From NCBI RefSeq assembly GCF_020745735.1, contig NC_083409.1, forward strand, positions 16,354,789 to 16,418,788: 64,000 bases of DNA, in the 5' to 3' direction. The position numbers were made by a program, and so were the translations under genes. The notes under the pieces were generated by a model that was not told the origin of the DNA, ran no database searches, and saw only the letters and a program-made list of their open reading frames with translations. This DNA comes from Hemiscyllium ocellatum (taxonomy: Eukaryota). How positions within the stretch are numbered: position 1 is the stretch's first letter; the number at the start of each line of letters is the position of its first letter. This document shows positions 1 through 64,000 of this stretch, in pieces.

Positions 1-353
1 TGTATTGTGCGGGCACAGTGATCCAGCTGCCTTCCAGTAACTATAGAGTACTTGCAATGCAGCTGAGGAGTATGGGTAATGACTCCTTCCATTAGCCCGT
101 GAACAAACCCGCAGTCATTCCAGTGGATTCCAGTGGGAATGACCTGTCAGTTGCTTCCCAGATATTACATGGTTCACCATCGCCATCTCCAGGACAATTT
201 GGGAAGGGCAACAAATAACCGACACGTCAACGCCCACCCCATACCAGGAGAAATCAAAATAAATGGCATATAATTCAAATGATCAAACTGGTGAAGCTTG
301 AATTCATCTCTTTGAAAGACTGGAGCCTTGCCCAGAAACAGAGCCTTGAAATG

Positions 354-413
354 GGTGAACCTGGTTTGTCAGACTGCAAGGTGGTGAATCTGGTTTGTCA
401 GACTGCAAGGTGG
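354..413. repeat. 29-bp tandem duplication
   Basis: GGTGAA(C/T)CTGGTTTGTCAGACTGCAAGGT occurs twice. Confidence 0.9.
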
Positions 414-3400
414 AGTGTCCTTCGGATTAGCAGTGGGATCAGCAAAAAAAATCATACGCAGAGATCTAACAAACAGCCATCAAAGCATGCCCCCAAAGTG
501 CAAAGATCAGTATTTGAAGCTCCACGTCTCCATCTCTATCCTTCCTTGTTGCCCTTCCTCACTGTCCTGCAGAGGGCGGTAGTGAGCCATGAGTTTCTCG
601 AAGAGGATCTGACAGAGGGACAAGGCCATGTCCTCGGCCTGAGCACAACTGCCTGACCTGCTGTGCTTTTTCAGCACCACACTTTTCGACTCCGAGCACA
701 ACTATCCCTCAGGAGAATGAGCTGTGGCACAAGAGGAAACGTGGGAGTGTTGGAAAGGCACCGGCAGCCTGGTCAGCCTGCAGAGGGGCAGAAACAGATT
801 TGATGAATGAGCTGATATCCTTCCAAGCTGAGATGCAAACTCAGGCTTTCAGAGCCACACAGTTTACATTGTTACTGACCGTGGCTCCATGGACAATGTT
901 CCTGCCTCATCGTCAAAATGGTCATCGGATTGAAAGCCACCTCAGAAATGAGAGAACAGAATCCAGGCCGAGACTGTGGTGCACTACTGAAAGTTGCACA
1001 GTCTCTGGCACCATCATTTGAGGCTCCACCACCACCACACCCCGACCACCCCCACCCCCACCTCAGGGGGCTCGACAAGATCCGATTCTGAAGAGATTCA
1101 CTCGGGAGTCCTGCTCAATATTCAACTAGTGCCAACAAAACAGATTTGTTTTGTCATTCGTTTACTGTCTGTGGGACGTCACCATCTTGTCCGTGAATGT
1201 GACTGCTCTATGCTCACAGCTTTGAATATTCTGAGATGATTAAAAAAAAACTGCACCAACAAGAGTTCTTTCCTCATTATCATGTAAAAGGAGAGCAATT
1301 AGCAAGTGATAATGCACACTGAGCGTAAACACTGAAGCTTCAGCTGAAAGGCTTTTTGCACCATGTTAACCTGCTCCTTGGGCATATCCTTCCAATGTCC
1401 GAGATGGTTATCAGGCTGGGATGGAGGCTGACAGATCACATGGAGTCCTTCAGGCAAGGTACACAAGGGCACAGTCCAGGCTTGTTGCAAATCTTGAAGG
1501 GCTGGGAGATTCTCTGTGGCAGTTTCTCGTGCACATCCTCCATGGAATTATCACAGATTTTACTGAAATGGAATTAACTCAGAGAGGGGAAGGAAATGGG
1601 AAGAATTAACCAGAGAAGGGTGAGCATCAAGAGAGGTGGGAGTGTGTGGAAAATTCAGTGCTATTAAAATTTCCAACTGGGTTTCACACGGAAAACTCAA
1701 ATCGTTACCAGGATATAACAGGGAGAATCCTCACTGACATAAACAGGCTGAGTGTCAGAAACCCTAAGCCTCCGGTGCCCGACTCTCTCTGAGGCATTAC
1801 AGTTCATGTGTCAATAAGGGAGACTTGGTGACATGGGGTTATATTATAATCAATGACCGGAGAGGCACAGATTAAAGATAAATGGCCAAATGTTAAGAGG
1901 GAAGATAAGGAAACACATTTTGACCCGGAGGGTGGTGACAGTCTGGGGCTCACTCCCTGTAAGGGTGGTTGGGGCAGAAACTCTCCCATAACATTGACGT
2001 ATTTCGATGTGAAACTGTGATGCCAAGGTATACAGGGCTACAGGCCGAATGCTGGAACATGGAATTAGAATGGTGAGGTGGTGGTTTTGACTGGGGCTTT
2101 GGCTCATTGGGCCAAAGGGCCTTGTTCTTGTAGACCTGTTGTAGATGTCTGACTCTGCCAGGACTCCAGCAATGTGGCTGACCCTTACCTGCCATTTGAA
2201 AGGCCGAGCAAGCCACTCAGTTTCAGGGCAGTTAGGGATGGAGAACAAATGCTGGTCTTGTCAGTGACACCCACATCCCAGGAAAGAATAAACAGCCTCA
2301 GTAACACGGTCACCTGAACCTGCAGGTTTTCATGCCCCACTCCAGAGACTGGAGCACTATCCTGAGGCTGGCAAAGGCAAAGATGATCGGTTAAACCACT
2401 GCCCTCTCAGGTCAATGTGAATGTAAGGGTTTTCTGATCATCTCAGACAAAATTCCCCCCCCCCCCCCAGTGTGCTGACCAATACTTCTCTTATCACCAA
2501 TGGCATCAACACAAATACAAAAACAAAATACTGCAAATCTCAAATAGAAGCGCGATGTTGGAAAAACGGAACAGGTGCAGCCTCTGTGGGGAGAGGAGGA
2601 ATTACCTTTTTGAGGTTCAGTGATGTTTTATCAAAAAAGCAGCACCATTTTATTTTATTCCATTTTAAGTTGTTTTATTTATTTTATTTAAATTTTGTTG
2701 ATCAAATTTTAGCCCGCTTGATTGGCACCATTTCCACACACATCCATTCCCTCCACACCAACACTCAGTAACATCTGTGTGTTCTATTTACAAGATGCAC
2801 GGCAATAAATTCATCAAAAGTCCTGAGGCAACACCTTCTAAACCCATGATTACTTGAATCAAGATGGACAGGAGCAGAAGATACAATGGGAACATCACCC
2901 CAGCAAGTTCCCTCTAAGCTATTCACCAGTTTAACTTGGAAATATCATCACTGGGTCAGAATTCTGGAATTCCCTTCCTCAGGACATTGTGGGTCTACCT
3001 ACAGCACAGGACAAGTAGAGATGGACAGTAAAAAGGCTGGTAAAGGTAAGAGGAGGTGTGATTTGGGACCAGAAAGTGAGACTGTGATGTTTCAGTTATT
3101 CCTGGACATTGGTGTGATCACATCTCAAATACTGTATTGTGTGTAGTTTTGGTCTGCTTATTGAGGCTAGAATATAAATGCATTGGAGGTGGTTCAGAGG
3201 AGTTTTACCAGATTGATCCCTGGTATGAGTGGGCTGTGTGATGAGGAAGGATTGGAAAGGCTGGCCTTGTTCTCAGTGGGGTTTAGAAGAGTGAGGGGTT
3301 TTCCTGTCCCACTGTATTCTCCAACCCCCTATCTGCTTCCCTCATGTGTCATACCCTCCTGCCCCTGACTACACGAGGAATTGAACTGTTTAGTCTTGAG

Positions 3401-4089
3401 GCCTATAACTTCCTTCTGGAACTAATCCTCCAGGTCTCTCCGGCACTCCCTGATGTATCACTGCTTTTTCAATTCAGCCTTCATTCCAAACTCCCTGAGT
3501 GGGAGCTCCTGTAGTTTTATACATTCACTGCAGATGTATTTACCCTGAATCATTTCAATGCAATAAAGAAATGTTGATCTCACTTACAAATGAAAAATAT
3601 CCATTCCTTCATTAGAGCAGTAATTGTCTTCAGTCTGTTTTGAAGTTTCAGTACTTTCCATTTATTAAACTTCCCTAATGGACATGTCCTGAAGCAGTCT
3701 ATTTAGACAGTCCCTCAAACTAAACAAATCTCAGATTCCTATTTTCTTGTTTATCATTTTGTTTCATTCAAACCAAGTGCGTGTGCAGGCTCCCATCAGC
3801 TGAAGTGACGGTTCCAAATCAGGTTGGAAAAGCAAAGGTAGGCTCCTTCTCTGAGTTCAACAAACTACCACACTGACCAAACTTCCCAGCATTCCCCTCT
3901 GTGCTGGCTGCACTCAGTGCGAGCTGCTGTATATAGGCTGCCCTGTATTTATACTATTTCTGATTTATATCACTCCATTCTGTTGTCCTGTTGTTCAGGA
4001 TATGGGTTAAGCTCACCCATTTCTCAATCAAAAGCTTCCTTCTTTCAGCCTGAGAGAGACTTTACATTTGCAAACAGGAAATATGACTT

Positions 4090-4565
4090 CAATGCTGGAA
4101 TCTGTTCTCAGGATTGATGGGCTCGATGATTTGATTCAGTGAAATAACCTCGTCTAATCTCTTCAGGGGCTGACATTTCAGGTGTAACTCTTCTTCAGGA
4201 AGGTGGGATAGGTGTGAGGGGAGTTGCAGATAAAGGGGTGGGTTGGAGCAAGATGGTGAGGTGGGGATAGTTTGAGAAAAATAGAGAGTATGACCTGATT
4301 GGTCGATGGGAGAGATGAATCCAGAATCATCCCTCCCCTCGACCAACCAGGTCCTATCCTCTACCTGTCTCCACCTATCCCCATCTAACCACCCTGCCCC
4401 GCCACTCCCTTTAACTGCAGCTCCCCCAAACCCACCCATCCCACTTCCTGAAGAAGAGTTACACCCAAAACATCGACATCTCCACCTCCTGATGCTGCCT
4501 GACTTGCTGTGTTCTCCCAGCCTCCTGCTTGTCAACCTTGGATTCCAGCATTTGCAGTTTTTTTG
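4090..4565. mobile_element. Inverted pair of Penelope pLTR copies (imperfect palindrome centred ~4322)
   Basis: CTTCCTGAAGAAGAGTTACACC occurs on the minus strand at ~4180-4200 and on the plus strand at ~4444-4465. Confidence 0.72.
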
Positions 4566-5830
4566 TCTCTAATCTCTTCAGGGCTCAGGATGAGTGTGAG
4601 GAGATTGGGCTTTGATGGAACTACGCACAGAATGAAGTCAAAAGAAGCAAAGCAAGAAAGGCAAGTGGATCGAATACAAGAGAGCAAGTTGTGAGGGAAA
4701 ACCAATTATTACCAGTTTGGCAATTACAAAGGAGAGAGTGACAACATTGAATTGCTTCTGGTGTCATCCTCTGTGCCCTAACATTTCACAGAGCCAGCTC
4801 CACATCCATCCATTGGCTTTGTCATTGAGAGTCAAGTTCCCTTCCCACAGCCCTTTTTAAAATGTCCTGTACCAGAGAGGCTGAGAATATTTCACCTTTT
4901 CTGGGAAGGATAGAGAAATATAGGATGTCAAGGAGCAGATTCTCTGTCTGACAGAAGGATGTGTGTAGTCTGTGGATTCTGGAGACAGATCACTGAGATA
5001 TTCCTCACTCCCATCAACACCTGACTTTATTCTGACATCAGTTTCTATTCTTCATTATAAAGTACCCCCACCAGTTTCAGACTAGACATTTCACACCCAG
5101 CCCCCATTTCCTCACATTGGAATCAAGAACCAAACTTGCCCCATCTCAGGATTGCCCTCTGAATGTGGTGTCAGTGTGCTAATGCTGTGTTTGATGAAAG
5201 AGCCACAGTGGAATCTGGGACTGAATCCAAGGGGTTTCTGAGCCCCCAGCAGCCTCCCCGCTGTGTGAGATTCTGTTTGGATAAGATTTCAGCCCCATGG
5301 TTCCCACTGATACTAAAACCATGGAGTGAGATTGCTGGAGCCACGTGTGGACTGAGGAACACAACAGTCAGGACAATGAGCTGCTCTGGAATCCACCCTG
5401 AGCCCTGGGTGATCCTCACTGAGATGGCCCAGGGGCTACAGAATATGACAGCAGAAGGTTTATCATTGATGGTCCTCCCCAGCCGTGACTCCCAGATGCC
5501 CCCGGATTGAACATTCTCAATCTGACCCCATGGACACACGGGGCAATTCCATCCCATTTGAAGAGGAAAGAAAACCCAGGTCTAATTTATGGAATATGTA
5601 TTTCTCAAACCCTGTAGAATTGTTATTCTGAGTAACAAGAGCCTGCTGGTCATATTCATAAATACAGGGTTCCCAATGGCACTGGCTCACAAACAATTGA
5701 GTTGAATTTCTTGGCCTAGGATCTTGTTGAGCCTAAGGGATGGGTGAGGGAATTTCCATCAGATTATTGTGTTCCCCAGTGTCCCTTCCTGCCTTCCTTC
5801 TTTTCTCCATTTATTGGGAAAGAATTCCGT

Positions 5831-6166
5831 GGGTGGCACGGTGGCAGTGGGTGGCACGGTGGCACAGTGGTTAGCACTGCTGCCTCACAGCGCCTGAGAC
5901 CCGGGTTCAGTTCCCGACTCAGGCGACTGACTGTGTGGAGTTTGCACGTTCTCCTTGTGTCTGCGTGGGTTTCCTCCGGGTGCTCCGGTTTCCTCCCACA
6001 GTCCAAAGATGTGCAGGTCAGGTGAATTGGCCATGCTAAGTTGCCCGTAGTGTTAGTTAAGGGTAAATGTAGGGGTATGGGTGGGTTGCGCTTCGGCGGG
6101 TCGGTGTGGACTTGTTGGGCCGAAGGGCCTGTTTCCACACTGTAAGTAATCTAATCTAAAAAAAAA
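5831..6166 (+). mobile_element. HE1-type tRNA-derived SINE, full length and young, with an 18-bp tandem duplication of its 5' end
   Basis: GGTGGCACGGTGGCACAGTGGTTAGCACTGCTGCCTCACAG head with A/B boxes, CR1/HER1-like tail, (TAATC)n end. Confidence 0.88.
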
Positions 6167-6389
6167 TCTAAAAATTCCTTGGGGCCCTGCATTCCTTCTG
6201 AAAGAACCCCTTCTGGACACAGTTGTAGAATTGCCCTCCTGCTCCAGGGACCCCATTACTCCCTCGATTCTCCCCCTCTTGTTCCAGGCCTTGAAGTTGG
6301 AGGTTAACACTTCACACACCTTTCCCTGAGGTTTCAGCTCTGGCCATTTCCAAAGCACACACAGAGACAGAGACTGAATCTTCTTCATC

Positions 6390-6395
6390 TTTATT
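6390..6395 (-). terminator. Poly(A) signal AATAAA of the light-chain transcript
   Basis: First AATAAA I found on the minus strand, ~525 nt after the C stop, followed by a GT/T-rich tract (TCTGTCTCTGTGTGTGCTTTGG). Confidence 0.65.
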
Positions 6396-6920
6396 CCCTT
6401 TTCCAGATTGACATTGACAGAAAACAGTCAGCAATTAACAGCCCAGACAGAGGAAGCTGCTCAAATTCACAGCCACAATGGAGCTTGAGGAAAACACTTG
6501 TGGAATTTTTCTCAATAACATAAGAATCCTGTCCCTTTAAACAGTGACAAAACATTAAATTGGAACTAGCGACTGAGCAGGAAGGAGATCTGGTTTACTG
6601 AAGCAGAGACTTCTGAGGTTCACATTATTTTGTACAGCTGACAGTTTTCAGCATCTTTGAGAGGTTTTACTTGGCATCACTAGTCTTCACTGTCCAATCA
6701 AACACTCCTAGAACAGGGTCAGCATGGGGTTTGATACAGAGTAAAGCTTGTTTTTGATAATTCCAAAGACGTGCCTTAACTCGTGAACGTCAGACGTGTC
6801 TCTGAGCCAGTCCTGAGAAGGAAGAGAATTGAAATTCAGTGCTGACAATGACCTTTGTCCTGCCAGCTCAGCCCTGTTCTGTTTAAAGTTGTATCTCCTC
6901 TGTGGACTGTCTCAAACACT

Positions 6921-7249
6921 CTACACACATTCTGATCTCTTGATGCTCTTGCTGAGGGGAGAGGGGAGGGTCACGTGGGTGAGGGCACAGGAGAAGCGAG
7001 CGTCAGACTCCCAGTCAGACCCAGAGAGGGTCAGCAGGCTGCTGACACTGTAGGTGCTGTCCGAAGCTCGCAGGTAGTTGCTGGTCTGAACCCCATCCGA
7101 AATGATTGCACCGTCCTTCTTCCACTGCACCTCCAGCTCATCGGGATAGAAGTGATTGGCAAGGCACACCAGGGTGGCAGTGCCCTTGGCATTGACCTGC
7201 TCCGGGGAGGGAGGTAGCAGGGTCAGCTTGGGCTGAGAGTTGTCACGGC
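6921..7249 (-). CDS. IGKC: Ig kappa-class light-chain constant exon
   Basis: Acceptor TTGTCTTTCAG at 7250. Intact ORF (S)RDNSQPKLTLLPPSPEQVNAKGTATLVCLANHFYPDELEVQWKKDG...YSVSSLLTLSGSDWESDARFSCALTH...RSECV-stop has C1-set motifs and the penultimate Cys. Confidence 0.96.
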
Positions 7250-8589
7250 CTGAAAGACAAGAGAAACTATTTTAATCCCTGTAATTCAAAGGGATTTCAA
7301 CTCTGTAGGTTCACTGGCAAAACAATCCATTTGAACATTTGTATCCAATACCTAACAAGCCCCATAAAAGGACAGGGACTTTTAAAATTGCTTCTTGTTA
7401 TGTGAGTGTCACTGGAAGGGCCAGCATTTATTATCCATCCCTAATCGCCGCTGAGAAAGTGATAGTGAAAGAGAAGGGACAGTTTTGGACCATCATTTTT
7501 GGAATGTATGTGAGCAGCTGAAAGGGCTATCAATGGGGGAGCATTTCAGTGACAGTGATCAGAACTCAGTGAGATTGAGAGTAGGGATGGAAATGGAGAA
7601 CCACGGAACAAGTGTAAAAGTTTTTATTTGGGAACAAACCATTTTACTAAACAGGTCAGGGATTGGGTAAAAGTAAGCTGAAAGACAAAATGCAGGGATG
7701 AAATTTACTAGGACCTGAGGAAAGCAAAGAGCTGACAGGATGAATTGTGTCCAGATGAAGTCAGTGAAATCCCAGTGATGTTTTATAATCACAGAAAGAA
7801 CAAGAGAATGAAGGAATGTGAGGCCCATTCGAGAGCAGGAAAGGAACTTGTGTGCGGGGGTGGGAGATGGAGCAATGGTTCCTCATGAAAACATTCGGTC
7901 TGTTTTCACAAAAGAGAGGGACAAAGCAGGAACTGTAGTTCAGGAGGAGGACTGTGCAACATTGGAATGGCATCTTTCACATCTGAAAGACTCCCAGTTC
8001 ATCCAAAGAAAAGAAAGATCCATGCTGTCCCCAAGACATTTGCAGACAGTGTGGGACTTGTTTGAAATGTGGTCACTGTTGTAATATAGGAAATGTGCAA
8101 GCCAGATTGTACACAGCAAGATCCCACAAGCAACAATGAACCAAGGAACATTTTGAGTGACGTTTGTTCAGGAATAAATATCAGCCTGAATACAATTCAA
8201 AGAGAAAGTAACTGGAACAGTTGGATGGAAAATGAGAAAAATGAAAGTTAAAGGAGAAGGGAGAATTGTTGGTTAGTGATGGGATTCATTGTTACCAGGA
8301 AATAAAAGGAAAGGGACAGAGCGTTGTGAATGTCATATTGTACTGAGGAAACTTAAAAGTGCAGGGAAGGTCACTATAGAACAAGCTTAAAGGCTTTGTC
8401 TCTTAATGCATGACCCATTCGGAATATGGTCGACAAAGTGGTACCACACAAACCAAGGTAAATCAAGCTTCAAGGAATTTAAACTAATTCAAGAAGGTAG
8501 GGCCTCAGGACACTTTATTAAATCATTCGGATCAAGTACTAGGATAGAGAGTATAGAAAGGATGAGGAATTGAACTTGAGGCCCCGCAG

Positions 8590-8840
8590 GGTGGAATGGT
8601 GGATCAGTGGTTAGCACTGCTGTCTCACAGCTCCGGAGACACAGACTCAATTCCGACTGACTGTCTGTGTGGGGTTTACACATTCTCCCTGTGTCTATGT
8701 GGGTTTCCTCCCATTGTCACAAAGATGTGTAGGTTAGGAGGATTATCCATGGGAATTATAGGGTGGGTGGGATGCTTTTAGGAGGGTCAGTCTGGGCTGA
8801 ATGGCCTGCCTCCACAATGTAGGGATTCTATGAATTCTAA
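8590..8840 (+). mobile_element. Diverged HE1-type SINE
   Basis: Same head and body as the 5831 copy, with deletions. Confidence 0.75.
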
Positions 8841-8989
8841 AGGAGATAACTATGAGAAGGAGACAGTCAATGCACCACTGCAGGTGTTGTACTTCGATGC
8901 ATCGAGTATATGAAACAAGGTAAATGAGCCTGTAGCGCAGGGATGTGGCTGCAAGGAGATCAGGGCTGGGAACTAAATATCCAAGGATA

Positions 8990-11900
8990 CACATCCTATT
9001 GAAAGGAAATGCAAGGGGATAGAGGGTCAAGTGTGAAGGAGGAACTGAAGGTAATCCTTGTTAGTCAGGAAATGGTCTTGGAGAAGCTGATGCTAGGGCC
9101 TGATGTTCTGCATCCCAGAGTCCTTAAGAAAGTGGGTCTAGAAATAGTGGACACATTGGTGATCATTTTCCAGCATTCTGTCGACACTGACAGAGTTCCA
9201 ATGGACTAGACAGTATCCAATATAACCCCACTTTTTAATAAAAGGAACGAGAGTGAAAATGAGGAATTACACATGAGGAAAACGCTGGAGTCAGTTATTA
9301 AAGATACAATAACCGAGCATTTGGAAAGCAATGACAGGATCGGTCCAAATAAGCATGGATTTACAAAAGGGAAATTAGGGCTGACACATCTCCTGGAAGT
9401 TTTTGAGGATGTGATCAGTAGAGAGTAGACAAGGCTGAATCAGTGGATAACAACAAAAATGATGAAAAAGTTCAGCAGGTCTGGCAGCATCTGTGGAGAG
9501 CAATCGAAGTTAGTGTTTCGAATTGAGTGACCCTACTTCAGAACTCAGTGGACAGTGAGTATCTGGGCTTTCAAAAGGCTTTTGACAAGGTCCCATACAA
9601 GAGATTAGTGAGTTACATTAAGCCCCATGGTATTGGATGTAATGTATTATCATGGAGAGAGAACTCATTGCCAGATAGAAAGCAGAGAGTTGGAATAAAT
9701 GAGTCCTTTTCAGAGTGGCAGGCAGTGATGAGTGGGGTACCACAGGGTTCAGTGCTGGGACCCCAGCTGTTCACAATACACATAAATGATATGGACAAAG
9801 GAATTGAATGCAATCCCTACAAACTTGCAGATGACATGAAGCTGGGTGGCAATGTATGTTGTGAGGAGGATGCTAAGAGGCTGCAGGGTGACTTGGACAG
9901 GCTGGCTGAGTGGACATATACTTGGCAAGTGCAACATAATGTGGGTAAATGTGGGATGATCCACTTTTGTGGTAAACAGATTATGAATGAATGGTGGACG
10001 TTTAGGAAAAGGTGAGGTGCAGTGAGAGCTGGGTGTCATTGAAAGGGGGCATGCAGGTGCAGCAGGCAGTGAGGAAAGCTAATGGCATGTTGGCCTTCAC
10101 AGTGTATTGGAGTAAGGATGTCTTGTAGAATTAAACAAGGCCTTGGTGAGGCCTCACCTTGAGTATTGTGTGCAGTTTTGGTCTCCTAGTCTGAGGAAGG
10201 ACATTCTTGCTATTGAGGGAATCCAGCGAAGGTTCACCAGACTGATTCCCGGGATGGCAGGACTGACATATGAGGAAAGACTGGATCGACTGGGCTTGTA
10301 CTCACTGGGATTTAGAAGACTGAGAGGAATCTCACGGAAACATATAAAATCCTGATGAGATTTGACAGGGTCGATGCTGGAAGAATGTTCCCAACATTAG
10401 GAAAGTTCAGAACCAGGGGTCACTGTCTACGATTAAGGGTTAAGTTATTCAGATGATGTGAACCTGTGGAATTCTCTACCACAGAAAGCTGGTGGGGCCA
10501 GTTTGTTAGATATATATCAAGAGGGACGTGGTCCTTGAGGATGAAGGGATTTATGGGTATAGGGGGAAGGTGGGAATGGGAAACTGAGATTACATAATCA
10601 GCCATGATCATATTGAACGGTGGTGCAGGCTCGAAGGGCTGAATAGCCTGTTCCTGCAGCTATTTTCTATATTTCTATGTTTCTAATGATAGGTAGATGT
10701 GTGAGGGGTGTGGAGGTGGGGTGTGGGAGGAGAAAGTTTATCCTGTCAGGAAGAACTGAAATTTATCGATAGCAAGAGGAAATATTGAGTGGGAATGCAT
10801 AGAATCTGTGTGAGTCAACTTAAGAAACCACAAAGGAACAAAGCCCCTGATGGGAGTTATGTACCAGACTCCGCGCAGTCGTCAGGATGTGGGTCAGAAA
10901 ATAAATCAGGAGATAGAAAAGGCATGTAAGAAAGGGATTATTACATAGTCATGGGGACTGCAATATGCAGGTGGACTGGGAAAGTCAGGTTGGGAATGGA
11001 TCTCAAGGAAAGGAATTCATAGAATGTCTGCGAGAGGCTTTTTTTGGAGCAGTTTATGGTAGAGCCACAAGGAAACAGGTAATTCTGGATTTGTTAATGT
11101 GTAATGAGGTAGCTCTGATTGGGGAGCTGAAGGTGAGTGAACCCTGAGGGGGTAGTGACAATGATATGATAGAATTCACCCTGCAGTTTGAGAGGGAGAA
11201 GCTGGAATACTATGTAATAAGAGGAGTTAATGAGCAAGTTAGACAAAGGAGAGCCAATGGACATGATCTATTTGGATTTCCAGAAGGCCTTTGACAAGTT
11301 GCCACACAGGAGGCTGCTAAATAACATAAGAGCCCATGGGGTTTGGGGTCCTCTACTGACATGGGTAGAGAGTGAGAATAAATGGATCTTTTGCAGGATG
11401 GCAGCTGGTGCCTCCTGCAGTTCAGCAGGGGGCAGTGTTGGGACCTCAGCTATTCATGTAACAATTAATTATATATTAACGATCAGGGAAAAGGAACTGA
11501 GGGCATTGTTCTTAAATTTGCTGATAACACAAAGATGAAGTGAGGGACAGGGAGCGTTGAGGAGTAGGGAGGCTGCAGAAGGACTTGGAAAGGCTCAGAG
11601 AGTGGGCAAAGGAGTGGTAGATGGAATAGAAAATGGGAATGTGTGAGGTTATGCAGCTTGGTTGGAAGAATAGAGGCTCAAACTGTTTCCTAAATGGGGA
11701 AATTTGGAATCCTGAAACGCAAAGTGGCTCAGGAGGCCTCTTTCAGGTTTCTCTTAAGGTTAATATGTAGGTTCAGTTGGCAATTAGGAAGACAAATGCA
11801 ATGTTAGCATTCATTTCAACTGAGTTAGAATACAAGAGCAGGTGTGTCCTGCTGAGGCTGTATGAGACTCTGGCCAGGCTGCATTTGGATTATTGTGAAC

Positions 11901-12420
11901 AGTTTTGGGACCCATATCTAAGGAGGGATGTGCTTGTATTAGAGGAGATCCAGAGGAGGTTTATAAGAATGACCCTGGGGGTGACAGCCTGGTCTGATGA
12001 GGAGCGGTTGAGAACTCTGGATGTGTACTTGATGGAGTTCAGAAGGACATGGGAGGATCACATATACACTTACACAACACTGAGAGGCCTGGATAGGGAC
12101 GTGGAGAAGATGTTTCCACCAGTAAGTGAAACAAGGACCAGAGGGTACAGCCACAGAATTTAGGGATAACTCATTAGGACTGAGATGCGAAGGAATTTCT
12201 TCTGCCAGAGGGTGGTTAATCTGTGGAACTCATTGCAGTGGAGATGAAGTCATTGAGTGTATTTAGGACAGACATTGATAGATTCCTGATTGGAAAGGCG
12301 AACAAGCATAATGGGAAGAAGGCAGGAGAATAGTCTTGAGAAACACATGACCAAACAGCACAGCAGACTTGATGGGGCGAATGGCCTAATTCTGATATCT
12401 TTTGAAGAGACTCTGCAAAA
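8990..12420 (+). mobile_element. Decayed CR1 LINE fragments (RT and 3' UTR), at least two elements
   Basis: RT motifs such as DFQKAFDKVP, GVPQGSVLGPQLF and LVRPHLEYCVQFWSP; CR1 3' UTRs near 10600-10685 and 12350-12400. Confidence 0.88.
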
Positions 12421-14110
12421 CCCCAGAAAACTGAAAGCTCTGGATTGTGAGCCCTGCTGGAGCTGTTTGTCATTAGAACTTTGCCAAGAGATAACCAAAG
12501 AGTGGAGACAGTATGCATCTTGTTCCTTGTGGGAACTTCAGAATGCTTCCGAGCTGCTCCTGGAATACAATGTGAGCAGGAAGTGTGGTCAGTGACAGCA
12601 GTTGGAGCTCTGGGCTTCGGAGCTTGAGCAGCAGCTGGTGTCAGTGTGGAGCGTCCGTGAGGCTGAGAGCTCCGTGGAGAGCACGTTTCTAGATGTGGTC
12701 ACTCTGCAGCTTCAGAGTACGCAGGGAGAGAGGGAATGGGGAAGCAGCAGACAGTCCAAAAGGACCAGGCAGCTAGTACAGGAATACCCTGAGTGCATCC
12801 CGCTCTCCAACAAAAATTCAGTTCAGAATCCCGATGAGAATGATGGTTCATCTGGGGAATGCAGCCAATGCACCAAGATGGGGGGAAGCTGTACAGGGGG
12901 GCACAAGGAACTGGAAGAGCGATAGTGAGAGGAGATTCGAGAGTGAGGGCAATCGATAAGATTTTCTGCAGCTGCAGATGGGAATCCAGGATGGTGTGTT
13001 GTCTCCCTGGTGCCAGGGTCAAGGATGTCACTGAGTGGCTGCAGAGCACCCTGAGGGGAGAGGGGGAACAGGCAGCAGTCATGGTCCACATCGGTCCCAG
13101 TGACAGAGGGAGAAAAAGGATGTGCTCCTGCAGTCAGAATTTAGGGAGCTTGGGAGGCAATTCGCAACAGGAACTCAAAAATAGGAATCTTTGGATTACT
13201 CCCATGACCAATGCAAGTGAGGATAGGAACAGGAAGATAAGACAGGTGGATGTGGGCTGGAAATGTGGTCCAGGAGGGAGGGCTTTAGATTCTTGGGTCT
13301 TTGGGAATGACCTGGTGGGAGATGCAACCTCTATAGACTGGATGGGTTGCTCCTGAACATAGCAGGAATTGAGCTCCTCGTGGGGTGATTTGCTGGTGCT
13401 GTTGGAGAGGGTTTAAATTAATATTGAAGGGCCGTGGGAACCAGGAGGGTAATATCAGGAAGGAACACCAAGGAACACAGAACCCTGGAAAAAATTGTTC
13501 GCATCAGAGTAAGGAGTAGTAACTTCCTAGGCAGGGTCAGAGTGAGAGAGAGCCAGCAATAAATTCTAAATCTGGCTGGCTGTGCATGTATGGGACTGCA
13601 CAGAGTGTGGGGAATAAGACTGGGGAATTACAGACACAGATTACCAAGTGGAAATCTGATGTTGTTGCTCTAACAGATGAGGTTCAAATGAAGACAGGAC
13701 TGGGTGTTAAATATTCCTGGATACAAAGTGTTCAGGAAAGATAGGAAAGGGGGGAAAGGGTGAGAGGTGTGGGATTGATTAAGGAGATCGGTGCAGAGCT
13801 GGAGAAAGAAGGTGTCTCAAAGGGGTCAAGGACAGAATCGATTTGGTTCAAGATAAGGAACAAAAAGTTGCAATCAGGTTGTTCAGTGCAGTCTGTAGGT
13901 CACTGACTAGTGGGAAGGATGTAGGGGAGCAAACCTGCAAGGAATTTACAGAGAGGTGCAAACATTACAGGATTTTAATTGTCAGAATATCAACTGAGAC
14001 AGCAACTAGATCTTGGGAATGAGGAAATCCAAGTAGATCAAGTGTCAGTGAGAGGACATTTAGGGAAGAGTGATCATTGTATCATAAAGTTTAGGGGAAC
14101 AATGGAAAAG
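12420..14110 (+). mobile_element. CR1 5' portion: ORF1 with esterase (GDS) domain and start of the ORF2 endonuclease
   Basis: RAIVRGDSRVR...RMVCCLPGARVKDV...VMVHIG matches the CR1 ORF1 esterase; frameshifted. Confidence 0.8.
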
Positions 14111-14259
14111 GACAACGGACAATCCAGCATAAAGTCATGATCATGGATCGTATCCCATGGATCACCCCCAATGTTTCACTCTTAGAATTTTTCACATTTT
14201 ATTTTAAAACAGAGTATGAATGAGTTACAAATATAATATTTTGCTTCAGTATTTACAGT

Positions 14260-16290
14260 TGAGAAGGACATGGAAGTGAAGGAAATTTGGGAAATAAATG
14301 TTGATGTCTTGAGAAGAGCCCATATTACAGAAGAAGACGTGCGGTAATCTGCTCTTTAAACTCATAAAGATAGATAAATTCCCAGGACCTGATCAGCTCC
14401 ATCCCAATACTTTGTGGGAAGCTTGGGAAGAGACAGTGATGCCCCTTGTGGAGATGTTTGTATCATCAACAGCCACGGGTGATGTGCTGGAAGACGGGGG
14501 TGTGTCTAATGTTGAGCTGTTATTTAATGAGATCTGCAAGGAATACACAGGGAATTATAGACCAGTGAGTCTGATCGTGGTAAATTGTTGGAGGGGAATT
14601 TGATAGACAGGATCTAAATGCATTTGGAAAGACAAGGATTGATTAGGGATAGTCCACATGGCTTTGTCAGTGGGAAAATGTGTCTTACAAATTTTTTTGA
14701 GGACATGACCAATAAGATAGCTGAGGGCAGAGTGGTAGACATTGTCTACATGGACTTTAGCAAGGCCTTTGATAATTTCCTGCATGGACATCTGGTTAGT
14801 AAGGTTAGATCAAATGTGATCCAGGAAGAGCAAGTTAATTAATACAAAATTGGCTTGATGGTTGGAGACAGAGTGTGGTGGTAGAGGGTTGCTGTTCAGA
14901 CTGGAAGCCTGTGACAAGCGAAAGGATTGCTTCCGGGTTCATCATTGTTCGTCATTTATAGAAACAAATTGAATGAGAATATAGGAAGTATAGTTTGTGA
15001 GTTTGAAGATGACACCAAAATTGGCGGTTTCATGGTCAGTGAAGAAGGCTATTTGAGAGTACATTTACATTATGCATTGAGATAATAGCAAGGTGTTGCA
15101 TTTTGGTACAGGCCAGGGCTAACACAGTTAATTGTGGGGCCATGGGGAGTGTTGTCAAACAGGGAGACCAAGGGGTGGACGCACATAGAGGATTGAAACT
15201 GGTGTCACGTGTAGACAGGGTGGTGAAGAAAGCATTTGGTACACTTGCCTTCATCGGGTATGGGAGTTGGGACATTACAGCTTCCCAAGATGTTGGTCTG
15301 GCCATGTTTCCAATCCACCTGCTATTGGAAGGATAGCATTCAACTGGAAAGAGTGTAAAAAGGATGACAAGGATGTCACCGAGACTGGAGGGTTTGAGTT
15401 ATAAGGAGAGACTGGTTAAGCAGGGCTACTTTCTTTGGAAGCTCAGAAGCTTCAGGGTGACATTTTAGAGATTTATAAAATCATAATGGGCATAGATAAG
15501 GTGACTAGCTAAGGTCTTTTCCTCACGGTAGGTTAGTACAAACCTAGCGGGCAGCGGTTTAAAGTGAAAGAGGAAAGATTCAAAAGGGACCTGAGGTATC
15601 CCTCTTTCTGGCAGACAGTGGTATTGAATGAACTGCCAGAGAAAGTCGGAGAGGCGAGTATGATTAAAACATTTAAAAAACATTTGAACAGGTACATTGG
15701 AAGAGAAAAGGGATAGGAAATGAGCCAAATGCAGGCAAATGGGACTATGGGGAATAGAAAAGGTATATATTTCACAAAGGATATGAATATTTTGCAGATG
15801 GCATGACAGAAAATTCCCATGGAAGGCTCAGGGATGAGGAACGTCAGTTATGAAAATATATTGGAGAAGTTCAGACTGTCTTCCTTGGAGAAGAGAAGGC
15901 TGAGAGGAGATTTGTTTGAGGAATTCAACATCAGGAGGGGTCTGGACAGAGTAAACAGGGAGAAAATGTTCCCTCTCATTAAAGGATTGAGAGCGAGAGC
16001 CACAGATTGAAAGTAATTGATAGAAGAAGCAGAAGTGAGAGAAGGAAAAACATTTTCATGAAGCAAGTGGTTAAGGTGTGGAATGCACTGCCTGAGAGTG
16101 TGGTGGAGGCAGCTTCAATTGAAACATTCTGAAGGGAATGAGACTGTTATTTGAAAAGGAACAATGTGCAGGGTGACAGGGAGAAGGCAGGAGAATGACA
16201 CTCAGTCAATTGCTCATTCAGAGAGCCAGTACAGATGGGATGGGCAGAATGGTCTCCTTTTGCACTGTAACAGTTTTGTGATTGTGTGAT
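14260..16290 (+). mobile_element. CR1 RT to 3' end fragments (two elements)
   Basis: GNYRPVSL, HGFVSGKMCLTN, VYMDFSKAFD, plus 3' UTRs. Confidence 0.85.
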
Positions 16291-16338
16291 TGAGTAGAGT
16301 TAAAGCTGGTGGAGGTGGGAGCTCGGTGTCTCACTGTG

Positions 16339-16362
16339 CTGCTGCTGCTGCTGCTGCTGCTG
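16339..16362. repeat. (CTG)8 microsatellite in the J-C intron
   Basis: Eight perfect CTG units. Confidence 0.95.
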
Positions 16363-16707
16363 AGGTCAGTGAGATCAGAGACTGGGACAGGGAGCCAGAG
16401 CTCACATCAAACTCTGCCCCGTGTCCGTCACACTGAGACTGGCAGGAGGCTACTCACTGATTTCACTCCATGCTGCAGGAATGGGACCACAGGCTGCAAA
16501 TGGACAGAGCTCCTCCACACAGTGAGTAAACTTCCTGACTTCTGTCTTGCTTAAAGGGGGCAATGGAACTAAAGAAATACAGCTGGACACCCTGTTAAAC
16601 ACAGTGCTCCTCAATCAACCATTTCATTCACTGCAGCTTCCCACTAACACCTTCAACAATTCAGCATTTGTGTTTTAGCAAGTTTGATATTGAAAGGGTT
16701 TACTTAC

Positions 16708-16739
16708 TCAGTCGGAGTTTGGTTCCTTTACCGAACGTA
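16708..16739 (-). CDS. IGKJ: J segment ([10 protein letters not shown]) fused directly to V, one base out of frame
   Basis: T ACG TTC GGT AAA GGA ACC AAA CTC CGA CTG A|GTAAGT gives the FGxG motif and a canonical phase-1 donor at 16707. No heptamer or nonamer lies between V and J. Confidence 0.95.
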
Positions 16740-17038
16740 AGGGAAGCTCTCACTTTGCTGACAGTAATAATCAGCGACATCCTCATTCTGAACGTTGCTG
16801 ATTGTCAGGGTGAAATGTGTGCTGGACACTTCTGTCCCGGTGAATCTGTTTGAGACTCCTGTGAATAGTGATGCAGCATTGTAGATCAGGAGAGAGGGTT
16901 TCTGTCCTTCCCGCTGCTGGAACCATTCAACATCACCACTGGCACTCTGACTGGATTTACAGGTGATGGTTGCGGTCTGGCCCAGTTCCACTGACAGCAC
17001 CGGGGGAGACTGAGTCATGATGATGTCCCCACTGATAC
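16740..17038 (-). CDS. IGKV: Ig kappa-like V segment (leader part 2 + FR1 to CDR3)
   Basis: Acceptor CTGACCCCTCAG at 17039. Translation [96 protein letters not shown] retains both Cys, the Trp and the DxAxYYC motif. Confidence 0.96.
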
Positions 17039-17224
17039 CTGAGGGGTCAGAGAGGAACACAGTGAAGTCAGAACTGTCACAGAAAGAGCCAGTCAAATGA
17101 GAGATTGTTGGAGACACTGAGCATTCCTCTGGTTTCAGCATTTTCCCTTCAATCACAAGTCAGTGGAATTGGAGTGAAATGGAGAGCAGCTAAAGATTCA
17201 AGGTGGAAGGAGAGAGATTTGTAC

Positions 17225-17273
17225 CTGCGACACAGAATGCCAGGGGCCAGATCAGCTGGGTGTGTGAAATCAT
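17225..17273 (-). CDS. IGKV: Ig light-chain leader exon (MISHTQLIWPLAFCVA/G)
   Basis: ATG at 17273-17271, hydrophobic signal peptide, phase-1 donor G|GTACAA at 17224. It splices in frame to the V exon, giving ...[13 protein letters not shown]. Confidence 0.93.
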
Positions 17274-17333
17274 GGTGTGTGCTCCTGTCCCTGTGCCTGG
17301 TTCCTGATAAACTCTCCCTTCACTGGGCTCTGC

Positions 17334-17431
17334 TTTATAAAGCTGCAGCCTGTGTGAGTCTGACTGGGTGTTCCTCAGTATGTAAATAGCATCAGGCAGA
17401 GAGAGCCACGTCAGCCCCCCACACTTCCTGT
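17334..17431 (-). promoter_or_regulatory. V-gene promoter: TATA, octamer variant, CRE-like and ETS motifs
   Basis: TTTATAAA at 17334-17341, ATTTACAT (7/8 octamer) at 17380-17387, TGACGTGG at 17406-17413 and ACAGGAAGT at 17423-17431. Order and spacing match Ig light-chain promoters. Confidence 0.7.
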
Positions 17432-17581
17432 TTTTACTCTCTCTCTCTCTCATCCTTCCCTAGTTCCTCCCACCCTTTTCCCTTCTATCTCTTTTTCACC
17501 TTTCTCTTGAATATAATCCTGTTGTTCATTGACTTACTCCCTCTTTTTCTTTTGATCTCCCTTTCCTTCTGTATTGGTTGG

Positions 17582-17612
<31 letters not shown>

Positions 17613-17900
17613 GTCTGATCATCCATTCCTCTCCATCACTTATCTTTCTACCTGTTTCCTCACTCGCCCCCACAATCTCTCATTGCCTCACTCCATCCTT
17701 GTCTCTCTCCCTCCAGTCACTCTCTAACTGATCTCTATAGCAGGTGTTGTTCCAGAACATTGGAACACTGAGTCATGGGGCAGCAGCTAAATGCCTCGCC
17801 CTCTCTCACTCAATCTCACAATGTGCACTTGTTCTCTCGCTCTCTCTCTCTCTCTCTCTCTCCCTCACTCTCTGTCTTCTGTCTCTCTATCTCTCAATCA
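17430..17900. repeat. CT-rich low-complexity tract; similar tracts at ~19140-19495 and ~37325-37715, GA-rich tracts at ~50525-50640 and ~57180-57360
   Basis: (CT)n runs embedded in polypyrimidine sequence. Confidence 0.85.
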
Positions 17901-18021
17901 GAAGCTCAATGACATGAACAGCATTGAACAACTTGCAAAAGTCATTAACGCTAATCCCACCTTGGCATTGAGGGAGAGGATCAGCCAGGATCATATTGAA
18001 TGACAGAGCAGCCTCACAAGA

Positions 18022-18844
18022 CCAAACCCAAACCTAAACCCTAATCCTAACCCGAACACTAACCCTAACACTAACCATAACCCAGAACCCAACCCTAACC
18101 TGAACCTGAACCCGAACCCTAACCCGTACCCTAACCCAAACCCTAACCCTAACCCTAACCCTAACCCAAACCCTAACCCTAATTCCAAACCCTAACCCTA
18201 ACCCATACCCTAACCCAAACCCAAACCCTAATCCTAACCCGAACACAAACCCTAACCCTAACCCTAACACAAAACCCAACCCTAACCCGAACCTGAACCT
18301 GAAACCTTACCCANNNNNNNNNNNNNNNNNNNNNNNNNNNNNNNNNNNNNNNNNNNNNNNNNNNNNNNNNNNNNNNNNNNNNNNNNNNNNNNNNNNNNNN
18401 NNNNNNNNNNNNNNNNNNNNNNNNNNNNNNNNNNNNNNNNNNNNNNNNNNNNNNNNNNNNNNNNNNNNNNNNNCGAACCTGAACCCGAACCCTAATCCAT
18501 ACCCTAACCTAAACCGTAACCCTAACCCTAACCCTAACCCAAACCCAAACCCCAACCCCAACCCCAACCATAACCCAAACTCTAACCCAAAACCTAACTC
18601 AAACCCGAACCCTAACACAAACCCAAACCCGAACCCAAACCCTAACCTGAACCCAAACCCAAACGCTAACCCTAACCCCAACCCTAAACCTAACCTATAC
18701 CGCAACCCAAACCCAAACCCAAACCCCAACCCCAACCCCAACCCCAACCCCTACCCCAACTCTAACCCAAACTCTAACCCAAAACCTAACCCGAACCCTA
18801 ACCAAACCCAAACCCTAACCCGTAACCTAACCCGTACCCTAACC
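18022..18844. repeat. Degenerate interstitial telomere-like array (CCCTAA with CCCGAA/CCCAAA/CCTGAA variants)
   Basis: Continuous hexamer array on both sides of the N gap. Confidence 0.92.
18314..18473. other. Assembly gap (160 N)
   Basis: Run of Ns inside the array. True array length and left-right linkage depend on scaffolding. Confidence 1.
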
Positions 18845-19499
18845 AGAACATTACTCCTGCTCCCTGTTTCTATCTATGTACGTCTGTGATATCTTCAATC
18901 TCTGCCCCTGGGTATTGATTCCTCTACTCATGGAAAAATTGACTTCTTGTCCACTATATCTCTGCCCCTCATAATCTTATAGCTCTTTATTAGGTCCCCT
19001 TTCAACCTTCACTGCTCCAAGATAAACAAACACAGCCTTTCCAATCCTTCCTCACAGCTCAGACCCTCCAGGCCAGGCAGCATCCTGGGAAATCTCTGCA
19101 TCCTCTCGAGTACAGTCATATTCTTCTCATAATGTCTCTTTCACTAGATTCTCTTTACTCCTAGTCTCACACCTACTTTGCATCTTTCTCTCTCTCTCTC
19201 TCTCCTCTCCCTCAGTCACACTGTTTCATACTCTATCTCATTCTCTCTCTCTCTCTTTCTCTCTGTTTCTATTATTCAACCCCACCATCTCTACCTCCCT
19301 CTAACTCTCTGTCCCTCTCCCTCTCTACTTTTGCTCATCTTACATTTCCTCAGGCTCACTCTACCTCTATCTCATTCACACCCTGTCCTTCTCTCTCTCC
19401 CTCTCTCTCTCTCACTCTCTCTCTCCAAATGGCCCTCTCCCTCTCTCTCTTTCTCTCTCTGTCTTACTCTATCTCCCTCTCTCTTTCTTTCCCACAACA

Positions 19500-19872
19500 T
19501 CCCAGGTGGTAACAGTTAAATACAGGGTAAATCTCCCTCTGCTTTGAACCACCAATAGGTGTTAACCCTTGACCCCAGAAGCATGTCTTCTCCTGGAGGA
19601 AGGTCCCATTTCCCACATTGACCAGGCTTTGGTATCTCTCAGGAAGACAGACATATTCTTGCCAAATGAAGGGCAGTTTTGTGCTGTTGGCTTATTCTCA
19701 CTGGGGACTGGTTCAGACGCAAACCTCATTCCATGAAGGCTCAGCAGAGAGAGGAGATCCTCAGGCCATGAGTGTGAATTGGAGGGACAGGACAGGTTCT
19801 GACCCACTGACCCATCCTGTCCATTCATAACATGTTCCAATACCTTCTCCTCTCCTTCCCCTTCCATGGTCA
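19500..19872. repeat. Duplicated non-TE block A; paralogue at ~37720-38100
   Basis: Collinear, roughly 80% identical; each copy is preceded by a CR1 fragment and a CT-rich tract. Confidence 0.9.
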
Positions 19873-19884
19873 AGCTCCAGTTTT

Positions 19885-20680
19885 ACTGTCAAGGTAAGAA
19901 CCCTCCTGGTCCTCACCTTCCACCCCACTGACCTTCGTATACATTGCATCATCCTCCGTTATTTCTGCCACCTATAAACAGATGCCAGCAACAGAGATAT
20001 ATTTCCCTTCCCATCCCTATCTGCTTTCCATAAAGACCATTCCTTCTGTGACTCACTCATCAGGTCCACCACCAATCCACCGTCCCCACTCGGCACCTTC
20101 CCCTGCCACCAAAGAAACCTGAGCCCACAACACCCCCCTTATCTCTGTCCAAAACTCCAAAGGAGCCTTCCACATCCATCAAAGTTCCACCTGCACTTCC
20201 ACATGTGTCATTTACTGTATCCGTTGCTCCCAATGCGGTCTCTTCTAATTGAGGAGACAGGATGTCTTCGAGCAGAATGCTTCAGAGAACTTCTCCGGAC
20301 ACTCGCACCAACCAACCTCACCGCCCCCTGGCCAAACACTTCAACTCTGCCTCCTACTCTGCCAAGGACATGTAGGTCATGGGCCTCCTACATCACCACT
20401 TCCTAGCCACCCGACACCTGGAGGAAGAACACCTCATCTTCTGCCTCAGGACCCTCCAACCCCACGGCATCAATGTGAATTTTACCAGGTTCCACGTTTC
20501 CCCTCTCCCCATCTTATCCTAGTTTCAATCTTTCAACTCGGCACTGTCCCATCTGTCCCCACATGACCTGTCCCATCTGTCAATCTTCCTTCCCACCTAT
20601 CCTCTCCACCCTCCTCTCCGACCGATCTCCATTACCCTTACCTCCATCTATCTCTCACACTCTCAGCTTCCTTCCCTCCA
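19885..20680 (+). mobile_element. Penelope-like (Neptune-type) 3' fragment, decayed
   Basis: Homologous, in opposite orientation, to the GIY-YIG element at 25094-26160. Confidence 0.78.
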
Positions 20681-20906
20681 ACTTTGGAATGAGGACCAGG
20701 AAGAGATAATTCAGTCCTTCGAGCCCTGATCTTGCCTGACCTTATCCTCCTCTCCACTTTCCAGACTGCTCCCTATTGCCCTCTATCCTGCTTTTCATCA
20801 GAAAGATATCTGCTTCTTTATTGAATCTGTTGATTGACTTTGCCTCCACTGTGCTCTGGGGGCAGTGACTTCCACAGATTCTCAACCCTCTGAGAGAACG
20901 CCTTAC

Positions 20907-21250
20907 AATAGAATAGAATCCCTTCAGTATAGAGACAGGTCATTTGGCCCAACAGGTCCATAGCGGCCCTTCAAAGAGCATTCCACCCAGACCCATCCCC
21001 TTACCCTTTCCCTGTAACCCTACATTTCCCATGACTAATGAACCTAACCTACACATCCCTGAACACAATGGGAAATTTAGCATAGCCAATCCTCCAAGTA
21101 CATACATCTTTCAACTGTGGGAGCAGCACCCAGATAAAACCCCCACAGATAGGGGGAGAATCTACAAACTCCACACAGCTGCCCAAGGGTGGGATCAAAC
21201 GCAGCTCCCTGAACTGTGAGGCAGTAGTGCTAACACTGCACCACCATGCC
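20907..21250 (-). mobile_element. HE1-type SINE
   Basis: Reverse complement of the SINE head at 21200-21250 and of the tail at ~20910. Confidence 0.78.
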
Positions 21251-21299
21251 ATTGTAGTTTATCCACATCACAGTTTTGAACCTACCTCACCCATTCTAT

Positions 21300-23830
21300 A
21301 TCTATGACCTATTGTTCGAGACTGTCCCACAGGAGGGACATCTGTTCCATGTCTGACTTATCAGTCCCCTTTAGCATCTTATTTTCCTCGCTCAGATCCC
21401 CTGTCATGCGACTGAATTCCAGTGAGTATAAGCCCAAGCTATTCAACTATTCCTCATACGACAGCCCTTTCATCCCGGGAATCAGTCTGGTGAATATCCT
21501 CTGAACTGCATCCAGTGCCACCATATCCTTCATCAAATAAGGAGACCAAAACTGGACACAATACTTCAGATGTGGTCTCACCAATGCCTCACAGAATTGT
21601 AACAATATTTCCTTAATTCTGTAATCCAGTCCTTTTATAATAAATACCAAGATTCTAATAGCTGTAAGAAATGCCAACATTCCAATTCCATGGAACTCAA
21701 TTGGAACCTCCAACAGAGATCAGTAAACATGGGCCTCCTTCCATCTGGACTCTCCAAAAGACGCCAATAAACCTGGACCTCATTCCCACTGGGCCATCCA
21801 ACAGAGATCAGTAACCATGGGCCTCCATCCCACTGGGATGTCTAATGGACAGCAGTGAGCACGGGCCTCTTTCTCACTGGCCCTCCATATTGGAACTTCA
21901 AACCCCACATCCTCTCCATCACGAGGTCTTCTATTTCAATCTCCACAAGATTGATCGTCTATGCACGACATCAGCCCCATGACCACAGAAACCTTTATTC
22001 CTGCTCATCCCATATCTAAACTCTCCCAGCTTAGAGTCATAGAGTCAGAGAGATATACAACACGGAAACAGACCCTTTGGTCCAACACATCCATGCCGAC
22101 CAGATATCCCAACGTAATCTAGTCCCACCTGCCAGCACCCGGCCCATATCCGTCCAAACCCTTCCTATTCATATGCCCATCCAGATGTCTTTTAAATGTT
22201 GTAATTGTACCAGCCTCCACCACTTCCTCTGACAGCCCATTCCATAGACGTACCACCTGATGCATGAAAACGTTGCCCCTCAATACTCTTCTATATCTTT
22301 CCCCTCTCACCCTAAACGTAACCTCTCAAGTTCTGGACTCCCCTACCCCCGGGAAAAAACTTTGTCTATCTACCTTATTTATGCCCCTCATGATTTTGTA
22401 AGCCCCCAAAAGGCCATTCCTCAGCCTACAACGTTCCAAGGGAAACAGCCCTAGCCCATTCAACCTCTTCCTATAGCTCAAATCCTCAAACCCTGGCAAC
22501 ATCCTTTTAAATCTTTTCTGAACCTTTTCAAGTTTTACAACATCCTTCTGAAAGGAAGGAGACCAGAATTGCACAGAATATTCCAAACTTGGTCTAAGCA
22601 ATGTCCTGTTAGGCCACAACATGACCTCCCAACCCCTGCTCTCAATACTCTGAACAATAAAGGAAAGCATACCAAACACCTTCTTCACTATCCTATCTAC
22701 CTGCGATTCTACTTTCAAGGAGCTATGAACCTGCACTCCAAGGTCTCTTTGTTCAGCAAAACACCCATACCATTAAGTGTATAAGTCCTGCTAAGTTTTG
22801 CTTTCCCAAAATGGAGCATTAATCTAAATCAAACTCCATCTGCCACTCCTCAGCCCATTGGCTCATCTGATCAAGATCCCATTGTAATCTGAGGTAACCT
22901 TCTTCGATGTCCACTACACCTCCAATTTTGGTGTCATTTGCAAACTTACTAACTCTACCTCTTTAGCACACATCCAAATCATTTATATAAATGATGAAAA
23001 GTAGCAATGATCTTTGTGGCACTCCACTGGTCACAGGCCTCCAATCTGCAAAACAACTCTCCAACACCACCCTCTGTCTTCTACTTTTAAGCCATTTCTG
23101 TATTCAAATGGCCAGTTCTCCCTGTATTCGGTGAGATCTTACCTTGCTAACCAGTCTCCCATGGGGAATCTTGTTGAACGCCTTACTGAAGTCCGTATAG
23201 ATCCCGTCTACCATTCTGCCCTCATCAATCCTCTTTGTTATTTCTTCAAAAGACTCAATCAAGTTTGTGAGACATGATTTTCCAGGCAGAAAGCCATGTT
23301 GACTATCCCTAATCAGTCCTTGCCTTTCCAAATACATGTACATCCAGTCCCTCAGAATTCCCTACAACAACTTGCTCACCAAGACGTCAGGCTCACTCGT
23401 CTATAGTTCCCTGGCCTGTCCTTACCAACTTTCTTAAACAGTGGCACCACATTAGCCAACTTCCAGACTTCCAGCACCTCACCTGTGACTATTGATGATA
23501 CAAATATCTCAGCAAGAGGCCCAGCAATCACTTCCCAAGCTTCCCACAGAGTTCTACAGGACACCTGATCAGATCCTGAGGATTTATCCATTTTTATGCG
23601 TTTCAAGACATCCAGCACTTCCTCCCCTGATATATGGCCATTTTTCAAGGCGTCACTATCTATTTCCCTCCATTCTATATCACCCATTTCCTTTTCCACA
23701 AAATACTAGTTCAGTATCTCCCCCATCTCCTGCGGCTCCAAACAAAGGCCACCGAGCTGATCTTTGAGCGGCCCTAATCTCTCCCTAGTTACCCTTTTGT
23801 CCTTAATGTATTTGTAATGTCCCTTTGGAT
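21300..23830 (-). mobile_element. CR1 fragments, including a long RT-to-3' copy at ~22035-23830
   Basis: Minus-strand ORFs with YTDFSKAFNKIPHGRL, LEYSVQFWSP and GNYRRVSLTS. Confidence 0.85.
21705..21890. repeat. ~44-bp minisatellite (4 units); paralogous arrays at ~38205-38390 and ~39660-39800
   Basis: Unit approximates CCAACAGAGACCAGTAAACATGGGCCTCCTTCCCACTGGACNNT. Confidence 0.85.
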
Positions 23831-24074
23831 CTTCTTCAACCTTTGCTGTGTAAATTTCAAATTGTCTGCAACAGACTAGTCCCTTCCCTGTCTCACACCA
23901 AGGAGGAGATTGTCCATCAATAATGATTAGAAGGGTTATGGAGAATGGGGGTAGTCAGAATTGATCAAACAGATGATAGCTCCTGCAGTTGAATATCCTG
24001 CTGGCATGCTCCAGCCTTTTACACTCAGAATGGGGAAGTGTGTACTGTAGGGCTCCTTGGAACTATCCCTCATC

Positions 24075-24195
24075 ATCAAGTGTCCCTCAGGAGGGGAGAG
24101 AGAATGTTCAGGGTCCTGATCCATTTCCCAGCCCAGGCAGTTTGTCTCACGGTGAATGGATGAGATGCCAATTTGGAGCCCAGGTTAGGGACAGG
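24075..24195. repeat. Duplicated block D; inverted paralogue at ~62825-62945
   Basis: AAGTGTCCCTCAGGAGGGGAGAG...CCATTTCCCAGCCCAGGCAGTTTGTCTC matches the reverse complement. Confidence 0.85.
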
Positions 24196-24677
24196 CTCTG
24201 CTTCTCTACAAGAGGCAACTAGAGATCGAGCTGAAAAGGAAAGATTTACTGGGTTATGGGAGAGGGAGGGGCAGTGGGATTAATTGGATCACTCACAGAC
24301 ATGATGGGCTGAATGGTCTCCTCGTGTGCTAGGGGGAGCAGATTTAGGACTGAATTGAGAAGGAACTTCTTCACCCAGAGGGTGGTGAATCTATGGAATT
24401 CCCTCCCCAGCGAAGTGGTTGAGGTTTCCTCAGTAAATGTTTTTAAAGCTAAGACAGGTAATTTTTTGAACAGAAAATGAATCAAGGGTTTTGGTGAAAA
24501 GGTGGGTAGGGGGAGCTGAGGCCATGAAAAGATCAGTCATGATCTTACAGAATGGCAGAGCAGCCCCAGGGGCCAGAGAGCTTGCTCCTGCTCCTGGTTT
24601 TAATGTTCTTATGTGCTGTCAGATTCCAGGGAGTGCAGACCGTTCACAGTTTTCCCCCATCACAATAACAAACATCC

Positions 24678-24872
24678 AGCTGCTCCGAGCTCCTTCTTTC
24701 ACTTCCTCTCTCGGTGAAGTTTCAACCTTATGCTCTGACAGCCTTTGCAGTTATTTTTTATACTGGGGCTTTCTGCTGTGGTCAGAATCTCTAATAATAA
24801 GTGTCCAATCAGTGACAATCACAGCAGCTAAGAGCAGTCAGGACTGAGGAGCCAGGCTCACTGGGAAACACA
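24678..24872 (-). promoter_or_regulatory. Conserved promoter-like block, copy 1 (CCAAT and TATA both intact)
   Basis: CCAATCAG at 24805, RUNX TGTGGT at 24777-24782, TATAAAAAA at 24762-24754 (minus) and GGAAGTGAAA at 24706-24697 (minus). About 96% identical to copies 2 and 3. Confidence 0.55.
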
Positions 24873-25093
24873 TTGGGAAGATCAAAGCCATCCTCTTCAG
24901 GTCCCGGTACAACCTCCATCCCTCTCCCTGAGCACTGTCTGCTGCTCAACCAGACTCTTCACAAAAACAGAATACCTCAGCAGGTCTGGCGGCATCTGGG
25001 GAAAGAAATCAACGTTAACATGTCGGGTGGTGTGACCTTTGCTCAGAACAGTTCTGAAGAAGGTTCACTTGTCCCAAAATGTTAACTGGATTA

Positions 25094-26160
25094 GTGGTGC
25101 TGGAAGAGCACAGCAGTCCAGGCAGCTTCCAAAGTGCAGCGAAATCGACGTTAAGACCCCTTAATAAGGAATAAAGGCAGTGAGCCTGAAGCGTGGAGAG
25201 ATAAGCTAGAGGAGGGTGGGGGTGGGGAGAAAGTAGCATAGAGTACAATGGGTGAGTGTGGGAGGGGATGAAGGTGATAGGTCAGGGAGGAGAGGGTGGA
25301 GTGGATAGGTGAAAAAGGAGACAGGCAGGTAGGGTAAGTCCGGACAAGTCATGGGGACAGCTGGAAGTTGGGGACTAGGATGAGGTGGGGGAAGGGAAAA
25401 TGAGGAAACTGCTGAAGTCCACATTGATGCCCTGGGGTTGAAGTGTTCCGAGGTGTAAGATGAGGCGTTCTTCCTCCAGGCGTCTGGTGGTGAGGGAGTG
25501 GCGGTGAAGGAGGCCCAGGACCTCCATGTCCTCAGCAGAGTGGGAGGGGGAGTTGAAATGTTAGGCCATGGGGTGGTGTGGTTGATTGGTGCGGGTATCC
25601 CAGAGATGTTCCCTAAAGTGCTCTGCTAGGAGGCGCCCAGTCTCCCCAATGTAGAGGAGACCGCATCGGTAGCAACCGATACAATAAATGATATTGGTGG
25701 ATGTGCAGGTAAAACTTTGATGGATGTGGAATTCTCCTTTAGGTCCTTGGATAGACGTGAGTGAGGAGGTGTGGGCACAGGTTTTACAGTTCCTGCAGTG
25801 GCAGGGGAAAGTGCCAGGATGGGAGGGTGGGTTGTAGGAAGGCGTGGACCTGACCAGGTAGTCACGGAGGGAATGGTCTTTGCGGAAGGCGGAAAGTGGT
25901 GGGGAGGGAAATATATCCCCGGTGGTGGGGTCCTTTTGGAGGTGGCAGAGATGTCGGCGGATGATTTGGTTTATGCAAAGGCTTGTAGGGTGGAAGGTGA
26001 GCACCAGGGGCGTTCTGTCCTTGTTACAGTTGGAGGGGTTGGGTCTGAGGGTGGAGGTGCGGGATGTGGACGAATTGCGTTGGAGGGCATCTTTAACCAC
26101 GTGGGAAGGGAAATTGCGTTCTCTAAAGAAAGAAGCCATCTGGTGTGTTCTATGATGGAA
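25094..26160 (-). mobile_element. Penelope-like (Neptune-type) element 3' end: Cys-rich linker, GIY-YIG endonuclease and pLTR
   Basis: ORF contains GTFPCHCRNCKTC and IIYCIGCYRCGLLYIGETGRLLAEHFREH. Confidence 0.88.
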
Positions 26161-26889
26161 CTGGTCTGCTTTCTCTCCACAGATGGTGCCAGACCTGCTG
26201 AGCCTTTCCAGCAATTTCAGTTTTTGTTCCTCATTTACAACAAACACAGCTTTTTCAGCTTTTATTTAGTATCAGATTCCTCCCAATTCTGGCCTCATCT
26301 TTGAGGCTGATCTGAGCCCCACAAACCCTTCCAATCACAGAGATCACTCACTGAAAACCTCAGCCGTTGCTTTGGGACTCCAAACATGACCATTCTAATA
26401 TTGTCCTGGGCCACATCTCAGCCACTGCCCTCTGTAACCTTCAGCTCATCCCAAACTCTGCTGCCCGTATCCGAACTTGCACCAAGTCCCATCCCCATCC
26501 TCCACCGTCCTCACTGAGCAACATTGGCTACTGGTCCAACAACACCTCGATTTTCAAATTCTCATCCTTGTTCTGAAGTCCCTCCTTGTCCTTCCACCCT
26601 CCCCATCTCTGTCACCTCCTCCTAACTGCCTCACTCAGTGTGGTCAGCAATCTTGGATAGATGACTCTCTGTTTCTTCATCCAAGTCATTGAGAAATATT
26701 GTGTGAAGCTGAGGTCCCAGCACAGATCCCTGGGGACACCACTATTCACATCTTGCTCATTGGAGGACACATACGTTATCCCTCCATTCTGTCTCCTTTC
26801 TCCAAATTAATTCCTGACCAAAGGCAAATGCTTTTCTCTAACTCATTATGTTTCCACATTGATGAACAGTCTCTCAAACAGTGAAACTA

Positions 26890-29430
26890 AAAACACGAGT
26901 AGGCCATTCAGCCCTTCGAGCCTGTTCCAATTTTCAATATGATCATGGCTGATCATCCAACTCAGTCGTATGTTCCTGCTTTCTCCCCGTAACCTTTGAT
27001 CCCTTTCTTCCGAAGAACTATGCATAGCTTTTTCTGGAAAACATTTATTGATTTGTGTTCAACTGCTTTCAGTGACAGAAACTTCCGCAGGCTTCCCACT
27101 CACTGAATGAAAAAACTTTCTCTCCATCTCAGCTCTAAATGGCCTTTCCCGTATCCTTAAATTGTAATCCTTGATTCTGGACTCCCCAGTCATCAGGAAC
27201 ATCCTGCCTTGTCCTGTTAGGGATTTTAGAGTTTTCAATGTGACTCCCCTCAATCTTCTCACCTCTAGTGAATATAATCCTAAATGATCCAGTTTCTCAT
27301 CAGATCTAAGTGCTGTCATCCCAGGAATCAGCCTGGTAAACCTGCACTGCCCTCCCTCCACAGCCAGAACATCCTTCCTCACATAAGGAGACCAAAACTG
27401 CACACAATACAATCATAAAATCACACAGTTTCGAATAGGCCCTTTGGCCCATTGAACCTGTACCAGCCAAACTACACTAAGCCTGCATTCATCCAACTTT
27501 CCAACACAAGACCCATAGCTTTAAATGTTACGATATTTCAAGAGTTCATCCAAGTATATTTTAAAGATGGTGAGATTTTCCACCTCAACTACCATCCCAG
27601 GCAATGCAAACCAGACCCCCACCACCCTCTGAGTAAAACCTGCTCCTCAAATCCCCTCTAAAACTCCTGTCTTTCACAGTGAATGTGTGCCAACTCCATG
27701 TAAGGGGAACAGCTACTTTCTCTTCATTCTGCTCATTCCCCTCATACCCTTTTACACCTCTATCAGGTCCCCCTTCAAACTTCTCTGCTTCAAAGAAAAC
27801 AACCCGAGTTTATCCAACCTCCCTTCATCGGTGAAATGTTTCATCCCAAGCAACATCCTGGTGACTACTCTCTGCACTCCCTCCAGTACAATCCCATCCT
27901 TCCGATCACATGGTGACCAGAACTGCACACAGTACTCCAGCTGTGGTCTAACCAAAGTTCTGTATTCTCCAACATCTCATCCCTGGTCTTCTAATCTATA
28001 CCTGAAGTGATAAAGGCAAGTATCACATCTGACTTCATAAACATTTTCCTCATCTGTTCCATCTTCCAAAGTTCATCACCTCACATTTATCAGGGGTAAG
28101 TTCTATCTGACTCTGACCTGCCCATCTGACCAATCCAGTTAGATCCTCCTGCAACCTAAGACCTTCTTCCTCACTGTCAACCATCTGCCAAACCTCATGT
28201 CATTACAAATTCAGTCATCATCCACTCACCCCCACCTCTCACCTCTCACATTCTCATCTTCATTGTTTCAATACATCCTGAACAATAAGGGACCCAGCAC
28301 TGAACCCTGTGGTGTCCCACTGCACACTGGACCCAGTCACATAAACAACTTTCTGCCTCCACCCACTGTCCCCTGTCACTGAACCAGTTTTGGTTTGAAT
28401 ATACCAGGTGTGGTCTCGCTAAGGCTCCGTACAATTACAGCAAGATATCCCTGTTCCTGTACTCAAATCCTCTCACTATGAAGGTAACTTATCAGTTACC
28501 TTCTGCACTGCCTGCTGCACCTTCACGCTGACTTTCAGGACTGGTATACACAGACACCCAGGCCTTATTGCATCTCCCCATTCCCAATCTATCACCATTC
28601 AGATAATAATCTGCTTCCACTTTTTGGTACTAAACTGGGTAACCTCATATTTAACTTCATTGTATTTCATCTGCCATCACTCAACATCTCCATAGCACAC
28701 TGAGGTATCTCTGCATCCTCCTCACAGCTCCCCTTCCCACTCAGCTTTGTATCATCTGTAAACCTGGAGATATTACTCTGAAGTTCCCTCATCTAAACCA
28801 TGAACAAATATTGTGAATAGCTGGATCCAGGCCTGTGGTACCATTTCAGAAAAAATCCAGTTTATTTTTAATCTTTGTTTCCTGCCTGCCAACCAGTTCT
28901 CTATTCATGTCAGTACACTGCTCCCAGTCCCATGAATCTTAACTTTTTATGCTCTCTTCTGTGGGACTTATTAAAAACCTTGTAAAAGTTCCAAATATAC
29001 CATGTCAATTGCCTCCTTCTTGTCAAATTTGCTCTTTACATACTCAAGCAATTCCAGTCAATTTGTTAAGCATGATTTCCCTTTCCACAAACCATGCTGA
29101 CTCTGTCTAATCCTGTCACTGTCTTTCAGTGATTAAATCTTTCATAATAGACTCGAGTATTTTCAGGCTGATTGGTCTAAGTTGTCCAGTTTCTCTCTCT
29201 CTCCCATTTTAAATAGTGATGTTACATTAGCAACTCTCCAGTCAGTGGGAATTATTCCAGAATGTATAGAATATTGAACATCAATGTTTCCAAACATTCT
29301 GGGCATTTCCTGAAGTAATCTGAGGTTTAGACTATTGGATCCTGTGGATTTATCAGAATTTAATCCCATAAATTTTCCAAAACCATCTCCCTAATAAAAC
29401 TAGTTTTCTTCAGTGCTGCTATCAGTCTAT
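26890..29430 (-). mobile_element. Stack of CR1 fragments, paralogous to ~43410-45440
   Basis: Minus-strand YCVQFWSP motifs. The junction CAAAACTGCACACAATA(C/G)AATCATAAAATCACACAGT occurs at ~27395 and ~44715. Confidence 0.8.
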
Positions 29431-30022
29431 ACCCTGTCATCCCAAAATGTTTAGAATATATTTGAGTTTTCCATTGTATACAAAGATTCAGAATGCAGCA
29501 AATGCAGAAATTTCCTTTGCACGTGTTGTCAGTGGTACTTTTAACAAATCAATTTTGGATAAGAATGACACACTACCTACCCTATCAATGCAATCTCCTG
29601 ACCTGGGAATAGGGTACAAATCCATCTTTGTGACTACATTCACTTTCCAACTGTCTACACAGAATCTAATTGAAACATTTGGTTTCAGAACCAACACTAC
29701 AAGAGAACTCCAATTACTCATACAGTTCAATCAGGGTACCCTGTCTAATTTATGATCAGTAATTTGCTGATTATTAGATGGTTTGAATCAACCCCAGATC
29801 CCTGGTTCTGCCGCTGGATTTATTTAAAAATGTCAAATGAAGAGGGCAGTAGATGGGTGTTTCAGGGCAAAAGAATCTCTGGGTTTATTCAATACAAAAG
29901 GTAAGTATAATACAGGAGCAAATGCAAATGTAATAATCAGTGAAATTACCAGTATCCACTATACAGAGAACAGAAATTAAATACACTACCAACTTAAACA
30001 CTGGTTCTCCACTATTCGAGGC

Positions 30023-31161
30023 TAGAGTGGAAAAGTGTGGCCCTGGAAAAGCACAGCAGGTCAGGCAACATCTGTGGGACAGGAGAATCGATGTTTCGAG
30101 CATCAGCTCTTCATCAGGAAGGTTGGGGGAGTGGAATACGGCTGAGAGATAAATAGGAGGGTGGGGCAGGGGGTGGAGGAAAGTAGCTGGGAAGGGGATA
30201 GGTAGATGCAGGTGGGGGGAGTGATAGTGATAGTTCAGAAGGAATGGTGGAGCAGAATAGGTGGGATGGATGATGGATAGATTTGAAATTTCAAGAGGGT
30301 GGTGTCGAGTTGGAGGATTGGATATTCGTTGGGGGTGGGGGTGGGGGAGGGGAGATAACGAACTAGTGAAAACAACATTGATGCCGTGCGATTGGGGGGG
30401 TCCCAAGGTGGAAAATGAGGCATTCTTCTTCCAGACATAGTAGCTCAGTGGTTAGCACTGCTGCCTTACAGCACTAGGAACCCAGTTTCGATTCCAGCCT
30501 TCGGCGACTGTCTGTGTGGAGGTTGCACATTCTCCTCATGTCCGGGTTTCCTCCAGGTTTCCTCCGTGTGCACAGTCCAAAGATGTGCAACTCAGGTGAA
30601 TGGGCCATTCTATATGGCCCGCAGTGTTAGGTACATTAGTCAGAGGGAAATGGGTCTCTGTGGGTTACTCTTCGGAGGGTCGGTATGAACTGGTTGTGTC
30701 AAAGGGCCTGTTTCCAATTTCTAGGGAACCTAATCTAATCAAAATGTGTAGGTTAGCTGAATTGGCCATACTAAATTGCTCATAGTGTTATGTGCATTAG
30801 TCAGGGGTAAATATAGGGTAGGGGAATGAGTCTGGGTGGGTTACTCTTCAGAGGATTGGTATGGACATGTTGGGACGAAGGGCCTGTTTCCACACTGTCG
30901 GGAATCTAATCTAATCTGATGATACTTCGGGTGGCTTGGAGTTGGCAGTGGAGGAGGGGGATTTGAAGTGTCCGGCCACAGGATGGTGGAGTTGTTTGGT
31001 GCATGTGTCCCAGAAATGTTCCACAAGTCATCCTTCCCAACATTCCTGATGACGGCATTCTGCCCAATTCTCCTGCTCCCCGGATGCTGCCTGACCTGCT
31101 GCACTTTTCCAGCGCCTCACTTTCCGACTCTGACCTCCAACATCTGCAGTCCTCACTTTCT
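30023..31161. mobile_element. Penelope-derived element with inverted pLTR ends and a ~12-bp TSD, containing nested SINE sequence
   Basis: ACTATTCGAGGC at 30011-30022 and ACTATTCGAAGC at 31162-31173. Confidence 0.7.
30440..30915 (+). mobile_element. HE1-type SINE with a duplicated 3' half, nested in a Penelope-like element
   Basis: Head at 30440, two successive tail segments ending in (TAATC)n. Confidence 0.75.
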
Positions 31162-31559
31162 ACTATTCGAAGCAAAACAGTTTGAGTCACACAAACTTTA
31201 ATCAGGCTCCCTACCCTTGGGTCCCAATGCACGGCCACCAGCCACCATCCCCTCCCTGCGAGCTCAGAGGGAAACTTTGGGGTCTCAGGATTTTCAGCTC
31301 AGCACTGAGGAAAATACACGTTTAAAATGTGCCCTTTTAGTGAGGTTCTTGCCGTCAGTTCTCTTGGCTCAGGACAGGTCTGTGAGAAAGTGAGGACGGC
31401 AGATGCTGGAGATCAGGATTGAGAGTGTTGTGCTGGAAAAGCGCAGCAGGTCAGGAGCATCCGAGGAGTAGGAGAATCAATGTTTTGAGCATAAGCCCTT
31501 CATCGGGAATAAGACCTGTGGGCTGGGAGCTGAGAGATAAATCGGATGGTTTGAAAGTA

Positions 31560-32200
31560 TCTGGCAATGTGATCGGAACAGGCATGTCTCTGGAAGCTCA
31601 TGCTCAGATAGCATTTGGTTGGTGTTCCTGACCTCGGGTGTCCTTTGTTGTAATGATGCTCTTGGTTTGGTTTTTGGATGTAGCTTCTCTGTTCAGCGTC
31701 TGTGGTTCTTGGTTCTGAAGCTATTTGTTGGGGCTTGCTGAAGCTGTTCCTGCAGAAACTTGTTGTTGAAAAGGCTCACCCTCAGATTAGGGCTGGCTGT
31801 TATACAGACTGTGTGCACCGTTATCTCCCCTCAGATCTGTGTTGGCCAATGTGTTTCTGGTGTTCTCTATGGGGTCAGTTGGCTTCCTGACAGTTAAGAG
31901 TATTAGTGAATGTATCTTGATTGATATTGAATGCCCAATATCCCTGTGAGTAAGTATTGATTGTGTTGAATGTCCAGTATCTGTACAGGTTCCAAAATGT
32001 CTGTGTTAGTAGGCTGAGGTGTAAAAGTGAGGTTCAGTCTGGAGAATGAGTTCTGGTTGGTGTCTCTTTAAGGGTTGAGGTGTGAACTGGAATTCCAGGC
32101 AGAACAATGGTTCCAGGCAGCCATCTCCGTGTCTCTGTGTTTTCCAAGAGCTCAGCCCAGCTGTCTCTTTATTTTTAAAAGCCTTTTAAAAATCCAGAGT
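31560..32200. mobile_element. Possible LTR-like insert splitting the Gypsy RT (with ~29760-30010 and ~31170-31390)
   Basis: Non-coding DNA present only in this copy of the Gypsy remnant. LTR termini were not resolved. Confidence 0.3.
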
Positions 32201-32660
32201 TTTAGATGATTGGGATATTTGTTCAATTCCAACACGGGAGAACTCCAATTACTCTGACCCATCAATCAATTGATTCTCCAACAAACATTGAGCTTCCTTT
32301 GTTACTTTGGCCAGTTTCTCTGGGTTTAACCAAAATGGGTTTTGTTTTATTGGGTCCGAATTATCTACCTCCACATCATGTTCAATTAATGTGGCGCATC
32401 CAAGTGTATCTTTTAAAGACCATGTATCAGTGCAAAATGTGGCCATTCAGCCTATCAAGTACACTCTGCCATTCTATCATAGTTGATTTGTTTGTCAACC
32501 CCAATCTCCTGCCTCCTGTTATCCTTGACTTGTTTACCAATCAAGAATCTATCTATCTCTGTCTTAAATTCACTCAATGACTTGGCCTCCACAGAACTCT
32601 GCAGCAATGATCAATCCACAGATTAACCACTCTCTGGAGGAAGAATCTCCTCATCATTAG

Positions 32661-32972
32661 GGGCGGCACGTTGGCACAGTGGTTAGCACTGCTGCCTCAC
32701 AGCGCCAGAGACCCGGGTTCAATTCCTGACTCAGGTGACTGTCTGTGTGGATTTTGCACATTCTCCCTGTGTCTGCGTGGGTTTTCTCCGGGTGCTCCGG
32801 TTTCCTCTCACAGTCCAAAGATGTGCAGGCCAGGTGAATTGGCCATGCTAAATTGCCCGTAGTGTAAGGTAAAGGGGTAAATATAGGGGAATGGATGGGT
32901 GTGGATCGGTGTGGACTTGTTGGGCCGAAGGGCCTGTTTCCACACTGTAAGTAATCTAATCTAATCTAATCT
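32661..32972 (+). mobile_element. HE1-type SINE, young, inserted into a CR1 fragment
   Basis: Near-identical to the 5831 copy, with a (TAATC)4 tail. Confidence 0.88.
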
Positions 32973-33479
32973 CACTTCCAAAGGATGGCCCCTTCTGAGG
33001 CTGTGCCCTCAGGTCCCAGTCTCTCTGCCAAGTGGAAACATCTTCTCCATGTCTACTCTATCCAGGCCTCTCAGTATACTGTATGTTTCACAGAGATTTC
33101 CACTCATCCTTCTCAACTCCATCGAGTACTGACCGAGTACAGGCCTCAACCACTCCTCATACAAACTTCTTTGTATTCTCTGAGCAATCTCCCTCTGTAA
33201 CTCTGTTAATCTTTTTCCAGATACAAATATGCAGTGTCTGAATTCTCTAATGCCTCTGAGTCTGTTTAAATCACAGGAGGAAGTTCACTTTGGGAAATGA
33301 CCAATTCTCTTTGGCTCTCACACTTTTTCTCATCCCCTTTCTGCTACACTCAGTGCTGGACACACCTCTACACGACTGAATGGCTCCTCAAAAACTGGGA
33401 GAGGACTTAAGGATGCTGCTTTCATCATGTGTGGAGGTTTACCTACAACTTGACAAGTTTTTTTTAATGTATTCATTTC

Positions 33480-34250
33480 ATGGAATGTCAGCATTGTTGG
33501 CTGGCCAGCATTTATTGTTCATCCCTAGTTGCCCTTGAGAAGGCTTTTGGTGAGCTGCCTTCTTGAACTGCTGCAGTACACCTGCTGTGGGTTGACAGAC
33601 AACACCATGAGGGAGGGAATTCCTGGATCTGGAGCCAGCAACAGTGAAGGGACACAATACATTTTCAAGTCAAGATGGCTTGGAGGGGAACTTGAAGGTA
33701 ATGGTGTTCTCATATATCTGGTGCCCTTGTCCTTCCAGATGGAAATGGTTGTGTTTGGAAGGTGCTGTCTGAGGATCTTTGGTGAATTTCTGCAGTGCAT
33801 CTTGTAGATAGTGCACACTGCTGCTGCTGAATGTCGGTGGTAGAGGGCATGGTTACATGTGGATGCTGTGCCTATCAAGCGGCTGCTTTGCCCTGAATGG
33901 TGTTCAGCTTCTTGAGTGTTGTTGGGGGCTTCACCCATCCAGGCAAGTGGGGAGTATTCCTTCACATTCCTGACTTGTGCCTTGTAGATTGTGGCCAGGC
34001 TTTCAGGAGACAAGAGGTGAGGTACTTGCTGCAGTATTCTTAGCCTCTGACCTGCTTTTGTAGCCAGTGTTTATTTGGTGAGTTTCAGCTGGCTATCAAC
34101 TCCCAGGATGTTGATAGTGGGGGACACGTTGATAGTAACACCACTGAATGTCAAGGGACACTGGTTAGATTGTCTCTTATTGGTGACAGTCAGAGTCTAG
34201 CATTTGTATGATATGAAAGTTACTTATCACTTGTCAGCCCAAGCCTGGAC
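33480..34250 (-). mobile_element. 3' end of another non-LTR family (CR1/L2 superclade, family uncertain); related fragments at ~41100-41620 and ~62950-63990
   Basis: LATIYKAQVRNVKEYSPLAW...AAVCTIYKMHC RT C-terminal motif. Confidence 0.7.
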
Positions 34251-35289
34251 AAAGGAACGACATTGACAATCCTCCACTCTGGCACTTCACCTGTGGCCAG
34301 CGAAGTATTAATCAAGGAAAAGGCAGCCAAACTTTAAAGGCAATGAAATGAAAAATACAGTTAAGTTAAACCGGAAGATATGATAGAGAAATGGACCCCT
34401 TCTCTCTGTTATTTGAGTACTGGAAAGAAATAATGTTAGATTAGAAAGGATTTTAATTTGCCATGAGTTTTGAAATCTTTTGAATTTGTGTTTTCTGTCA
34501 GTATAGTATGTTTCATCTTCATTTCTTTTGTCTAAGGAGGTCTTATTATTACATCTAAATCATTGTGTGCTTATGCTCTGAAGATGCTGCAGACCAACTG
34601 CATTTCTTCAGCAGTTTCTGTTTGTGTTGCATTCTGAGATCTGTGTTGTCCAATAATACCAGCAGCTGGGATGGGAATAGTTGGCTAGCATCATGATTGT
34701 CACTCTAATTAGAAATTGACACTTCGTATTTGATAAATCCAACAAACCCTTACACTGTTTTCACATCTGTCCGTCACCACATCACTGCCACCGCTCTTAC
34801 CTTTCCAGAATCCAGGCAAATCCTTTTGCTCTCAGTATGTGACTTATGTACTTAACTTGGGCATCTTTAATTGCAAACTTTCTTGTTCAGCTTAATGAAT
34901 TTTTCTTTCTTGTTCAGCTCCTGACAAGCTACACCCTGCAGGCCACTAGATGATGATTGTGGTCAGCAATGCTTTGTATCTCGAATAGCCCACTTTCTCC
35001 CTATCCTTCTCACTCACACTCTCAACTGATTACCCGGGCATCGCGGCAGGTCACCGCGTTTGAGGAGAAATTGACTCGAAATTGAATCAACTGTTAGTAT
35101 TTTATGTTGATATACAATTAAACAACAAGTATGTTTACATTGAAATTAATACATTATAAATGTATAATAATTGGACAGACTAATGTCTTAAACTTTGTGG
35201 CATTTGAGGGATATAACTTTTGCCGGTTTGTCAAGAATACAAGTTCATAAGGTGCAGGTTACAACAAAATTTGCTGCACATCTTTTATA

Positions 35290-36950
35290 ATGGACTCCAG
35301 TATTTCTCCCACTACTGATGTCAAGCTAACCGGTCTCTGCCTCCCTTCTTAAATAGTGGGGTTATGTTAGTCACCCTCCAATCCATAGGAACTGCTCCAG
35401 AGTCTAGAATTCTGAAAGATGACCACAAGTGCATCTATTCTTTCTAGTGCCACTTTTTCTTAAGCATTCTGGGGTGAGGAGCTCAGGCTGCCAAAGATAT
35501 TTCATGGCTCCACTTTGCCCTCCTATTTTTTTAAGCTACTCCCCACACTTTCTCTCCTCCTGAAGGGCTTCCTTGTTTTTGATGCTCTGTCGCTGACAAA
35601 GCTTTCCTTCTTGTCCTTTCCTGAACTATCCATATTCCTTGACATCCAGGATCCCAGGAGTTGCTGCCCTTGCCTTTCTTTCTGAGCTGGCCCTGAATTC
35701 TCACTGTCTCACATTAAAAAGCTTCCCACTTTCCAAATGTAGACTGACCTGTAAGTAGCTGCTCCCAGTCTGTATTTGCCAGATCCTGTCTCATGACATT
35801 GAAATTGGCCTTGCCTCACTTTAGACACTTACCTTTCTGCACTACCCTTATTCCTTTCCATAATAATTATAAAACTTATGAACTTATGTTCAATATCTGC
35901 AAAATGCTCACCCACTGACTCTTTAACTATTTGACTGGTTTCATTACCTAGGATTGAGTCCAGCACTGCCCATGTTTAGAGGGACTATCTACATACTGGC
36001 ACCAAAAGCTCGCCTGGATGGACTTTAAACATTCCAGCATTCACACAAAGGCAATCCCAGTTCATGTTAGAGAAGTTGAAACTCCCTACTAACATAACCC
36101 TATTCCTCTCACACCTGTCTGTGATTTACCAACATATCTCCTCCTCTCTCTCCATCTGACTATTGGGAGGTCTATAGTACAATCCCAGCAAAGTGATTAT
36201 TCTTTTTGTATTTTTAGCTTCACCCAGATGGCCTCGTTTGAAGAGCCTTCCAAGGAATGCTCCTTAAATCCAGCAGTGATGGTCTCCTTTATCAATAATG
36301 CAATACACCCACCTCTCCTGCATTCCGTCTATCCCACCTGAGACTTCTCTACCCTGGAATGTTGAGCTGCCAGTCCTATCTTTGTTCAATCATGTCTCAG
36401 CAATTGCAGCAATATAATATTCCCACGTGCTGGTCAATGCTCTCAGTTCAACCTCCTTACTCGTCAAGCTCCTTACATTAAAATAGATACAGTTCAGCTT
36501 TCTGGTCCTCCTGTATTCCTGATCCTGTCCTAGTGGTTACCCAGTGATTTTCTGTGTTGCCCTTATTCTCCCAAGAAGGGAAACATCCAGCATTTCCCCT
36601 GTCACTCCCCTTAAGAATTCTATGCATTTCAATGAGATTCCCTCTCATTCTTCTAAACTCCAGGGATCAGATTCCAAACCTGTTTGACCTTTGCCCATAA
36701 GACAAACGCTCTGTACCTGGAATCAGTCAAGGGAACTATCACTGAACTACACCTAATGCAGCTCCTGTCCTTTCTTCAATAAGGAGCCTGATACTGGACA
36801 CCATACTCCAGATGTGCCCACACCAAGCTCCTAACCCTAACCCCTGTACAGCTGCAGTAAAATGTCCCAGCTTTTAGATTGCATTCCCTTTACAAGGAGC
36901 ACCAATACTCTATCTGCCTCCGGATTCACTTGCTGTAGCTGTGTCCTAAC
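35290..36950 (-). mobile_element. Decayed CR1 ORF2 (endonuclease and RT fragments)
   Basis: Antisense CR1-like sequence with many stops. Confidence 0.65.
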
Positions 36951-36964
36951 TTCGTGATTTTTGT

Positions 36965-37110
36965 CCCCCACATTACACTCCATTCTGCCCAATATTTCTC
37001 CAAAGCCCAGCTGTATCTAATATTCAGCAGGATGGACCCCTTCACTGGGAAATAGTTGTTTGTGACTAGAATAATGACACATCTCTGAGAATCACATTAA
37101 TAATTGTTTT
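36965..37110. repeat. Duplicated block P; direct paralogue at ~56836-56970
   Basis: Shared CTGCCCAATATTT...CAGCTGTATCTAATATTCAGCAGGATGG...TTCACTGGGAAA. Confidence 0.85.
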
Positions 37111-37532
37111 ATTGATACTTTTATTTCCTACGCACCATATCACTGCCTTGAATAATCTTATACCCCTCAATGAGGTTCTTTCTCAACCTTCACTGCTCCA
37201 CGCAAAACAACCTCAACCTTTCCAATCTTTCCTCATAACTAACTCTCTATTGCAGGCAGCATCCTGGTAAATCTCTGCACCCTCTTAAGAACAATCACAT
37301 CTTTCCCAGAATGTGGTGGCCACGACCTGTCCACCTCTCTCTCTCTATCTTCCTTTTTGACTCACATCTGCCACTTCTTTCTCTCTACCTATCTATCTCT
37401 CTCCCACTTTTAATCTCTTTCATATTCTCTTTCATATTTTCTCTCTCTCTCTCTCTCTATCTCTCACTCCCTCTCTCATAGCCACTCTCTCCAACCCACT
37501 CACAGTTCCTCACTCCGTCAGATAATCTTGTT

Positions 37533-37566
<34 letters not shown>

Positions 37567-38394
37567 CATCAACCACATCATTTCTACCTCCCTCTACCGC
37601 TCTCGGTCCCCTGACATATCTCACACTGTCTCAGATGCTCCTCCCTCTATTCCTCGATGACACACACACTCTCCCTCTCTCTCTCTCTCTCTGTCTCGCT
37701 TCTCTCCCTTTCTCACAGTGTCCCAGGTGATGACAGTTGAATGCAGAATAAATCTCCTTCTGCTCTGCCCCAATAATGGATGTTAACCTTTGACCCCAGA
37801 AGCATGTTTTTTTTTCCCTGGAGTAAGGCCCCATTTCCCACAGTGACCAAGGTTTAGCCTCTCTCAGGAAGATGGACAGATTCTTGTCAAAGGAAGGGCA
37901 GTTCTGTGCTGTTGGCCTATTCTCACTGGGGACTGGTTTGGACACAAACCTCATTCCATGAAGGCCCAGCAGAGAGATGAGTTCCTCAGGCCATCAGTGT
38001 GAGCTGGAGGGATGGGGCAGGACAGTTTGTGACCCAGTGACCCATCCTGTCCATTCACAACATGCTCCAATCCCTTCCCCTCTCCTTCCCATTCCATGAT
38101 CAGTCTCTGAGTCAAGGTGTTTCACTGGGATGATGTTCAGAGCATCACAGTTACAGCAGAAGGGAACTGGCCCCACACCAACCATGGCGTCCATGATGTA
38201 ATGGACACTCCAACAGAGTCCAACAAACATGGAATTCAGTTCACGGGGCTGCCCAATGGAGAGACATGGACCTCCTTCCCACTGAACCGCCCAATTGAGA
38301 CCAGTAAACATGGGCCTCCTTCCCACTGAACCTTCTAATTGAGACCAGTAAACATGGGGCTCCTAATCACTGGACTTTCCAATGGAGATGAGTG

Positions 38395-39645
38395 GATGGC
38401 TGAGTTTTTGAAGAAGTAAGCAAGAAGGTAGATAAAGGTACAGCAGTACACTCTGTCTACATGGACTTTAGCAAGGCCTTAGACAAGGTTCCCCCCACCA
38501 TGGCAGACTGCTCAGTAAGATTATATCACATAGGATCCAGGGAGAGCGAGCCAATTGGATATAAAATTGGCCTGATGGTAGGAGACAGAGGCTGGTGAGA
38601 GAGGGTTGTTCTTCAGACTGGAGGCTAGTGACCAGCCGTCTGCCACAAGAATCGATCCTGGATCCACTGTTGGTCTTCATTTATATGAACAATGTGGATG
38701 AGAAAATAAGAGGAATGGTCAGTAAGTTTGTGGCTGACATTAAAATTATTGGCATCATCGACAGGGAAGAAGGTTATCCAAGAGTGCAATGTCATCTTGA
38801 TCAACTGGGCCAGTGGGTCAACAAATCCAGATGGAGTTTAATTTCGATAAATGGAAGGAGTTACCTTTTGGTAAGACAAAACAGGGCAGGAATTACACAA
38901 TAAATGGTAGAGTCATGGGGAGTGTTGTTGAACAGAGAGACCGAGGGGTACAGGTACACAGTTCCTTGAAAGTGGTGTCACAGGTAGACAGGGTGGTGAA
39001 GAAGGTATTTGACACGCTCACCTTCACTGGAAAAAGCAGGGAGTACAGGAGCTGGGACATCATGTGACAGCTGTATAAGATATTGATAATGTCACATTTG
39101 GACACTGTGCACATTTCTGCTCACCCTGCTATAGGAAGGAAGTTATTACACTGGTTTGGATAAAACGAAGATTAACAGGGATGTTACCAAGATTGGAGGG
39201 TTTGAATTATAAGGCGAGGATGGATAGGCCGAGATGTTCTTCCAGGAAATGCAGAAGATTGAGGGGTGACCAGATAGAGGTTCATAGAATCATGAGGGTC
39301 ATTGATAAGATGAATAGTCAAAGTCTTTTCCTCAGGGTAGGAGAGTCCAGTACTAGAAGAAATAGATTTAAGTTGAGAGGGGAAAGAGTTAGAAGGGCCC
39401 TGAGAGGCAACCTTTTCACACAGAGGATGGCGTGTGTGTGCAATGACTGCCAGAGGAAGTGGTAAAGGTGAGTACAATTACTACATTTCCAGGACATTTT
39501 TACAGGAACATGGATAGGAAGGATTCGGAGAGATTTGGGCCAAACACAGGCAAATGGGACTAGTTCAGTTTTGGAAACTTGGTCGGCATGGATGAGTAGA
39601 GCTGAAGGGCCTGATGCCATGCTGTAAACCTCCATAACTCTATGA
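38395..39645 (+). mobile_element. 5'-truncated CR1 inserted into the 44-bp minisatellite
   Basis: VYMDFSKALDKVP through to the 3' UTR; minisatellite units on both sides. Confidence 0.85.
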
Positions 39646-41709
39646 TGATGTCCACATGGTCCATCTTCCCATAGGCCCAGTAAACATGGACCTCCTTCCC
39701 ACTGGAACCTCCAATAGGCACCAATAAACATGGACCTCCTTCCCACTGGATGCTTCAGAAGAGACCAGTAAACATGGGCCTCCTTCCCTCAGGACTGTCC
39801 AATATGTGAGCTGCAAACTCCACATCCTCTCCATCACGTAGGTCTCTTATTTCAGTCTTAACGACATTGTCCGTCTCTGCACTACCTCAGCCCCTTGACC
39901 ACAGAAAGCCTAATTCCTGTTTGTCCTGCCTTCTAACTATATGATTCCAATGTCCTCTCCCAGCTTCCTGAAGCCAAATCCCATAAACGCCAGCTTGTCT
40001 GATATGGCGTGGTCTCTTCCATGTCTTTCCATGTGTTATTCCAGAATGACCCCTGACTTCACTGACAGCCAATTGCCTCCATGACCTTTCTCCTCCCTCA
40101 CTCTGTGCCCTGCTGCAGATTCACATTCCCTCCCTCCCCCTTCCATCTTCTCTCGCTGGTCTCCTACCCATTGCTGCTTCCTCCATCCCAGTATTGACAG
40201 CAGAGCCTTCAGACCCCTAGAGCTCTCTGACCCCCTGCCCTTCATCCCTCCCCCTCTCAATTGTTGTGCTATTGAATATACTGTTGAGTGCCATTACTTT
40301 TGGTTCACTGTTCCCTTGCCATTGATTTGCTGATGTAGTCCAGTAAATCTAGTCTGGCGTGTTCCCTGAGGTGGTTCAAGAGCGCTTTCCTTGAGAAAAC
40401 ACTTTTCTGTAAACTGGGTTGTCTGTTTCTCCCAGTCTTTGTGTAAAGGTGAGACTAAGTGTGTGTAAGCTCTTATACAGCACAGACAGAGGTCACTGGG
40501 CCTGTAGTGACTGTTAGTCAAATTAGTCCAATGAGTCCCATTTCCTCAGCCCTTCCTGTATAACCCTGCAATTGTTTCCTTTACACCTATTTGTCCAAAT
40601 GCCCTTTTGAAAGTTGCTGTTGAATCCACTTCCACTCACCTTGCAGACAGTCATCATGAACTCGCTGGATAAAAATGTTCCTATCTTCTTTCTTGGTGTT
40701 CAGACCCTGTCTGAAATGTGTGCCCTCTGGTTACTGACCCTCCTGCCTGGAGAAACAATTTGTCCTGTATTTACTGCATTCAAACTCTCTAATTGGGGAC
40801 CCCTCATTGAGTGAGACCTATTTCCAGCACAGGGGGAGAACATTCAGCCTGTCAGTGAAATGCTGTCATTTAATGGAGCCATCCAGTCAGTCCCACCCCC
40901 TACCCTACTCGATCCTCAGAGCCTTGCAGGTTTATTTCCATCAAGAGCCCATCCAATCTGCCATTGCAATCAATGTTTCTTCACCTGCCTCACCTGAATG
41001 GGCACTAATTTTGAAGTCATTGCCAATTGCTGCAAAAAACAAAGTTCTTTCTGTCGTTTCATATCTCTTGCCCAACAAAATGTAAGGTAATCTCAATGTA
41101 AAGATGGGATTTTGTCTCCACACGGACTGTGCGGTGGTCACCCTTACTGATACTGTCATGGACAGCTACACCAGCAGCAGGTAGGTTGGTGAGGGTGATA
41201 GTGAGTTTGTTTTTCCCTCTTGTTGGTTCCCTCACCACCTGCCCCAGGTCCAGTCTAGCAGCTGAATCAGGTGGAACTTGGCCAGCTTGCTCAGTAGTGA
41301 TGCTTCTGAGCAGCTCTTGAAGGTGGACTTTGAAGTCCCTTACTCAGGGTATATCCTGCATCATTCCCACCCACAGTGCTCCCTCCAAGTGTTGTTCAAT
41401 ATGGAGGAGGACTGACTGCTCAGTTGAGGTTGGAGCGGAGGGCGGTGCTATGTGGTAATCAGCAGGAGGTTTCCTTCCCCATGTTTGACCTGCTGTCATG
41501 AGGCTTCATGGGTTCCATAGTTAATGGTGAGGACTCCCAGGGTAACTCCCTTTCGACTGTACACACCACTGTGTTGCCTCCCCTGCTTGGTCTATCCCGC
41601 CAGTTAAAAACTGAATGAGGGAACAATTCTGTGCAGGTTTCACAGCTTAGAGACAGAGCTGCTGCTGGATTCTGTTTCTGATCTCCGAGTGCAGGTGTGT
41701 GTGTTTGTG

Positions 41710-41904
41710 AGCTGCTCCGAGCTCCTTCTTTCATTTCCTCTCTTGGTGAAGTTACAACCTTCCGATCTGACAGCCTTTGCAGTTATTTTTTATACTGGGG
41801 CTTTCTGCTGTGGTCAGAATCTCTAATAATAAATGTCCGATCAGTGACAATCACAGCAGCTAAGAGCAGTCAGGACTGAGGAGCCAGGCTCACTGGGAAA
41901 CACA
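41710..41904 (-). promoter_or_regulatory. Conserved promoter-like block, copy 2 (CCAAT mutated to CCGAT)
   Basis: 8 differences from copy 1 in ~194 bp by manual alignment. Confidence 0.5.
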
Positions 41905-42320
41905 TTGGAAAGGTCACAGCCATCTTCTTCAGCTCCCAGTACAAACTCCATCCCTCTCCCTGAGCCCTGTCTGCTGCTCAACCAGACTCTTTTCAACCTG
42001 GGCCTCATCTTTGGGGCTGTTCTGAGTCCCACATCTTCCACATCACAAAGATCAGCCACTGAAAATCTCAGCCATCCTGTTGTGAATCCAAACATGGGCA
42101 TTCGAATATTGTGCTTGCACACATCACAGACACTGCACTCACTCTTCCCAAAGTATGCTGCCAATGTCCAGACTTGCACCAACTTCTATTTCCCCAATCC
42201 CCTGCACACCATGTCTACATTGGCTCCTGGAACAGCAACACTTCGGTCATCAAATTCTCATGCTTGTTCTCAAATCCATCCCTGTCCTTCACTCTCCCTA
42301 TCTCTGTAACCTCCTCCAAG
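41905..42320 (+). mobile_element. L2 LINE 3' fragment; paralogues at 24873-24960 plus 26290-26630 (+) and 61975-62430 (-); other L2 pieces at 21890-22030 and 39805-40040
   Basis: IGKxxAIxF...SIPLP...LNQT L2 RT C-terminal motif and the L2 tail. Confidence 0.72.
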
Positions 42321-42559
42321 CTGTGTTGCTCAGTGTGGTCTGCAATCTTGGATAAATGGCTCGCTATTCCTTCATCCAAGTCATTGAGAAATATCATGAA
42401 ATGCTTAGATCCCAGCGCAGATCCCTGGGGACACCAATATTCACATTATTGGAGAGCACACACATCATCCCTCTTCTCTGTCTCCTATATCGAAAGGCCA
42501 CCTACATCCAAATGAATTCCTCACCAAAGACAGATATTTTTCTCTAATTGGCTTAATGG

Positions 42560-43365
42560 TAGGAAGCAGAGGTTCATAGTGGAAGGATGCTAGTCTGACT
42601 GGGGGCCAGTGACTTGTGGAGTGCCTCAGGGTTCAGTGCTGGACCCATTATTGTTTGTTATCTCTATCAATAATTTGGATGAGAATCTGCAAGGCATGAT
42701 TAGTAAGTTTGCAGACGACACTACAAGAAGCGGTGTCATGGCCTTCATCAGTCAGGGTACTGGGTATAGAATTTGGGAAGTTATATTACAGATGTACAGG
42801 ATATTGGTGAGGTCTCACTTGGAGTATTGTGTTCAGTTTTGGTCACTTTGTTATAGGAAGGATATTATTAAACCACAAAGAGTACAGAAGAAATTTACAA
42901 GGATGTTGCCTGGACTCAATGATCTGAGTGACAGGAAGAGGTTGGACAAATTAGGATTCATTTCTTAGAGCGTAGGAGACTGAGGGGGATCTTTTAGAAG
43001 TAGAAAAGATCATGTGAGACATGGATAGAGTGAATGCACTCAGTCTTTTTCCCAGAGTTGGGGAATCAAGGAGTAGAGGGCATCGGTTTAAGGTTAGAAT
43101 AAAAGAGAACCTGAGGTACAACATTTTTACAGCAAGGGTCGTCCGCATATGGAATGAGCTGCAGTGGAAATGATTGAGGGGGGTAGATTAACAACATTTA
43201 AAAAGCATTTTGACAAATACATAGATAGGAAAATCTTTGAAGGATATGGGCCAAGTGCAGGGAAATGCGGTTAGTGTGGATGGACATTTTGGTCAGCACG
43301 GTCCAGTTTGGGCCAAAGGGCCTGTCTCTGTACTGCAGGACTCGATGATTCTGTGACTCTATATT
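42560..43365 (+). mobile_element. 5'-truncated CR1
   Basis: GVPQGSVLDPLLF, KFADDT and LEYCVQFWS motifs, then the 3' UTR. Confidence 0.85.
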
Positions 43366-43535
43366 TCCATTGTGTCCATGTTTATAAACAATCTCTCATA
43401 CATAGAAGCAAAGGAACTAGGAGCAGGAAGAGGCCATTCAGCCCTTTGAGTCAGCTCCACCATTCAATATGACCATGGTTGATTATTCAACTTAGTCCCC
43501 TGTTTCCATTTTCCCCCATAACCTTTCATCCCTTC

Positions 43536-44304
43536 GCCAAAAACGGATACCCACGCAACTTTATCACCAGATGCCTAAGAGATAGACCACGGAACGAGGA
43601 CATGCCACAACCAAAAGGACTAGCCACACTACCATACGTCAGGAGCGTCTCAGAACTGACAGCCAGACTACTGCGACCCTTAGGACTCATAACAGCACAC
43701 AAGCCAACTTCCACACTCAGACAACAACTCACTAGAACAAAGGACCCAATAGCCAGCACGAGCCAAACTAATGAAGTTTACAAAATACCATGCAAGGACT
43801 GCACAAAACACTATATAGGACAAACAGGAAGACAGCTAACAATCCGCATCCATGAACATCAGCTAGCCACAAAATGACACGACCAGCTATCCCTAGTAGC
43901 CATACACTCAGACAACCAGGAACATGAATTTGACTGGGAAAACACTACCATCATAGGACAAGCCAGACAGAGAACAGCCAGGGAATTCCTAGAGGCATGG
44001 CATTAATCCACAAACTCCATTAACAGACACATGGACCTGGACCCCATATACAAACCACTACAGCTGAAACTGACACCCGGAAGCGGCAAGAACATCCATC
44101 AACAGACACATCGACCTGGACCCCACATAAATACTACAGCTGAAACTGACACCCGGAGGCGGCAAGAACAAACCACTATAAATACCGGAAGAAACATCAA
44201 AGCAGCGCTTTACAGGAGGCTCCAATAGCACTGATGATGTTCCCTAGCCAGGGAACGAAACGTTTGCAGCAAAAACTTCCAGCTCGGCGAACAGAACCAC
44301 AACA
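43536..44304 (+). mobile_element. Penelope-like (Poseidon-type) 5'-truncated insertion with an 8-bp TSD
   Basis: VYKIPCKDCTKHYIGQTGRQLTIRIHEH. ATCCCTTC flanks it at 43528-43535 and 44305-44312, and there is a ~75-bp internal tandem duplication at 44021-44170. Confidence 0.9.
44228..44267 (+). ncRNA. Minimal type-I hammerhead ribozyme motif in the Poseidon pLTR
   Basis: GCA-CUGAUGA-U-GUUCCCU(AGCC)AGGGAAC-GAAAC-GUU-UGC: core, 7-bp stem II, palindromic stem III and 3-bp stem I. Confidence 0.65.
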
Positions 44305-45479
44305 ATCCCTTCAGTCCCAAGAACTGTCCCTATCATCTTCTTGAAAACATTTCATGTTTTGGGCTCAACTGCTTTCTGTGACAGAATATTCCACTAGCTT
44401 CCCACTCTCTGGCTAAAGAAATGTCTCCTCATTTCAGTCCGAAATGGCCTTTCCCTTTTCTTTAAACTGTAATTCCTGGTTCTGGATTTTCCAGTCATTA
44501 GGAACATCCTTCCTGTGTTTTTCCGGTCTTGTCCTGTTAGGATTTTATAGGTTTTAATGTGATTCCTCTCAATCTTCTAAACTCCAGTGAATATAGTCCT
44601 AACTGATCCAGTTTCTCAACAAATATAAGTGCTGTCCTCCCAGGAATCAGTCTGGTAAACCTTCATTTCCCTCCCTCCACAACCAGAACATCATTTCTCA
44701 GATACTGAGTCCAAAACTGCACACAATAGAATCATAAAATCACACAGTACAGAGGAGGCCCTTTGGCCCATTAACTGTGTACCAGCCAATTTCCACTAAA
44801 CCTACACCTAAGTCTCACTTTCTAACACAAGGCCCATCGCTTGAATGTTATGACATTTCAACTACTCACCCAAGTACTTTTTCAGGTTTCCCACTTCAAC
44901 TACCTTTCCATGGTGTGCATTCAAAAACCACATCATCCTCTGGGTGAAAAACAATTTCCTCAAAACATCTTGAAACCTCCTATCTTTCACATTGAATGTG
45001 AACCAACTTGTTATTGACCACCACCCCCCGACAAAGGAAGACAGCTGCTTTCTCTCCACCATGCCCATTCCCCTCATAACCTTATACACCTCTATCACGT
45101 CCCCCCTCCACGTTCTCTGCGCTGAAGAAAACAACCCGAGCTGATCCAATTTCTCTTCATCACTGAGAGGTTTAATCCCACGTAACATCCTGGTGATTCC
45201 CCTCTGCACCCCATCCAGTGCAATCACATCCTTCCTACAGTGTGGTGACCTGAACTGCCCACAGTACTCCAGCTGTGGCCTAAGTAATGTTCTGCTTAAC
45301 TGCACCATATCCTCCTGCTTTTATAACCAATACCTGAAATGACAAATACAAGTGCCTTCATAACTGCTCTGTTAACCTGTCTTGCCACATTCAGAGATCC
45401 GTGGGCAAGTACCCCAAGATCACTATGTACCACTGAGCTTCGTCAGTTCAAAGAACAAAGAAAATTACAGCACAGACTC

Positions 45480-47935
45480 AGATCCTTCGGCCCTCGAAGC
45501 CTGCGTCGATCCAGAACATCGACCTAAACTGGTCATCAATTTTCCAAGGATCTTTATCCCTTTGCTCCCTGCCCGTTCCTGTGTCTGTCTAGATACATCT
45601 TTAATGGTGCGACCATGCCTGCCTCTATTACCTTGGCTGGCAACACGTTCCAGGCACCAACCACATTCTGTGTAAAGAACTTTCCATGCATTTCTCCCTT
45701 AAACTTTCCCCTCTAACCTTCAACTCATGACCCCGAGTAATTGAGTCCCCCACTCTGGGAAAAAGCTGTGTGCTACCCACTCTATCTCTCCCACACATGA
45801 TTTTGTAGATCTCAAGCAGGTCTCCCCTCAACCTTCGACTTTCTCATGAAAATAATCCTGATCTACTCACCCTTTCTCCATAGCTAGTGCCCTCCATACC
45901 AGGCAATCCCAGTGAACCTCCTCAGCACCCTCTCCAAAGCATCCACATCCTTCTGGTAATATGGCGACCAGAACTGTGGGCAGTATTCCAAATGTGGCCA
46001 AACCAAAGTCCGATATAATTCTATCATGACCTGCCAACTTTTGTACTCAGTTCTCCACCCGATGAAGGAAAGCAGGCCATATGCCTTCTTGACCACTCTA
46101 TCGACCTGTGTTGCAACATTCAGGTTACAATGAACCTGAACACCCAGATCTCTCTGTACATCTATTTTCTCCAGGACTTTCCATTCACTGTATAGTTCAT
46201 CTAGAATTGGATCTTCCAAAATTCATCAGCTCGAATTTGTCCAGATTGAACTCCATCCATCCGTTTCTCTGCCCAACTCTCCAATCTGTCTATATTCCGC
46301 TGTATTCTCTGACAGTCCCCTTCACTATCTGCTACTCCACCAATCTTAGTGTCATCTGCAAACTTGCCAATCAGACCACCTATACCTTCCTTCAGATCAT
46401 TTATGTACATCACAAACAACATGGATCCCTGTGGAACACCACAGGTCAGTTTTCAATTTTGAGAAACTCCCTTCCTCTACTATTGTCTGTCTCCTGTTGC
46501 CCAGCCTGTTCTCTATCCATCTGGCTAGTACACCCTGGACCCCATGTGACTTTAATTTCTCCATCAGGCTATCATGGGGAACTTTGTGAAACACCTTACT
46601 GAAGTCCATGTATATGACACAAACAGCCCTTTCCTCATCAATCAACTTTGTCACTTCTTCAAAGAATTCTATTAAGTTAGGAAGATATGACATTCCCTGC
46701 ACAAAATCATGCTGCCTATCACTGATAAGTCAATTTTCTTCCAAATGTAAATAGATCCAATCCCTCAGTATCTTTTCCAGCATCTTCCCTACCACTGACG
46801 TCAGGCTCACCGGTTGATAATAACCTGGATTATCCTTGCTGCCCTTCTTAAACAAGGGGAAAACATTAGCAATTCTCTAGTCCTCTGGGATCTCTGCCAC
46901 GTTCAAGGCGGCTACAAAGATATCTGTTAAGGCCCCAGCTATTTCCTCTCTCGGTTCCCTCAGTAACCTGGGATAGATCCCATCCCGACATGGGGACTTG
47001 TCCACCTTAATGCTTTTTAGAATACTCAACACTTCCTCCACTCTTAAACCGACTTGACCTAAAGTAATCAAACATCTATCCCTAATTTCAACATCCATCT
47101 TTTCCCTCTTCTTGATGTCTACTGAAACAAAGTACTCATTAAGAAGCTCTCCCATTTTCTCTGACTCCACGCCTAACTTTCCTCCTTTGTCCTTGAGTGG
47201 GCCAACCCTTTCACTGGTACCCCACTTGCTTCTTTTATATAAATAAAAGGTTTTGGGATTTTCCTAAACCCTGTTTGCTAATGATATTTCATGACCCCTT
47301 TTAGCCCCTTTAATTCCTCATTTCAGATCTGTCCTACTTTCCCGGTATTCTTCCAAAGCTTTATCTGTTTACAGCCACATAGACCTTATGTATGCATCCT
47401 TTTTCCTCTTAGCTTGTCTCACAATTTCTTCTGTCATCCAGGGTTCCCTAATCTTGCCATCCCTCTGCTACCTTATCTTGAACCTTCCCCAAGAGTATGA
47501 GCAAAAGTACCACAGAGGACATTAGTTCCAGTCCTGCCCAGGTGTAGACCATCTGATTTTTAATAGTCCCACTTCGCCCAGAACTGGTCCTAATGTCCCA
47601 AAAATCTGAGCATCTCCTTCCTACACCATCTCTCAAGTCACGCATTCATCCTGCTTTTTTTTTCATTTCTGCTACGTGGCACTGGTAGCAATCCTGAGAT
47701 TACTACCTCTGAGGTTCTACTTTTTAACGTGGTTCCTACCTCCTAAATTCTGCTGTAGGACCTTATCCCATTTATTACTGATATCATTTGTGCCTACATG
47801 CACCATCACAGCTAGCTGTTCACCTCCCCCTTCAGAATGTCCTGTAGCTGATCTGACACATCCCTGACCTGTGCACCTCGGAGGCAACATGCTATTCAGA
47901 AGTCTCATTTTTGACCACAGATCCATCTGCCTTCT
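45480..47935 (-). mobile_element. Long internally deleted CR1 (ORF1 esterase, RT, 3' end)
   Basis: EGGGEQLAVMVHVGTNDIS, YMDFSKVFHKVPH and KFADDTKIGG on the minus strand. Confidence 0.85.
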
Positions 47936-48814
47936 CCCCTTACAAAGTCCAAACAAACCATATCCATGGGATCCACATGATCACATCCACTTGCTACATC
48001 CTTGAACAATTCCAGGTGATTTGTTAAGCATATTTCCCTTTCGTAAATCTATGCTGACTCTGTCCAATTCTGTCACTGTTTTCAAAGTGCTAAGCTATAA
48101 AACATTTTAGACTGATCTTGAACAGTTTCTCCACTGCTAATGTCCGGTTAATTGGTCTCAAATTCCTTATTTTCCCTCTCTCTCTCTTTTTCAATAGTCG
48201 TGTTAAATTAGCTGCCCTCCACTCTCGAGAACCTATCCCACAGCCGACAAACAGATAACTGTCAGTGTTTCCAGTATTTTACAACCGCTTCCTGAAGTAC
48301 TCCCGAAAATATATTATTTGTCCCTGCTGATTTAACATACTTTAATTTTCCCAGAACCATTTCCTTACAAAGACAGATTCCTTTCGTTCCTTCCTCTGAT
48401 AAGACCCTGGGTTCACCAACATTTTTAAGATATATTTGAGAATTCATTTGTGAAGAAAGATCCAGAATATGTTTATCTGTCATCTCTTTGTTTCAATTAT
48501 AACATTATAACATTTGTGTGTAACTTCCTTGAATGTCATCTGGATGTCCATATAAACAACACATTCCCTTATCTCACACATTAGTGACCTCTTTATAGTA
48601 TGTCACCAGGTTAGTTGAAGATGTCTGAACCTCTTTAAATCCATGATGACTTACTCTGATCAGGTTAGATTTGTCAGATATTCTGTCTCTAAAACTAGAT
48701 TCAATCAATTCCCAACAACAGACATTCAACAGAGATGTTCATTGTGAGAGGTTAGTAAACAGATAGCACTGACACGAAGGGCTGAACAACCTCCTCCTGG
48801 AGTCATTAAGTCAT

Positions 48815-51540
48815 AGAGATGATCAGCACGGAAACAGACCCTTCAGTCTAACCCATCCATGCCGACCAGATATCCCACCCCAGTCTTGTACACTTGCCAA
48901 CACCCGACCCATCGAAACCCTTCCTATTCATTTCCCTATCCAGATGCATTTTAAATGTTGTAATTGTACTAGCCTCCACCATTTCCTCTGGCAGCCCATT
49001 TCACACACACACCACCCTCTGCGTGAAACATTGGCCCCCTCAAGTCTCTTTTATGTTTTTTCCCTCTCACCCTAATCCTATGCCCTCTAGTTTTGGACTC
49101 CCAACCCCAGGGAAAAAACCTTATCTCTTTATCCTATGCATGCTCCTCATACTTTTATAAACCTCTATAAGGTCACCCCTTAGCTTCTGATGCTCCAGCG
49201 AAAAAAGCCCCAACCTATTCAACTTCTACCTATAACACAAATCCTCCAAACCTGGCAACATCCTTGCAAATGTTTTCTGAACCCTTTCAAGATTCACAAC
49301 ATTCTTCAGATAGGATGGAGACCGGACTTGTGCACAATTTTCCAAAAGTGGTCTATCCAATGTCCTGTACAGCCGCAACATGACCTCCCAACTCCTGTAC
49401 TCAGTACTCTGACCAATAAAGGAAAGCATACCAAATGCCTTCTTCACTATCCTATCTACCTGTGACTCCACTTTCAAGGAGATATGAAACTACACTCCAA
49501 GGTGTCTTTGTTCAGCAACACTCTCTGGGGCCTGACCATTAAGTACATACGTCCTGCTAAGATTTACTTTGCTAAAATGCAGCACGTCACATTTATCTAA
49601 ATTAAACTCCATCTGCCACTCTTTAGCTCATTGGACCTTTTGATCAAGATCCCATTGTTATCTGAGGAAACCTTCTTCACTGTCCACTACACCACCAAAT
49701 TTTGGTGGCATCTGTAAACTTACTAACTATATCTCCTATGTTCACATCCAAATCATTTATATAAATGACGAAAAATAATGGATTCAGCACCAACCCTTGT
49801 GGCACTCCACTGGTCACAGGCCTCCAGTCTGAAAAGCAACCCTCCACCACCATCCGCTGTCTTCTACTTTTCAGCCAGTTCTGTATACAAATGGCTAGTT
49901 CTCCCTGTACTCCATAAGACATAACCTTGCTAAACAGTCTCCCATGTGGAACCTTGTTGAATGCCTTACTGAAGTCCACATAGATCCCGTCTAATACTCT
50001 GTCCTCATCAATCCTCCTTGTTACGTCTTCAAAAAAACTCAATCAACTTTGTAAGACATGATTTTGCACATATTATTGGGCAATACACAGTGTACATTGT
50101 GTCCAGGAGCATCTTGAAAAGGTGTCTTTCTCTGGTTCCATTTTCAGCTCCAGGGCTGTCATGAAGGAGCTGAAAGAATTTTTGGTGACGTAGTTTAGGA
50201 CGGTGAGGGCTGTGTGAAGGGTTTCAGCAGTGACTGATGATTGCAGCTCCTTGTTCAGTCTGCTCCTCCCCACCACTGGTCAAGCCATGTAACCTCCTGT
50301 CACACTGAGTGACATTGCAATCCATATCATAGTGTCAGTGCCAGCAAATAGCAGCATCACAGTCTGACCCACTGGGACAGGCATCACTGCCTGACATCAA
50401 AACACGGAGCCTGAAACCCCTCCCTCCATGCTCATAAACCCTACAGCATCGAAAAAAAACGGACACACAGCTCCTTCTATTACACACTGACCACCAGAGA
50501 GCCCCTTCAGAGGTAGAAGTCAGCATCGAAACTGAGAGAGAGGGAGAGATGGGGTGATGCAAAGACAAAGAGAGGGAAAGAGGAGAGAGAGAGACAAATA
50601 GAGAGAGAAAGAGAGAGAGAAAGAGAGAGACGGAGAGGGAGCCAATTATTGGGAGCCAGCTGCTGTCCATGTCTGAGGGAAGGAGTCTTATTCCATAAGA
50701 CCATAAGACCATTAGACATAGGAGTGGAAGTAAGGCCATTCGGCCCATCGAGTCCACTCCGCCATTCAATCATGGCTGATGGGTATTTCAACTCCACTCA
50801 CCTGCATTCTCCCCGTAGCCCTTAATTCCTCGAGACATCAAGAATTTATCAATCTCTGCCTTGAAGACATTTAGCGTCCCGGCCTCCACTGCACTCTGCG
50901 GCAATGAATTCAACAGGCCCACCACTCTCTGGCTGAAGAAATGTCTCCGCAATTCTGTTCTGAATTTACCCCCTCTAATTTTAAGGCTGTGTCCACGGGT
51001 CCTAGTCTCCTCGCCTAACAGAAAAAATTTCCTAGCGTCCACCCTTTCCAAGCCATGTATTATCTTCTAAGTTTCTATTAGACCTCCCCTTAATCTTCTA
51101 AACTCCAATGAATACAATCCCAGGATCCTAAGTCGTTCCTCATTTGTTAGACCAACCATTCCAGGGATCATCTGTGTGAATCTTCGCTGGACATGTTCCA
51201 GTGCCAGTATGCCCTTCCTGAGGTGTGGGGACCAAAACTAGAAACAGTACTCCAAATGGGGCCTAACCAGAGCTTTATAAAGTCTCAGTAGTACAATGGT
51301 GCTTTTATATTCCAACCCTCTTGAGATAAGTGATAACATTGCATTCGCTTTCTTAATCATGGGCTCAACCTGCATGTTTACCTTTAGTGAATCCTCGACT
51401 TGCATTCCAAGATCCTTCTGCACTTTGGCTTAACGAATTTTCTCACTGTTTAGAAAGTAGTCTATGCTTTTATTCTTTTTGCCAAAGTGCAAGACCTCGC
51501 ATTTGCTTACGTTGAATTCCATATTCCAATTATGTCAGAC
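48815..51540 (-). mobile_element. Two CR1 3' fragments (~48815-50070 and a young copy at ~50690-51540)
   Basis: RT motifs and a well-preserved 3' UTR with repeated CCATAAGA tail at ~50695. Confidence 0.82.
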
Positions 51541-52176
51541 CTTGGTGAGGCCGCACCGGCAGCACTGGGTCCAGTTTTGATTTCTTTCCCGATGGAAGGA
51601 TAGACTCACCTAGACTCTACCTGGAAGGAGTGCAGCAAAGATTCGTGAAGCTGATTCCTGGCATAAGGGGATTCTCTGATGAGGCCAAATGGAGTCGGTT
51701 GGGACACTATTCCCTGGGGTTTAGTGGAGCAGGCTGGAGGGACTGAATGGCCTCCTGCTGTCCCTATTTCTTCTGTTCTGATGATGGTGTCAGTTTGTGC
51801 TGATGAGAAATGGGGTTCCTCTGTTGAAACTGCTCCTGATTTACAGATGGAGCTGGAAGCCAGGAGAAGCTGCAGAAGCTTCAATTTCTAACCAGAAACT
51901 GCCCACGCGGCCTCTTGGACACCATGAGCTGGTTTACTGTGCCCAGCACCGACATCCCCCTCCCTGACAGGGCTCTGTCTGATTGGATTCTCATTGTTAC
52001 ATTTTCCCAGTTCTGGAGGAGACTCCATTCTCTGATCCAGCATCCCGGCACATTCCCAAACCTGAGATCCAGACCCAGAGTGGACCTGTACCTCTCAAAT
52101 ATCAATCCCAATGATGACATTCCACTCGGTCCCTTGCTGCAGGGAAAGGATCAGCCAGGGCCGTATTCTTCAGCCA

Positions 52177-52295
52177 TGGAGAATAATGACGGGATGTTTG
52201 GAGTGTGAGTTTGATGATGTAAATGTGAACCATTGCAGCAAAGACATTAAAGATGGTTTGTGCAGACAGCAAAGCCCAAACCAGAGCATTGTCAA
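52177..52295. repeat. Duplicated block Q; inverted paralogue at ~57000-57122
   Basis: CATGGAGAATAATGACGGGAT...CAAACCAGAGCATTGT, high identity by eye. Confidence 0.88.
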
Positions 52296-52299
52296 AAAA

Positions 52300-53500
52300 T
52301 GACTTTTTCCTAGTGAATGTGGTCCATCCTGCTGAGTATTCGATAAAGCTGGGCTTTGGAGAGATATTGGGCAGATGGAGTGTAATGTGGGGACATGAAT
52401 CACAAAGTTAGAACGCAGCTACAGCAAGTGAATCCGGAGGCAGATGTAGTGTTGGTGCTCCTTGTAAAGGGAATGCAATCTAAAAGCAGGGCCGTTTTAC
52501 TGCAGCTGTTAGGATTAGGGGTTTGGTGAGAGCACATCTGGAATATGGTGTCCAGTATCAGGCTCCTTATTGACGGACAGGACCTGCATTGGAAGTAGTT
52601 CAGAGATGGTTCCCTTGACTGATTCCTGGTATGGAGCGATTGTCTTATGGGCAAAGGTCAAACAGGTTTGGAATCTGATCCCTGGAATTTAGAAGAATGA
52701 GATGGAATCTCATTGAAACGTATCAAATTCTTAAGGGGATTGACAGGGGAAATGCTGGATGTTTCCCTTCATGGGAGAGTAAGGGCTACACAGAAAACCA
52801 CTGGGTAACCACTAGGACAGTATCCAGAACACAGGAGGACCAGAAAGCTGAACTGTATCTATTTTAATGTAAGGAGCTTGACGAGTAAGGAGGTTGAACT
52901 GAGAGCATTGACCAGCACGTGGGAATATCATATTGTTGCAATTGCTGAGACATGATTGAAGCAAGATCGGACTGGCAGCTCAACATTCCAGGAAAGAGAA
53001 GTCTCAGGTGGGATAGAGGGAATGCAAGAGAGGTGGGAGCATTGCACTATTGATAAAGGAGACCATCACTGCAAGATTGAAGGAGCATTTCTTGGAAGGC
53101 TCTTCAAATGAGGCCATCTGGGTGAAGTTAAAAATACCAAAAGGACAATCACTTTGCTGGGATTATACTACAGGCCTCCCAATTGTCAGATGGAGAGAAA
53201 GGAGCAGATATGTTGGCAAATCACAGAGAGGTGTGAGAGGAATAGGGTTATATTATTGGGGAATTTCAACTTATCTAGCATGAACTGGGATTGCCTTTGT
53301 GTGAATGGTAGAAATTTTAAAGTCTATCCAGGAGAGCTTTTGGTGCCAGTACATGGGTAGTCCCTCTAAACATGGGCAGTGCTGGACTCAATCCTTGGTA
53401 ATGAAGCCGGTCAAATGGTTGAAGAGTCAGTGGTTGAGCATTTTGGAGATAGTGAACATAACTCCATATGTTTCATAGTTATCATGGAAAGAAGTAAGGG
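52300..53500 (+). mobile_element. CR1 3' fragment followed by a CR1 endonuclease fragment
   Basis: GLYYRPPN...GNFN APE motifs. Confidence 0.75.
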
Positions 53501-53865
53501 TCATCCTCATCTCCATTATACTCACTAGTTGACAAATCTGTACATGGCACGATGGTTCCTCAAAAATTGGGAGAGGAATTAAGGATGCTGGTTTTGTGTT
53601 GAGGTTTACCTACAACTTGAGAAGTAGGACAAGTTTTATAAAACTGCATCACATCTTCATCTAATTGTAGCTCAGTAAAATACCTGTTTCTGGATGCCTG
53701 TGTTTTCCAAATCCCCATGTGATCTGCCATGGGAGTCTCATGTGCTCCTTGTACTAGCTGCCTCTGATAGCTGGTTGGACCACTAGCCAATGTCTAACCA
53801 ACCATTCCTCATCTAGGGGTCCATGAGGTGGCCTCCACTTCCTCATCAGCACTCTGTTCTGAAGT
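53500..53865 (-). mobile_element. Gypsy integrase H2C2 fragment, inverted copy of 55485-55830
   Basis: AHETPMADHMGIWKTQ...FYKTCPTSQVVGKPQHK on the minus strand. Confidence 0.8.
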
Positions 53866-55189
53866 TAACCATGGCGGCACGGGGTCTCAGTGGTTAGCAC
53901 TGCTACCTCACAGTCTCAAAGTCAGGAGATGTTTGTCCAGGCTGTTTCTGTAAGTTCTGAAACATCTGTCTGTGTGTTCCTGGGACCGACTCATATGTGC
54001 TTAGAATAGCGATTTTCACATTTTCATGACCCTGAGAATATTCCTCTGACAGGGATGCAGAAACCTCATGTGCTTCCCAAGTTCATTTTTGCATGGTCTA
54101 GCTCCATTGTTTTTTCCCCACCTCACTTGTTTAACTATCTTCTCTAACAACATGAAAAATGCTTCCAAATCCTTCTCTTCATAGTCATAGAGTCATACAG
54201 CAAACAATCAGGCTCTCCTGCCCTTCATATCGCTGCTGATCAGTAATCACCAAACTGTGTTAATTCCACCCCCCCCCCCACCCCCACCCCCATTTACCTG
54301 CACTTGGTCCATCGCCTTCCATGTCCTGGTATTTTCTGTGCTCATCTGGATCTTTCTTAAATGTTGTGAGAGTAGTTGCCTCCGCCACCTTCTCAAGCAG
54401 CACATTTAATATTTCTAACACCGTCTGGGGAAAAAAGTCCTCAAAATCCCTCTTAACCATTTTTTCATCACGTTCTGTTTATGCCCTCTGGTCACAGAAA
54501 TGTCTGCCATGGGGAAAAGATTCTCACGATTTACTTTGTCTATGCCTTCCAGAATTTTTTAAACCTCAATCAGAAATCCCCCAGAGAAAACAAACCCAGC
54601 CTATCCAGTCTCTCCTCATAACTAAGACAGTCCATTCCAGGGAACATCCTGGTGAGTCTCCTCTCCACCCTCTCCAGTGCAGTCATGTCCTGCCAACAGT
54701 GTTATGACCAGAACTGTACACAGTGTTCCCGATATGGCCTAATCAATGCTCTGTAAATTAACAACAAGACTTCCTTACTCCTATATTCTACACCCTGGCT
54801 AATGATGGCAAGCATCCCATATGCCTTCTTCACCACCCTGTCTAACTGTGCTGATACCTTCCGGGATTGATGGATTTGTACACCAAGGTCCCTTCGTTCC
54901 TCACTACTCCCAAGGAACATAAGAACATAAGAACTAGGAACAGGAGCAGGAGTAGGCCATCTGGCCCTTCGACCCAGCTCTGCCATTCAATAAGATCATG
55001 GCTGATGTTTTCTTGGACTCAGCTCCAATTATCTGCACTCTCACCGTATCTATTAATTCGTTTATTGTTCAAAAAAGATTGGCCTTAGTTTTAAAAATGT
55101 TTATTGAATTAACATCAACTACTTCTTTGGACAAGGAATTTCGTAGATTTACGACGACCTGGGTGAAGAAGTTCCTTCTCAATTCAGTC

Positions 55190-55480
55190 CCTTTGGCCCA
55201 ACAAGTGCACACTGGCCCTCCAAACAGTAACCCACCCAGGCCCTTCCCCTACACTTACCCCTGACTAACACACCTAACACTATGGGCAATTTAGCTTGGC
55301 CAATTCACTTGACCTGTATTTCTTTTGGATTGTGGAAGGAAACTGGAGCACCCGGAGGAAACCCACACAGACACAGGGAGTATGTGCAAATTCCAGACAG
55401 ACAGTCACCCAGGGATGGAATTGAACCCAGGTCCTTGGCACTGTGAGGTAGCAGTGCTAACCACTGAGCACCTGTGCCAC
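55190..55480 (-). mobile_element. HE1-type SINE; its 5' end is mirrored at 53872-53915 (+)
   Basis: Reverse-complement SINE, with a 5' fragment in the mirrored arm. Confidence 0.78.
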
Positions 55481-55484
55481 TATG

Positions 55485-56830
55485 GTTAACTTCAAAACAG
55501 AGTGCTGATGAGGATTTGGATACTCTCTCATGGACCCCCAGATGAAGAATGGTTGTTTAGACATTGGCTATTGGTCCCACCCAGCTATCAGAGGGAGATA
55601 GTACAAGGGGCACATGAGACTCCCATGGGGATTTGGAAAACACAGGCATCCGGAAATAGGTATTTTACTGAGCCACAATTGGATAAAGATGTGGTGCAGT
55701 TTTATAAAACGTGTACTACTTGTCAGGTTGTAGGTAAACCTCAACACAAAACCAGCATCCTTAATTCCTCTCCCAGTTTTTGAGGAACCAACGTGTCACG
55801 TACAGGTTTGTCAAGTAGTGAGTATAATGGAGGAGGGGATCAGAAAATGTAAGAGATCCAAAGCGAATCAGATAATTCCCAAAGGGAACTTCCTGTTATT
55901 GGATGAACAATTTCAGATATATTCGAGAATTCAGATACTGTATCTGGAGAAAGATCAACAGGTAGATTTAATGAGATTGCTCAGAAAATACAAAGATGTT
56001 TGTATTCGGAGTAGTTGAGGTCTTTGATTCTGTAATTGATGGAGTTTAGACGGCTGAGAGGGAATGTCATTGAAACTTACACAATACAGAGAGGCCTGGA
56101 TCGAGTGGACATGGAGAAGATGTTTCCAATAATAGGAGAGTTGAAGACCTGAGGGAACAGCCTCAGAGTGAAGAGTCGACCTTTCGAACTGAGTTGAGGA
56201 GGAATTTCTTCAGCCAGAGTGTCATTAATCTGTGGAACTGATTGTTGCAGAGGGCAGCAGAGAAAGTAAGAGAATCAGGCTGAGAGACGGTATTAACCAT
56301 AAATAAATGGGAGACCAGACTTGATGGGCCAAATGGCCCAATTCCACTTCTTTATCTTATGGTCCTGTAATGATACACTTGGATGTACCACATGAATCAA
56401 ATATGACATGGAATTGGTAATTCAGACACAATAAAACAAAAACCAACAGAAACAGGCCAACGTAACAGAGGGCTTCCATGTTGGGGAATCAGTTGATTGA
56501 ACCAAGTCAGAATAATTGGAGGTCTCCTGTAGCATTGGTTCCTGAACCAAACTGTTCAATTTGATTCTGTGTAGACTCTAAGAAAGTGAATATAGTCACA
56601 AAGCCAGATTCATTCCCCATTCCCAGACGAGAAGATTGCATAGATAAGATTGGAAGTGTATCATTCTTTTCTAAAATTGATTTGTGAAAAGGGTGTTGAT
56701 AAGACCTCATTGATAACTAGAACTATGTGAGTTTCTGTATCTCTTACACCTTCAGGATTATACCCAATTGCCGTTTGAACTTAAGAGTGCCAGTCACATT
56801 TGAATGATTCTCGTGAAAGTGAACAAGGTC
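55485..56830 (+). mobile_element. Gmr1-like Gypsy remnant (integrase H2C2 then RT) with a nested CR1 3' end
   Basis: VQGAHETPMGIWKTQ...DVVQFYKTCTTCQVVGKPQ precedes the RT motifs at ~56500-56720. Confidence 0.78.
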
Positions 56831-57188
56831 ACACTTCCCCACATGACACTCCAACTGCCCAATATTTTCCAAAGCTCAGCTGTATCTAATATTCAGCAGG
56901 ATGGGCCTTCACTGGGAAACAGCCGTTTGTAATGAGAATAATCTGAGAATCACATTAATAGCCGTTTTTATTGAAGCTTTCATAAGTTCTGTGTTGATTG
57001 ACACAATGCTCTGGTTTGGGCTTTGCTGTCTGTACAAACCATCTGTAATGTTTTTGTTGCAATGGTTCACATTTACATCATCAAACTCACACTCCAAATA
57101 TCCCGTCATTATTCTCCATGGGATTCACTGGCATTGGCTCAGATCGAACTCCCAGCAGCTCAGAATGAGGGAGGGATGGGGCTCAGAA

Positions 57189-57231
<43 letters not shown>

Positions 57232-57409
57232 TGGGAGCTTTGAAAGAGAGGGAGATGGAGCTTGGAGAGAGAAAAGAGGGATTAAAATAAGAGTGAGATC
57301 CATGCAGCTGAGGTAGTGAAGGAGGAGGGGGGATATAGTGAGAGAGAGAGAGATGGAGTTCAAGGAGTTGTATATCAAAGATAAATTATACTCTGTTAAA
57401 GACTGCCCT

Positions 57410-59620
57410 GGTTGAATGCTGTATGACTCTCTGACTCAATTGACACTGTCTACAATGCTGCCAAACTTTGTGTCATTAGCAAACTGAAATATTTGACTTT
57501 CTGTGCCATTATCCAAGTCATTGATAAATAATGTAACTAATTGAGGTGTGAGCACACTTTCCTATTGGACACCACTAGTCACATCCTGCCAATTTCAGCA
57601 CTTACCCATTATCCCTATTTTCGGTCACCTATCACTCAACCAGCATTCCAATGTGTCAGTATTTTAGCCTCAATTCTGTGGACTTATATCGAAGTTGACG
57701 TTTTCTTACATAGGACACTATTAAATGTCTATTGTAAGTCCCTATAAACAACATCCATAGACATTACTGTGTCCAGTACGTTAGTCTCCTCTTCAAAAAA
57801 GTTCAATGAGGTTTTTCACCATGACCACCTTGTCATTGAATCCATGCTGACTCTCCCTGAATAACTGACCATTTTCAAGGTCTTCAGTTACCCCCATCCT
57901 TGCTTATAGACTTCAACAATTTCTGCACTACAAACATTGGCTTAGTAACCTGTAATTCCCTGGATTTTCTCTCACATCCTTGTTAAATGTGAAGTGACAT
58001 TTGCAAATTTCCAAGCCAGAGGTCTAACTCCTGTATCCAGGGTACTCTGAAAGATTATAGTCAGAGTGTCTACAATGTGGTCTGTTGCTACCTTTATCAC
58101 CCTCAGATGGAGAATGTCAGAATCTGAGGATTTATCACTCTTTAGTTCCATTATTTTCCTCATTACAGATGTTTTTCTGACATTAATTTTATTCAGTCCC
58201 TGTCCCTAATCCCCTGTTCATTCCTTTGGGACTTCAGGCAAATCCTTTTCCTTTTCTACTGCAAATCTTGAGGTAAAGTATTTTTTTTTAACATGGCTGT
58301 CATTTCCCCATTGTCACTGACAATATCCCCCACTTTCAGTCTTTAATGCCAACATTGCTCCTAACCTCCCAGATTCCCTTTTATGGAACTGAAACATTTC
58401 TCCTTATTGATTTTGATATCCCTCACATGTTTCCTTTCAGGGTCCGTTTTGGTAGCTCTTCGAAGCTGCTTTGTGGCCCTTTGCATCTTTCCCATTCAGC
58501 AGATGATGTCATTTTACTTGCTTTTTTGCAAGCCCTTGTTTTAGTTTTATTCTTTCCCTAATCTCTTTTATTGTCCATTGCTGTTTGTTCGAAGAAGTGG
58601 AGCTTTCCCCTCTCAGGTATAAACTGGTTTTGTTTTACGTTGAATGTTTCTTTAAACATCCCCCACTGTTCTTCAGTTGTTTTACCCATGAGCAAATTTT
58701 CCTAGTTTACTATGGACAGTCCCTGTCTCATCTCGTTAAAGTCAGGCCTTACCTTAATCTCAAACTCTAGCAGCTGATTCATGCTTTTCACTTTCAAATG
58801 TGACATTGAACTCGATCATGGTATGATCACTATTTGATAAATGTTAATGTGCAAGTAGTTACTAACTAAATCTGGCTCATTATTCATTACTAATTCCAAT
58901 ATTGTTTGTCCCCTTGTTGTATCCAGGACCTATGGCTGTTGGTAACTATTCCGGATACCCTCCAGAAATTTACTACCTTTCTGACAGAGGGCTTGTTTCT
59001 CTCCCAATCTAAGTTAAAATTAAACTTCCCCATTAATAATGCACTGGCTTTGCTGCACACTTGCCTAATTCCTACATTTACACAATCCAGCACCTCAGAG
59101 CTGCTGCCAGGGGGGGTCTGTATCCAACATCTATTACAGTTTTAGATCCTTTCCTGCTTCTCAGTTCCACTGAATGTTTTCTCCTCATTTTAACCTCCCT
59201 CACCATTGAAGTAATTTTGTTTCTAATGAATAAGGCTGCTCCACCTCTTCTGTCATTTCCCCAAGTCCATCCTGTGAACCTTATAACCCAATATATTTAG
59301 GTCCCAATCCTAACTTAGATTGGGAGAGAGACAAGCACTCTGTCAGAAAGGTAGTAAATTTCTGGAGGGTGTCCGGAATAGTTACCAAATATATCTCAGC
59401 AATTGATCCGACAGCAAAATCTTAAATTTGAATTTGTGCCCGCAGATTATTGTATTTATTCCTTACGCTCCGTGCATTCATGTATAGAACTCTCATTTGG
59501 TCCATTCACTGGAATCTGTTCCTCAACACTGATGCTGTATTTACCTCTTTCTTATTTCTCTCTATCTGTTTAATCAATATCCTTCTGATAGCTTTCCTGA
59601 TATTGCCCAAATAGGACCTT
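57410..59620 (-). mobile_element. Decayed CR1 ORF2 fragments
   Basis: Antisense RT- and endonuclease-like segments. Confidence 0.65.
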
Positions 59621-60009
59621 TTGCCGATGTTGCCAATGTTGTTGTCTCAACACACACGACAACAACTGGATCCTCCTCCCCGCCCCACTCCAATATCCTT
59701 TCAAGCTGGTTCGAGATGCCCCTTACCTGAGCACCAGGCAGGCAACACACCATGTGGGACTCTCAATCCTGCTCACAAAGGATGGTATCAGTCCCCCTCA
59801 TTATCAAATCCTCCTCTTTCCTTTGTGCTCACCCTGCCTGAATGGCTCCTGGACCATGGTGCAGTGGTTTTCATTCATTCATTCATCGGATATGGGTATC
59901 TCTGGCCAAGCCAATATTTACTGCCCATAGGGCAGTTAACAGACAACCACATGGAATCATACAATCATAGGGGAAATGAGGAAACTGGTGAAGTCGAATC
60001 TCTTTCAGT

Positions 60010-60390
60010 ACATAGTTGAAGAGCTCATTTCCCCTCTCTCCACCTTACCCCAGTTCCAACCTTCCAGATCAGCACTATCCTCTTGACCTGTCCTACCTGC
60101 CAATCTCCCTTCCCACCTATCTGCTCCACCCTCCCCTCTGATCTATCATCTCCATCCCCACCCCCATTCACCTATTGTACTCTTTGCTACCTTCTCCCCA
60201 AACCCACCCCCCACCCCCATTTATCTCACCACCCCGGAGGCTCCCTGCCTCTATTCCTGATGAAGGACTTTTGCCCAAAACGTCAATTTTCTTGCCCTCA
60301 GATACTGCGTGACCTGCAGTGCTTTTCCAGCACCACTCTGATTTAAACTCTGGTTTCCAGCATCTGCAGTCCTCACTTTTGCCTAGTTGA
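60010..60390 (+). mobile_element. Penelope pLTR fragment with a decayed hammerhead core at 60257-60284
   Basis: CTGATGAAGGACTTTTGCCCAAAACGTC followed by the typical pLTR tail. Confidence 0.7.
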
Positions 60391-61187
60391 GATTAGATAT
60401 CCCCCAGTTTACACATTTAATTTTTGCTTCATCTTTATCTCTTTACATGATGACTTTGAAACTTACAGACTTTGGTCACTATCACCAAAATGCTTACACT
60501 ACATTTGCTCATTCTCCTGACAATCCTTTTCCTCATTGACACAGGGAGCAAGTACCTCATTCCTGTTGGACAATGAGCTGAGACTCCTGCAATACTACAT
60601 TCATGCTGCGTCGACCTGCTCACTTATCGTCACCCCCTCCTGTCCCTGACCACTGACTATAATTTGAAGCATTTAACCTACAAGGTGTGACTGTCTCCCC
60701 AAACACAGTGTCCAGGTAACTCTCCCCCTCCCCGATGTGTCGCAGTGTTTGAAGCTCAGATTCCAGCTCATCAACTCTGAGCTGGAGTGCCTTGAGCAAC
60801 CAACACTTGCTGTAGATGTGGTCACTCTGAGCTACAATGGGCTCCACCAGCTTCCCCATCGCAATTACTACACATCGCCCGGCCCTGTATGTGGGAATTA
60901 TTTGAGGAGCTTTTAATTTTTAAAAAAAATGCTGTCAGTCTTTAATTTTTAATCTGTAAAATATTTCCATCCAGGAGACAGAGAAGGCTCCAGCTCAGAA
61001 GGAGGCTCTTCAGCCCCTCATGTCAGTGCTAGCGGTTTAGTAACCTCATTCACGATGACATCTCTGTTGAATGTTTGTTGTCAGGAAGTGATTGAGTCTG
61101 TTTTTATAGAGAGAATAACAGACAAATATGAACTGGTCCGAGAGAATCAGCATGGATTTACAAAGGTTCAGACATTGAAGGTTCAGT

Positions 61188-61473
61188 ATGGTGGCTCAGT
61201 GGTTATCACTGCTGCCTCACAGCACCAGGGGCCCAGGTTCAATTCCAGCCTCGGATGTGTGCAGAGTTTGTACATTCTCCCTGTGTCTGTGTGGGTTTCC
61301 TCCCACAGTGCAAAGATCTGCAGGTCAGGTGAATTGGCCATTCTAAATTGCCCACAGTGTTAGGTGCATTAATTAAGAGGGAAATTGGTCTGGATGGGTT
61401 TCTCTTCGGATGGTCAGTGTGGACTTGTTGGGCCAAAGGGTCTGTTTCCACACTGTAGGGAATCTGATCTAAT
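61188..61473 (+). mobile_element. HE1-type SINE
   Basis: Head, body and tail as in the other copies. Confidence 0.78.
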
Positions 61474-62426
61474 CATTAACTAACGAGGTTACACATTGTT
61501 CGGAGTTCCCTAATGTGGGATATAAGGGAATGCTGATGGCTATTTTCCATAGGGAATTTCAGAAGACATTTAAGAACATTTCACAAACGAAACATGGAAT
61601 CAGATCTTGCACTCCACAATCACTTGATGAAGGAGCACCGCTCAGAAAGCTGGTGTTTCCAAATAAACCTGTTGGACTACAATCTGGTATTCTGTGATTT
61701 TTAACTTTGTACACGACAGTCCAACACCGGCACCTCCAAATCATGGAATCGGTTGGAATTTGAGAAATGCATTTACCTTGGGTCAGAAATGGGTCTGTCT
61801 AGGAGACAGAGAGGAAGGGTAATGTGCGTGTGTTCCAGTGAGCCAGATGTGAGTAGTGGTGTTGCCAGGGGTCTGTGCTGGGACCTAAGCTTTTCACGAT
61901 ATTTCTCAATGACTTGGATGTAGAAACAGAGAGCCATATATCCAAGATTGTTGACCACACTGATGTGGCTTGGAGGAGGTCACAGAGATAGGGAGGATGG
62001 AAGGACAGGGAGCGAATTGAGAACAAGGATGAGAAGTTGAAAATCAAGGTGTTGTTGGACCAGGAGCTTATGTCAGTCAGTGAGGATTGTGGTGGTTATG
62101 GTGCGATGGAAGACAGGGGCGGGGGTGTGAGGTGGACTTGGTGTGAGTTTGAACAACGATAGCAGAGTTTGGGATGAGCTGATATTTAAAGAAGGCAGTG
62201 GCTGTGACATGGGCGTGGATAACATTGGAATGGTCACATTTGGCGTACCAAAAAAATGACTGAGATTTTCAGTGGCTGATCTTTATGATGTGGAGGACTT
62301 GGGCCTCAAATCAACCTCAAAGATGAGGCCAAAGTTATAAAGAGTCTGGTTGAGCAGCAGACAGTGCTCAGGGAGAGGGATGGAGTTTGTACCGGGAGCT
62401 GAAGAGGATGACTTTGATCTTCCCTA

Positions 62427-62621
62427 TGTGTTTCCCAGTGAGCCTGGCTCCTCAGTCCTGACTGCTCTTAGCTGCTGTGATTGTCACTGATTGGACACTT
62501 ATTATTAGAGATTCTGACCACAGCAGAAAGCCCCAGTGTAAAAAATAACTGCAAAGACTGTCAGATCGCAAGGTTGAAACTTCACCAAAAGAGGAAGTGA
62601 AAGAAGGAGCTCGGAGCAGCT
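62427..62621 (+). promoter_or_regulatory. Conserved promoter-like block, copy 3, inverted (TATA mutated to TGTA)
   Basis: 7 differences from copy 1; ATTGG at 62490, TGTAAAAAA at 62537, GGAAGTGAAA at 62593. Confidence 0.5.
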
Positions 62622-63257
62622 GGGTATTTGTTACTGAGACGGGAGAAAACTGTGAACCAACTCCACTCCCTGGAATCTGACAACACAGGAGGCGGCCATT
62701 CAATCCATCATGCCTTTTAATTACCCAATTAGCCCCATTGCTCTCTCCCCATAACTCAGCAATTCTTTCCTATTGCGCTCAATCTCCAATTCCCTCTTAT
62801 AGACCTCATGACCACAGAGTGATACTGCTCTGAAGCTGGGCTTCAAATTGGCATCTCATTCATTCATTGGGAGACAAACTGCCTGGGCTGGGAAATGGAG
62901 CTCAGGATCCTGAACATTCCCTCTCCCCTCCTGAGGAACACTTCATTTGGTTTTGCATATTCACTTGTGGGAAGTGGCTTCACCGGCTGGGCCAACATTT
63001 TTTACCCTGTCCCTAGTTGCCCTGGAGAAGGCGGTGGGAAGCTGCCTTCTGGAATTGTTAGCGTCCACAAGCTGTAAATTGACTCACAATGCTCTTGGGG
63101 AGGGAATGCCAGCATTTTGACCCAGCAACAGTGAAGGAACAGTGATACATTTCCAAGTCAGGATGCTAAGCTTTTTTTGAAGGGAACTTGCAGCTCACAG
63201 TGTTCCCGTGTATCTGCTGCTCTTGTTCTCAATGGAAGTGAACGTGGGTTTGGAAGG

Positions 63258-63435
63258 AAACCATAAGGACTGCAAATGCTGTAAATCCGAGACAAAAATA
63301 GAAATTGCTGGAAAAGCTCAGCAGGTCTGGCAGCATCTGTGAAGAGAAATCAATGTTAACATTTCGTGCTCTGATTTCTCTCCACAGATGCTGCCAGATC
63401 TGCTGAGCTTTTTGTGCAATTTCTATTTTCCCGTA
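63258..63435. mobile_element. ~180-bp hairpin insertion made of Penelope pLTR tails, with a 13-bp TSD
   Basis: ~60-bp inverted arms (63294-63352 and 63372-63429); TGGGTTTGGAAGG on both sides. Confidence 0.78.
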
Positions 63436-64000
63436 TGGGTTTGGAAGGTGCTATCTGAGGATCTTTGGTGGGTTTCTGCTGAGCATCTTATCAATAATAC
63501 ATGCTGCTGCTATGGAGCAGTGGTGGGAGTGGATGCTTTGTGGATGTGATGCCAATCAAGGAGGCTGCTTGGCTCTGGATGGTATCAAGCTTTCTGAGTG
63601 GATAAGAATGACATAGGATATGATAGACATAGACAGGAATGGATTCGAGGGATATGGGCCAAATGCAGGCAAATGAGAGTAGTTCACTTCAGAAAACCTG
63701 GTCAGAATATAGAAGTTTGGCTTAAGGGTTTGTTTCTGTACTGCATGACTCTGTGACACCATTATTCTATGAATGTTGATAGTGGGGATTCAGTGATGGT
63801 AATAGGATTCGCTGTCAAGGGACGATGGTTAGATTGTCTATTATTGGTGATGGTCATTTGCTGGTATTTGCAAGGCACCAATGGAAATATTGCTTCTCAG
63901 ATAAAATTGGATATTGTACAGATATTGCTGCATTCGAACATGGACTGTTTCAGTATATGAGATGTTCAGATTGTGCACTCATTGGCAATGCTCCCCATTC

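Follow-up and report, generated by a model that had tools for sequence, protein, structure and literature searches.

A shark kappa light-chain gene in which V runs straight into J was found on the minus strand of a 64-kb stretch of Hemiscyllium ocellatum DNA (the window; positions are counted from its first letter). The gene was intact apart from the joint, at which a single extra base put J out of the V frame, and the DNA missing between V and J corresponded to the RSS-bounded spacer of split homologues in the bamboo shark Chiloscyllium punctatum. With J out of register and a TAA closing the V frame, this unit cannot yield a light chain. The V and J were probably joined by deletional recombination of the RAG type, in the germ line or else in cells of the very early embryo, giving a joint that is now inherited.

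Anatomy of the fused VJ gene

The features of the unit were as follows.

17380 to 17387, minus strand: octamer-like promoter element ATTTACAT, read from the sequence and invariant with three split kappa genes of C. punctatum
17334 to 17339, minus strand: TATA box TATAAA, invariant in the four-way alignment (window and three C. punctatum genes)
17225 to 17273, minus strand: leader exon, with ATG at 17273-17271, MISHTQLIWPLAFCVA and then a split Gly codon
17039 to 17224, minus strand: leader intron, 186 nt, GT..AG
16739 to 17038, minus strand: V part of the fused VJ exon, frame open throughout (Pfam V-set, 5.7e-18)
16738 to 16742, minus strand: coding joint CCT T/A with the extra base T at 16739, placed from the V ends and J starts of split homologues
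16708 to 16738, minus strand: J segment, ten codons including the FGXG motif and one further nt, shifted by one base against the V frame
16728 to 16730, minus strand: TAA closing the V frame early, 20 nt short of the end of the VJ exon
7250 to 16707, minus strand: J-C intron, about 9.46 kb, with reverse-transcriptase (retroelement) fragments seen in the list of open reading frames
6921 to 7249, minus strand: kappa constant exon, intact, with TAG stop at 6923-6921 (Pfam C1-set, 1.6e-22)
6390 to 6395, minus strand: candidate poly(A) signal by position, the first AATAAA, 528 nt past the stop

The first-pass annotation had described V as continuing directly into J without an RSS, with a lone T at 16739 shifting J, and this was confirmed in the text of the minus strand. 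Its description of promoter, leader, V, J, C and splice sites as intact was borne out by the Pfam hits, by the four-way alignment and by an open C exon of matching phase; the junction was, as it had also held, the sole defect, no other frame-breaking lesion being present in leader, V, J or C. On the minus strand the junction reads TTC CCT / T / ACG TTC GGT AAA GGA ACC AAA CTC CGA CTG A, followed by the donor GTAAGT, which starts at 16707. Past the joint the V frame reads ...FPYVR and then meets the TAA at 16730-16728, the J motif lying in the next frame.

The peptide encoded by the leader exon matched the corresponding part of the shark kappa proteins P0005-P0009 and P0039, and the V exon, beginning at 17038, possessed the conserved Cys, Trp and YYC. 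The J segment was near-identical to those of three split C. punctatum loci (L001-L003). The promoter is typical for the family, because both ATTTACAT and TATAAA were invariant in the three unrearranged bamboo-shark homologues; the leader splice sites were likewise invariant across the window and these three genes. The C exon possessed a tttcag acceptor, phase 1 matching that of J, both domain cysteines, a terminal SECV and the TAG stop.

Over its first 2.9 kb the J-C intron aligned colinearly to L001 and L002 of C. punctatum, with an identity of about 92%. Gene spans of 7.3 and 9.2 kb are recorded for two H. ocellatum kappa models, and thus a J-C intron of 9.46 kb is of normal length for the group. 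Fragments of reverse-transcriptase reading frames were observed at 9527-12160 on the plus strand, antisense within this intron, with many more across the window; the retroelement content of the intron was partly common to the bamboo-shark units.

A message, if transcribed, would encode a 119-residue precursor consisting of the leader and a V domain missing its last strand. A rescue by splicing from a cryptic donor, TTCG/GTAAAG, was rejected because joining it to the C exon led to a stop two codons in. Under the mammalian 50-55 nt rule, a stop close to the last exon junction may escape nonsense-mediated decay; by analogy, a transcript with its TAA 20 nt before the last exon junction may do so, yielding a V-only fragment.

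Family assignment

The C exon shared 92% identity with that of nurse shark NS4 (P0039) and 96% with an H. ocellatum protein annotated as immunoglobulin kappa light chain-like, while V shared 90% identity with C. punctatum P0005 and 75% with NS4. The kappa-type arrangement of signals, a 12-bp spacer on the V side and a 23-bp spacer on the J side, was seen in the closest split homologues (L001-L004). Within the 64-kb window there were one V, one real J and one C1-set exon, all on one strand, which make up a single V-J-C unit; a J-like match at 56551-56535 possessed neither heptamer nor splice donor and was dismissed as chance. The locus is thus one V-J-C unit of the shark kappa (NS4/type III) light-chain cluster. 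It is not a processed (retro-copied) immunoglobulin pseudogene, because the 186-nt leader intron and the 9.46-kb J-C intron are both retained.

Comparison with split units of Chiloscyllium punctatum

A 1.1-kb query extending from the promoter to 0.3 kb past J was compared with three C. punctatum contigs carrying split genes of the same V subfamily. It aligned to each of them as two blocks of about 91-93% identity, the first ending at 16739 and the second starting at 16738, and the bamboo-shark DNA between the two blocks, 675, 693 and 614 bp in the three contigs, was lost from the window. In the split genes the V side reads ...CCTTGG (or CCTTGA) / CACAGTG-12 nt-ACAAAAACC, and the J side GATTTTTGT-23 nt-CACTGTG / GGACACGTTC at two loci or GCTTACGTTC at one. 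The J sequence following CACTGTG in split homologues thus starts with GGACACG or with GCTTACG; the latter form occurs in L003 and also fits an H. ocellatum model.

Judged by these homologues, the window was without RSS12, the spacer and RSS23, together with 2 nt at the end of V and 4 nt at the start of J. As the direct split ancestor in the same genome lies outside the window, its coding ends were taken from paralogues or orthologues of about 92-94% identity, probably belonging to another species. No added bases, neither N nor P, were needed to account for the junction from the V and J ends of the relatives. The CTT at 16741-16739 can be assigned either to the V end or to the J start, so that an ancestral J of the GCTTACG type would imply a microhomology of as many as 3 nt. 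The first-pass annotation had called the junction a kappa (NS4) VJ coding joint and had proposed that V and J ends be aligned with unrearranged ones. The alignment to the split C. punctatum units agreed with that reading: excision ran from RSS to RSS, V was shortened by 2 nt and J by 4 nt, and N or P bases were not needed. Chance can be dismissed as the source of this pattern, because the lost DNA coincides, give or take a few bases at either end, with the RSS-bounded spacer of the split homologues.

The window and the split unit L002 remained colinear for 13.5 kb (window 27351 to 13864; identity about 91%), and the spacer was the only large loss. The sole other size difference was a longer (AACCCT)n array in the window, at 18025-18844. 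A fuzzy scan of the whole window gave no credible RSS12 or RSS23, and no re-inserted copy of the spacer was present anywhere in it. Two CACTGTG motifs, at about 16600 and 16530, were considered as RSS remnants and rejected, as they belong to conserved intron sequence that is present in the split bamboo-shark units too. P0007, suspected of being a joined relative, turned out to be a split V with RSS12.

Codon 98 of V (16743-16744) is TGG in all three bamboo-shark genes and TTC in the window, a change of Trp to Phe brought about by a tandem two-base change 4-5 nt from the joint. This difference is probably an ordinary germ-line variant of CDR3, since SFP also occurs in a catshark kappa model (P0045).

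Flanking sequence

The (AACCCT)n array in the window was telomere-like, degenerate and at least 0.8 kb long (18025-18844), lying about 750 bp upstream of the kappa ATG; at the equivalent position of C. punctatum L002 (7241-7292) only about nine units were present. An assembly gap (N, 18314-18473) was located inside the array, about 1 kb upstream of the ATG. In addition, a module of about 350 bp occurred three times in the window, at about 24600-25090, 41710-41992 and 62335-62687, and was 93-95% identical to L002:1264-1615, above the 91% of the surrounding sequence. The module is found upstream of the kappa unit; within the window, the copies near 42 kb and 62 kb were not followed downstream by a V gene.

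Selection and age of the defect

A change was counted as private where the window differs while all three bamboo-shark genes agree. The V exon carried 14 such changes, the frameworks holding 5 synonymous and 2 non-synonymous ones and CDR2 and CDR3 the other 7. For 2 or fewer non-synonymous changes among 7, the binomial probability under a neutral 1:3 ratio was about 0.013. The neutral branch, measured in the J-C intron, amounted to 4.9% substitutions and 5 indels over 2657 sites; about 700 coding bases drifting along the whole branch would be expected to acquire some 2-3 further stops or frameshifts, whereas none was observed. The mostly synonymous framework changes and the lack of further stops or frameshifts indicate that the gene was constrained for most of the window lineage, and therefore the defect is young relative to the lineage of the unit, in line with the first-pass annotation; this age is a relative one, not convertible to years, and gene conversion between units could blur its signal.

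Origin of the joint

Both ends of the deletion lie a few bases from the heptamer/coding borders of an interval of 0.6-0.7 kb, and this is the signature of RAG. In the proposed course of events, RAG-type cleavage would have excised RSS12, the spacer of about 0.6-0.7 kb and RSS23; nibbling would have taken about 2 nt off the V end and about 4 nt off the J start, or would have been divided differently within CTT if J began GCTTACG; and the ends would have been united by non-homologous joining with neither N nor P bases, as expected with TdT absent. The joint would have landed in the wrong frame, and its transcript would end at the TAA after ...FPYVR. We infer three things, namely RAG as the agent, an origin in the germ line and a frame that was wrong from the start. 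Two-thirds of unselected V-J joints are out of frame, and the out-of-frame product therefore needs no special cause. An exact look-up of the 137-residue V-frame reading frame in the searchable public assemblies gave no match, and hence no independent sighting of the joint.

The joint might instead have been formed in frame in the germ line, the gene serving for a time before a small indel at the joint, either loss of CT from CCT CTT ACG or gain of a T, shifted the frame. Such an ancestor would give a canonical nine-residue CDR3, QQSESFPLT, like that of the cDNA-type P0001, and the J start that it calls for, GCTTACG, is known in the relatives L003 and P0048. Moreover, CTCT is a slippage-prone context in which a 2-bp loss would leave the same final text, and a gene that once worked, in joined or in split form, would account for the purifying selection seen in the frameworks. 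However, protein searches gave no in-frame joined relative of the V subfamily of the window, and by our own arithmetic a disabling hit at random has a chance of about 5 in 700 of falling on bases that cannot be told apart from the junction. Because a random lesion seldom falls exactly at the joint, a later 2-bp loss is rated unlikely.

If the gene were truly joined in frame and a single base at the junction had gone wrong in assembly or consensus, the error would have had to hit, by chance, the sole place where biology predicts a frame defect. The assembly gap in the repeat array, about 1 kb upstream, is a point in favour of such an error, but the local context consists of just CCC and TT, with no long homopolymer, and the roughly 700 nt that make up leader, V, J and C held no second frame-breaking indel. 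This explanation is considered very improbable.

We also give little credence to the capture by the assembler of a somatic VJ joint from a B-cell clone, the germ-line unit being split. Lymphocytes do yield non-productive joints free of N bases as well; yet rearranged cells are a small, polyclonal fraction for each cluster, with dozens of clusters, and the split form should therefore prevail in the consensus. The joint lies in more than 18 kb of uninterrupted contig, which is part of a multi-megabase piece. Furthermore, fused kappa genes are known from erythrocyte DNA, and one is present in the assembly of another species.

A RAG-independent deletion of the spacer, by replication slippage or end-joining at the CTT microhomology, is scarcely believable. 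The joint does allow a microhomology of up to 3 nt, but a random deletion is very unlikely to place both its ends, as here, no more than 2-5 nt from the heptamer/coding borders of an interval of 614-693 bp.

Relation to known joined genes

For a joint formed by RAG-type recombination in the germ line there are close precedents. Six germline-joined NS4 genes, two of them pseudogenes, were cloned from nurse shark erythrocyte DNA (PMC2193156); these are R4, R7, R18, RE18 and the pseudogenes R6 and R19 (Lee, Fitch, Flajnik and Hsu, J Exp Med 2000; PMC2193156). Unlike lymphocyte cDNAs, the joined genes showed 'little evidence of TdT activity', and they were attributed to RAG activity in germ cells (PMC2193156). 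According to a later review, a few nurse shark kappa genes are joined (PMC5192425). The novelty of the present unit had thus been overstated in the first-pass annotation, as two germline-joined NS4 pseudogenes, including R19, were already described in 2000 (PMC2193156).

The window unit resembles the joined NS4 genes in isotype, in clean loss of the RSS, in nibbling of the ends with little or no N addition, and in its leader intron, which is 186 nt in nurse shark NS4 also (PMC2193156). R19 comes closest, its reading frame being kept only if one CDR3 nucleotide is omitted (PMC2193156), the same kind of one-nucleotide problem as in the window. R19 and R6, however, carry further stops or disruptions, whereas the lesion of the window unit is the junction alone. 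The genes also come from a different shark species, and their germ-line status was shown with erythrocyte DNA of several animals, whereas that of the window unit is deduced from its sequence.

Non-productive somatic joints of V-kappa and J-kappa in B lymphocytes share with the window the excision between a 12-RSS and a 23-RSS, the trimming of ends and an out-of-frame stop near the end of the VJ exon. They differ in being private to single cells, in not being inherited and, in sharks, in often having N regions, while the window joint is without N and lies in an assembled chromosome. In C. punctatum L005 (P0049), on a 1.65-Mb contig of an independent assembly, V is fused to J with no heptamer and is followed by a GTAAGT donor as in the window; unlike the window unit, this gene keeps its frame, and its V comes from a more divergent family. 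The H. ocellatum RefSeq model P0047 contains ...WP LRSVKEP..., which corresponds to J in the wrong frame, its junction being deduced from the protein model. P0047 is annotated 'kappa light chain-like', with the wrong-frame J patched to C by odd splicing, and it looks like another out-of-frame germline joint. Pre-joined V and J are likewise found in V-J-C clusters of lambda (type II) in cartilaginous fish and of sigma-2 (type I) in skates (PMC5192425); there the joining affects entire isotypes, whose genes are in frame and expressed, whereas the window holds a single broken unit in a mostly split kappa family.

Implications

Taken alone, the locus repeats the point made in 2000; what it adds is a unit of a different species and one that bears no second lesion. 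Because selection for a working antibody cannot have kept such a joint, a clean out-of-frame one shows germ-line joining unfiltered. It is possible, although we hold this only tentatively, that the unit is one of many pristine out-of-frame germ-line V-J (and V-D-J) joints in the genome, in which case germ-line joining of the RAG type would be frequent and recent, with split and joined alleles possibly segregating. If so, the set would form an unselected record of RAG and end-joining activity in germ cells, about two-thirds of it out of frame and without TdT additions. In a genome-wide census of germline joints, in frame and out of frame, the locus would count as one data point, and the joint can serve as an easy PCR marker for the polymorphism of such joints. 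These findings support the view that RAG acts outside lymphocytes and reshapes the immunoglobulin loci of sharks.

Follow-up and report, generated by a model that had tools for sequence, protein, structure and literature searches.

A conserved non-coding block upstream of shark kappa light-chain genes is a candidate enhancer-type regulatory module

Introduction

How sharks activate their hundreds of independent antibody miniloci, confine each cell to a single product and direct hypermutation to these loci is a standing question of the field, and in a search of the open-access literature no enhancer defined by its function came to light for any antibody gene of a cartilaginous fish. A stretch of 64,000 nucleotides from Hemiscyllium ocellatum (NC_083409.1, positions 16,354,789 to 16,418,788 of the forward strand; hereafter the window, with its first letter as position 1) bears on this matter, since a sequence of about 195 bp occurs three times in it almost unchanged, amid duplicated DNA that has diverged far more and in the company of a kappa light-chain gene. 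The locus thus raises the question of what this sequence is and why it has been kept. A first-pass annotation, made from the window alone, had taken it for a promoter-like module aimed at the immunoglobulin (Ig) gene, either an upstream promoter or enhancer of light-chain (IgL) clusters, possibly driving sterile transcripts, or else exon 1 of an IRF-responsive gene since lost.

A short block set in more divergent flanks

The three copies, reported to differ at 7-8 positions, are borne out by an alignment of 195 columns with no gaps (24678-24872, 41710-41904 and, as reverse complement, 62427-62621; copies 1, 2 and 3), in which 184 columns are invariant and the pairwise differences at 7-8 positions correspond to 95.9-96.4% identity. 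A profile built from these copies finds no further one in the 64-kb window. The size of 195 bp holds for the core and fails for the limits, since conservation extends to 282, 348 and about 470 bp depending on the copies compared. Specifically, the self-comparison of the window yields an indel-free block of 282 bp common to all three copies (24678-24959, 41710-41991 and 62340-62621), 94-96% identical in pairs, of which the 87 bp beyond the core are 91-95% identical. Copies 1 and 3 have 348 bp in common (24612-24959 and 62340-62687) at 93.7% identity, with 83% in the added 66 bp (24612-24677), and copies 1 and 2 are 94.3% identical over 282 bp. The core edge at 24678 falls within a CAGCTG E-box (24677-24682).

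The block is bordered by flanks that are colinear between the copies, at 26290-26844, 42001-42547 and 61756-62331 on the far side from the V gene (copies 1, 2 and 3, respectively) and at 24075-24328 and 62688-62946 on the V-ward side (copies 1 and 3). Identity in these flanks is 74.8-80.1%, gaps occupy 21-75 columns of their alignments, and the far-side flank contains 37-75 gap columns versus no indel in the 282-bp block. The contrast between core and flank noticed at first pass holds when it is quantified, with about 96% identity in the block versus 75-80% in the flanks and Fisher p values from 1e-9 to 3e-13 (1.2e-9, 6.9e-10 and 2.9e-13 for the three copy pairs).

A deeper footprint emerges from the comparison of copy 3 with distant paralogs in a second shark, Chiloscyllium punctatum (locus L002, see below). 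In 30-bp windows, about 470 bp of copy 3 (62243-62711, plus strand) are 70-96% identical to these paralogs, and most windows outside this interval are at most 60% identical. The first ~100 bp of the far-side flank of copy 1 (26290-26844, minus strand) are part of this footprint. Beyond both the 195-bp core and the 282-bp block, a far-side sub-block at 62273-62302 (42030-42060 in copy 2), which contains TGTGATGTGGAGGAC, retains 83-90% identity in the comparison with the distant paralogs as well; its equivalent in copy 1 is split off by an insertion.

Other identities of the block were considered and rejected. A coding exon is incompatible with stops in all six frames of all copies, and in the longest frame that the copies share, almost all substitutions alter the amino acid; the open reading frame (ORF) across the block matches no Pfam family. 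As to a structured RNA, the folding z-scores are -0.29 and +0.04, and no Rfam match is obtained. Lastly, the CpG observed/expected ratio is 0.18-0.19 in the block versus 0.23 in the whole window, at variance with a CpG island.

Arrangement of the copies around a kappa cluster

The window contains a single recognisable light-chain gene, here named cluster 1. Its kappa VJ gene (16708-17273, minus strand) matches the V-set domain with an E value of 4.6e-18 and is germline-joined, and in a protein search the translation of its V matches shark kappa chains, the best being from C. punctatum with 89% identity. The leader is intact and a GTAAGT donor follows the J, which lies one base out of frame (...TTCCCTTACGTTCGGTAAAGGAACC...); the gene next to copy 1 is a dead one. 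The VJ gene has its own promoter on the minus strand, in which an octamer-like ATTTACAT (17387-17380) precedes a TATA box (17340-17333). The kappa-type C exon lies within an open frame at 6924-7271 (minus strand), and its amino-acid identity with the corresponding exon of L002 is 81%. The distance from J to C in cluster 1, about 9.4 kb, is long for a shark cluster; the whole L002 gene measures 4.4 kb.

Copy 1 (24612-24959, minus strand) faces the VJ gene from a distance of 7.3 kb upstream. It is bordered on both sides by inserted repeats, at 24347-24614 and 24960-26289, the latter insertion separating the copy from its far-side flank. Within it, 25088-26164 is missing from the otherwise colinear L001, a cluster of C. 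punctatum, and was therefore inserted after the separation of the two cluster copies; a 228-aa ORF at 25561-26247 on the minus strand has no Pfam match. Copy 3 (62340-62687, plus strand) is inverted and uninterrupted and points past the end of the window.

Copy 2 (41710-41991, minus strand) is an orphan, because no V or C exon follows it and those of cluster 1 are the sole ones in the window. Its V-ward side is truncated inside the E-box (CAGCT|C at 41710), and its V-ward flank (40814-41692) matches that of the inverted copy in L002, which suggests that roughly 150 bp were deleted. Copy 2 also carries 10 private changes in 282 bp versus 3-5 in the other copies. The notion that the module is aimed at the Ig gene is hence confirmed for copy 1, which faces the VJ gene at 17273-16708 on the minus strand, and finds no counterpart for copy 2, which has neither V nor C exon in the window to face.

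Several other repeats populate the window. Between the upstream unit and the V gene, a tandem-repeat array (18017-18850) lies on either side of a run of N (18314-18473). Leaving the block aside, the youngest duplicate in the window is an inverted pair of 1.2 kb (35844-37056 and 52302-53501) with 89.6% identity, which probably represents a recent transposon. SINE-like repeats of about 300 bp with a tRNA-like start, GGCACAGTGGTTAGCACTGCTGCC, are found at 5849-6165, 30437-30744, 32661-32976, 55185-55480 and 61188-61475, and the same family is present in L001 and L002.

Recurrence of the block in a second shark

Four loci of C. punctatum (L001-L004, assembly GCA_003427335.1), each at most about 92% identical to the window, were used for comparison. 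The block lies upstream of a kappa V, in the orientation of copy 1, in both of the loci that are informative on this point: at 3269-3549 in L001, 6.45 kb upstream of V, and at 4951-5228 in L002, 4.8 kb upstream of V. L003 and L004 span only 2.2-2.7 kb upstream of V and were left out of the positional count. The expected co-occurrence with IgL clusters in another shark is thereby found in two of two informative loci. A second block in L002 (1062-1350) is inverted and back to back with the first, in an arrangement like that of copies 2 and 3. The two L002 blocks are 3.6 kb apart and are yet the least similar pair (65.6%), which points to two clusters that were joined head to head long ago and have not been homogenised. 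The 55 kb of C. punctatum loci contain no other copy, and none lies downstream of a C exon in the 6.9 kb of the window or the 10 kb of L002 that extend beyond it.

L001 is a cluster of the copy 1 type: over 5.5 kb of flank its identity to the window is 92.0%, and a SINE-like insertion and part of the far-side insertion are common to L001 and copy 1. Over 282 bp, the L001 block is 95.4% identical to copy 1 and 96.8% identical to copy 3, although the latter belongs to a different cluster type with flanks of 75-81% identity. Moreover, 31-mers of the block are present in sequencing runs of at least eight other organisms, and contigs of four of them (organisms B, D, E and F) span the block and its flanks. 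The block contig of organism E is 96% identical (10 differences in 263), and its flank contigs are 83-86% identical.

These data bear on a possible origin of the block as a piece of a transposon or LTR lying near Ig genes by chance, an origin that the first-pass annotation had itself raised against its proposal. The region is indeed rich in repeats, and the minus strand of the core begins with TGT; such an origin is nevertheless highly improbable. The TGT edge is no true boundary, as conservation carries on to 24959, and the flanks are colinear on both sides between copies, which means that block and surroundings were duplicated as one. The 119 kb of window and loci contain just six copies: three precede a visible V and share one orientation, two point outward at a sequence edge and one is an orphan. 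Furthermore, a transposon copy is expected to be of uniform age throughout, at odds with 96% identity beside 75-80%. The transposon or LTR origin is therefore not borne out.

Slower change and possible sequence exchange among units

A high similarity between paralogs may stem from constraint or from exchange of sequence between them. A tree of four copies was scaled from flank distances, in which copy 1 and L001 each have a tip of about 4% and are joined by a stem of 4%, the tips of copies 2 and 3 being 13% and 12%. On this tree about 105 changes are expected in the 282-bp block versus about 26 observed, namely five in copy 1, five in L001, 10 in copy 2, three in copy 3, none on the stem, two at sites uniting copy 1 with copy 2, and one at a multi-state site. 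The block has thus changed at about one quarter of the rate of its flanks, that is, about four times more slowly.

Not all of the pattern follows from a slower rate. Pairwise divergence of the block is 3-6% irrespective of a flank divergence of 8-25%, no change falls on the flank-defined stem of copy 1 and L001, no site supports that pairing, and two sites unite the tandem neighbours copy 1 and copy 2. The block is also retained in an orphan unit (copy 2) and beside an out-of-frame VJ gene (copy 1). All this would be in keeping with a block that has little or no function today and whose similarity is due in the main to gene conversion or unequal exchange among the many kappa units. This explanation is unlikely as the main one, in that conversion alone leaves the sharp, shared boundaries and the fixed position and orientation unexplained, and every branch, tips included, carries fewer changes than the flanks predict. 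Moreover, what the distant paralogs retain are specific short motifs rather than whole tracts, with a spacing of exactly 14 nt whose own bases vary, and the adjacent L002 copies are the least similar of all, so that neighbours there have not been homogenised.

The closest pair calls for caution in another respect. Between copy 1 and L001, the 348-bp block is 94.2% identical versus 92.0% for the flanks, a difference without statistical significance (Fisher p = 0.18), and identity rises to 95% in some windows derived from repeats. Since the block barely exceeds the flanks in this pair, constraint on the recent branches is weak or uneven. Taken together, the contrast between 96% and 75-80% arises mainly from slower change in the block, to which exchange between copies may add; some gene conversion fits both the uncoupled divergence of the block and the sites that copies 1 and 2 have in common.

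Factor sites and promoter boxes across six copies

The content of the block was compared across six copies, that is, copies 1-3 of the window and three from C. punctatum, L001 (Cp1), L002a (Cp2a) and L002b (Cp2b), with motif assignments that are post hoc consensus matches. The two L002 copies are distant paralogs, whose block is 77% identical overall and whose V is 68% identical in amino acids. On the minus strand of copy 1, the motif set listed at first pass is correct, with an inverted CCAAT box (ATTGG, 24809-24805), a RUNX site (24782-24777), TATAAAA (24762-24756) and the PU.1/IRF composite site GGAAGTGAAA (24706-24697), and copy 1 is the only one with both CCAAT and TATA.

The composite site of copy 1 (24697-24706, minus strand) is of the GGAAnnGAAA type, a motif with a frequency of 0.17 sites per kb in the window. 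The site is found in all six copies, its eight specified bases are intact in five of them, and other variation is confined to the 2-nt spacer; the site proposed at first pass is thus kept even in paralogs that are 77% identical overall. The E2A-type E-box CAGCTG (consensus CASSTG; 24677-24682, minus strand) follows 14 nt past the composite site, and both the E-box and this exact spacing are found in all five untruncated copies, with 3-4 of the 14 spacer bases changed in the distant paralogs. The RUNX/CBF site ACCACA (24777-24782, minus strand) is retained in five of six copies. On the plus strand, a kB-like site, GGGGCTTTCT (24765-24774), matches 9/10 positions of GGGRNNYYCC and is identical in five of six copies, the exact consensus not being found in the block, and a MEF2 consensus, CTAATAATAA (YTAWWWWTAR; 24791-24800), is perfect in four copies and matches 9/10 positions in each of the two distant paralogs. 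An A/T run followed by AACTGCAAAG (24743-24762, minus strand) includes the TATA box of copies 1 and 2 only. The AACTGCAAA run is invariant in all six copies, and the 49 bp from the RUNX site through AACTGCAAAG differ from L002a by a single base missing in the A run. Neither a Pax5 nor a CTCF motif was found in the block.

The promoter boxes behave differently. TATAAAA (24762-24756, minus strand) is present in copies 1 and 2 only, being replaced by TGTAAAA in copy 3, L001 and L002a and by GGTAAAA in L002b, hence in four of six copies, including both C. punctatum copies that lie upstream of a V. The inverted CCAAT (24805-24809, minus strand) is kept in three copies and lost in the other three, which read ATCGG (copy 2), ACAAG (L002a) and ATTTG (L002b). 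The constrained part of the block is accordingly the set of sites of light-chain-enhancer type, judging from which motifs persist, and the promoter boxes are among the unconstrained positions.

These observations weigh on the reading of the block as an upstream promoter for sterile (germline) transcripts towards V, or as the first exon of a lost IRF-responsive gene. Copy 1 does have the layout of a promoter: the inverted CCAAT lies at about -75 and TATAAAA at -26, and the start predicted near 24736 coincides with an initiator-like TCAGAGC, for which the remaining close copies have TCAGATC, a perfect YYANWYY. The block is also present in sequencing runs that may be RNA (a status that is itself guessed). 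Yet this layout is not maintained, with TATA in two and CCAAT in three of the six copies, and no conserved exon feature appears downstream: no conserved open frame or splice donor lies 3' of the predicted start, and no common GT follows the E-box. The CpG observed/expected ratio of 0.18 in the block equals the background, and the V gene is already served by a TATA and octamer-like promoter of its own. The contigs from all four runs bridge the predicted start and cover the flanks, although contigs cannot show a start. The promoter or first-exon reading is thus weakened and improbable. What stands of the first-pass proposal is an unannotated upstream regulatory element of shark IgL clusters, as suggested by a block that is kept, non-coding, linked to kappa genes and endowed with a PU.1/IRF site, and this element is more likely a predicted enhancer than a promoter.

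Proposed function

With moderate confidence, the block may be regarded as a per-cluster cis-regulatory module of kappa light-chain genes, most likely of the enhancer type. The module, which would belong to each kappa cluster, lies in a fixed orientation 5-7 kb (4.8-7.3 kb) upstream of V. It would act as a candidate B-lineage enhancer, in which the PU.1/IRF composite and the E2A-type E-box at a fixed 14 nt would be combined with the RUNX, kB-like and MEF2-like sites. Factors bound at the block would promote the opening of the cluster and thereby drive the V gene's own promoter, and they might also direct rearrangement or hypermutation. We infer the identity of the bound factors and the enhancer activity from features that are observed directly, namely the conservation of the block, its position and orientation, the persistence of its motifs and the lack of coding or RNA-structure signal.

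Further to the post hoc motif matches, the closest pair and the uncoupled divergence of the block, two points count against this proposal. The block is equally well kept beside the dead gene at copy 1 and is kept in the orphan copy 2, and its position upstream of V is unlike that of the known amniote light-chain enhancers. In birds and mammals, DIVAC elements target hypermutation. Should each shark kappa cluster carry its own upstream enhancer with the grammar of the amniote ones, a more tentative reading taken up below, every minilocus would govern its own expression and rearrangement, and perhaps also attract hypermutation in the manner of those elements.

Comparison with known regulatory elements

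Three known systems offer a term of comparison. PAIR elements (Pax5-activated intergenic repeats) are located in the distal VH region of mouse IgH, contain sites for lymphoid factors and can start non-coding transcripts. Like the shark block, they are repeated, conserved intergenic elements among antibody V genes; unlike them, the shark block has no recognisable Pax5 or CTCF motif. The core of the mouse Ig-kappa 3' enhancer contains PU.1, IRF4/Pip and E2A sites, and the cooperation of IRF4 with E47 is established. It resembles the shark block in the composite Ets-IRF site with a nearby E2A-type E-box and differs from it in location, being 3' of C-kappa rather than upstream of V.

The amniote Ig-lambda enhancer (cIgLambdaE, E-lambda) sits downstream of C, whereas the shark block is found 5-7 kb upstream of V, once per cluster. 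Both are compact, spanning a few hundred bp, and both combine a PU.1-IRF composite with an E-box; where the amniote enhancer has MEF2 and NF-kB sites, the shark block has a MEF2 consensus that is imperfect in the distant paralogs and a kB-like site. In chicken, human and mouse, the Ig-lambda enhancers have conserved E-box, NF-kB, MEF2 and PU.1-IRF4 motifs, and the amniote enhancer tolerates mutation of the PU.1-IRF4 spacer (PMC3972084). The shark block, in which the GGAA and GAAA halves are kept and the 2-nt spacer is variable, parallels this spacer tolerance. The motif order differs, with MEF2 preceding the kB-like site in shark, the kB-like site matches 9/10 positions, and the shark block adds a RUNX site and the invariant AACTGCAAA run; the likeness drawn here is one of motifs.

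It is possible, as a tentative extension of this analogy, that the grammar of MEF2, kB-like, PU.1-IRF and E-box sites is the very one of the amniote lambda and kappa-3' enhancers, carried upstream by each shark kappa cluster. If this were true, the light-chain enhancer grammar would be older than the split between cartilaginous and bony vertebrates, and the block, being short, sharply bounded and clear in its motif grammar, lends itself to a direct test of whether that code reaches back to the origin of jawed vertebrates.
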